A stretch of DNA of 64,000 nucleotides from Oscillospiraceae bacterium (lineage in GTDB: Bacteria > Bacillota > Clostridia > TANB77 > CAG-508). Positions 1 through 64,000 of the stretch are shown piece after piece; positions within the stretch are counted from its first letter, which is position 1; the number at the start of each line of letters is the position of its first letter. The stretch lies in assembly GCA_009778695.1 (NCBI GenBank), contig WRFS01000007.1, positions 7,753 to 71,752 of the forward strand, given 5' to 3'. A program made the position numbers and the translations under genes. The notes under the pieces are model-generated. The model was given only the letters and a program-made list of their open reading frames with translations. It was not told the DNA's origin and searched no databases.

Positions 1-815
1 ATGCAAATAGAGCTATATATGTTCACAACGATATGATAAAAGAGATGAATGTAAGAAAAATTCAGCATGAAGCAACATTAAGATATGCATATAACAATTA
101 TGATAAAGTTGTATTAGTAACAGAAGACATGAAGGAGCCTACATTGTTTTTCGCCAAGAATGCAGATAACTTTTATGTAGGAAGAAATGTAATTGCATAT
201 AAAGAAATAATAGAAAAAGCCAATAAACCAGTAGAATTTGATAAAAATACAGAATGTAATGTTTCCATAGATAAATTAGTTGAAATATTAGAAAATACAG
301 AATGTAAAAAATTTATAAACATAGGTAGATTTTCACCAGAAAAAGGACATTTTAGATTAATAAATATGTTTAATAGTTTATATTTACAAAACAAGGATAT
401 ATATTTAATTATAATTGGGGGACATGGAGTACTATACCAAGAAACTCTTAATCTTGTTAGTAGTTTAGAATCAAAAGATAATATCATTATTATAAAATAC
501 ATGAGCAATCCATATACAGTGCTCAAAAAGGCAGATTACTTTGTTTTATCATCATTGTATGAAGGATTTGGAATAGTTATTGCAGAAGCAGATGTTTTAA
601 ATAAACCTTTGATAGTAACTGATATTGTGGGTTCAAGTAAATTTGTAAAAAAACATAATGGACAAGTTGTTGAAAATTCCGAAGAAGGAATATTTAAAGG
701 AATGCAGTTATTATTAAATGGCAAAGTAAAACCAATGAATATAGATTTTGAACAATATAATAAAGAAGCAGTAGAAGAATTTGAAGCAATTTTTGAAAAA
801 ATAATAAAGAAATAG
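1..815 (+). CDS. Glycosyltransferase (GT-B/GT4-like), C-terminal part; 5' end lies upstream of the window
   Basis: Frame of ORF 33..815 has no stop back to nt 3. C-terminal GT4-like region (FSPEKGH, SSLYEGFGIVIAEA). Directly precedes tagD-tagG-tagH. Confidence 0.7.
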   Translation, partial: ANRAIYVHNDMIKEMNVRKIQHEATLRYAYNNYDKVVLVTEDMKEPTLFFAKNADNFYVGRNVIAYKEIIEKANKPVEFDKNTECNVSIDKLVEILENTECKKFINIGRFSPEKGHFRLINMFNSLYLQNKDIYLIIIGGHGVLYQETLNLVSSLESKDNIIIIKYMSNPYTVLKKADYFVLSSLYEGFGIVIAEADVLNKPLIVTDIVGSSKFVKKHNGQVVENSEEGIFKGMQLLLNGKVKPMNIDFEQYNKEAVEEFEAIFEKIIKK

Positions 816-826
816 GAGTGGTTAGT

Positions 827-1258
827 GTGAAAAGAATTTTAACATATGGAACATACGATTTGTTACATTATGGTCATATTCGATTATTAAAAAGAGCAAA
901 AGCAATGGGAGATTATTTAGTTGTTGCATTATCAACAGATGATTTTAATATTTTAAAAGGGAAAAAAGCATATCATGACTACGAAACAAGAAAAAATATG
1001 TTGGAAGCTTTAAGATATGTTGATTTAGTAATCCCAGAAGAAAATTGGGAACAAAAAGCAGACGATATAAAAAAATATCATATAGATACAGTTGTGATGG
1101 GTGGAGATTGGGCTGGTAGTGATAAATTTGAATATTTAAAAGAGCATTGTGATTTAGTTTATTTGGACAGAACGGAAGGTGTTTCAACTACAAAGATTAA
1201 GGAAGATTTGAACTTGCCAGGAGAAGATGAAGGTCTGGGCCCACTATTAAAAGTATAA
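827..1258 (+). CDS. tagD: Glycerol-3-phosphate cytidylyltransferase
   Basis: TYGTYDLLHYGHIRLLKRAK carries the cytidylyltransferase HxGH motif; size about 140 aa. AGGAG at 814-818 favours GTG 827 over the in-frame GTG 818. Confidence 0.88.
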   Translation: MKRILTYGTYDLLHYGHIRLLKRAKAMGDYLVVALSTDDFNILKGKKAYHDYETRKNMLEALRYVDLVIPEENWEQKADDIKKYHIDTVVMGGDWAGSDKFEYLKEHCDLVYLDRTEGVSTTKIKEDLNLPGEDEGLGPLLKV

Positions 1259-1282
1259 GAAAAGGATTAAAAAGGGGAAAAC

Positions 1283-2089
1283 ATGTCAACATTAATTACG
1301 ATAATAAAAGAACATATATCATATAGAAGTCAAATTGTAAGATTAGCTAGGGCGGATTTAATTAAAACATACAGAGGAGCTGCTCTTGGATGGTTTTGGG
1401 CCATTATAAAGCCTGCAGTAACAATATTTGTATATTGGTTTGCATTTGAGATAGGATTAAGAGTTTCAGGGATGGTTGATAATTATCCATTTTTTTTATG
1501 GTTAATAGCAGGTATCTTACCATGGTTTTATATGAGTGATATGATAACGTTAGGAACAGATTGTGTTAGAAAAAACTCGCATTTGGTTACAAAAATGAAA
1601 TTTCCTGTTTCAGTAATACCAACATTTACAAATGTATCTAAAATGATTATTGAATTCTTGTTAATAATTATAACAATGATAATCTTTTTAGCTATGGGAT
1701 ATCCTCTAACTATATACATGATACAACTGCCAATATACATAATACTAATGTTTGTATTCTTTAATTGTTGGGCGTTATTTGCATCGTTTATTGCAGCAAT
1801 GAGCAAAGACTTCTCAAACCTCGTAAAATCCTTTGTAACAGCAGTATTTTGGTTGTCTGGAGTAATATGGAATGTAGACAATATCCATTCGCGAGCATTA
1901 AAATTGTTTTTAGATATCAATCCTGTAACATACATTACAACTGGGTTTAGAAATTGCTTTTTAGGACAAAAATGGTTTTTTCAAGAGCCCAAAGGAATGA
2001 TAGCATTTTTAATAATAACAGTAATAATGCTGATATTGGGATTATGGAGCTATAAAAAACTATACAAGGAAATTCCAGATGTGCTATAG
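1283..2089 (+). CDS. tagG: Teichoic-acid/polysaccharide ABC-2 type export permease
   Basis: 268 aa with about six hydrophobic segments, directly upstream of the cognate ATPase and downstream of tagD. Confidence 0.8.
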   Translation: MSTLITIIKEHISYRSQIVRLARADLIKTYRGAALGWFWAIIKPAVTIFVYWFAFEIGLRVSGMVDNYPFFLWLIAGILPWFYMSDMITLGTDCVRKNSHLVTKMKFPVSVIPTFTNVSKMIIEFLLIIITMIIFLAMGYPLTIYMIQLPIYIILMFVFFNCWALFASFIAAMSKDFSNLVKSFVTAVFWLSGVIWNVDNIHSRALKLFLDINPVTYITTGFRNCFLGQKWFFQEPKGMIAFLIITVIMLILGLWSYKKLYKEIPDVL

Positions 2090-2136
2090 ATAAATTGCAT
2101 GAAATCAGCAAATGTGTATTTCAAGGAGGGTGAAAT

Positions 2137-2871
2137 TTGAAAGAAGTTATAAAATTCGAACATGTAACAAAGATATATAAGCTTTATAGAAATGATAAAG
2201 CAAGGCTAAAAGGAATATTTTTTAAAAACACAAAACATACTGAAAAAAAAGCAGTAGACGATGTCTCTTTTTCAATAAAAAAGGGAGAAGCGGTAGCTAT
2301 TTTTGGTAAAAATGGAGCTGGTAAATCTACAATATTAAAGATGATAACTGGAGTAACATACCCTAATAATGGGAAAATTAAAGTAGAAGGCAGAGTTAGT
2401 GCATTATTAGAACTAACATCTGGGTTTGATCCAGAATTTACAGGAAGAGAGAATATTTACCTAAAAGGACAAATTCTTGGAATAAGTAATGATGAAATTG
2501 AGGGGTTAGAGCCTACAATAATTGATTTTGCTGATATTGGGGAGGAATATATTGACCAACCTGTTAGAACATATTCAAGCGGAATGAAGGCAAGATTAGG
2601 CTTTGCCATTAATGCAAATATAAATCCCGAAATATTAATAGTTGATGAAGCATTAAGTGTTGGAGATGAAAAATTTAAAAACAAGTGCTTAAAAAAAGTA
2701 AACGAAATTGTTAATAAAGAACACGTAACATTACTTTTTGTTACACACGCAACAGAAACAGCACAATCATTTTGCGAAAGAGGGATAGTATTAAAACATG
2801 GCAAGTTAATTTATGATGCACCAATAAACGAGGCGGCAGAAATGTATAGAAAAGAAGTATTAGAGTTGTAA
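2137..2871 (+). CDS. tagH: Teichoic-acid/polysaccharide export ABC ATP-binding protein
   Basis: Walker A GKNGAGKST, signature YSSGMKARL, Walker B ILIVDEAL. TTG start after GGAGGG. Confidence 0.85.
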   Translation: MKEVIKFEHVTKIYKLYRNDKARLKGIFFKNTKHTEKKAVDDVSFSIKKGEAVAIFGKNGAGKSTILKMITGVTYPNNGKIKVEGRVSALLELTSGFDPEFTGRENIYLKGQILGISNDEIEGLEPTIIDFADIGEEYIDQPVRTYSSGMKARLGFAINANINPEILIVDEALSVGDEKFKNKCLKKVNEIVNKEHVTLLFVTHATETAQSFCERGIVLKHGKLIYDAPINEAAEMYRKEVLEL

Positions 2872-2885
2872 ATGGAGGTAAGATT

Positions 2886-5624
2886 TTGGAACAAGATGAT
2901 GAAAACTATAAATATAAATTTTCAGTAATTATACCAATTTATAATGTTGAAAAATATCTGAAAGAAGCCATAGATAGTGTTATAAAACAGACCATTGGAT
3001 TTAAGAAAAATATACAAATTATTTTAATAAATGATGGAAGCCCAGACAACAGCGAGGCTATTTGTGAAGAATATGTTGAAAAATATCCTGACAATATTAT
3101 ATACATAAAACAAAAAAATGCAGGGGTTAGTGCTGCAAGAAATAATGGAATGCAATATATTGAAGGTAAATATGTAAGCTTTTTAGATGCAGATGATAAA
3201 TGGGAGAAGACTGTGTTTAAAAAAGCTTATAAAATGTTTGAAAAAAATGAAGATGTGGATGTAATTGGAGTTAGAATAAAATTTTTTGAAGCATCAAATA
3301 AATTTCATTATTTAGATTATAAGTTTAATAGAGATAAAGTAATAAATATTTTAAAAGAATATAATCATCTTCAGCTAGCTGTTACATCAGCGTTATTTAA
3401 AGCATCAGCGATTAAAGATGTAAGGTATGACGAAAAATTAAAATATGCCGAAGATTCAAAATTCATTTTTAATGTTTTAATTAAAAAGTGTAATTTGGGA
3501 ATTATTGCATCTGCCAAACATTTATATAGAAAAAGATATTCTGATGATTCGGCAATACAAAGAAAGAAACAAGACTTTAGTTGGTGTACAGTTGTACCGT
3601 ATAATTGTTATAAATATGCATATGAAAAATCAATAGAAAAATTTGGGAAAGTGATTTCTTATGTTCAATATTATGTTGCAAATGAATATTATTGGGCTCT
3701 TAAAGAATATAAACCGGGGATTTTAGACGAAGAGACCTTACATAAATATTTCGAAGTTACGAAAGAATTATTTAAAGGGATAGAAGACAAAATAATTACA
3801 GATAGGTTATTTTCTGATTATTTATATAGAACTTACTTCCTATCTTTAAAACATAAAAAAGATATAACAAAAGAATTAATAGTTCAGAATAATAAACTGT
3901 ATTACTATGATTCTTGTGTATATGATTTTGGTATTAATGATAATAATAAGATTCTTGTAATAAATAATTTAAATTATGAAAATGATGAATTAACCTTTGA
4001 AGGTCAAGTGGGTTGTAATATTCCAAGAAATATGTATAAGATGTATGCAATTACCAGTGAAAAAAAATATGAAGTGAACTTATACGAAACAAATTTAGAC
4101 AATAAGTATGGATTTGATGATATATTGTACGGACGTAAATACGGGTTTAATATCACTTTACCAATAAATATAAAACAAATTAAATTTGTATTGGAGCTAA
4201 AAGAAAAAGGGAGTATTTCATTACCTTTAAATTTCACTACAAATTCAAGATTAACAAGAAGTAGAATAAATTATACTATTAGGGGAGAAAAATTGCTTTA
4301 TGTGAAAAGTCCAGTTATACAGCTTATTAATAAAAAAGGAAATGTAATTAAATTTAAATTTTTATATGCTTTGCAATTATTAGCAAAGGCTAAATTTAAA
4401 GTTTTATTTACAAGAAGCTTATATTATATATTAAAACCATTTTATAGAAAAGAAATATGGATAATATCTGATAGACGTAATACAGCTGGGGATAACGGAA
4501 TGCACTTATTTAAATATTTGTGTGAAAAAGAAAAGTCAAAAAATATACAACCATATTTTACTGTTGATAAGAATTCGGTTGATTATGGGAAGATGAAACA
4601 AATTGGGAAAACCGTTGCTATCAATTCGTTAATGTACAAATTATTATTTTTGATGTCGGAGAAATTTATTTCTTCTCAAGCGGATAATTGGGCTTTTGAT
4701 ACTTTTGGAGATGATGAGATTTATTATAGAAATTTACTTAAATTTGATTTTATATTTTTACAACATGGAATTACACATAATGATGTATCAAGCTGGTTGC
4801 ATAAATTAAAAAAGAATATAAAAAAATTTATTACTGCTTCAGAACTAGAGTATAATTCAATAGTTAATGGTTCTTATGGATACACAAGTAGAGAAGTAGT
4901 TTTAACAGGATTTCCAAGGTATGATAATTTATTAGATGAAAAAGAAAATATAATCGCAATTATGCCAACATGGAGATCAAACTTAGTTGGTAAGTATGAT
5001 AAAACTGCAATGATAAGGGAGTATAATAAACTATTTGTTAAATCAGATTACTTTAAATTCTTTAGCGAATTATTAAGAGATAGAAAATTAATTGAAAAAT
5101 TAGAGAGATATGGATATAAAATAGAATTTGTGCTTCATCCAGCTACTTTAACTCAAGTAGTTGACTTTAAAAATATTGAAAATGAGTATATAAGTATTTT
5201 AAAAGAGGGTATTGATTACCAAGAAATATTTAAAAAATCCGCATTACTAGTAACAGATTATTCAAGCGTAGCTTTTGATTTTGCTTATTTAAGGAAGCCA
5301 GTTATGTATAGTCAATTTGATTTTGAGGCGTTTTATGCACAACATGTGCATGATAAGGGTTATTTTGATTATGCAAGAGACGGATTTGGACCAGTTACGG
5401 ACACATACGAAGATACCATAAATAAAATAATTGGGTTTATAGAAAACGATTGTAAAATAGATGATATGTATTTAGAAAGAATAAATAAATTTTATAAATT
5501 TAATGATCGAAATAATTGCAAAAGAGTATATGATGCAATTTTGAATGATAAACAAATTGATATAAAGGAGAAAAATTATGCAAAAACAAATAACACAAAC
5601 AATCGCCAACGAATTAAACATTAA
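2886..5624 (+). CDS. Bifunctional GT2 glycosyltransferase / CDP-glycerol glycerophosphotransferase (TagF/TarF-like)
   Basis: N-terminal GT2 signature (FSVIIPIYNVEKYL, LDADD). C-terminal half has TagB/TagF-type motifs (FLQHGI, PTWR, VLHP). 912 aa. Confidence 0.75.
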   Translation: MEQDDENYKYKFSVIIPIYNVEKYLKEAIDSVIKQTIGFKKNIQIILINDGSPDNSEAICEEYVEKYPDNIIYIKQKNAGVSAARNNGMQYIEGKYVSFLDADDKWEKTVFKKAYKMFEKNEDVDVIGVRIKFFEASNKFHYLDYKFNRDKVINILKEYNHLQLAVTSALFKASAIKDVRYDEKLKYAEDSKFIFNVLIKKCNLGIIASAKHLYRKRYSDDSAIQRKKQDFSWCTVVPYNCYKYAYEKSIEKFGKVISYVQYYVANEYYWALKEYKPGILDEETLHKYFEVTKELFKGIEDKIITDRLFSDYLYRTYFLSLKHKKDITKELIVQNNKLYYYDSCVYDFGINDNNKILVINNLNYENDELTFEGQVGCNIPRNMYKMYAITSEKKYEVNLYETNLDNKYGFDDILYGRKYGFNITLPINIKQIKFVLELKEKGSISLPLNFTTNSRLTRSRINYTIRGEKLLYVKSPVIQLINKKGNVIKFKFLYALQLLAKAKFKVLFTRSLYYILKPFYRKEIWIISDRRNTAGDNGMHLFKYLCEKEKSKNIQPYFTVDKNSVDYGKMKQIGKTVAINSLMYKLLFLMSEKFISSQADNWAFDTFGDDEIYYRNLLKFDFIFLQHGITHNDVSSWLHKLKKNIKKFITASELEYNSIVNGSYGYTSREVVLTGFPRYDNLLDEKENIIAIMPTWRSNLVGKYDKTAMIREYNKLFVKSDYFKFFSELLRDRKLIEKLERYGYKIEFVLHPATLTQVVDFKNIENEYISILKEGIDYQEIFKKSALLVTDYSSVAFDFAYLRKPVMYSQFDFEAFYAQHVHDKGYFDYARDGFGPVTDTYEDTINKIIGFIENDCKIDDMYLERINKFYKFNDRNNCKRVYDAILNDKQIDIKEKNYAKTNNTNNRQRIKH

Positions 5625-7824
5625 CGAATCGCAAGTAAAAAGCACGGTAGCTTTAATCGATGATGGAAACACAATTCCATTCATTGCACGTTATAGAAAA
5701 GAAGCAACGGGGGGATTAAGCGATGAAACATTGAGAAATCTATATGACAGATTAACATATTTACGAAATTTAGAAGAACGAAAAGCCGAAGTTTCAAGGT
5801 TAATCGAAGAACAAGGCAAGCTCACAGAAGAGCTTCAAAAAGCAATTGAAAACGCAATTACTTTAGCCGAAATAGAAGATATTTATAGGCCATATAAGCA
5901 AAAAAAGAGAACGAGAGCTACAATTGCAAAAGAAAAAGGATTAGAGCCACTTGCTACTATTATTTATGAACAAACAGAAACAACACCATTAAATAAAATT
6001 GCAGAGCAATTCTTAAACCCAGAAAAAGAAGTAAATACGGTTGAAGAGGCGATTGCTGGGGCATTAGATATTATTGCAGAAAATATTTCGGATGAGGCAA
6101 GATTTAGAAAAAACATCAAAAGTATGTGTTTTAGAGAAGCGGTTATTTGGGCGAAAGCAGCAAAAGAAGAAAAGTCTGTATATGAGATGTATTATGATTA
6201 TTCTGAGGCGATTTTAAGAATGCCAAGCCATAGAATTTTAGCAATAAACAGAGGTGAAAAAGAAGAATTTTTAAAAGTAAAATTAGAAAAACCAGAAGAA
6301 AAAATTATAGAAATGATTGAAAATTACATAATTAAAAAAGATAATAATCAATTTACGAACATATTAAAAGACACTATTTTAGATAGTTACAAGAGATTAA
6401 TCGAACCATCTATTGAGAGGGAAATAAGAGCAGACTTAACAGAAAAGGCAGAGGAGAAAGCAATAAAGGTGTTTGGACAAAATGCAAAACAGCTATTGCT
6501 TCAACCACCTATGAAAAATGTTAGAGTAATTGGATTCGACCCAGCATATAGAACGGGATGCAAAATAGCTGTAATAGACGAAACAGGCAAAGTTTTGGAT
6601 ACTAATACAATTTATCCAACAGAGCCTCAAAATGATGTTATCGGTGCGAAAAAGACATTGCTTGGATTAATAAATAAGCATAAAGTAAATATAATTGCTA
6701 TTGGGAATGGTACAGCTTCTAGGGAATCTGAACAATTCGTTTCAGAGGTGTTAAAAGAATGCAAAGAAAAAGTATATTACGCAATTGTAAGTGAAGCTGG
6801 GGCTTCAGTTTATTCAGCATCAAAGCTGGCAACAGAGGAATATCCGGATATAAACGTTTCAATAAGAGGTGCTATTTCAATAGCTAGAAGGTTGCAAGAC
6901 CCATTAGCTGAATTGGTAAAAATAGACCCAAAAGCAATAGGTGTAGGGCAATACCAACATGACGTGAATCAAAAAACTTTATCTGAAAGCTTAACTGGAG
7001 TGGTAGAAGATGCAGTAAATTCAGTAGGCGTTGATGTAAACACAGCAACTCCATCACTACTTACATATGTAGCTGGAATAAATTCAGGCATTGCAAAAAA
7101 TATAGTAATGTATAGAGATGAAAATGGAAAATTTACTGAACGAAAACAGTTGTTAAAAGTAGCTAAATTAGGCAAAAGTGCATTTGAACAATGTGCAGGT
7201 TTTACAAGGATATTTGGTGGTAAAAATTTATTAGAAATGACAGCAGTTCATCCAGAAAGTTATAAGGCAACAGAACAATTACTAAGCAAATTGGGTTACA
7301 CCGTGAAGGATTTGGAAGATAAAGAAAAATTCGAACAATTAAAAGGGTCATTAAAAAATTTGTTACCCGTAGGGGCGAGCATTGCTCGTCCGAACGTAAC
7401 AAATTCAGGCGTGACGAATTCAGGCATGACAAATCCGGACGAGCAATGCTCGCCCCTACAAGAAACGGCAGAAGAATTAGGTATAGGCGAGATGACATTG
7501 TCTGATATTATAAACGAATTATTAAAACCAGGGCGTGATCCAAGAGAGAGTTCACCTAAACCAATATTAAGGGCAGACATATTAAAGTTTGAAGATTTAA
7601 GAGAAGGCATGGTGTTAAATGGAACCGTAAGAAATGTAATTGATTTTGGTGCATTTGTGGATATTGGCGTAAAAAATGATGGCTTAGTACATATTTCTGA
7701 ATTAGCAGACAAATACGTAAAAAGCCCATCAGAGATTGTTTCTGTTGGAGATGTGGTAAAGGTGAAAGTTATTGGATTGGATATGGATAGGCACAAGGTA
7801 AAGCTCAGTATGAAAAATGTTTGA
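5578..7824 (+). CDS. tex: Transcription accessory protein Tex (S1 RNA-binding domain protein)
   Basis: IPFIARYRKE N-terminal motif, YqgF-like and HhH regions, C-terminal S1 domain (GMVLNGTVRNVIDFGAFVDIG). RBS AAGGAG. Carries a palindromic insert at 7369-7459. Confidence 0.9.
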   Translation: MQKQITQTIANELNINESQVKSTVALIDDGNTIPFIARYRKEATGGLSDETLRNLYDRLTYLRNLEERKAEVSRLIEEQGKLTEELQKAIENAITLAEIEDIYRPYKQKKRTRATIAKEKGLEPLATIIYEQTETTPLNKIAEQFLNPEKEVNTVEEAIAGALDIIAENISDEARFRKNIKSMCFREAVIWAKAAKEEKSVYEMYYDYSEAILRMPSHRILAINRGEKEEFLKVKLEKPEEKIIEMIENYIIKKDNNQFTNILKDTILDSYKRLIEPSIEREIRADLTEKAEEKAIKVFGQNAKQLLLQPPMKNVRVIGFDPAYRTGCKIAVIDETGKVLDTNTIYPTEPQNDVIGAKKTLLGLINKHKVNIIAIGNGTASRESEQFVSEVLKECKEKVYYAIVSEAGASVYSASKLATEEYPDINVSIRGAISIARRLQDPLAELVKIDPKAIGVGQYQHDVNQKTLSESLTGVVEDAVNSVGVDVNTATPSLLTYVAGINSGIAKNIVMYRDENGKFTERKQLLKVAKLGKSAFEQCAGFTRIFGGKNLLEMTAVHPESYKATEQLLSKLGYTVKDLEDKEKFEQLKGSLKNLLPVGASIARPNVTNSGVTNSGMTNPDEQCSPLQETAEELGIGEMTLSDIINELLKPGRDPRESSPKPILRADILKFEDLREGMVLNGTVRNVIDFGAFVDIGVKNDGLVHISELADKYVKSPSEIVSVGDVVKVKVIGLDMDRHKVKLSMKNV
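7369..7459. repeat. REPIN-like inverted doublet of GTAG-headed GC-rich hairpins, inside the tex coding frame
   Basis: GTAGGGGCGAGCATTGCTCGTCCG (7369-7392) and its exact reverse complement (7436-7459). The spacer holds three 15-nt tandem units (GTAACAAATTCAGGC-like). Confidence 0.9.
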
Positions 7825-7844
7825 AAAATATTAAAAAACGCATT

Positions 7845-7969
7845 GTCATTCTGAGACTTACTTCGTAGTCCAACTTACGAAGAATCTTACTTTATCTATT
7901 TTCATTTGTATACCTACCATTTAGTAAGATTCTTCGTGAGCAAGGCTTTGTGGCAACGCTCAGAATGAC
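7845..7969. repeat. Palindromic element, GTCATTCTGAG...CTCAGAATGAC family, copy 1
   Basis: Termini GTCATTCTGAG (7845-7855) and CTCAGAATGAC (7959-7969); inner arms CGAAGAATCTTAC / GTAAGATTCTTCG. Lies between tex and a convergent small ORF. Confidence 0.85.
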
Positions 7970-7991
7970 ACCTACTTGTTTTTATTCTTAT

Positions 7992-8018
7992 GTAGAGGGC
8001 GTCACGTTTGACACCCTC
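7992..8018. repeat. GTAG-headed GC-rich hairpin (terminator-like)
   Basis: GTAG-AGGGCGTCA-CGTT-TGACACCCTC, a 10-bp stem with one mismatch. The same GAGGGYGTC/GACACCC arms enclose the palindromic elements at 57490 and 58826. Confidence 0.6.
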
Positions 8019-8042
8019 CTTTGATAATTTATATCATGTTAT

Positions 8043-8291
8043 TTAGATATCACAATATGGTGGTCTTGGTTTTGAATGTGCATCTATTACAACCGTATTG
8101 TTTTCTATTTCTAATTGTATTGCAGAACGAGGTAACTCTTCGATTATAGGTTGTAAAAACACTCTTGTAACTAATACTGGTTCAAGCCTTTTTATTCTAG
8201 GCTTTACACAATCTGGTTCACAATGTTTTCTAGTTTCAACTAATACATCATTATCGTTATCTATACTATTTTCATAGTCCATTAAAATCAC
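8043..8291 (-). CDS. Hypothetical small protein (82 aa)
   Basis: Intact ORF, GGAGG about 5 nt upstream of the ATG, no recognisable motif. Confidence 0.4.
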   Translation of the reverse strand: MILMDYENSIDNDNDVLVETRKHCEPDCVKPRIKRLEPVLVTRVFLQPIIEELPRSAIQLEIENNTVVIDAHSKPRPPYCDI

Positions 8292-8404
8292 CTCCGTAAA
8301 AGAAATTTTAAATGAATGAAAATATCATCGATATCGTTGATATTATATAATATGTTAATAATGGTTAAATGGTGCTAATTATACTTTTGTGCGTACAGAC
8401 TACT

Positions 8405-8564
8405 ATTTAACAGTCTAGTCCAAAATTTCCGCCTCTGGAGTATAGTATATCTTTTAAAAAGGCTCCTCCAAGTCTTCGAAGACTCCATGGGCCTCAAAGG
8501 GCTGTCGTTCACCTTTTTAAAAGATATACTATACTCCAGAGGCTATTTTGCTGGAAAGTGTTAA
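8405..8564 (+). repeat. Conserved-loop long hairpin element, copy 1 of 5
   Basis: Inner hairpin 8428-8542: 32-bp stem closing the loop GGCTCCTCCAAG..CTCAAAGGGCTGTCGTTCACC. Outer arms TTTAACA / TGTTAAA. Confidence 0.9.
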
Positions 8565-8585
8565 AGACCCACTAGGGGGTCTTTT
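8564..8585 (+). terminator. Rho-independent terminator-like hairpin immediately after hairpin-element copy 1
   Basis: AGACCC-ACTAGG-GGGTCT followed by TTTTT on the + strand. It also lies just downstream of the minus-strand helicase gene. Confidence 0.45.
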
Positions 8586-8600
8586 TGTACATACATTCTA

Positions 8601-36215: not shown

Positions 36216-39110
36216 ATGCCGACATTTGGTGAATATGTTGGGAAAGTAACTGTATTAGATTGGTTTAATGACACAGCTGCAGCAGTGCTTAACTGGACAA
36301 TTGGAATGGTAACAATGGGAATTAAAATTCAAGTTATAGGTTGGACATCATTATTTGAAAATACAGTAGGAGAAATTTTAAATTTTGGAACAGAAGATAT
36401 GAGTCAAACAAATGTAGGGGCAACCAGCACTGGCACAGGAGGCACCAGCAGCACTGGCACTGGTAGTACTACTACCAACACTGGTACTAGCACCAATAAT
36501 GGCACTAGTAGTACTAATACTGGTACTAGTTCTGGAGGAAGTTTGTTTAATGTACTAAAAGGAGACCATAAAGTCACAGTAGAAGATGTAATATTTAATA
36601 GAGTTCCTTTACTAGATGCAAATTTCTTTGATTTTGCAAATGCCGGTGGAAAACAATTATCACAAAATAGTTTAATATATAAAGTAAGGCAAGGTATAGC
36701 TGGTTGGTATTCAACATTAAGAACAATAGCAATTATGGGTATGCTAGCAATGCTTATATACATTGCAATAAGAATGGCACTATCTAACGTAGCTGAAGAT
36801 AAGGCAAACTATAAATCTAAATTTGTTGATTGGTTAATTGGATTTATAATAGTATTAACGATACACTACTTTATGCTGGCAATTATAACGATTAATGACC
36901 AATTTGTTAAAATACTTGACTTTTCTGCTAATTCTAGTACTACAAGCACAACACAAAGTGGGACTACAGGTGATGGCGATGAAATGACTGCAAATGAACA
37001 ATTTGGAGCAATGATGCAGGGACTTTCTACAGTTGGGTATACTCAAAAGAATGCAGTTCAACCAGATGATAATAGTCAGAGTATATATGAGACAGTTAGA
37101 ATACAAGCATATGATGTTCAGGCATCAACAGGATGGACAGCAACAATAATATATATGGTATTGGTATTTTTCTTAGTTAGGTTTGTAGTTTTTTATACAG
37201 TCAGATTATTTACATTAGCAATATTAACAATTATATCCCCATTAATGGGTGTATTGTATGCAATGAATAAGAGAGTGTATGCATTAAAGAATTGGGGATT
37301 AGAGTATGGGCATAATGTTTTGATACAACTTGTGCATGCAATAATATACAGTGCGTTTATATCTATTGCGTTACAGCTTACAAAAACGTCAACATTTGTA
37401 GGTGCAATCATAGCAGTAGTCTTTTTGGGCTTTATGCTTAGTGCAGAAGAATTGGTTAAAAAGATATTTAATTTTGGATCGAAATCATTACCTAGTTTAG
37501 CCAATTCATCGTTAATGGCGACAGCCGCAGTTGTTGGAGCGAGAAAGTTGGTTCCAAAATCTATTGGTCTTGCAAAGACCTCTATAACAGGAACTGGAAG
37601 TGGTATAAATTACGTTAGAAATAGACTTAGAGGTACGCCACCTAATGAAGAAGGTGGAGCTCAAAGTGGAATCCATGGCATGCCAAATCTTGGGGGTTCA
37701 GACGGTGGCGGTTCACGCAGCGTGGACTCAGGTGATGGAAACTCAAATGATAGTTCTCCAGATAATAATGGAGAGAACCAAAGTGGAATTGTTATACCAC
37801 CAGAATATGATGAAAGAGGAAATCCAAGTTATTTGACTGCTAGTGATATAGAACAACAAATAAAAGATAAAGAAAAAGAAAAATCAGCTGCAAGAAGAGA
37901 GTTTATATGGAAAAGTGCAGGAAATGCTGTAGGAGGGATATTGGGAACAGCGGCCCTTATGGCAAGTATACCAGTTATTATAGTAAGTCCAACAAAAGGA
38001 TTGGGGATGGCAGGTACTAGTATTTATAGTATGTATAGAGGATTTAAACCAAGTAGGCATAGACTAAAAAGACCAAAGGTTTCTGGGGAATCTAAGAGAT
38101 ATACTAGCGGAAAACTACTATTTGGTTGGGCTTCAGGCGGTGCAACTTTGGCGGCAGGAAGTTTATATAGAAATGCAGAAGGCAGAAAGGCACATTATAA
38201 TATACCTTTAGAGGACCTTAAACAACTAGAAAAAGCACGAGAGTTAGAAGATCAATTAATAAGAGCAATGGCAAAATTTCAACCGACTGCACAAAACCAA
38301 GTTAATGAAGTTATAAAACAAACGAATAATCGAGATCTTGCACAAGCACTAGACATGACCTTTGAGACCGTAACTAAACAAGAAGTAAACCAAGCAGTAA
38401 CAGCATATATTCTAAAAAATAAAGTACTTAATGTAGAAGTAAAAGATATAGAAAAGATAGCAGAACAGGTAAATGACTTACTAAAAGAAGAGGATAAAAA
38501 TCTTATAGTTACAGATCAATTTACAAAAAATTTAAAAGATGAAATTAGGGAAAAAGTTAAGGCAGTTGGTAATTATGCAACAGAAGAAGATTTAAAGAAA
38601 AAGGAACAAAGTGGGGAGACTTCAAGAAAAGCACCTCGTACGAAGGATAAAAATCACGAAACTACAACTGATGGCGATACATTGCGTAAAGAGCATGAAC
38701 GTAAAGATGTTGACAAAGATGAACACGAGAAATCAGAAAGTGTCGATACATTAGAGGAGGCTTTAAAGAAAGCAAAAGAAGAGGAAATTCATACTAAAGA
38801 GAAAGAAAGCCAAGCAGATGCAGAAAGTTTAAAAGATACAAGAAAAGTAATAACGGAAGAAGAATTGGATCAAAAAGTTGAAGAAGCCGTTAAAGGAATG
38901 AGCCATAAAGAAATTATAGAACTTATGACTGAAGCATTACAAAAAGAAGGAAGTATTTATAGAGAAGTACCAGAAAAATATGAACCAGTAATGAAGATAG
39001 TTAAGGACTTAGATGAGGTAAATAAAAATTATGTAGAAAGAACTGGGGAGCCAATTTACCCAAGCATAAAAAATTTAGTAAAATACATACAAAATCAATT
39101 CAATAAATAA
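36216..39110 (+). CDS. VirB6/TrbL-like polytopic membrane protein, paralogue 2, with long charged C-terminal extension
   Basis: T/G/S-rich linker, shared module GIAGWYSTLRTIAIMGMLAMLIYIAIRMALSNVAEDKANYKSKFVDW, then about 480 aa of G/S-rich and K/E-rich tail. Confidence 0.5.
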   Translation: MPTFGEYVGKVTVLDWFNDTAAAVLNWTIGMVTMGIKIQVIGWTSLFENTVGEILNFGTEDMSQTNVGATSTGTGGTSSTGTGSTTTNTGTSTNNGTSSTNTGTSSGGSLFNVLKGDHKVTVEDVIFNRVPLLDANFFDFANAGGKQLSQNSLIYKVRQGIAGWYSTLRTIAIMGMLAMLIYIAIRMALSNVAEDKANYKSKFVDWLIGFIIVLTIHYFMLAIITINDQFVKILDFSANSSTTSTTQSGTTGDGDEMTANEQFGAMMQGLSTVGYTQKNAVQPDDNSQSIYETVRIQAYDVQASTGWTATIIYMVLVFFLVRFVVFYTVRLFTLAILTIISPLMGVLYAMNKRVYALKNWGLEYGHNVLIQLVHAIIYSAFISIALQLTKTSTFVGAIIAVVFLGFMLSAEELVKKIFNFGSKSLPSLANSSLMATAAVVGARKLVPKSIGLAKTSITGTGSGINYVRNRLRGTPPNEEGGAQSGIHGMPNLGGSDGGGSRSVDSGDGNSNDSSPDNNGENQSGIVIPPEYDERGNPSYLTASDIEQQIKDKEKEKSAARREFIWKSAGNAVGGILGTAALMASIPVIIVSPTKGLGMAGTSIYSMYRGFKPSRHRLKRPKVSGESKRYTSGKLLFGWASGGATLAAGSLYRNAEGRKAHYNIPLEDLKQLEKARELEDQLIRAMAKFQPTAQNQVNEVIKQTNNRDLAQALDMTFETVTKQEVNQAVTAYILKNKVLNVEVKDIEKIAEQVNDLLKEEDKNLIVTDQFTKNLKDEIREKVKAVGNYATEEDLKKKEQSGETSRKAPRTKDKNHETTTDGDTLRKEHERKDVDKDEHEKSESVDTLEEALKKAKEEEIHTKEKESQADAESLKDTRKVITEEELDQKVEEAVKGMSHKEIIELMTEALQKEGSIYREVPEKYEPVMKIVKDLDEVNKNYVERTGEPIYPSIKNLVKYIQNQFNK

Positions 39111-39116
39111 TAAACT

Positions 39117-41384
39117 GTGGAAAGGGTATATGATATGAAAATTATAGGAAAGAGAGTGCTAATAATACTAATAATATTTATAATATTGTTTGGTTCAGTT
39201 GTGCCGATGGTTTTTGCCGATACTACAGGTACTACCACATCTGGAACAACAGGTGCAACGGGAACAACGGGAACAACAGGTACATCAAGCACATCTGGCA
39301 CATCAAGTGTATGGGACGGTTTAAGTGCAGCATCAGCTGCTGATGGTGGTGGTAATTTTGGAAGTGATGGTGGTATACAGAGTTCAGCTGTATCTGGAGA
39401 TGTATTAAGCACAATAGCAGACTTTGGTTCAGGAATATTACTATACCCAGTAAGATTAGTAATTATGATAGTTGCTCAAGCAATAGAAACAATAGTAGGA
39501 GTATCAGGTACCAATGGGACAACAGTAACTGCAGAATCAATATTATTTAATGACCAAAATTCAGAGTTAACGAACATAGACTTTTTTAAGCCGGCTCCGA
39601 CAGGTTCATCAACCTTTGTAACCACGTTAAGAAAAAATATCGCTGGATGGTATTATGGAATAAGAACCATAGCAATAATAGTTTCTTTAGCAGTATTAAT
39701 ATACATAGCAATAAGAATGGTAACTGCAAGTATTGCTGACGATAAAGCAAAATACAAAGGAATGTTAAAGAATTGGGCTGTAAGTTTTGCAATAGTATTT
39801 TTACTTCATTATGTTATTATATTAGTAATAAGTGGCAACAATACATTGGTGGCAATGCTAAAGAGTGCATTAGGTACAGGGACATCAAATACAAGTACAA
39901 GTAGTGTAATAGGAGGTTTATTTACTGGTCAAGTAAGTAATGATGGTACGGCTACAAACAGTGCATTTTCAAACTATGTGGCGAGCATAAAGTCCATGGC
40001 AATAGGGAATCTTACAGTTACAACAGGGTTTTCTGCAGCTATAGTATGGTTGATGTTGGAAGCAATAACATTAGCATTCTTTGTAATGTATGTAAAGCGT
40101 TTAATTGTTACTGCATTTCTAATAATAATATCTCCATTAATAACAGTAACATATGCAATAGATAAAATAGGAGATGGCAAGGCTCAAGCCTTTAGTAATT
40201 GGTCAAGGGAGTTTATTTGGACAGTTTTAATACAACCATTCCATTGTTTAATTTATTTAGTATTTGTGGGTGCAGCAGCGGGATTGTTATCGAATGGAAA
40301 CTTAGCAAGTTCAATTGTAGCTATTATGTGTATGTTATTTATATTAAGTGCTGAAGAAATTGTTAAGAAGATATTTGGTATACAATCGTCATCACATATG
40401 GGAAGCATAGCTACTGGAGCTGCATTGGCGGCAGGTGGTATAATGGCTGGAGCTAATTTTGCAAGAAAGACTACAAGTGGTCGTTTAGAAAAAGAAAAAG
40501 AAAAAGAAAAAGCTGGTGGAGCTGGTAACAATATAAAAATGCAAGAACCATCCAGAATAACAGGCGTTAGCGATGGAATAGGCATTGCCCGCGATGCCGG
40601 TAGTGGCGGTGGTGCTGGTGGAGGCGGTACCCCAGGTGGCAGCCCAAGTGTAGGAACAAGTCCAAGTGGCGGAGATTTAAGCACTAGCACATCAACAGAA
40701 CAAGGTTCAGAAAAACTTTCAAACTTAAGGCAAGGATTTGATAACTTTATGAATAGTCGAACTGGCAAGTTTGTTGGTGGATATTTGAAAAAAAGTGCGA
40801 CTATTGGTGCTGGTATATCTGGGGCAACCGTTGCTGCTATACAGTCAAATGGTAATATAGACACAATAGTTGGAGCGGCTACAGGTGCTGGAGCTTTAGG
40901 TGGAGGATTTGCAGAAATGACGGCAAAAAAAGCTGGTGCGGGAGTGAGATATAGATTAGATAAGATAGATCAGAAAAAAAATGCACCTATTATAAAGAAG
41001 ATGGAGCAAGCTAGATTAAAAAACGAGCAAGCTCAATTAAAGAATAACTTAAGTGGTTTAAGTCAGCAATATCAAGCGACTAAAGATGCGGGACATTGGC
41101 AACATGATGAAAAAACGCCTTGGACAGACAGCGAAATAAAAACAAGAGCTGAATTTTTGATGGGTGTTAATTTAAATAATTGGGAATCACAAGGAATACG
41201 TTTTGATAAAGGAGCGTCAAAGGGTCAATTAAATGAGGAAGGACAATTTGCACAACAGTTACAAGAAGTATCTAAACAGTTAAAGGATACAACTGGCGAT
41301 GGAAGTATAGAGAATGTATTAAAACACATGAGAGAACAAGGAGCAAGGGATGAACGAGATAATATGCGCGATATGAATACATAG
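39117..41384 (+). CDS. VirB6/TrbL-like polytopic membrane protein, paralogue 3
   Basis: Signal peptide then a TGT-rich linker. Shared module NIAGWYYGIRTIAIIVSLAVLIYIAIRMVTASIADDKAKYKGMLKNW, and a G-rich tail. ATG 39135 is an alternative start. Confidence 0.5.
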   Translation: MERVYDMKIIGKRVLIILIIFIILFGSVVPMVFADTTGTTTSGTTGATGTTGTTGTSSTSGTSSVWDGLSAASAADGGGNFGSDGGIQSSAVSGDVLSTIADFGSGILLYPVRLVIMIVAQAIETIVGVSGTNGTTVTAESILFNDQNSELTNIDFFKPAPTGSSTFVTTLRKNIAGWYYGIRTIAIIVSLAVLIYIAIRMVTASIADDKAKYKGMLKNWAVSFAIVFLLHYVIILVISGNNTLVAMLKSALGTGTSNTSTSSVIGGLFTGQVSNDGTATNSAFSNYVASIKSMAIGNLTVTTGFSAAIVWLMLEAITLAFFVMYVKRLIVTAFLIIISPLITVTYAIDKIGDGKAQAFSNWSREFIWTVLIQPFHCLIYLVFVGAAAGLLSNGNLASSIVAIMCMLFILSAEEIVKKIFGIQSSSHMGSIATGAALAAGGIMAGANFARKTTSGRLEKEKEKEKAGGAGNNIKMQEPSRITGVSDGIGIARDAGSGGGAGGGGTPGGSPSVGTSPSGGDLSTSTSTEQGSEKLSNLRQGFDNFMNSRTGKFVGGYLKKSATIGAGISGATVAAIQSNGNIDTIVGAATGAGALGGGFAEMTAKKAGAGVRYRLDKIDQKKNAPIIKKMEQARLKNEQAQLKNNLSGLSQQYQATKDAGHWQHDEKTPWTDSEIKTRAEFLMGVNLNNWESQGIRFDKGASKGQLNEEGQFAQQLQEVSKQLKDTTGDGSIENVLKHMREQGARDERDNMRDMNT

Positions 41385-41543
41385 ATGACGGATACAACAT
41401 AACAGAGAATATTAATAGATTGGAAGTGATATGTATGATTGAAAGATTTGATGATCCAGAAAAAAATATAGATAAAAAAAGAAATGAGGTTGTTGACGAT
41501 AGAACAATAGAAGAAAAACGATTTGACAACCTAAAGTTACATC

Positions 41544-44500
41544 ATGAAATTTTCACAAAACGGAGATCGTAATCGTGATGTCAAGGCTGATGAAGAAAGA
41601 CAACAAACATTAGTAGAAGCTGTACAATCAGGTGTTCAATCTCATGTAGAAAAAGTGGGAAAGCAAAGTTCTTTGGAACATGAAGAAGACGAAGACGAAA
41701 TAAATAAATCAAGGAGAAAAGAACTAAAAAGGAAAAAGCAGGAAGTAGCTGATGAAAAGAAAAAGCAAAGAGAAGAAAACGATGAAAGTAAAAAACGAGA
41801 AAGGTTAGCAAAACAAAGGCAGCAAAAAGCAGATCAAAAGCAAGCTTCAAAAGATGTGCAAGAAATAAGAGAACAAAAACAGGAGGAAAACCAGAGAAAA
41901 AAATTTGGGAACAAAAGCGTTGAGACAGCAGGTAAATATGGAGGAATTGATACTCCAATTAACAATAAGACAAAACAAAAACGTTGGAAACCAATTAGTA
42001 AAAGCCATAGGTCAAAAGATCTAGGTCTTGCAAACAATAGTGGGAAAGGATTAAATGATGAGAAAACAGGCAAAGGTGTTGAGGCTACTTCTGCGAAAAT
42101 AAATGGAAAACCAGAGGATTCAAACAACCAAGGTACAGGACAAGCAGGCAATAATGCACAAGATATTGTTGCTGCGATATTAGGTGGCGTTGGTGTTGGT
42201 AGTGTTGGCGGATTGGATGTACAAGTTCAAAATGGAGGGAAAAAGCCAGTAGCCAATATTGTTACAGAAAGTGTAGGCTCAAATGCACAAAGTGCTGGAA
42301 CAAATGGGCCAGTAGGAGGCGAAGACACAGATTCTTCACAAAACAACTCAAATAAAACGCCAGAAGCTGGTTCAGGTGTTAATACTGAAAATAATGGTCA
42401 AAATATAAAAAGTCCAGAAACAGACGAAGATCCATATAGTGGCATTTTTGGTAACAATTCAAATGAGAATGCACCTACAGATACTCCTACAGATATTCCT
42501 ACAGATACTCCTACAGGCACAACGGGGCCATCTGCAAGAACGCTTAGAAATCCTGGAGATATACCAATAGTTCCACCCGTTGCATTAGGTGGATATTTTG
42601 GAAGAAGATTAAATAATTTAAGAATTAGAAATAATACTGGTATTACTAGCGGTAGGTCTGTCAGCAATTATGGTAATAGTAGCGAAACTATGGATGATGC
42701 TGGTGAAAGTACGAGCCCTGCTAGTTCAGGGGCATCTGGTGGATTTATGGATCAAGCCAGACAAATCGGGGATAAGGGAACAAAAGCTGGCAATGCAGTT
42801 ATGAGGACTATACAAGCTAGCAAATTTGCAATGTGGTTGGCAGGAACTCCAGTTGGATGGGTTATTGGAATTATAGCAGCAGCAATAATTATTATATTAG
42901 CATTTATAGGGGCGGGTTCATTTTTATTAAATATGCCAAGTATGGTTAAGGATAGACTTCTTGCATCCACTAATGAGTTTTTTCGCTCTTTAAAAGGGAT
43001 AGTAACGGGGGAACAAACAAAAATTACCGAGCAACAAATTAAGGTATTAGGAACATATTTACAAAATATGGGGTATGATTTAAAATATTATGGTTTTGCA
43101 GAAAGCCTAACAAAAGATGCTAATGGAAATATAACATCTATACAGTCAAAATATTTATCAGCATATATGGCAGCAGAAGAAAGAAGTTATTTGTTTGGAA
43201 ATGAAGGTGTAAGTGTATCAAATATATTTGAGAATTGTTTTAGAGTAGTTACAGGTCAGCAAATAAAATGGGGAGTGGGAATGATAGTTCTAGATCAAGA
43301 TACTCTTACTAAAACTATTACTACGAAGGTATTAAAAACAACCAATGCAAATCCAGACGGTTTGTTTTCAAGTGTTATTCAAGATTTAAATACGGCAATA
43401 GAATGGACTCCAATAGGGTTTGTTGCTAATAATTTAGGAAGTACTGCTCAAAACATATTAGAAAGGGCTCAAATTAATCGTGATACTCAAGAATTAATTC
43501 TTGGAAGTCTTAACGTAAAAGTAAAGATTTGGAATACAGGGTATGATGTTTATAGATTTAGTTTAAAACAATGGATAGAAGACTATGGTTCGCCAATGGA
43601 ATTGTTTCTAACATTGCATTTAGCAACAAGAGCTCCTGAGTTTGTATATAACATGGCAACAACTTATGATACAAGAGTATATGTAAATACAAAAACAATT
43701 GATGATGTGCAAGTAAGCCTTGTAAAGGTAGATAAAGATGCTAATAATAACGTTATATTGGATTCAAATGGAAAACCTAAAATGATTCCACTTACTGATG
43801 CGGATTTGAAAGGAATTACGGGATCAGGACCGAATGAGATACAAAATTTTAATAACACAAGCATAAATGTCTTTACACCATATATTACAACAGTGGAAAA
43901 GAATTGGTATTATGATAAAGTAATATTTCAAGGGACTGCACCTAATGGGCAAGCTATAGATGTATATAAAATGGAACCAATAGATCCAAATAGTCCTGGT
44001 GCTGTAAGATATTATGCATATACACAAACGTTAAATAATGATGCGACACAGGTTGGGCAACAAACACAAGAAGTACCAGCAAGTTCTAGTAGTGGTGGTT
44101 TATTTGGTGGTGCAATTGGTAATTTACTTAGCAATGTGTTTTCAAATTTTGGAGGAATTGCAGGAACAATAGGAGGGAAAATATCTAGCGTTATTCAAGA
44201 TGCTGGGTTTGGTAGCTTAGGGGGGTTAACAGGAAGCATAACCAACGGGTTTGGTGCAATATCAAATGGTATGTTTCAAAATCTAGATTCTAGCCTTTTA
44301 TCAAACATTTCAAATAGCTGGACACAAGGATTTGGGAACTTAAATATTAGCCAAATAACTAGTTCATTGAACCTTAATAATATGTCAAGTTTGTTTAATA
44401 CAAATAATCTTCTTCAGGGCTTAAATTCGCTTGATACATCAAAGTTTAATTTAACTGGAATAACTAATATTAGCAATTTATCTAGTTTAACAAGTCAACT

Positions 44501-46739
44501 TAACATGTCTAATTTGAATAGTGTTCTTAATACAACTAACATAGGAAATGTTATTAATTATAACGGAATGAATATCGATTCAATAGTAAACAATATGTAT
44601 CAAAATTTTAGCCCAAGTATGTTAAAGAATCTGGATAGCCAAGTATCATCTATGATGAGCCAAATGTTTGATTTATCTAATCCAGCTGATGCTACTACAT
44701 ATGCAAAATCATTAACAGATAGCTTATCTAAACAAATTGTTGATAATACAGCAGCAAGTTTTCTAAACCAAATAAGTGCTCAAGTACAGCAAACAATTGC
44801 GGGGCAACTTAATTCGCAACTTGTACCAGGATTAGAAAATGAATTTTCGAGACAAATATCTGGACTAAGCATGGCTCAACTTAATTCTTTAGCTTCAATA
44901 AACAATATGGACTTTAATAGTGTAGAAAACATATCAAACAAAGTATCAAGTTTACAAAGTGCATTAAATGCGACAGATAATACGGTTCAAAATTTATCAG
45001 ACGTATGTAATAAGATTACTAAAAGCATGACCGGACAAGATTTAGCAATGATAAATAATGCAATAAAAACACAAAATATAGATGATGTGGTAAACAATGC
45101 AAGTTCAAATTGGTATGGTTTAGATAAAGACACATTGTTAGATTTTGTAAATAGAATGAATAGTATAGATCCATATCAAAGTGGTCTAACATCAACAATA
45201 GATGAGATGAAAAAAGACACCGATAGTTTAGATGTGCAGGATTTAAAGGGATTATGTGATAAGTTATCAGCATATATTAAAAGTTCAGGAGATGCTTTTA
45301 ATGGAATGAATGGATTACTTGATTCTGATAAAAATGATTTATCTAATAACTTAAATAAATTATATTCTTCTCTTAATCTAGTGACTAATTGTGTAAACGG
45401 TTTGGATATTAATGCTTTAACTAATATTAAGAGTAAAGTAAGTGGTATTAACAGTCAACTATTAACTGGATTGGGTGCTCAATTATCAGGAATGGCAAAT
45501 TCAACCATAAATAACTTAATTAACCAAATTAAGAGTATGCCAAATCAAATAATTAGCAACTTACAAAATCAATTGACTACGCAAATATCACAAGGTTTAA
45601 AGCAAGCTATATCTCAACAATTATCAGACAAGTTATCAACAGATTTATTTAACAGTTTAAACACTGGAAATAGATTAACGCAGATAATGGCACCAAGTGG
45701 TGGTAATGTACAACAAGGAGATCCAACTGAAATAGATCAACCTACTGAAAATAGTACTACGGAATATGCAACAGGACTCTATGTTAAAGAAGTAAGAAAA
45801 GAGGATTATATACAAAAAGCTGAACCTATAAGAATACCATATAATACTCAGCATTGGATAGATTTATTTATTAAAGATAAATATATTATAGTTGGTAATG
45901 ATAATATAGATATTAGTAGATTAGCCGATCCAACTTATATGCCAAATGATAGACAAAGTGTTTGGCAAGCAACAAATGGACATCTTGACACTATAATTTA
46001 TGGAATGCTAGATAGTGTAGGGGATGTAGATTCTCAATATTTGTTGAGGGACTTTAAAGAATTATTTACAGATAATGGCTGGGCATTGCAAAATGCATAT
46101 AATAAGCAAAACAATGCTACTAATACTAGTACGACAACGACAACTCAAAGCACATCACAAACTTTGGCAGCAAGCGAAGCTTTTAGTTGGATATTTAAAA
46201 CAACAGCAACGAAACAAACAATCAATACAAACACAGGAGTTACACAAACAGTGTTAAAAGCAACATATGAACCATATACATGGGTAGCTAACACAATGGG
46301 TATATTAACACCAATAACCGAAGATAAAGTATATGGATTTAATAAAGGGTTAGATGTGATTTCTCCAGTTAGTGGTGTAGTTATATCAAAAACAGATCAA
46401 ACTAAAAATGAGTTAGGACAAATAACACCATCAAGCATTACAATTGAGGTGAGAAATAGCGGAGATAAAGATGCAGATGGTATGAGAGTTGTTATAATGG
46501 GCATAGACATTGGAAGTAACATAGTACCTGGTATGCAAGTATATAAAGAAAGCCTAACCAGTACGGGAAGTGCAACAGTAATAGGAACAACAGGAACAAG
46601 TGAAATTAAAATAATGGTGTTATCTAAGAGTGACCATACAATGGTTTCAAATATATCTGACTTTTTGAAACCACCACAAGAAATGCGTTTTGATGCTAAT
46701 GGCAATCAAGTTGATTCTCAAGGGAATCCGATAAAATAG
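41544..46739 (+). CDS. Giant T4SS-cluster protein (1731 aa)
   Basis: Parts in order: K/E/R-rich N-terminus; low-complexity linker with TDTPTDIPTDTPTG; TM helix (WLAGTPVGWVIGIIAAAIIIILAFIGAG); a large N/S/L-rich external region; and a C-terminal LytM-like fold lacking the metal-binding His (NKGLDVISPVSGVVIS...TGTSEIKIMVL). Confidence 0.55.
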   Translation: MKFSQNGDRNRDVKADEERQQTLVEAVQSGVQSHVEKVGKQSSLEHEEDEDEINKSRRKELKRKKQEVADEKKKQREENDESKKRERLAKQRQQKADQKQASKDVQEIREQKQEENQRKKFGNKSVETAGKYGGIDTPINNKTKQKRWKPISKSHRSKDLGLANNSGKGLNDEKTGKGVEATSAKINGKPEDSNNQGTGQAGNNAQDIVAAILGGVGVGSVGGLDVQVQNGGKKPVANIVTESVGSNAQSAGTNGPVGGEDTDSSQNNSNKTPEAGSGVNTENNGQNIKSPETDEDPYSGIFGNNSNENAPTDTPTDIPTDTPTGTTGPSARTLRNPGDIPIVPPVALGGYFGRRLNNLRIRNNTGITSGRSVSNYGNSSETMDDAGESTSPASSGASGGFMDQARQIGDKGTKAGNAVMRTIQASKFAMWLAGTPVGWVIGIIAAAIIIILAFIGAGSFLLNMPSMVKDRLLASTNEFFRSLKGIVTGEQTKITEQQIKVLGTYLQNMGYDLKYYGFAESLTKDANGNITSIQSKYLSAYMAAEERSYLFGNEGVSVSNIFENCFRVVTGQQIKWGVGMIVLDQDTLTKTITTKVLKTTNANPDGLFSSVIQDLNTAIEWTPIGFVANNLGSTAQNILERAQINRDTQELILGSLNVKVKIWNTGYDVYRFSLKQWIEDYGSPMELFLTLHLATRAPEFVYNMATTYDTRVYVNTKTIDDVQVSLVKVDKDANNNVILDSNGKPKMIPLTDADLKGITGSGPNEIQNFNNTSINVFTPYITTVEKNWYYDKVIFQGTAPNGQAIDVYKMEPIDPNSPGAVRYYAYTQTLNNDATQVGQQTQEVPASSSSGGLFGGAIGNLLSNVFSNFGGIAGTIGGKISSVIQDAGFGSLGGLTGSITNGFGAISNGMFQNLDSSLLSNISNSWTQGFGNLNISQITSSLNLNNMSSLFNTNNLLQGLNSLDTSKFNLTGITNISNLSSLTSQLNMSNLNSVLNTTNIGNVINYNGMNIDSIVNNMYQNFSPSMLKNLDSQVSSMMSQMFDLSNPADATTYAKSLTDSLSKQIVDNTAASFLNQISAQVQQTIAGQLNSQLVPGLENEFSRQISGLSMAQLNSLASINNMDFNSVENISNKVSSLQSALNATDNTVQNLSDVCNKITKSMTGQDLAMINNAIKTQNIDDVVNNASSNWYGLDKDTLLDFVNRMNSIDPYQSGLTSTIDEMKKDTDSLDVQDLKGLCDKLSAYIKSSGDAFNGMNGLLDSDKNDLSNNLNKLYSSLNLVTNCVNGLDINALTNIKSKVSGINSQLLTGLGAQLSGMANSTINNLINQIKSMPNQIISNLQNQLTTQISQGLKQAISQQLSDKLSTDLFNSLNTGNRLTQIMAPSGGNVQQGDPTEIDQPTENSTTEYATGLYVKEVRKEDYIQKAEPIRIPYNTQHWIDLFIKDKYIIVGNDNIDISRLADPTYMPNDRQSVWQATNGHLDTIIYGMLDSVGDVDSQYLLRDFKELFTDNGWALQNAYNKQNNATNTSTTTTTQSTSQTLAASEAFSWIFKTTATKQTINTNTGVTQTVLKATYEPYTWVANTMGILTPITEDKVYGFNKGLDVISPVSGVVISKTDQTKNELGQITPSSITIEVRNSGDKDADGMRVVIMGIDIGSNIVPGMQVYKESLTSTGSATVIGTTGTSEIKIMVLSKSDHTMVSNISDFLKPPQEMRFDANGNQVDSQGNPIK

Positions 46740-46755
46740 GAGGGACTGTAAAAAC

Positions 46756-47295
46756 ATGGCAAAGCAAAAGAGTAACCGTAAAGGAATAAGCTTATTAACT
46801 ATTGGTAGTATCCTATTAGTTCTATTAATTATTGGTTTAATAATATATGGTTTGGTGGCAGACAAAAAGAATCAAAACGGAGAAACAACAAAGACTGTAA
46901 TAGACACCAATACGGGTCAAAAGGTAGATCCAAATCTTTTAGCGATATACCAAATGAGTGAATCTGACCGAATAAAGTACTATTTCAATGAATATATTAC
47001 ATATTTGGAAGATAGCAATTATGAAGCGGCATATAACCTATTAGACAAAGACTTTAAAAGTCAATATTTTAAAACATTGTACGATTTCACAAAGTATGTA
47101 CAGGAAAAGTATTTACCTGTAATGTCAGTTCAATATAATGATATTACAAGATTAGGTAATTATTATGTTTTGACAATTGGCTTTTTGGACGTATTTAACT
47201 CTACAGAAGACAATCCAGTTATATGGAAAACTCAAAAATTCATTATATATGAAAACGATTACAACGATTTTGTAATGTCGTTCCAAGCAGAATAG
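46756..47295 (+). CDS. N-terminally anchored NTF2-like protein (VirB8/TcpC-like candidate)
   Basis: TM anchor, then YFNEYITYLEDSNYEAAYNLLDKDFKSQYF..., a pattern typical of NTF2/SnoaL-like folds. Paralogous to the N-terminal domain of the next gene. Confidence 0.4.
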   Translation: MAKQKSNRKGISLLTIGSILLVLLIIGLIIYGLVADKKNQNGETTKTVIDTNTGQKVDPNLLAIYQMSESDRIKYYFNEYITYLEDSNYEAAYNLLDKDFKSQYFKTLYDFTKYVQEKYLPVMSVQYNDITRLGNYYVLTIGFLDVFNSTEDNPVIWKTQKFIIYENDYNDFVMSFQAE

Positions 47296-47309
47296 AGAGG
47301 TGAGAGGTT

Positions 47310-48257
47310 TTGTTTACAAGTTTTAGATTAAGGATAGCGAATTTCTTTAGAAAACATAAAAAAACGGTATTTGGGATATTATTAGCATGGGTAATAATAA
47401 TATTTATAAATGATTTCTTTAAAAGTAATACTTTTGAAAGTTTTCAAAGAACTACATATAGCCCTGATGTACCAATAATTGACATTACTGGTCAAACGGT
47501 ACCAGACAATTTAAAACAGCCAATAAATGATTTGGTGGATACATATTTTAATTATTGCAATACAAAGCAATATGATAAGGCATACGCAATGCTTTCACAA
47601 CAATGTAAAACCATATACTATCCAACATTGCAGGATTTTAAGGATTATGTTGATATGGTATTTAACGAAAATAAAGTATATTATATGCAAAATTATTCAA
47701 ACTACAATAATGTTTATATATACAGAATTAGAATAATGGAAGATATACTAAAAACAGGGTTAACTGGCGAAAGTGATATACAATATTATGAAGAGAAAAT
47801 TGCAATAAGTCAAGATGCGAATGGTAAATTATGGTTGTCAATTAGGGAGTTTATAACAACAGAACCTATGGACGTAGTTTATGAAGATGATTATATGAAA
47901 GTTAGAGTGCTTCAAAGGGATGTTTTTTATGAGAATGAAACGTATACTGTGGAGGTAAAGAATAAATCGGATTATATTATGGTATTAGCAGATGGCACTG
48001 AAAATCCAGAGATAGCTTTGCAGGTTGGTTCTTCAACAAGAACGCCAAATGATAGTAATTTGTATGTTGTTCTTCAACCAGGTGAAACAAAAACGTTTAC
48101 TGTGAATTTCACTAAATTTTATGATGAATCAGATCAGTCAACAGGGTTGACATTTAATGCGGTAAGAGTGCTTAAAACGTATTCAGGCTCTCCTGATACT
48201 AAGCAATATGAATTGGATAACGCAGTGAAGTTGTATAGTACACAAGTGGTATTTTAG
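47310..48257 (+). CDS. N-terminally anchored two-domain protein, NTF2-like plus beta-rich domain
   Basis: TM anchor, then YFNYCNTKQYDKAYAMLSQQCKTIYYPTLQDFKDYV. TTG start. Last gene of the co-directional block. Confidence 0.4.
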   Translation: MFTSFRLRIANFFRKHKKTVFGILLAWVIIIFINDFFKSNTFESFQRTTYSPDVPIIDITGQTVPDNLKQPINDLVDTYFNYCNTKQYDKAYAMLSQQCKTIYYPTLQDFKDYVDMVFNENKVYYMQNYSNYNNVYIYRIRIMEDILKTGLTGESDIQYYEEKIAISQDANGKLWLSIREFITTEPMDVVYEDDYMKVRVLQRDVFYENETYTVEVKNKSDYIMVLADGTENPEIALQVGSSTRTPNDSNLYVVLQPGETKTFTVNFTKFYDESDQSTGLTFNAVRVLKTYSGSPDTKQYELDNAVKLYSTQVVF

Positions 48258-48270
48258 TATAAAATGCCAC

Positions 48271-48416
48271 TTAACATGTCCGCTTGTGGTGGTTAGTATA
48301 TATTTTAAAAAGGCTCCTCCAAGCCTCCGAAGACTCCATGGGCCTCAAAGGGCTGTCGTTCACCTTTTTAAAATATATACTAACCACCACAAGCTACTCT
48401 ACAAAAAAAGTGTTAA
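48271..48416 (+). repeat. Conserved-loop long hairpin element, copy 3 of 5
   Basis: Inner hairpin 48280-48394, stem GCTTGTGGTGGTTAGTATATATTTTAAAAAGG and its complement. Outer arms TTAACA / TGTTAA. Confidence 0.9.
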
Positions 48417-48478
48417 ATAGTAACTGTTAGTATAAAAAATCTCTTATTGGTAAATACTGCCAGTAGGAGGTTTTTATA

Positions 48479-49216
48479 ATGAAAAGAATATATTTATTAG
48501 TTATAGTTTTTTTTCTTACCGTTATGCTATTTTTTGTTTCAAAAAATGATAGCTTAGCCATGTTGAGCTACGAAAAGCCAAGTTTTACATCAGCTTCGGT
48601 AACAGCTAGTGTGTTAAATGTTAGACAAGGTCCAGGTACACAATATAAGGTTGTAACTCAAGTAAAGAAAAATGCTACTGTAAGAATTTTTGCAAAAATA
48701 GGAAATTGGTATGTAATTCAAACAGAGGACAACCATATAGGTGTGGTTTCCAAGGACTATATTAAAGGACATACAAATACAGCAGGGGCATCAACTTCAA
48801 CTGGGAATAGTGGGTCAAGCACAGCAACTACAACAATAAGTGATGAGGATGATGTTTTAAATCGAATAAATGCAGAAAGGAAGAAGGCAGGGCTTCCAGC
48901 ATTAGTTATGGATAAAGATTTGCAAAAAGTGGCTAAAGTAAAAGCACAAGATATGGTAAAGAACAATTATTTTTCTCATACTTCACCAACATATGGTTCG
49001 CCTTTTGATATGATGAAAAGCTATGGAATAACATATAAAGTAGCAGGTGAAAATATAGCAGGAAATTCAACTAATGCAGGGGCAGTTTCTGCATGGATGG
49101 CATCTTCAGGGCATAAGGAAAATATATTGAATAGTGCATATAATTATACTGGAATAGGTGTTGTGAGTAGCCCAAAATATGGTAAAATTTATGTGCAAAT
49201 GTTTGTGGGAAGGTGA
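48479..49216 (+). CDS. Secreted SH3b + CAP/SCP (YkwD-like) domain protein
   Basis: Signal peptide, SH3_3-like ASVLNVRQGPGTQYKVV..GNWYVIQ, CAP-domain motifs YFSHTSPTYGSPFDM..GENIA..GHKENIL. Confidence 0.8.
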   Translation: MKRIYLLVIVFFLTVMLFFVSKNDSLAMLSYEKPSFTSASVTASVLNVRQGPGTQYKVVTQVKKNATVRIFAKIGNWYVIQTEDNHIGVVSKDYIKGHTNTAGASTSTGNSGSSTATTTISDEDDVLNRINAERKKAGLPALVMDKDLQKVAKVKAQDMVKNNYFSHTSPTYGSPFDMMKSYGITYKVAGENIAGNSTNAGAVSAWMASSGHKENILNSAYNYTGIGVVSSPKYGKIYVQMFVGR

Positions 49217-49224
49217 TTTTTTTA

Positions 49225-49372
49225 ATGGGTTAATCTAAAGTTTCCGCCTCCTTAAGTATAGTATAGCTTTTAAAAAGGCTCCTCCAAGTCAAGGGGTAAT
49301 CCGTATGCCTCAAAGGGCTGTCGTTCACCTTTTTAAAAGCTATACTATACTTAAGAAGGCTACTTTGTATGA
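49225..49372 (+). repeat. Conserved-loop long hairpin element, copy 4 of 5 (variant loop)
   Basis: Inner hairpin 49244-49360 with one stem mismatch. A 20-nt loop sub-segment is replaced by an equal-length different sequence (TCAAGGGGTAATCCGTATGC). Confidence 0.85.
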
Positions 49373-49474
49373 TAAGAAAAAATCGGTTTTGGGTGACATA
49401 AAAAATATACATTTATTAAAAATAATAGGTATGCGTTTTGCTTTGTAATAAAGGGTTACGCCGTTTTGGGGAAT

Positions 49475-49503
49475 TTGACAATTTGTGAAATTTGGAGTAT
49501 AAT
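49475..49503 (+). promoter_or_regulatory. Consensus sigma-A promoter of GC-rich cassette E
   Basis: TTGACA, 17-nt spacer, TATAAT. Confidence 0.65.
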
Positions 49504-49556
49504 ATATTTATGGGCAGTTTTATTTTAGTTTTTCAAATCCACAACAGGAGGACGTC

Positions 49557-50054
49557 ATGAAGAAAGCTTTTGCAGCATCGTTGGTAGTGGTTGTACTGGC
49601 AATGGTTAGTGCAGGTTGCGGGAAGAATTATGCAGTTGAAGGTGCAACTGTTGGAGGGCTTGTTGGTACGGTGGTATCCGTAATCTCGCCGAATTCTTCG
49701 GCGAATAGATGGATTGCACCGGGATCAATGGTTGCGGGAGCAGTCGTTGGGTCGATGATCGACAAACCCCAGCCACCACCTCAACAGCAGTACTCACAGC
49801 AGTATCAGCAACGGCAAGGGTATCAGCAGTCGTATCAGCAAGTCCCACTTGAGGTGTGGGACGGGAGTTTCAAAAGGACCAGCTCATACGAGTTGGACAA
49901 TTTTGTACAGCAGCGACAACCTAAGCAGGTTGTTGTGAGAATTTCACGACAAAATGCTCCAGAGGTTGTTAACATGATGTCGCGTTATCAGTATGACGTT
50001 GCCAAAACCCAAGGGGTTGGCGGTCAGCAACAGATAACCTTTGAAAGACTTTAA
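49557..50054 (+). CDS. Lipoprotein with glycine-zipper segment and Q-rich linker (165 aa)
   Basis: Lipobox MVSAG|C, glycine zipper GATVGGLVGTVVSV..GSMVAGAVVGSMI, QPPPQQQYSQQYQQRQGYQQSYQQ. About 45-50% GC by eye. Confidence 0.65.
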   Translation: MKKAFAASLVVVVLAMVSAGCGKNYAVEGATVGGLVGTVVSVISPNSSANRWIAPGSMVAGAVVGSMIDKPQPPPQQQYSQQYQQRQGYQQSYQQVPLEVWDGSFKRTSSYELDNFVQQRQPKQVVVRISRQNAPEVVNMMSRYQYDVAKTQGVGGQQQITFERL

Positions 50055-50079
50055 CCCCTTAGTCGATTGACTTGGGGAA

Positions 50080-50112
50080 CCCAGCACAATTTTTGTGCTG
50101 GGACTTTTTTTT
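50080..50112 (+). terminator. Rho-independent terminator
   Basis: CCCAGCACAA-TTT-TTGTGCTGGG followed by ACTTTTTTTT. Confidence 0.8.
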
Positions 50113-50201
50113 AAATTTATTTTACGTTAGTCTTGCATATTTTTTAAAAATGGGATATTATAATAATTAGTAATAAAAGAAAAAATAAAGAGGGAAGAAT
50201 A

Positions 50202-51210
50202 ATGAATCAAATTTTGTCTATGAATCAACAAAATCCAAATTTTGGAAGCAATTATAATAATCAAAATACAGGTGGTGGAAATGGAAAAACACCAATGGAC
50301 CTGAAAACTGTAAAAAGAATATTTGGAGTGCTATTACTTATATTTGGGTTGGCACTATTTATTGGTGGAATAATGGGACTATTAAGCAAGTCAAGCCAAT
50401 CAGCGACTCGGAAATGGGCTTGCGATTGATGTTCAACAAAATGGCAATGCTATAACAGTTACAATGTCAAGTAATGTTGTAATTGAAAAAGCAGAATATT
50501 CTTGGAACGATGGAGTTAGCAATATAATTGAAGGGAACAGTACGGCAAACTTAACACAAGACTTAGTAATTCCTGAAGGACAAGATAGTGTTTTCAAATT
50601 AACTGTTACAGATATAAATGGAAATACGAAAGATTTTGAAGGAACATATACTGGGCAATCAGCTGTAGATACAACACCGCCTGTGATAGAGTTATCGCCA
50701 CCATCAAATTCAGATGTGGGATCAGATTCGAAATTAGAAATTACAGCAAGAACTACAACTTCAACCATATTATCTTATATAACATACAAATGGGATAATG
50801 GGGATGAAACAAAAATAAATGCGACTGATGATCAGACGACAATAAATGCAACAATAGACATTCCAGATGGAACCCATACGGTAACAGTGGTTGCTGTAAA
50901 AGAAAATGGTGTAGATGCAACTCAGCAAGGGACATATACAGGAATTAAGAAGCCAACGATAAGTGTAGTTGAAGATTCAACTGGGCAATATTTGGTTATA
51001 ACAATGGCTGATGATAAAGCAATTACAGATGCAAGTATAGTTTTGAATGGTAAAAACAGAGCCATAACGGCAGATCAATTTGGAGTTCCGCAAATAATTA
51101 AAAATATACCAATGGATCCTGGACAAAATACAATAACGATAACCGTTACAAATCAAGATGGGGCAACGCAATCATATACTGGACAATATACAAATAGTAA
51201 TAGTCAGTAA
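50202..51210 (+). pseudogene. Anchored surface protein with Ig-like repeats, frameshifted paralogue of 52188..52973
   Basis: ORF 50202..50429 (MNQILSMNQQNPNFGSNYN.., TM) stops. The ectodomain continues in another frame that is open from 50386 (..GNGLAIDVQQNGNAITV..). Confidence 0.6.
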
Positions 51211-51232
51211 ATACAAATAATAGGGGGAAGAT

Positions 51233-52168
51233 ATGGCACAAGAGATATTTGTTGTTGATAATTCAAATAAATTAATATCTAAGCTAAGAAAAGTTTTTAA
51301 ACAAGAGAAAGAGTTTAAGCTTAAAAATATAGAAGACGTTAAATTGGAAGAAGCACTTAATGGTATACCATCGTTAATTATGATTGATGAAGAAAATATT
51401 GATATGGATATTATTGAACTATGTAAAAAAATTAGAATGGATGAAGATAACAGTATTACTCCTATCATGGTGGTTTCAAATACACCAAAAAAAGAACATA
51501 AGATGAATATACTTAAAGAATGTGTTGAGTATGTAATAGAAAAACCAATAGATAAAGAATGTGTTTATTATACAATAAAGAATTTATTAAGATTAGTAAA
51601 TACAAATAGAAGGGTAAGCCCTTTAACAGGTTTGCCGGGGAATGTGCAAATACATGCTGAATTAAAGAAAAGGTTATTATCTAAGAAAACTTTTGCAGTT
51701 TTGTATTTGGATTTGGATAATTTTAAAGCATACAATGATGTATATGGATTTTTAAAAGGAGACGAATTAATAAAGTATACGGCTTCTGCCATAGTAAGGA
51801 ATGTACACGATACTAGTTCAACTGAGAATTTTGTTGGACATATTGGTGGAGATGATTTTATAGCAATAGTGGATAATGATTCATATGAAAATATTTGCCA
51901 AAATATTATACTTGAATTTAGTCACGGAATTTCGGCATACTATTCTGAAGAGGATATGGAAAAAGGTTATTTGGAGGTCCCAAATAGAAAATCAATTATG
52001 GAGCAATTTCCAATTACTTCTTTGTCAATCGGAGTGGTGGTAGTGGATAGAGGTCATTATGCAAATATACTGGAAATAGGCGAAGTTGGGGCACAGGTTA
52101 AACATCTTGCTAAAGCTGCCTTGGGCAATACATACGTGATTAATAGAAGAAAGAAAAATTTTAATTAG
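51233..52168 (+). CDS. Receiver-like domain + GGDEF-family domain protein (motif GGDDF)
   Basis: C-terminal GGDEF fold (LTGLPGN, YLDLDNFKAYNDVYGFLKGDE, GHIGGDDFIAIV). The N-terminal CheY-like region lacks the usual acidic pair. Confidence 0.7.
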   Translation: MAQEIFVVDNSNKLISKLRKVFKQEKEFKLKNIEDVKLEEALNGIPSLIMIDEENIDMDIIELCKKIRMDEDNSITPIMVVSNTPKKEHKMNILKECVEYVIEKPIDKECVYYTIKNLLRLVNTNRRVSPLTGLPGNVQIHAELKKRLLSKKTFAVLYLDLDNFKAYNDVYGFLKGDELIKYTASAIVRNVHDTSSTENFVGHIGGDDFIAIVDNDSYENICQNIILEFSHGISAYYSEEDMEKGYLEVPNRKSIMEQFPITSLSIGVVVVDRGHYANILEIGEVGAQVKHLAKAALGNTYVINRRKKNFN

Positions 52169-52187
52169 AGTAAATGGGGAAAGGGTA

Positions 52188-52973
52188 ATGAATCAAATTT
52201 TATCTATGAATCAACAAAATCCAAATTTTGGAAGTAATTATAATGCGGGTGGCAATGGAAAAAGGCCAAAGAATTCAAAAGCTGTAAAAAGAATATTTAT
52301 AGTGTTGTTAATTGTACTAATATGTATCTTATGTATAGGATTGGGGACGGGTTTATTAAATAAATCAAGACCTTCAGGTGCAATCGAGTCAGAGGCAATT
52401 GAAGATGTGAATAATATTGTAGCTCAACAAAATGAAAGTGGCGATAATACAATAGCTTCAGAAGATTCAACGCAACCTGTTATAGAGTTGACACAGCAAG
52501 GTTCAAAATTACTTGTTACGGCAAAAACTACAACTGGAACTAAATTATCATATATGATGTATAAGTGGGATGCTGGTGATGAAACAAGGATAGATGCTAC
52601 TGATGATCAAACGACAATAGAAACAACAACAAGCGTTTCAGAGGGGTCTCATACAATTACAGTTATGGCTGTAAATGAAAATGGTGTAGAAGCAAATCGT
52701 CAGCAAACGATTATAGGGATTAAGAAGCCTAAAATAAGCGTAACTAAGAATGGAGATTATTTAGTTGTAAGCTTAACTGATGATAAAGCAATTGTAAGTG
52801 CGAATATAATGCTTAATAATAAACCTATTGTACTAACTGAAGATAGATTTGGAGTTCCCAAAATAGAATTTATGATACCAATGTATTCTGGTGCAAACGT
52901 GTTAACGATAACAGTTACAAATCAAGATGGTGCAACGGAAACATTTAATGGACAAGCTATTAAAAGTTCATAA
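52188..52973 (+). CDS. Anchored surface protein with Ig-like repeats (intact paralogue)
   Basis: Same N-terminus as 50202 (57 nt with 2 mismatches), a TM segment, and ectodomain modules shared with 50464..51210 (YKWDxGDET, TITVTNQDGAT). Confidence 0.6.
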   Translation: MNQILSMNQQNPNFGSNYNAGGNGKRPKNSKAVKRIFIVLLIVLICILCIGLGTGLLNKSRPSGAIESEAIEDVNNIVAQQNESGDNTIASEDSTQPVIELTQQGSKLLVTAKTTTGTKLSYMMYKWDAGDETRIDATDDQTTIETTTSVSEGSHTITVMAVNENGVEANRQQTIIGIKKPKISVTKNGDYLVVSLTDDKAIVSANIMLNNKPIVLTEDRFGVPKIEFMIPMYSGANVLTITVTNQDGATETFNGQAIKSS

Positions 52974-53025
52974 ATGGAAGGCCATAATCTGTGAAATTCC
53001 ATTGTAGAAAGGAAAAGCAAATCAT

Positions 53026-53054
53026 ACTTGACATAACATGTCAAGTATGATAAA
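53026..53054 (+). promoter_or_regulatory. Promoter of GC-rich cassette F, overlapped by a 21-nt palindrome
   Basis: TTGACA, 17-nt spacer, TAAAAT. The palindrome ACTTGACAT-AAC-ATGTCAAGT (53024-53044) covers the -35 box. Confidence 0.6.
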
Positions 53055-53107
53055 ATATAACGATGAAACCGTAGTTTTTCAACAACTTATAATTATAAGG
53101 TGAAACT

Positions 53108-53515
53108 ATGTCAAAGCCAATTGAGGTAAACGAAAATAGCAAGAAAAAATTGATGAGAAAACTAGTTAGGGAGTTTGTACTCCCAAAACTACTGGAAACA
53201 AAGAAAAAGTTTCCAGGCCGTAGTACTCCAGTAGTACTGACGTTGGGTGGAGCGTATGACGAAAGGGATATGTGGTATGCTTGCAAAGCGGGTAGGAACA
53301 CAAAAGTGATGACCTACACGCAAACAATTGAGGTTCCCAGTTATGTGAGAGGATTGTTTCTCTTGCTTGATAAAAATCCAACCATGTACGCCAATTATAT
53401 GGTAAGGAGCGGTTGGAAACTATGGAGAATAAAGTTTGAATATGAAGGCTATTACCCAAACGGGAATAGTCTTAGCTTGAGGAAGTGGAAGTTTGTCTTA
53501 TTGGAGGATGATTGA
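53108..53515 (+). CDS. Hypothetical protein (135 aa), GC-richer than surroundings
   Basis: Intact ORF with RBS AAGGTGA, flanked by its own promoter and terminator. No recognisable motif. Confidence 0.5.
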   Translation: MSKPIEVNENSKKKLMRKLVREFVLPKLLETKKKFPGRSTPVVLTLGGAYDERDMWYACKAGRNTKVMTYTQTIEVPSYVRGLFLLLDKNPTMYANYMVRSGWKLWRIKFEYEGYYPNGNSLSLRKWKFVLLEDD

Positions 53516-53522
53516 TGTGAAT

Positions 53523-53565
53523 GCCTCGTGTAATTGTAGTTTCAATTACACGGGGCGTTTTTATT
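53523..53565 (+). terminator. Rho-independent terminator
   Basis: CCTCGTGTAATTG-loop-CAATTACACGGGG followed by CGTTTTTATT. Confidence 0.8.
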
Positions 53566-53593
53566 ATGATGTAAAAAAATATTTTAAAAAAAA

Positions 53594-53663
53594 TTAGCAA
53601 AAGGTATTGACAATTGCTAATTTTTATTATAATATATTAGCAGTCGTGGTTAGCGACTGCTAA
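53594..53663 (+). promoter_or_regulatory. hrcA promoter region with a canonical-format CIRCE operator and a degenerate upstream copy
   Basis: CIRCE TTAGCAGTC-N9-GACTGCTAA at 53637-53663. A degenerate TTAGCAAAA-N9-AATTGCTAA lies at 53594-53620. TTGACA (53607) and TATAAT (53628) are 15 nt apart. Confidence 0.8.
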
Positions 53664-53783
53664 TAGTAGAGGGACCCTCAAAAGTATTTGCGAAGCAAAA
53701 CTTTCAGGGAGAGCCGACGAACAGTGGATTAGACGAGAGTTTGCACTTGTGCAAACTTGAGGGAAAGGAACTCGTGATGAGGC

Positions 53784-64000: not shown

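Follow-up and report, generated by a model that had tools for sequence, protein, structure and literature searches.

An in-frame, head-outward pair of GTAG REP hairpins, very probably RAYT-mobilized, in the tex gene of a gut Oscillospiraceae bacterium

What is the 91-nt inverted-repeat element at positions 7369-7459 of this DNA, and what is it doing inside a protein-coding gene? The gene is tex (5578-7824, + strand), which encodes an RNA-binding transcriptional accessory protein of 748 aa; its product has the Pfam domains Tex_N, Tex_central_region, Tex_YqgF, HHH_3, HHH_9 (split) and S1, and matches PDB 2oce/3bzc with E=6e-177. A preliminary description of the window, by which we mean the whole 64,000-nt stretch analysed, had called the element an in-frame insert that leaves the ORF open, and the 748-aa frame does run uninterrupted through 7369-7459, reading the insert as LPVGASIARPNVTNSGVTNSGMTNPDEQCSPLQ. 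The peptide VGASIARPNVTNSGVTNSGMTNPDEQCSPLQ is the tex insert peptide. One answer would be that the element is an assembly or binning artefact, either a chimeric join or a collapsed repeat inside tex; REPs break and mis-join metagenome assemblies, and many REP copies in the other loci sit at contig ends. But the insert sequence is identical in two assemblies made by different pipelines (ENA ERZ27257295 and Logan SRR10512950), the ORF is open with Tex homology on both flanks, and relatives with 90% and 93% protein identity have inserts at the same tex codon, and we give an artefact almost no credence. Samples from termite gut and elsewhere (SRR10512950, SRR5248970, JGI 3300009784) contain this lineage.

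The arm GTAGGGGCGAGCATTGCTCGTCCG (7369-7392) and its exact reverse complement (7436-7459) are present as first described. The left REP arm proper (7369-7391, + strand) has a GTAG foot, an 8-bp stem, GGGCGAGC/GCTCGTCC, with one G.T pair, and an ATT loop, and in the tex frame it encodes VGASIARP. The right REP arm (7437-7459, - strand) is an exact inverted copy with its GTAG foot on the - strand, and is read as DEQCSPL. As single-stranded DNA, one 23-nt arm folds as GTAGGGGCGAGCATTGCTCGTCC at -6.7 kcal/mol (z -4.2), compared with -5.1 kcal/mol for the complementary strand; the GTAG strand owes its greater stability to a G.T pair, which becomes an A.C mismatch in the complement. The tex arms thus have GT[AG]G directly 5' of a short GC-rich stem-loop, which is the mark of the GTAG REP superfamily. 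The 45-nt spacer (7392-7436) holds a 15-nt tandem array at 7399-7434; the three clean 15-nt units originally reported are actually 2.4 copies with an 85% match. No copy of the tex spacer was found elsewhere in any locus examined, and AAATTCAGGCG is common to the spacer and the orthologous insert of a sister lineage (locus L003). A search of the literature for the arm sequence returned unrelated primers only, and Rfam gave no match at the gathering score over the whole window, with weak miRNA and FourU hairpin noise on the doublet.

The tex arms are not alone. Matches to the arm with up to three mismatches numbered 4 in the window and 0 in window shuffles, and a strict census found 9 GTAG-footed GC-rich hairpins, against 0.05 in shuffles; only 5 arms in the 64 kb belong to the exact tex-arm family. 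A related doublet had been noted at 10436-10533, and it proved to be a second head-outward REP homodimer, with arms GTAGGGGCGAACATCGTTCGTCC that are identical within the pair, differ from the tex arms at 3-4 positions, and show a compensatory G-C to A-T stem change relative to them. It is intergenic, between divergent genes, has a 52-nt spacer unrelated to that in tex, and lies within a perfect inverted repeat of 21 nt (10396-10416/10562-10582). The near-identical solitary arm at 59080-59103 (- strand) was also borne out: it has one mismatch and a GTAA head, and lies between the convergent dnaJ and AAA_14 ATPase genes. The other copies are all on the + strand. A solo GTAG-footed hairpin with the stem GTAGAGGGCGTCACGTTTGACACCCT lies downstream of tex (7992-8017), and a decayed REP, GTAGGGGCGGGTTCCCATACTCGTCC, lies where mfd shifts frame and splits into two ORFs (18201-18226). 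A solo REP of another stem family (20414-20439) lies at the mfd 3' end and is read as CRGRRPRRP, the ORF continuing past it into a SpoU/TrmH methylase gene. Two same-orientation solo REPs (30329-30353 and 30376-30401) and a third, GTAGGGGTAGCTGCCCTCAGCTACCC (32554-32579), are intergenic within a conjugative element. The stems at 7992, 20414, 30329, 30376 and 32554 differ from that of the tex arm. In total, the window has two head-outward dimers (HH in Di Nocera's nomenclature) and seven solos, the decayed and GTAA-headed copies included, and 7 of the 11 REP copies are intergenic. GTAG is on the G-rich + strand, the lagging-strand template, in 6 of the 7 solos, a strand bias for which n is only 7.

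The same family recurs in related loci retrieved with these arms. The variable stem pair is Watson-Crick in 424 of 427 retrieved copies, though the search pattern admitted mismatches, so that across hundreds of copies it is the hairpin rather than its sequence that is conserved; such paired stem variants suggest selection on the hairpin. The stem starts with GGG in 302 of 407 hairpins. Pairs occur in all orientations (74 HH, 42 TT and 44 tandem), and in loci below 50% GC, 202 of 217 copies lie outside long ORFs. Repetition far above chance with paired variants, as judged from the 64-kb window and the retrieved loci, the occurrence of solos with HH and TT dimers, and a mostly extragenic location are all features of the GTAG REP superfamily, in which inverted dimers have 1-100 bp spacers and copies often lie just 3' of genes. 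Near-identical 23-nt hairpins occur in Clostridia of 28% to 67% GC, in other phyla, and on conjugative-element and virus-labelled contigs.

Terminal inverted repeats, a length of about 90-100 bp and two window copies of the same architecture could also describe a MITE mobilized by a DDE transposase. We regard this as highly improbable: neither target-site duplications nor other direct repeats were found at the five junction pairs inspected (the window element, 10436, L003, L005 and L145), each "terminal repeat" is a GTAG-footed palindrome in its own right, the arms also occur solo and in every relative orientation, the internal sequences show no relationship, and the enzyme associated with the arms is an HUH/Y1 protein.

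A closer alternative is that the element is a true REPIN, in which the arm-spacer-arm doublet replicates as a unit and reached tex as a copy of a master doublet at another genomic site. The whole tex doublet forms a perfect 24-bp stem, and a 109-nt single-stranded DNA segment containing it folds very stably, at -35.6 kcal/mol. Both window doublets are homodimers with identical arms, a state that unit copying or hairpin-templated repair would produce, and conserved spacers are frequent in HH dimers according to the text of Di Nocera 2013 (PMC3733652). However, the tex, 10436 and L005 doublets have mutually unrelated spacers, none with a second copy in about 1.4 Mb of loci chosen for these arms; what recurs there is the single arm. 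Further, 68 of the 74 head-outward pairs elsewhere have two different arms. The three lineages with an orthologous tex insert each have a left arm of their own, and all have the same type of right arm. The REPIN format proposed in the preliminary description therefore applies to the long hairpin and fails on recurrence of the unit, a comparison that covered about 76 kb of this genome, and we consider unit replication unlikely.

The proposal that these are GTAG-headed REP arms of the kind served by RAYT-type Y1 transposases fared better. Metagenome locus L145 has a RAYT ORF with the motifs MPNHIH, WQ and YIENNP, and an inverted pair of exact 23-nt window arms brackets it, at 965-987(+) and 1526-1548(-). 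The L145 organism is much more GC-rich than the window genome. Four further RAYTs, at L017, L029, L060 and L143, adjoin or surround arms of the tex-arm family; all five were identified by a loose motif regex and phmmer. L017 and L029 match Y1_Tnp. L017 and L145 both score best against the NCBIfam family "REP-associated tyrosine transposase", L017 above the curated cut-off, and the associated enzymes score higher in that family than as IS200 transposase. In other genomes, then, a RAYT (PF01797/NF047646) is flanked by these same REPs, the arrangement called a REPtron. No RAYT or Y1_Tnp was found by motif regex and phmmer over six-frame ORFs of the window and a further 12 kb of contig, about 76 kb altogether (contig positions 49596-125423), and none was found on viral contigs in 0.73 Mb. 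The cognate RAYT of the tex REPs in this genome is putative and unproven, about 76 kb of the genome being readable.

The motifs and the REP type, rather than a phylogeny, point to RAYT subclass 2.4 (Bertels 2017 group 4). Quentin 2018 (PMC6006769) gives the subclass 2.4 motifs as NH[IFV]H, WQ and YIxNNP, and reports a GGG/CCC stem bottom unique to the subclass and REPs in frame in tnpA between HUH and Y. L145 has NHIH, WQ and YIENNP; L017 has NHIH, WQ and YIRYNP; and L060 has NHVH, WQ and YIDTNP. In-frame REPs are present inside the RAYT genes of L029, L060 and L143, and the three G-C pairs at the bottom of the tex stem match the subclass 2.4 (TnpA_REP) type. The GT[AG]G foot, the REPs flanking the gene and a patchy distribution across phyla are further likenesses; subclass 2.4 differs in being described as common in Cyanobacteria and Bacteroidetes with scattered occurrences elsewhere, whereas the loci here come mainly from gut Clostridia MAGs. 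We conclude that the 91-nt element is very probably a head-outward GTAG REP homodimer of subclass 2.4 type, mobilized in trans by a RAYT and tolerated in tex.

Other described repeats resemble the element in part. The text of Di Nocera 2013 (PMC3733652), which numbers 24 GTAG REP families, describes GTAG at the foot of 6-13 bp GC-rich stems with 2-4 nt loops, G.T pairs in stems, complementary stem changes between subfamilies, and solos along with HH and TT dimers, both homo- and heterodimers, with 20-100 bp spacers. It also describes a mostly intergenic location, with a minority in ORFs, notably of repair and RNA-binding genes, and different REPs near the same site of orthologous recB in two Xanthomonas species. 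All of this is as seen here; the hosts given in that text are Proteobacteria, Cyanobacteria, Chloroflexi and PVC, not Firmicutes. The REPINs of Pseudomonas and E. coli (Bertels and Rainey; RAYT groups 2 and 3) are likewise inverted REP pairs forming a long hairpin, with a presumed single-copy RAYT acting in trans. They differ in replicating as units with a conserved spacer and in being species-specific and vertically inherited, whereas here the spacers are unique, the arms behave independently, and an identical 23-mer is found in genomes of 28% to 67% GC. Rickettsia palindromic elements (RPEs) are also in-frame palindromic repeats in housekeeping genes, read as tolerated surface peptide segments; they differ in their length of 100-150 bp, in their CGTC tag, which Di Nocera 2013 (PMC3733652) assigns to RPE-1, and in having no known transposase. 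With a GTAG tag, a 23-nt unit and no sequence relationship, the tex element was rejected as an RPE. IS200/IS605 elements and PATEs share the use of an HUH/Y1 enzyme on single-stranded DNA hairpins, a 5' guide tetranucleotide, the lack of target duplication and a lagging-strand bias. IS200/IS605 elements differ in having unlike end hairpins in direct orientation and a defined target tetra- or pentanucleotide, while the tex REPs have their feet outward and equivalent hairpins; an IS200/PATE reading was rejected on these two points and on the NCBIfam scoring of the enzymes.

By analogy, a RAYT acting in trans would bind a REP that has folded in single-stranded DNA (the lagging-strand template is the likeliest), cut beside the GTAG guide and rejoin the strands; REP copies would thereby be seeded at new sites, often inverted beside a resident REP. 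The binding, cleavage and transfer steps are extrapolated from E. coli, S. maltophilia and Marinomonas RAYTs in vitro, subclass 2.4 not being among them, and binding and cleavage of a folded REP by a RAYT are known only for groups 2 and 3 (PMC8266576). The element would have entered tex in an ancestor of a small Oscillospiraceae lineage and would have survived there because, against empty-site DNA, the net gain amounts to 90 nt and the TAG within GTAG is not read in frame. Later, the arms may have been renewed or homogenised and the spacer enlarged by slippage.

In-frame colonisation of genes by such repeats had been thought rare outside Rickettsia, a view that the literature does not sustain. 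REP-decorated ORFs are published from many species, mostly in repair and RNA-binding genes (Di Nocera 2013, PMC3733652, text), and in-frame REPs are typical of RAYT subclass 2.4 (Quentin 2018, PMC6006769). Our loci add MnmG (L120), altronate dehydratase (L198) and Mfd (L112) to the RAYT cases; this intragenic screen used GTAGGG feet in loci below 50% GC, an all-GC version being swamped by GTGG heads and spurious ORFs. The intragenic "ORFs" of L209 and L125 look spurious. The suggestion that the phenomenon was undescribed in low-GC Firmicutes is supported, in that no Firmicutes appear in the text of Di Nocera 2013 (PMC3733652) and we found no paper combining REPIN, RAYT and Firmicutes. That text does not name tex or mfd as REP targets, and "mfd" is absent from the main text. 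The tex case is thus a clear and apparently undescribed example in Clostridia of a phenomenon known from other phyla, and the element is not of a new kind. Work on REP/RAYT systems has been confined almost entirely to Proteobacteria and Cyanobacteria; our results suggest that a system of subclass 2.4 type is common in gut Clostridia, for which we found no description. Such hairpins create recurrent pseudo-peptides in protein databases (VGASIARP, GEHSSPLQ, CRGRRPRRP), they disrupt metagenome assemblies, and annotated genes can be split or fused by them. It is possible, as a tentative extension, that these REPs belong to a horizontally spreading and still active RAYT(2.4)/REP system of gut anaerobes that prefers the neighbourhood of resident REPs, exchanges arms, and extends, splits or fuses housekeeping genes. 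If so, the splits of mfd here and of tex in a sister lineage, and the mfd-trmH fusion, would be REP effects, the system would be neither vertically inherited nor species-specific, and a colonised site such as tex would keep swapping arms.

The tex site itself bears on whether the element serves Tex. The alignment of Tex orthologues that had been proposed as a check shows a lineage-specific insertion: the site is empty in 97 of 120 homologues and in P. aeruginosa Tex, and the REP-bearing sequences cluster on a distance tree. This comparison of homologues indicates that the insert is the derived state. The site had been taken for a plain interdomain linker; instead, the insert interrupts Pfam HHH_9 behind position 40 of the 70 in the profile, and falls between residues 588 and 609 of P. 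aeruginosa Tex. In an AF2 model whose overall confidence is low (mean pLDDT 64), the insert is coil with pLDDT about 26, flanked by helices 582-593 and 626-634. The roughly 30 added residues, for which disorder is predicted, fall between two helices that precede the S1 domain, at what appears to be a tolerated position.

A less expected result is that arms have turned over at this one site: each of three sister lineages has its own arm pair there, one pair decayed and another splitting the gene. Third codon positions are 0.75 and 0.68 identical to those of the sister lineages, yet the window arms remain 24/24 complementary, too perfect for old neutral sequence, which points to recent activity or maintenance. 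Maintenance would be expected of a co-opted structure, for example a 24-bp RNA stem or DNA cruciform regulating tex as an RNase III site or as a roadblock uncoupling S1, or a loop that matters to the protein. The fold of a 151-nt mRNA segment that includes the doublet has a perfect 24-bp stem and an energy of -62 kcal/mol (z -7.3), the arms have stayed perfect despite about 25-32% third-position divergence, and in L005 the site parts a 612-aa ORF from a 150-aa S1 ORF. Recent REP activity or hairpin repair accounts for the perfect arms equally well, however. The insert peptide is unconserved, with three sequences in three lineages, the L003 arms have decayed yet its tex ORF is still open, and the same hairpins also turn up between genes, within a conjugative element and inside unrelated genes. 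Co-option is accordingly distinctly improbable, and the tex element is most likely selfish, a passenger that is tolerated without being a functional module of Tex. As a natural time series of one insertion, with perfect arms, frame-breaking mixed arms, decayed arms and a possible 7-residue remnant, the site could serve for studying the renewal of REPs in place. The 7-residue sequence, LIPTNHS, is an extra segment in relatives at 76-77%, where ATCCCTACAAA resembles GCCCCTACAAG; that it is a REP footprint or remnant in a fourth lineage is offered as a suggestion only.

The tex element consists of a left arm, GTAGGGGCGAGCATTGCTCGTCCG at 7369-7392, a 45-nt spacer, and a right arm at 7436-7459 that is the exact reverse complement of the left. 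The 748-aa ORF in which it lies (5578-7824) was identified as Tex by Pfam matches to Tex_N, Tex_central_region, Tex_YqgF, HHH_3, HHH_9 and S1, and the reading frame stays open across the element as LPVGASIARPNVTNSGVTNSGMTNPDEQCSPLQ, confirming the coordinates and reading of the preliminary description. The window is part of contig k141_933053 of ENA ERZ27257295, and the same sequence was found with no difference in the Logan assembly of SRR10512950. The spacer, first described as three 15-nt tandem units, is indeed a tandem array, but it carries 2.4 copies of the 15-nt unit at 85% match. At three or fewer mismatches the window has four arm matches, against none in dinucleotide-preserving shuffles of the window; both further copies noted previously, the intergenic doublet at 10436-10533 and the solo copy at 59080-59103, were recovered. 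As single-stranded DNA, the arm is predicted to fold at -6.7 kcal/mol on the GTAG-bearing strand versus -5.1 on the complement, because the G.T pair of the former turns into an A.C mismatch on the latter. This modelled asymmetry is what would be expected if the element is recognised in a folded, single-stranded DNA form.

Alignment of Tex orthologues bore out the proposal of a lineage-specific insertion. Of the 120 top-ranking Tex homologues, 97 run straight across the site ("...LKNV|DI..."), 20 have a 7-residue extra (LIPxNxF) there, and a long insert is confined to three, namely the window protein and the relatives at 90% and 93% identity. In a neighbour-joining tree of Tex the three long-insert sequences cluster and adjoin the 7-residue clade, with insert-free sequences basal to both. 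Compared with the empty-site orthologue at locus L242, the tex gene of the window shows a net gain of 90 nt, which happens to be a multiple of three. Between residues 588 and 609 of P. aeruginosa Tex (PDB 2oce, 3bzc) there are 21 residues versus 56 in the window protein; HHH_9 is interrupted by the insert after profile position 40 of 70; and an AlphaFold model of low confidence (mean pLDDT 64) puts helices at 582-593 and 626-634, with residues 598-624 between them as coil (pLDDT about 26). Taken together, these observations place the insert in a loop within the helical domain ahead of S1, rather than in a linker as first thought. The insert is derived and tolerated.

The three lineages with long inserts differ at the tex site. 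In the window, the left arm is of the GGGCGAGC type, the right arm is identical and inverted, and the ORF is open. In L003/L004, the loci of the 90% relative, the left arm belongs to the family of the window hairpins 20414 and 30376 and the right arm is of the GCGAAC type, both arms are decayed, and the ORF is again open. In L005/L006, the loci of the 93% relative (JGI 3300009784; ENA ERZ27257292; assemblies possibly from the same reads), a REP heterodimer at positions ~2040-2150 splits tex into ORFs of 612 aa and 150 aa, the latter being the S1-domain ORF. The left arm there is GGGCGCA-TGAT-TGCGCCC, and the right arm, GGGCGAAC...GTTCGCCC, is a variant found in the window's 10436 doublet. In the downstream frame the TAG of the left arm's G-TAG is read as a stop, and translation could restart at an ATG within the same arm. 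Across the three lineages the right arm type is constant and the left arm is different each time; the L005 spacer is unrelated to that of the window, and the spacers of L003 and the window have AAATTCAGGCG in common. Identity at third codon positions of tex is 0.75 for window versus L005 and 0.68 for window versus L003. About 6-8 changes would be expected in 48 nt of neutral arm sequence in the window lineage, and none was seen that disturbs the hairpins or the 24/24 complementarity, so the arms appear to have been renewed after the lineages separated. Renewal could have come about through a new REP inserting next to one already present, through ectopic conversion or through long-hairpin repair; alternatively, the arms are under constraint. 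Under a co-option reading, the arm stem in tex mRNA would act on RNA stability or translation. The arms can pair as a perfect 24-bp mRNA stem, and the 151-nt segment around it is predicted to fold at -62 kcal/mol (z -7.3), but we rate co-option as improbable because the encoded peptide is unlike in each lineage, decayed arms are tolerated in L003, and the same hairpins are spread over unrelated contexts. Comparable to the tex series are two Xanthomonas species with different REPs at about the same recB site (Di Nocera 2013, PMC3733652).

The preliminary description called the doublet REPIN-like. The tex, 10436 and L005 spacers did not recur in about 1.4 Mb of arm-bearing loci, where the only recurring parts were the 23-27 nt arms, and 68 of the 74 head-outward pairs present in the genome loci combined differing arms. 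The repeated unit, as judged from sequence including ~76 kb of the source genome, is therefore taken to be the single REP; the element stands as an inverted REP pair, an HH homodimer in Di Nocera's nomenclature, but probably not as a replicating unit. Its unique 45-nt spacer may derive from a donor locus or from slippage growth, the latter suggested by the tandem units.

A one-genome-per-species scan for GTARGGGCGARCNNNGYTCGYCC gave at least 119 loci and a metagenome scan for a wobble variant at least 111, all sampled conditionally on presence of the arm. Among the matches listed, most GTARGGGCGARCNNNGYTCGYCC genome loci were from gut Clostridia MAGs (Oscillospiraceae, Ruminococcus, Acutalibacteraceae and others). 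Sample names indicate ruminant, rabbit and human guts, and presumably termite guts for some; other phyla are represented by scattered loci. The matches are not due to chance, since 424 of the 427 copies listed keep the variable stem pair as G-C or A-T, though the search pattern admitted all four combinations. The 23-mer GTAGGGGCGAGCATTGCTCGTCC occurs letter for letter in contigs of 28% to 67% GC (genome, metagenome and viral loci L009-L322). The wider arm pattern turned up on 85 IMG/VR stretches, of which some hold 6-8 copies; no RAYT was found on any of them. Many REP copies lie at contig ends, which suggests that REPs break assemblies.

Five RAYT-like ORFs were seen in arm-bearing loci among the matches listed. 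The one in L145, with motifs MPNHIH, WQ and YIENNP, is bracketed, feet outward, by the window's arms, GTAGGGGCGAGCATTGCTCGTCC at 965-987(+) and its exact reverse complement at 1526-1548(-), in support of the original view of the arms as RAYT-type GTAG REP hairpins. [quoted passage not shown] Subclass 2.4 RAYTs have NH[IFV]H/WQ/YIxNNP motifs, REPs with a GT[AG]G foot and three G-C pairs at the stem start, REPs lying in frame in their own transposase gene, and a phylogenetically patchy occurrence (Quentin 2018, PMC6006769). Because this combination of motifs, foot and stem, REPs in transposase genes and patchiness is also seen in the present loci, we file the arms, by RAYT motifs rather than a tree and by REP type, as probable GTAG REPs of subclass-2.4 type. 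No RAYT was found in the ~76 kb of source genome read.

The anatomy of the element, the strand-specific folding of its arms, the structure kept across copies and the physical linkage of identical arms to a RAYT gene are the observed parts of a mechanism whose other steps would follow the published biochemistry of RAYT groups 2 and 3 (PMC8266576). By that analogy, the RAYT would bind the folded single-stranded REP, with GTAG serving as guide or identity element, and would cut at a nearby CT or CA, after which strands would be rejoined. Almost throughout the window the + strand has positive GC skew, and GTAG is on that strand in 6 of 7 solo copies, which, for so small a number, suggests that the active strand is on the lagging-strand template, as in IS200/IS605. 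Genic copies would be the outcome of filtering; two of three frames are open through GTAGGGG, and CCCCTAC has no stop in any frame.

In-frame palindromic repeats had been supposed rare outside Rickettsia, but the phenomenon is already established: many ORFs are decorated by GTAG or CGTC REPs, with enrichment for repair and RNA-binding functions (Di Nocera 2013, PMC3733652), and in-frame REPs are stressed for subclass 2.4 (Quentin 2018, PMC6006769). In loci below 50% GC, about 7% of REP copies lie inside long ORFs. In-frame cases found in this analysis are an HH dimer in MnmG of an Oscillospiraceae MAG, probably termite-gut (L120), and REPs in altronate dehydratase (L198), Mfd of a Terriglobia MAG (L112) and mfd of the window. 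Novelty seems to lie in the host group, Clostridia, and in the detailed same-site series in tex. The Di Nocera 2013 survey had no GTAG REPs in Firmicutes, only group 1 RAYTs are mentioned for Clostridia (Bertels 2017), and our literature search found no description joining REPIN, RAYT and Firmicutes, in agreement with the earlier impression that the element was undescribed in low-GC Firmicutes.

A strict census of the window (GT[AG]G foot, GC-rich stem of 7 bp or more immediately after, loop of 3-8 nt) gave nine hairpins versus 0.05 in shuffles; two more copies are a decayed one (18201) and a solo with a GTAA head (59080). The hairpins at 20414, 30329, 30376 and 32554 share the GTAG+GGG foot on quite different stems, and the window hairpins therefore form a foot-conserved, stem-variable superfamily. 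The decayed GTAG hairpin (18201-18226) lies within the mfd region (16953-21273), with a frame shift exactly across it. The resulting ORFs, 16953-18257 and 18322-21273, match E. coli Mfd residues 40-244 and 474-1123, respectively, and may represent a pseudogene or else an Mfd made in two pieces. Where mfd ends, the solo REP at 20414 (region 20414-20480) is translated stop-free as CRGRRPRRP, so that the ORF runs on, with no change of frame, through the SpoU/TrmH rRNA methylase that follows, as an apparent Mfd-TrmH fusion of 983 aa; the methylase has its own RBS and an ATG at 20477.

The 10436-10533 doublet, located between divergent DnaB-like and ECF sigma factor genes, is enclosed by a perfect 21-nt inverted repeat (TAAAAAATGCAAAAAATAGGT, 10396-10416 and 10562-10582) and so sits within a larger palindrome. 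Three solo REPs (30329, 30376, 32554) are intergenic in a conjugative-element-like block at ~24700-47300 with a topoisomerase, several T4SS pilin-like proteins, a VirB4/TraG-type ATPase and an NlpC/P60 hydrolase; two of the three are followed by a common motif, AGGGCTGGTGCCCC. A Pfam search with the 964-aa and 1731-aa proteins of this block gave no matches. An Rfam scan of the 64-kb window gave no families at gathering score, and no tRNA, riboswitch or leader. A ~113-nt element, also without an Rfam match, occurs in five intergenic copies (8431-8543, 21894-22008, 48282-48394, 49246-49360 and 62189-62303) and is predicted to fold as RNA at about -62 kcal/mol (z -10.7). Its conserved 49-nt core (CTCCTCCAAGCCTCCGAAGACTCCATGGGCCTCAAAGGGCTGTCGTTCA) is flanked by 32-34-nt arms that are unlike from copy to copy, yet perfectly complementary within a copy (97% in one). 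A second inverted-repeat family, with termini TGTCATTCTGAG...CTCAGAATGACA and interiors only ~70% alike, has one copy directly downstream of the tex stop (7844-7970) and another upstream of dnaJ (57507-57606).

Follow-up and report, generated by a model that had tools for sequence, protein, structure and literature searches.

The stretch of DNA analysed here, referred to below as the window, comprises 64,000 nucleotides of an Oscillospiraceae metagenome assembly. It has a G+C content of about 31% and shows a strong positive GC and purine skew on its plus strand. Its genes include those for Tex, a DnaB-like protein (minus strand), a 315-aa protein and a YkwD-like protein, and the window also has a type IV secretion/conjugation gene cluster. 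Five copies of a long hairpin element are scattered among these genes, at spacings of 13.5, 26.4, 1.0 and 12.9 kb (Table 1). The loop 21-mer CTCAAAGGGCTGTCGTTCACC was found at five sites of the 64-kb window, all on the plus strand (positions 8493, 21957, 48344, 49309 and 62252), where shuffled sequences gave an expectation of about zero. The 21-mer covering the clamp and part of the loop, TTTTAAAAAGGYTCCTCCAAG, led to the same five plus-strand sites, again with about zero in shuffles. A covariance model run over the whole window with filters off returned only these five, scoring 112–145 bits on the plus strand and 58–69 bits on the reverse strands, and an HMM search found the same copies and none besides. 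The original prediction of five plus-strand copies in the window was thus confirmed by exact matches and by the covariance model.

The element measures about 160–185 bp (typically about 175 bp). This is more than was originally predicted, as the terminal inverted repeats lie outside the predicted spans, by up to about 30 nt per side. In alignments, the ends were seen to be terminal inverted repeats of 13–19 bp, GTTACTAGTTAAC...GTTAACTAGTAAC, with the consensus GTTACTAGTTAACAG... on the left and ...CTGTTAACTAGTAAC on the right. The form GTTACTAGTTAACAG(C)TTT is present at both ends in the related contigs L010 and L007 and is degenerate in the other copies. Alignment of 12 full copies gave the order 8-bp flank, terminal repeat, spacer, palindrome and 49-nt loop, followed by the mirror image. 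The spacer is asymmetric (left AGCCTAAAACTTCC versus right CAGCAAAGTA, given as the reverse complement). The palindrome is perfect over 32–34 bp and consists of a variable block followed by the clamp TTTTAAAAAGG. In the window, the inner arms of 32–34 nt are 100% complementary in copies 1, 2, 3 and 5 and 97% complementary in copy 4. On re-reading, the stem sequences first quoted for copies 1–5 proved correct except for one slip in copy 5, where GGCTCC is actually GGTTCCTCCAAG (GGTTCC). This C-to-T change in the loop adds one base pair, and the arms of copy 5 are therefore 34 bp long. The single mismatch reported for copy 4 was also seen, as was the replacement of its loop middle, which reads TCAAGGGGTAATCCGTATG instead and is homologous to the long form of the element in L010.

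Table 1. Positions of the hairpin elements and accompanying features in the window.
Feature	Position	Strand	Remarks
Copy 1, full element	8399..8572	+	Left terminal repeat ACTACTATTTAAC, degenerate
Copy 1, inner arms	8431-8462 / 8512-8543	+	Loop 8463-8511
Copy 2, full element	21862..22037	+	Left terminal repeat GTTACCAGTTAAC, right end GTTGACTAGTCGA
Copy 2, inner arms	21894-21926 / 21976-22008	+	
Copy 3, full element	48265..48424	+	Type II arms GCTTGTGGTGGTTAGTATATA
Copy 3, inner arms	48282-48313 / 48363-48394	+	
Copy 3, right terminal repeat	48412-48424	+	GTTAAATAGTAAC
Left direct repeat flanking copy 3	48254..48264	.	TTAGTATAAAA, target-site duplication
Right direct repeat flanking copy 3	48427..48437	.	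TTAGTATAAAA
Copy 4, full element	49215..49384	+	Begins at the stop codon of the YkwD-like gene
Copy 4, inner arms	49246-49278 / 49328-49360	+	One C.A mismatch
Copy 5, full element	62157..62333	+	Left terminal repeat GTTACTATTTAAT, right end GTTAATTGGTAAAC
Copy 5, inner arms	62189-62222 / 62270-62303	+	34 bp
Short G+C hairpin with T-run	8563..8588	+	AAAGACCCACTAGGGGGTCTTTTTGT; terminator-like, possibly bidirectional
Related element	10415..10563	+	Outer arms GTTACCAG-TTTTCTCCAAGATGT ... TTAATTAGCGAC, as in the main element
Second copy of the other hairpin family	7362..7466	+	In-frame insertion in the Tex gene

Different parts of the element are conserved to different degrees. Among the five window copies, pairwise diversity was 0.44 at the termini, 0.25 in the variable stem and 0.00–0.04 in the two central blocks, which agrees with the original statement that the loop is far better conserved than the stems. 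The low central and high terminal diversity suggests, on the sequences compared, a constraint on the centre of the element. The gradient runs opposite to the transposase-driven pattern, as the termini are the most diverse part and the centre the least. Part of the interior of the long form is homologous to the two invariant blocks of the loop (TTTTAAAAAGGCTCCTCCAAG and GCCTCAAAGGGCTGTCGTTCACCTTTTTAAAA). It had also been stated that no conserved reading frame exists, and this was found to be so: stop-to-stop frames of 30–69 aa differ between copies. A word-indexed search found no protein homologues of the frames across the element, and an exhaustive search returned two unrelated repeat proteins only. 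A small ORF was rejected as an explanation, because the frames are not conserved and have no ribosome-binding site.

Copy 1 lies on the plus strand although it is situated between two minus-strand genes. Its right end is degenerate and overlaps the next hairpin. The DnaB-like gene on the minus strand has its stop at 8601, and the hairpin lies immediately 3′ of that stop. This hairpin, originally described as a terminator, does fold, but a terminator scan made no call there. Copy 2 is located between divergent genes, and the right-hand gene has its own promoter-like site (22063–22092) downstream of the copy. Copy 5 is flanked by an 11-nt direct repeat, ATTTTTGTTAA, at distances of 6 and 13 nt from its two ends. 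All five window copies are on the strand of positive GC skew, which was taken as the leading strand, even where the local genes oppose it (p about 0.06). Such uniformity within the window is not predicted for a cut-and-paste MITE; five out of five is weak statistically. The element had been said to lie always on the same strand. This holds within the window but not beyond it: both copies in L009, a contig of another metagenome assembly, are antisense to all genes and opposite to the contig skew, and L007 has a short and a long copy on opposite strands. Relative to flanking genes, about six copies are sense, about four are antisense and two are in divergent promoter regions. As the orientation relative to genes is mixed, a cis-acting, orientation-dependent role in mRNA is unlikely. 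Five copies sit 0–16 nt past a stop codon in sense orientation. A function as promoter or terminator was also considered and rejected; only a weak TTCACC-16-TATACT motif recurs (9/12 matches), and the counts were not above those in shuffles.

A scan of JGI metagenomes revealed seven true contigs with eight further copies. The copies are dispersed, with five in 64 kb and at least eight more on these seven contigs; 12 of them are full short copies, besides cut, mid-length and long ones. Apart from the element, the JGI contigs have nothing in common with the window, genes included. Two other JGI candidates, L005 and L011, were discarded as chance hits inside a high-GC ABC transporter gene. Neither the short nor the long form matched PLSDB plasmids or INPHARED phages, neither the loop 21-mer nor the long-form module matched IMG/VR, and two different patterns gave no match in the GTDB representative genomes. 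An Rfam scan, which had been proposed with the prediction, gave no family in the window at gathering thresholds and none in eight related loci at E<=1. Relaxing the limit to E<=10 brought up nothing beyond generic hairpin hits to models of eukaryotic microRNA precursors, with 13–33 bits against thresholds of 50–158.

Target duplications were identified at related loci. In L010, an exact 8-bp duplication abuts both ends of the element (TTGACAAC-GTTAC...GTAAC-TTGACAAC). A mini form of 58 bp, made up of the outer arms only and without the hairpin, was found in the sister species (contigs L014 and L015), and in L014 it is also enclosed by an exact 8-bp duplication (TTTACCCT-GTTAC...GCAAC-TTTACCCT). 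In the window, the left repeat TTAGTATAAAA runs directly into copy 3, which is followed by TG and the right repeat; this duplication can be counted as 8–11 bp. The site of copy 3 is empty in three relatives (L018, L019 and L020), whose YkwD is 80–93% identical to that of the window. They have one copy of TTAGTATAAAA only, and the distance from the 315-aa gene to YkwD is 54–55 bp, compared with 221 bp in the window with copy 3. The comparison of orthologous loci suggested with the prediction thus revealed presence and absence of the element at this site, and the insertion of copy 3 is lineage-specific. In the sister species (L014), the place of copy 1 is not cleanly empty but taken by another foldback, about 520 bp long, and the gene downstream is not the same as in the window. 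Downstream of copy 4, all the relatives compared show rearrangements.

Therefore, the target duplications in related contigs and the empty site at copy 3 indicate a mobile, non-coding element of the MITE type. The unit of transposition has terminal inverted repeats of 13–19 bp and makes an 8-bp target duplication. Its small size, lack of coding capacity, terminal inverted repeats, target duplication, empty site and dispersed copies are all features of MITEs, and it fits the definition summarised in PMC3184786 save for its autonomous partner. MITEs also typically fold as long stem-loops (PMC3184786). The original prediction had separated the hairpins from MITEs and had itself named clear target duplications as a distinguishing mark. 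That separation fails, because terminal inverted repeats, exact 8-bp target duplications and a site empty in three relatives were found. Convincing target duplications were seen in only two or three of the 12 short copies, and mismatched flank pairs give loose 8-mer matches in 9% of cases. In the proposed search for a transposase, neither transposase nor integrase domains turned up in about 40 window ORFs, in the 8.7-kb left extension of the window or among the annotated neighbours of the related loci. The long forms with the same left arm (L007 and L010) run off contig ends. The element would be mobilised by a DDE-type transposase that acts in trans and makes 8-bp staggered cuts.

We found that the same ends also occur without a hairpin, around another palindrome, or around other sequence of 150 to more than 300 nt. 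L008 has a 155-nt insert between the same arms, and L007 and L010 have more than 300 nt of modular sequence within them, which in L010 leads into a homologue of the variant loop in copy 4. Similarly, the type II inner arms of copy 3 hold other contents elsewhere. As the same ends have differing contents, the hairpin is exchangeable cargo. Judged by their sequences, the short copies look like one cargo variant, or an internal-deletion derivative, of a wider family. Within the window, the related element at 10415–10563, whose outer arm was compared with L008 and L007, differs in its inner palindrome (GTAGGGGCGAACATCGTTCGTCC) and has a loop of unrelated sequence. The stretches flanking it (10402–10415 and 10562–10576) form a perfect inverted repeat and not a direct one. 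This palindrome belongs to a second hairpin family; between its copy at 10434 and the copy at 7362–7466, the arms have three differing positions, each mirrored in the opposite arm. No solo copy of the outer arms was observed in the window. About 90 kb of the relatives' loci (Tex 76–93% identical) contained no full copy, just the 58-bp mini form.

Covariation was analysed in the 12 full copies, five from the window and seven from the JGI metagenome contigs. Among 384 cells of 32 stem pairs, 99.0% were paired, compared with 39–59% in slid controls. Changes on both sides were found in 11 of the 32 pairs, and none of 500 shuffles reached the observed values. The claim that the stems covary far above chance was therefore upheld. 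Only one G.U occurred in the 384 stem cells, and no pair was one-sided in its variation. Transversions made up 7 of the 13 kinds of double change (GC<->UA, AU<->UA and CG<->GC); a double change of this type cannot pass through a wobble intermediate. Insertions and deletions were mirrored as well. They are of three kinds, with the clamp reading T4A5/T5A4, T5A5/T5A5 or T5A4/T4A5, and copies 2, 4 and 5 have an extra base in both arms. One copy of L009 (L009b) has a clustered 3-nt replacement in one arm only, like a type II arm, which looks like an intermediate that was not yet mirrored. In addition, the palindromy reaches into otherwise unique flanks in L003, L004 and L008 and at 10402/10562. The second hairpin family has a copy within the Tex coding sequence, and still its three arm changes are mirrored.

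Mirrored changes that are purely Watson-Crick, transversions, mirrored indels and a second family in a coding gene all point to homogenisation of the arms at the DNA level. It is most likely, as far as can be read from the copies, that the mirrored arm changes arise by template switching between the arms rather than from a functional RNA. Template switching homogenises and expands the arms of inverted repeats and can create or maintain hairpins, at least in the systems that these papers describe (PMC7202029, PMC8794818, PMC8604942, PMC13100816). One arm would first acquire a change through slippage, point mutation or patchy conversion from another copy. Intramolecular template switching at replication, within the palindrome or quasipalindrome, would then either remove this change or transfer it to the opposite arm. 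The two arms would thus change together and keep perfect Watson-Crick pairing. Template switching may also extend the palindrome into the flanks and erase target duplications, which would be why most copies have no recognisable one. The arm-to-arm correction mentioned in the original prediction is the best account of the mirrored changes, but a dedicated enzyme is not needed for it. Taken together, we assign a probability of about 0.6 to the reading that the five hairpins are a non-autonomous MITE-type element whose mirrored stem changes result from template switching between the arms.

The main competing interpretation, a selected RNA structure carried by the MITE, with stems that covary since the fold is needed, is possible though unlikely. 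Such an RNA could be a small RNA transcribed on its own and pairing with ribosome-binding sites through its C/U-rich loop (CUCCUCC, CCUCC, CUCC and CCUC), or it could be double-stranded RNA serving as an RNase III, stabiliser or insulator element within mRNAs. It would account for the strong stem covariation and for central blocks that are invariant while the termini decay. The fold is also very stable (z about -9.5 to -10.4), the plus-strand loop has four motifs like anti-Shine-Dalgarno sequences, the C-to-U change of two copies keeps the loop pair only as G.U on the plus strand, and the five sense copies just after stop codons fit as well. The bcr1 repeat, transcribed and with compensatory changes according to the account in PMC3184786, offers a precedent. 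However, the near absence of G.U, the transversions in half of the double changes and the mirrored indels are not what an RNA fold would leave, and general marks of functional RNA such as wobble intermediates and an orientation tied to transcription were not seen. The minus strand folds equally well or better in most copies, and a strand test based on the loop quasi-palindrome, whose three transition mismatches are all G.U when read on the minus strand, was not significant (p about 0.25). Furthermore, no promoter signal rose above shuffles, no Rfam family matched, orientation relative to genes was mixed, and the other hairpin family behaves alike inside a coding sequence. The structured RNA put forward in the original prediction is therefore unlikely. 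An intermediate interpretation keeps the MITE as the vehicle and regards the hairpin-loop module as an exapted, strand-specific functional unit, either a single-stranded-DNA hairpin or an RNA rich in anti-Shine-Dalgarno motifs, with its blocks selected and the ends decaying; we regard this as improbable.

The original prediction had also offered a strand-specific single-stranded-DNA hairpin, recognised by an enzyme of the HUH/Y1 type; a variant would be a single-strand origin or promoter as in rolling-circle plasmids and conjugative elements. In its favour, the strand of positive GC skew has all five window copies, copy 1 amid minus-strand genes among them, perfect Watson-Crick stems fit pairing in DNA, the conserved loop could serve as a recognition site, and a conjugation gene cluster is present in the window. 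This proposal is nevertheless highly improbable, as 8-bp target duplications and terminal inverted repeats are foreign to that mechanism and indicate double-strand insertion with staggered cuts. The scanned ORFs of the window and the neighbouring loci include no HUH/Y1 gene, the L009 copies oppose the local skew, L007 has both orientations, and the five-of-five bias is statistically weak and confined to the window. Integron-type attC sites, or an attC cluster without integrase in which the bracketed single genes are cassettes, would explain a structure that is kept while its stem sequence varies, the common orientation, the GTTAAC-like motifs in the ends, and the pairs of copies 954 bp apart (around YkwD) and 1354 bp apart (around a gene of L009). 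The GTTRRRY core, however, fits just two of eight right ends, the stems are 97–100% perfect without extrahelical bases, the spacing elsewhere is 13–26 kb with no array, and the scanned ORFs include no integrase. YkwD is at the same place in relatives without flanking copies. Because there is an empty site with a target duplication, the attC interpretation is effectively refuted. Practically no weight can be given either to an assembly artefact in which a palindromic repeat was collapsed so that its arms became mirrored. The window is indeed a metagenome assembly, and independent Logan contigs break at the elements, but the same architecture with other arm variants occurs in independently assembled JGI contigs, and Logan contig L002 has the inner flanks of copies 3 and 4 around YkwD. 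The arms also differ between copies, and the copies have too little identical sequence in common to be collapsed.

Compared with known hairpin MITEs (Correia/NEMIS, ERIC, YPAL/RU-2 and RPE; PMC3184786), the element is similar in being shorter than 200 bp and non-coding, in folding over its whole length as a stem-loop, and in its terminal repeats, target duplication, dispersed intergenic copies and presence or absence between relatives. RPE also inserts in frame into genes, like the related hairpin family in Tex. Our element showed no sequence similarity to anything catalogued, and it departs from the known hairpin MITEs in several respects: conservation is lowest at its termini and highest at its centre, it has an internal palindrome, perfect over 32 bp and distinct from the terminal repeats, that evolves in concert, its ends can enclose interchangeable cargo, and no partner IS is known. 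As described in PMC3184786 (after Okstad 2004 and Klevan 2007), bcr1 of the B. cereus group is a repeat of about 155 bp with 5-bp direct repeats and a cruciform of two stem-loops, transcribed and with compensatory changes. It is like our element in being a Firmicutes repeat of similar size with features of a mobile element and a stable predicted structure with compensatory changes. The two are set apart, as far as that description goes, by the 8-bp duplication, the single long hairpin and the Clostridia MAG host of our element, in which the compensation is almost purely Watson-Crick, indels included. Template-switch mutagenesis of quasipalindromes, in the form outlined in PMC7202029, PMC8794818, PMC8604942 and PMC13100816, explains the mirrored multi-nucleotide changes and indels, the perfect arms without wobble and the outward spread of the palindrome. 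As a mutational process it is not a family of elements, and its action here is deduced rather than directly seen. Inversion of the spacer, which template switching would occasionally produce, was absent from the 12 copies.

REP/BIME with RAYT and the palindromes derived from IS200/IS605 are short hairpins of about 20–40 bp without terminal inverted repeats or target duplications, and they are tied to a Y1 transposase. They are like our element as repeated intergenic hairpins, with a possible strand bias and recognition of a single-stranded-DNA hairpin. Our element differs in having terminal repeats and making an 8-bp duplication, and the window and the neighbouring loci yielded no Y1 gene. Integron attC sites have R''/R' core sites (RYYYAAC / GTTRRRY) and extrahelical bases in an imperfect stem, and they form a cassette array beside intI. 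Structure is conserved above stem sequence in both, and both have a common orientation, but our element has no R/L core sites, extrahelical bases, array or integrase, and it has a target duplication.

The element thus appears to be an uncatalogued MITE family or superfamily from uncultured Clostridia, with GTTAC...GTAAC ends, an 8-bp duplication and interchangeable hairpin cargo. MITEs are a kind of family already known, and what is added here is an internal palindrome that evolves in concert. The results also call for caution, as perfect covariation in a repeated hairpin alone does not prove a functional RNA; mirrored changes almost exclusively of the Watson-Crick type, mirrored indels and growth into the flanks are better explained by template switching at the DNA level. 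Given a full-genome census, the family could become a quantitative measure of template switching. The one feature that could still indicate exaptation is the reversal of the conservation gradient, the centre being invariant while the ends decay. It was also observed that the outer helix has some G.T pairs and that the loop helix AGCCU/GGGCU tolerates a C-to-U change, both of which are weakly RNA-like.

Several foldback families are present in the lineage of the window organism and its sister species. In the sister species (L014), a foldback that differs from the element found in the window occupies the site orthologous to copy 1. This intergenic spot has received more than one insertion. Another palindrome, the window's second copy of the other hairpin family, lies inside the coding sequence of Tex. 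It adds approximately 30-35 extra residues to the protein, which are missing in relatives at 68-77% identity. A 90%-identical Tex homologue (P0002) also holds an insertion at the same position, of different sequence. In two related loci (L016 and L017), Tex was called as two pieces, with the break near the palindrome position. A third palindromic repeat family has two copies in the window, one just past the stop codon of Tex and the other just past that of dnaK.

Features identified in the window and in related or element-bearing loci
Feature	Location	Description
Palindromic element, 105 nt	window 7362-7466	within Tex ORF 5578-7824, in frame; arms GTAGGGGCGAGCATTGCTCGTCC
Third palindromic repeat family	window 7844-7970 and 57507-57606	pattern TGTCATTCTGAG...CGAAGAATC...GATTCTTCG...CTCAGAATGACA
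Bracketed gene with its two copies, window	48265-49384	YkwD; copies sense
Bracketed gene with its two copies, L009	739-2280	313-aa ORF; copies antisense
Conjugation/type IV secretion-like gene set	window 24730-36175	topoisomerase IA, PrgI, VirB4-like ATPase, NlpC/P60 hydrolase
Foldback element, ~520 bp	L014 12590-13100	inverted repeats ~85 bp, ATTCTTCGTTATTTCGCGTGGGTAA...; site orthologous to copy 1
Tandem repeat, 4 copies of ~20 nt	L018 6740-6830, same in L019	GTGCAAATCACTCCGATGAAA-like; between YkwD and AAA_14/DUF4143 gene
Repeat of ~129 nt, 2 copies, 88% identical	L007 2869-2997 and 3746-3874	internal 48-nt palindrome
434-aa ORF	window 16953-21273 region	UvrB-interaction domain only
983-aa ORF	window 16953-21273 region	CarD/TRCF RID, DEAD helicase, TRCF, then MRM3-like/SpoU rRNA methyltransferase domain

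In two places, one in the window and one in the metagenome contig L009, a single gene lies between two copies of the element in the same orientation. The two copies in L009 have approximately 26 extra nucleotides in common on their right (a 214-nt match), and each is followed by an identical minus-strand terminator-like hairpin. Because both copies share this flank and hairpin, the sequence suggests a segmental duplication or a co-mobilised flank. In L007, another metagenome contig bearing the element, both copies of the ~129-nt repeat fall within or overlap long plus-strand ORFs, as judged by ORF coordinates. The ~20-nt tandem repeats of L018 and L019, relatives with an empty site at copy 3, look like an operator or iteron.

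The conjugation/type IV secretion-like set also holds three VirB2/T4SS-pilin-like proteins. Beyond it come very large proteins (964, 755 and 1731 aa) with no Pfam matches. The last three ORFs of this block (1731, 179 and 315 aa), just upstream of YkwD, are kept in the sister species (L018). Mfd appears to be both split and fused in the window (the 434-aa and 983-aa ORFs). No Rfam family reached its gathering score in the whole window (1-64000), and therefore no tRNA, riboswitch or leader was found at these scores, which is unusual for 64 kb.

Follow-up and report, generated by a model that had tools for sequence, protein, structure and literature searches.

The locus examined here raises the question of what a 1731-aa protein that ends in a LytM-like domain, probably an inactive one, contributes to the T4SS operon in which it is encoded. 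The window analyzed, meaning the whole stretch of 64,000 nucleotides from an Oscillospiraceae bacterium contig, carries this gene on the forward strand together with the other genes of the operon (Table 1). The wall-spanning components of Gram-positive T4SSs are still poorly defined, and our findings suggest that the protein is likely to be one of them, namely a subunit, anchored in the membrane and facing the cell wall, of a chromosomal Gram-positive-type (MPF-FATA-like) T4SS and a counterpart of PrgK without the catalytic module. Four observations underlie this reading: fixed membership of the T4SS operon, a single TM helix, a family whose other members bear hydrolases, and a conserved LytM fold free of zinc ligands.

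Table 1. Positions of the 1731-aa protein, its segments and its operon neighbors in the window.
Feature	Coordinates	Strand	Basis
Rest of the T4SS operon	26874..41384	+	Pfam and NCBIfam matches, synteny
Secreted NlpC/P60 endopeptidase, same operon	35126..36175	+	Cys (FDCSS) and His (GHVGIY) kept
Small ORF (45 codons, other frame), probably the actual 5' end of the gene	41435..41575	+	SD-like motif and acidic-start pattern
Long ORF	41544..46739	+	1731 codons open under table 11, as in the assembly
Presumed cytoplasmic tail: K/E/R-rich aa 1-200 and linker aa 201-436	41544..42851	+	Composition, charge
Single TM helix, aa 437-462	42852..42929	+	Kyte-Doolittle scan; aligned with the TM helix of all homologues
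Family-defining N-domain, presumed extracytoplasmic, aa 463-860	42930..44123	+	Invariant columns
N/S/L-rich insert, probably helical, aa 861-1395 (~530 aa)	44124..45728	+	Composition, 3.8-residue hydrophobic period
Conserved helical domain D2, aa 1407-1530	45762..46133	+	Motifs YV+E.R...Q.AEP and LRDFKELF
Degenerate LytM/M23-fold domain, aa 1576-1714	46269..46685	+	AlphaFold2, Foldseek, hhalign, ligand-column census
Two bitopic proteins, 179 and 315 aa (p179, p315)	46756..48257	+	Adjoin the 1731-aa gene; synteny in 11/12 loci

A first-pass annotation had described the ORF as a multi-part protein, and both the ORF, which is unchanged when TGA is read as sense, and all the architectural features listed for it proved to be real. 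The first 200 aa are strongly K/E/R-rich (K 17%, E 12%, Q 10%, R 7%, net charge +11), and the G/N/S/T-rich linker that follows carries the repeat TDTPTDIPTDTPTG at aa 312-325 (nt 42477-42518). Conservation is lowest in this tail, with 12-20% identity to close homologues. The TM helix expected near residue 440 is the sole strong hydrophobic segment in a Kyte-Doolittle scan of all 1731 residues (maximum 2.97). We infer that the tail lies inside the cell because the protein has no signal peptide and because PrgK has this topology (PMC11323569). The 1269 aa that follow the helix, estimated at about 1200 aa in the first-pass annotation, are accordingly presumed to lie outside the membrane.

Within this outer part, the region previously described as about 500 aa rich in N, S and L corresponds to the insert of Table 1 (N 15%, S 14%, L 13%), and its quasi-repeats are weak but real: a half-versus-half Smith-Waterman comparison gives z = 4.0, and there are 8 NLxS motifs where 3.1 would be expected (z = 2.9). 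Identity to close homologues is 21-28% in the insert. It is confined to the clade of the window protein and absent from short family members such as L007 and L009, whereas D2, whose model helices reach pLDDT 64-76 (AlphaFold2), is kept in all branches of the family. Sequence and profile searches of Pfam, PHROGs and the PDB, run with the full-length protein, the family alignment and the LytM profile, returned only coiled-coil noise.

The family to which the protein belongs is unannotated, with no Pfam model, and is defined by the TM helix together with a ~400-aa domain, both of which the window protein possesses. Its N-domain is marked by the motifs MPGMV, YLxxMGYDL, W..xYG.P.EhhLxhHhAT..P and TPYIxxVxxHWY, and a profile search with it recovered 683 cluster representatives, of which 435 scored E <= 1e-30. 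A tblastn search of plasmids with the N-domain gave no match. The AlphaFold2 model of the N-domain is poor (pLDDT 52.6) and Foldseek found no PDB fold matching it, so the domain could hold an unrecognised activity. The idea that the motif YG.P.EFLL..H.AT might be a degenerate SLT helix was rejected for now at an hhalign probability of 0.06%, the comparison having been made against the only SLT of the genome. The gene for that SLT, located elsewhere in the genome, is split over two frames.

A closer examination of family members reveals that many carry wall-cutting modules. Among 36 sampled members, there were five with Hydrolase_2, four with CHAP, three with C39_2, two each with Phage_lysozyme2, Glucosaminidase and M23, and one with Phage_lysozyme; the kinds found elsewhere in the family are CHAP, M15, SleB-like, lysozyme, glucosaminidase and intact M23. 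In L006 (M15_4 and GDSL), L010 (CHAP) and L026, enzyme modules stand in place of the insert. By contrast, Pfam, PHROGs and PDB profile searches detected no catalytic module in the window protein, and, judging from sequence comparison, its clade is one in which this module is absent and the predicted ~530-aa helical insert is found instead.

The C-terminal segment had been noted as following the order of M23/LytM motifs, and this resemblance holds at the level of the fold. The segment is beta-rich in the AlphaFold2 model, with pLDDT 80-91 over aa ~1600-1700, and every one of the 27 best Foldseek matches in the PDB is an M23/LytM fold (probability 0.98-1.00, TM(target) up to 0.61). The top match is the degenerate LytM domain of DipM (E 5e-5, TM(target) 0.59), and the 27 include EnvC LytM (TM(target) 0.61) and SpoIIQ; similarly, structure matches in BFVD are M23 lysins. 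An hhalign comparison with the genome's own true M23 domains placed the motifs in the expected register (E 1.4e-4, probability 52%). The replacement of the metal-binding His residues is also borne out: Asn1600 occupies the first His position of HxxxD, Asp1604 is kept, and the strand corresponding to HxH reads EIKIM. His is found at the zinc-ligand columns in 0/46 aligned family domains, and Pfam M23 (PF01551) gave no match at E <= 1 in the window protein and its 8 closest homologues. Two family members bridge the dead and active forms: the dead-LytM profile and the true M23 profile each match P0039, and in P0101 the M23 domain at the same position is intact. The dead LytM domain was found in 69 of 155 family members, and no other segment of the protein is as well conserved (45-51% identity to close homologues as against 31-32% overall). 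Together, alignment and model indicate a domain that appears to have retained its fold and lost its zinc ligands while remaining under constraint, and which, by analogy, is probably more a binder or regulator of the wall than an enzyme that cleaves it.

The genomic setting identifies the machine concerned. Upstream genes of the operon encode four VirB2-like pilins, a PrgI/VirB3-like protein, a VirB4 N-domain-like protein, VirB4 and VirB6-like membrane proteins, with marker matches to TrbC/VirB2, T4SS_pilin, PrgI, P-loop_TraG/AAA_10 and mycoplasma-ICE VirB6-like families. The order VirB4, p399, p364, NlpC/P60, p964, p755, 1731-aa gene, p179, p315 recurs in 12 loci from different genomes and makes the 1731-aa gene the sixth after VirB4. 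The NlpC/P60 enzyme reported upstream is confirmed, 5.4-6.4 kb from the 1731-aa gene, and in close relatives it is fused to the next gene. In every examined locus with the flank present, p179 and p315 adjoin the giant gene at the distal end of the operon. These two proteins share a ~105-aa outer domain (hhalign 98.5%, E 2.6e-15); PDB profile and permissive Pfam searches gave nothing decisive for them, and they are regarded as candidate VirB8-like partners. The T4SS itself is present in 116 of 120 sampled genomes of the bacterium's family.

On this basis, the following arrangement can be proposed. The K/E-rich tail would remain in the cytoplasm, and the N-domain would sit at the membrane and dock to the machine, perhaps through p179/p315, as PrgK docks to PrgL. 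The helical insert would carry D2 and the dead LytM domain into or through the wall, where the latter may bind peptidoglycan and/or gate the operon's separate NlpC/P60 endopeptidase, and such gating would open the wall at the machine only. The wall-spanning scaffold or hydrolase partner suggested in the first-pass annotation fits both the T4SS context and the PrgK precedent, and to that extent is retained. The protein probably works in a VirB1-like place but is not classified as a VirB1-type enzyme, because it has no detectable catalytic domain and therefore fails the defining feature of VirB1-like hydrolases.

A contact arm or adhesin is an overlapping explanation, distinct from this one solely in the cell whose wall is bound: the outer part would extend past the wall of the producer, and the dead LytM domain would attach to peptidoglycan of a partner cell and so keep the T4SS or pilus on its target. 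Identity across loci is 22-31% for the 1731-aa protein versus 79-87% for VirB4, as is typical of surface components in contact with other cells; the T4SS occurs in nearly all of the family and has neither a relaxase nor a coupling protein nearby; and predicted peptidoglycan hydrolases serve as adhesins in lactococcal conjugation (PMC11067333; PMC12857230). However, the LytM domain is the slowest-evolving part, unlike a partner-specific tip, and no known wall-binding or adhesin domain was found, and we regard the contact arm as unlikely. A broader version, which we hold to be decidedly doubtful, would make the protein the rapidly evolving outward arm of a T4SS that is domesticated and non-conjugative. 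The dead LytM domain of the protein would then recognise the wall of a different bacterium, and the machine would serve a partner-dependent, Patescibacteria-like lifestyle and not DNA transfer; this version envisages a T4SS kept by every member of this small-genome family of gut Clostridia.

Whether this copy of the gene is intact depends on its 5' end. The poor RBS noted earlier is evident, with no SD-like motif before 41544 while most genes of the window have one, and an in-frame TAA (41532-41534) rules out a long-frame start before this ATG. The small overlapping ORF is present, although the first-pass coordinates were one base off, and it comprises 45 codons plus a stop. Its ATG at 41435 lies 6 nt downstream of an SD-like GGAAGTG (41422-41428), homologues having GGAGGTG 7-10 nt upstream of their starts, and its acidic N-terminus, MIERFDDPE, resembles family starts such as MMYFYDDPED and MRFYDDED. 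The motif and the N-terminus indirectly favor the earlier suspicion of an upstream start, while the similarity of the small-ORF N-terminal peptide to close homologues is no better than that of shuffles (Smith-Waterman z about 0). Considering the SD-like motif and the acidic-start pattern, which constitute the case, the gene probably begins at ATG 41435, with a +1 frameshift connecting this ORF to the long frame; T4/A4 runs lie at 41551-41562, just past ATG 41544. Two metagenome scans found no other assemblies of the start region, and a scan for promoters and terminators returned sites no commoner than chance.

Because its 5' end is out of frame in the assembly, the copy might be damaged, and the +1 shift needed between the SD-preceded ATG and the long frame could be a real lesion in a decaying gene that is heading for loss. 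A second +1 shift parts NlpC/P60 from the VirB6-like gene, where four relatives have one ORF (CCAAAAGG lies at about 36152-36165, near the NlpC/P60 3' end), and the SLT gene is likewise divided between two frames. Decay nevertheless appears quite improbable: the 1731 codons are open and collinear with homologues, all the shifts sit at short A/T/G runs, as would be expected of assembly indels, and ATG 41544 could still yield a protein short of only ~36 residues of poorly conserved tail.

The first-pass annotation had also considered a substrate or effector and a tape-measure-like ruler. A secreted T4SS substrate released from the cell would account for a large protein, its function not known, beside a relaxase-less T4SS, but this option finds no support and is very improbable, given the strong internal TM helix kept in all homologues, the fixed operon position, the PrgK-like build, and the wall hydrolases of relatives, modules typically found in machine parts. 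A phage tape-measure or tail-lysin remnant acting as a length ruler, to which the best BFVD matches (including M23-ending tape-measure proteins, as in Bacillus phage Basilisk, E 1e-4) and the phage origin that the PrgK authors suggest for PrgK modules (PMC11323569) lend a faint echo, is largely refuted by context and exceedingly improbable: there is no PHROG match, no N-domain tblastn match among 50,697 phage records and no phage gene in the window, where synteny is with T4SS genes, and the tape-measure alignments have an rmsd of 22-27 Å (330 columns at 27 Å).

With the preferred reading of a wall-facing T4SS subunit, these findings add an unannotated domain family to the Gram-positive T4SS parts list. 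Dead LytM domains are known to act as switches of enzymes that cut the wall, and PrgK has one; the same idea recurs here with every enzyme removed, in a giant and fixed T4SS part. The protein thus offers a clean case in which to study the role of a non-catalytic LytM domain in a Gram-positive secretion machine, be it wall binding, enzyme gating or partner contact.

The closest described analogue is PrgK of the E. faecalis plasmid pCF10, a VirB1-like protein of the DELTA class, to which the window protein is likened by operon place, build and LytM fold. PrgK is 871 residues long. Each has its gene in a Gram-positive T4SS operon, downstream of VirB4 and ahead of the gene for a small bitopic protein. 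Both combine a long, poorly structured N-terminal part with one TM helix and a large part beyond it; the former is cytoplasmic and the latter outside in PrgK, and presumably so too in the window protein. PrgK consists of a cytoplasmic domain, one TM helix, a degenerate LytM domain, a muramidase and a CHAP domain; LytM and CHAP regulate the muramidase, and PrgK binds the VirB8-like PrgL (PMC11323569; PMC12857230). Its dead LytM domain, which lacks HxxxD, HxH and metal, lowers enzyme activity rather than activating it, and DipM is the best structural match of both proteins (PMC11323569). The differences are equally clear: PrgK carries an active muramidase and CHAP, whereas the window protein has neither and instead possesses the ~400-aa N-domain, D2 and the ~530-aa helical insert, and its LytM domain is C-terminal, not membrane-adjacent as in PrgK.

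Other wall-acting parts of Gram-positive conjugation systems include TraG (pIP501), CwlT (ICEBs1), Orf14 (Tn916) and TraAd/TrsAd (lactococcal plasmids), some of which act as adhesins (PMC12857230; PMC11067333). These are small two-domain enzymes on mobile elements, whereas the window protein is giant, enzyme-less and part of a chromosomal T4SS. In addition, VirB1 homologues with M23 and LysM are mentioned for the T4SS of Patescibacteria (PMC12102498).

Outside secretion systems, EnvC, NlpD, DipM and SpoIIQ (Bacillus subtilis) have, like the window protein, a LytM fold that lacks the zinc ligands. EnvC and DipM serve as activators of amidases or transglycosylases, while SpoIIQ is a bitopic dead-LytM protein that forms a structural part of a trans-envelope channel; to our knowledge, an NlpC/P60 endopeptidase has not been described as a client of dead LytM domains. 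The window protein shows neither a coiled-coil EnvC-type nor a LysM architecture, and, whereas EnvC, NlpD, DipM and SpoIIQ operate in division or sporulation, it belongs to the context of a T4SS.

The giant protein belongs to an unannotated family of T4SS wall proteins and carries an insert but no enzyme. Its gene is open over 1731 codons in the standard bacterial code, and reading TGA as sense leaves the ORF unchanged. Analyses of composition, hydrophobicity and repetition recovered every segment that the first-pass annotation had distinguished in the translation (see table). In the N/S/L-rich, probably helical insert, a hydrophobic period of 3.8 residues slightly exceeds what shuffles give, and the sequence repeats itself weakly. 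Identity to close homologues is 45-51% in the LytM domain, 35-44% in the ~400-aa outer domain that follows the TM helix (the N-domain) and 21-28% in the insert, making the LytM domain the protein's most conserved segment.

Features of the T4SS operon and segments of the giant protein
Feature	Position	Details
Four TrbC/VirB2- or T4SS_pilin-type genes	26874-28836	upstream of giant gene
PrgI-family (VirB3-like) gene	28849-29196	E 9.6e-6
Protein like N-terminal part of mycoplasma-ICE VirB4		between PrgI-family gene and VirB4
VirB4 ATPase	30483-32510	
Membrane proteins, two large		after VirB4; weak match to mycoplasma-ICE VirB6-like families
NlpC/P60 gene, member of T4SS operon	35126-36175	signal peptide; catalytic Cys and His kept
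VirB6-like gene	36216-39110	
Giant gene	41544-46739 (+)	closes T4SS operon
Genes for two bitopic proteins, 179 and 315 aa (p179, p315)	46756-48257	downstream of giant gene, gaps 16 and 14 nt
K/E/Q/R-rich segment	aa 1-200	net charge +11
G/N/S/T-rich segment	aa 201-436	contains TDTPTDIPTDTPTG at aa 312-325
Sole strong hydrophobic segment	aa 437-462	1269 residues after it
N/S/L-rich helical insert	aa 861-1395	N 15%, S 14%, L 13%

The suggestion that the protein ends in a probably inactive LytM-like domain was borne out by fold, profile register and active-site residues. AlphaFold2, given a 13-row alignment, modelled aa 1400-1731 with confidence over aa ~1600-1700 (pLDDT 80-91); the 27 highest-ranking PDB matches of this model all have M23/LytM folds. 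The best is the degenerate LytM of DipM (E 5e-5, TM 0.59), accompanied by Csd3, Csd1/Csd2, the EnvC LytM (TM 0.61), lysostaphin, ShyA and SpoIIQ. Aligned with a profile of the source genome's six true M23 domains (E 1.4e-4, probability 52%), the C-terminal profile falls in the expected register, with GFNKGLD on GFHTGLD and V.PG..V...IG on V..G..V..G..IG; one family member (P0039) is matched by both the dead-LytM and the true M23 profiles. Across 46 aligned family domains, none carries His at the ligand columns; the first such column holds E, D, K or N, and the Asp of HxxxD is retained in 18. This combination of a LytM fold, absent ligand His and the highest conservation in the protein therefore marks it as a selected, non-catalytic domain. 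In place of the dead domain of the window's clade, the metagenome member P0101 (868 aa) has an intact M23 domain (HxxxD, HLHFE), likely the ancestral state.

Just eight relatives, all without a name, emerged when 5.8 billion proteins were searched by word index. A profile covering the TM helix and the following ~400 residues, run in full with HMMER, matched 683 cluster representatives, of which 435 scored E <= 1e-30; most are 700-2000 aa long. The N-domain has the invariant motifs MPGMV, YLxxMGYDL, W..xYG.P.EhhLxhHhAT..P and PYIxxVxxHW. Pfam contains no model for it, and it was left without a fold assignment because its predicted model was poor and gave no Foldseek match. What follows it varies: Peptidase_M15_4 and GDSL in the giant protein of locus L006, CHAP in L010 and Peptidase_C39_2 in L026, while 36 sampled members yielded Hydrolase_2 (5), CHAP (4), C39_2 (3), Phage_lysozyme2 (2), Glucosaminidase (2), Peptidase_M23 (2) and Phage_lysozyme (1). 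The short members L007 and L009 (~800-850 aa) consist of just the N-domain and the conserved helical domain D2, plus a LytM-like domain in L009. Given these varied modules, the family is one of wall-acting T4SS proteins assembled from interchangeable parts. Members of the window's clade lack a catalytic module and bear the N/S/L-rich stretch at the place of the other members' enzymes. We found no description of the N-domain family, or of this T4SS in Clostridia, in open-access papers and preprints.

The NlpC/P60 enzyme said to lie upstream of the giant gene was located within the operon with its catalytic residues intact. The products p179 and p315 have a ~105-aa outer domain in common (hhalign 98.5%, E 2.6e-15) and may be VirB8-like parts; their genes invariably adjoin the giant gene, either preceding or following it. 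The 64-kb window itself contains no coupling protein, relaxase or integrase; T4CP matches of the source genome lie on contigs C14, C20 and C1, with weaker ones elsewhere, and its sole PF03432 relaxase is on C20, beside another VirB4.

Twelve loci, drawn from gut metagenomes and from species genomes (record titles "uncultured Clostridia bacterium" and "Candidatus Merdicola faecigallinarum"), share the gene order; their VirB4 is 79-87% identical to that of the window, against 22-31% for the giant protein. Across loci L001-L011 the ATPase contrasts unusually sharply with the envelope parts, VirB4 being 79-87% identical and the other T4SS proteins 22-55%. The VirB4 of this locus (61-87% identity) occurs in 116 of 120 sampled genomes (0.6-1.9 Mb) and all 50 genera of the window's taxonomic family, which identifies the T4SS as a near-universal chromosomal system of the lineage. 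This core machine of the chromosome includes an array of four VirB2-like pilin genes, a layout that has so far been reported for Patescibacteria (PMC12102498). With a broad profile, the N-domain was detected in 53 of the 120 genomes and 23 of the 50 genera, mostly all-or-none within each listed genus and usually ~10 kb away from VirB4; it was not detected in ~390 genomes of other Clostridia families and had no match among 72,556 plasmids or 50,697 phages.

The start of the gene is less regular. A TAA at 41532-41534 closes the long frame upstream, and ATG 41544 lacks an SD-like motif, though most window genes have one, in agreement with the poor ribosome-binding site noted earlier. A 45-codon ORF from ATG 41435 has GGAAGTG 6 nt upstream (GGAGGTG at 7-10 nt in homologues) and an N-terminus, MIERFDDPE, resembling the acidic starts of family members; the similarity of its peptide to close homologues equals that of shuffles. 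Joining it to the long frame requires a +1 shift within 41535-41572, which holds T4 and A4 runs. NlpC/P60 and the gene after it are parted by a similar shift: the window has VVWPK, then GRTNYS and a stop, with KDGLTIADDPLINSQGYFYKG in the other frame, and four relatives have one continuous ORF, VVWPKDMVLEDQILATSEGYFYKG. In these the NlpC/P60 and VirB6-like genes are fused (1354-1437 aa); in the window, within 36140-36220, one extra base at CCAAAAGG splits them, VVWPK continuing as DGLTIADDP in the other frame. Assembly indels would be the simplest reading of these shifts. No other copy of the giant gene's start region was found in two metagenome scans. The source genome's sole SLT-domain gene (contig C24:2798-3110; L034, L035) is split between frames at model position 67, another sign of assembly indels or of gene decay. 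Separately, mfd (16953-21273) lies in two frames, split at 18257/18322, where a GC-rich hairpin element headed by GTAGGGG is inserted, and its downstream ORF runs on into a SpoU-type methylase domain.

By analogy with PrgK (below), the giant protein would keep its K/E-rich tail inside the cell, with the N-domain at the membrane docking to the machine, possibly via p179 and p315. The helical insert would bring D2 and the LytM domain into or through the wall, where the latter may bind peptidoglycan, gate the separately encoded NlpC/P60 enzyme, or both. A credible alternative is a contact or adhesin arm directed at the wall of another cell, consistent with the protein's fast evolution and with a lactococcal precedent (PMC11067333), but the slowest-evolving part is the LytM domain, which argues against it. 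Roles as an effector or a tape-measure have little support.

The closest described protein to the giant protein is PrgK of pCF10, which combines a cytoplasmic domain, one TM helix, a LytM domain whose degenerate state was confirmed by crystallography, a muramidase and CHAP; its muramidase is restrained by LytM and CHAP, and it binds the VirB8-like PrgL (PMC11323569; review PMC12857230). The p179 and p315 genes follow the giant gene where prgL follows prgK.
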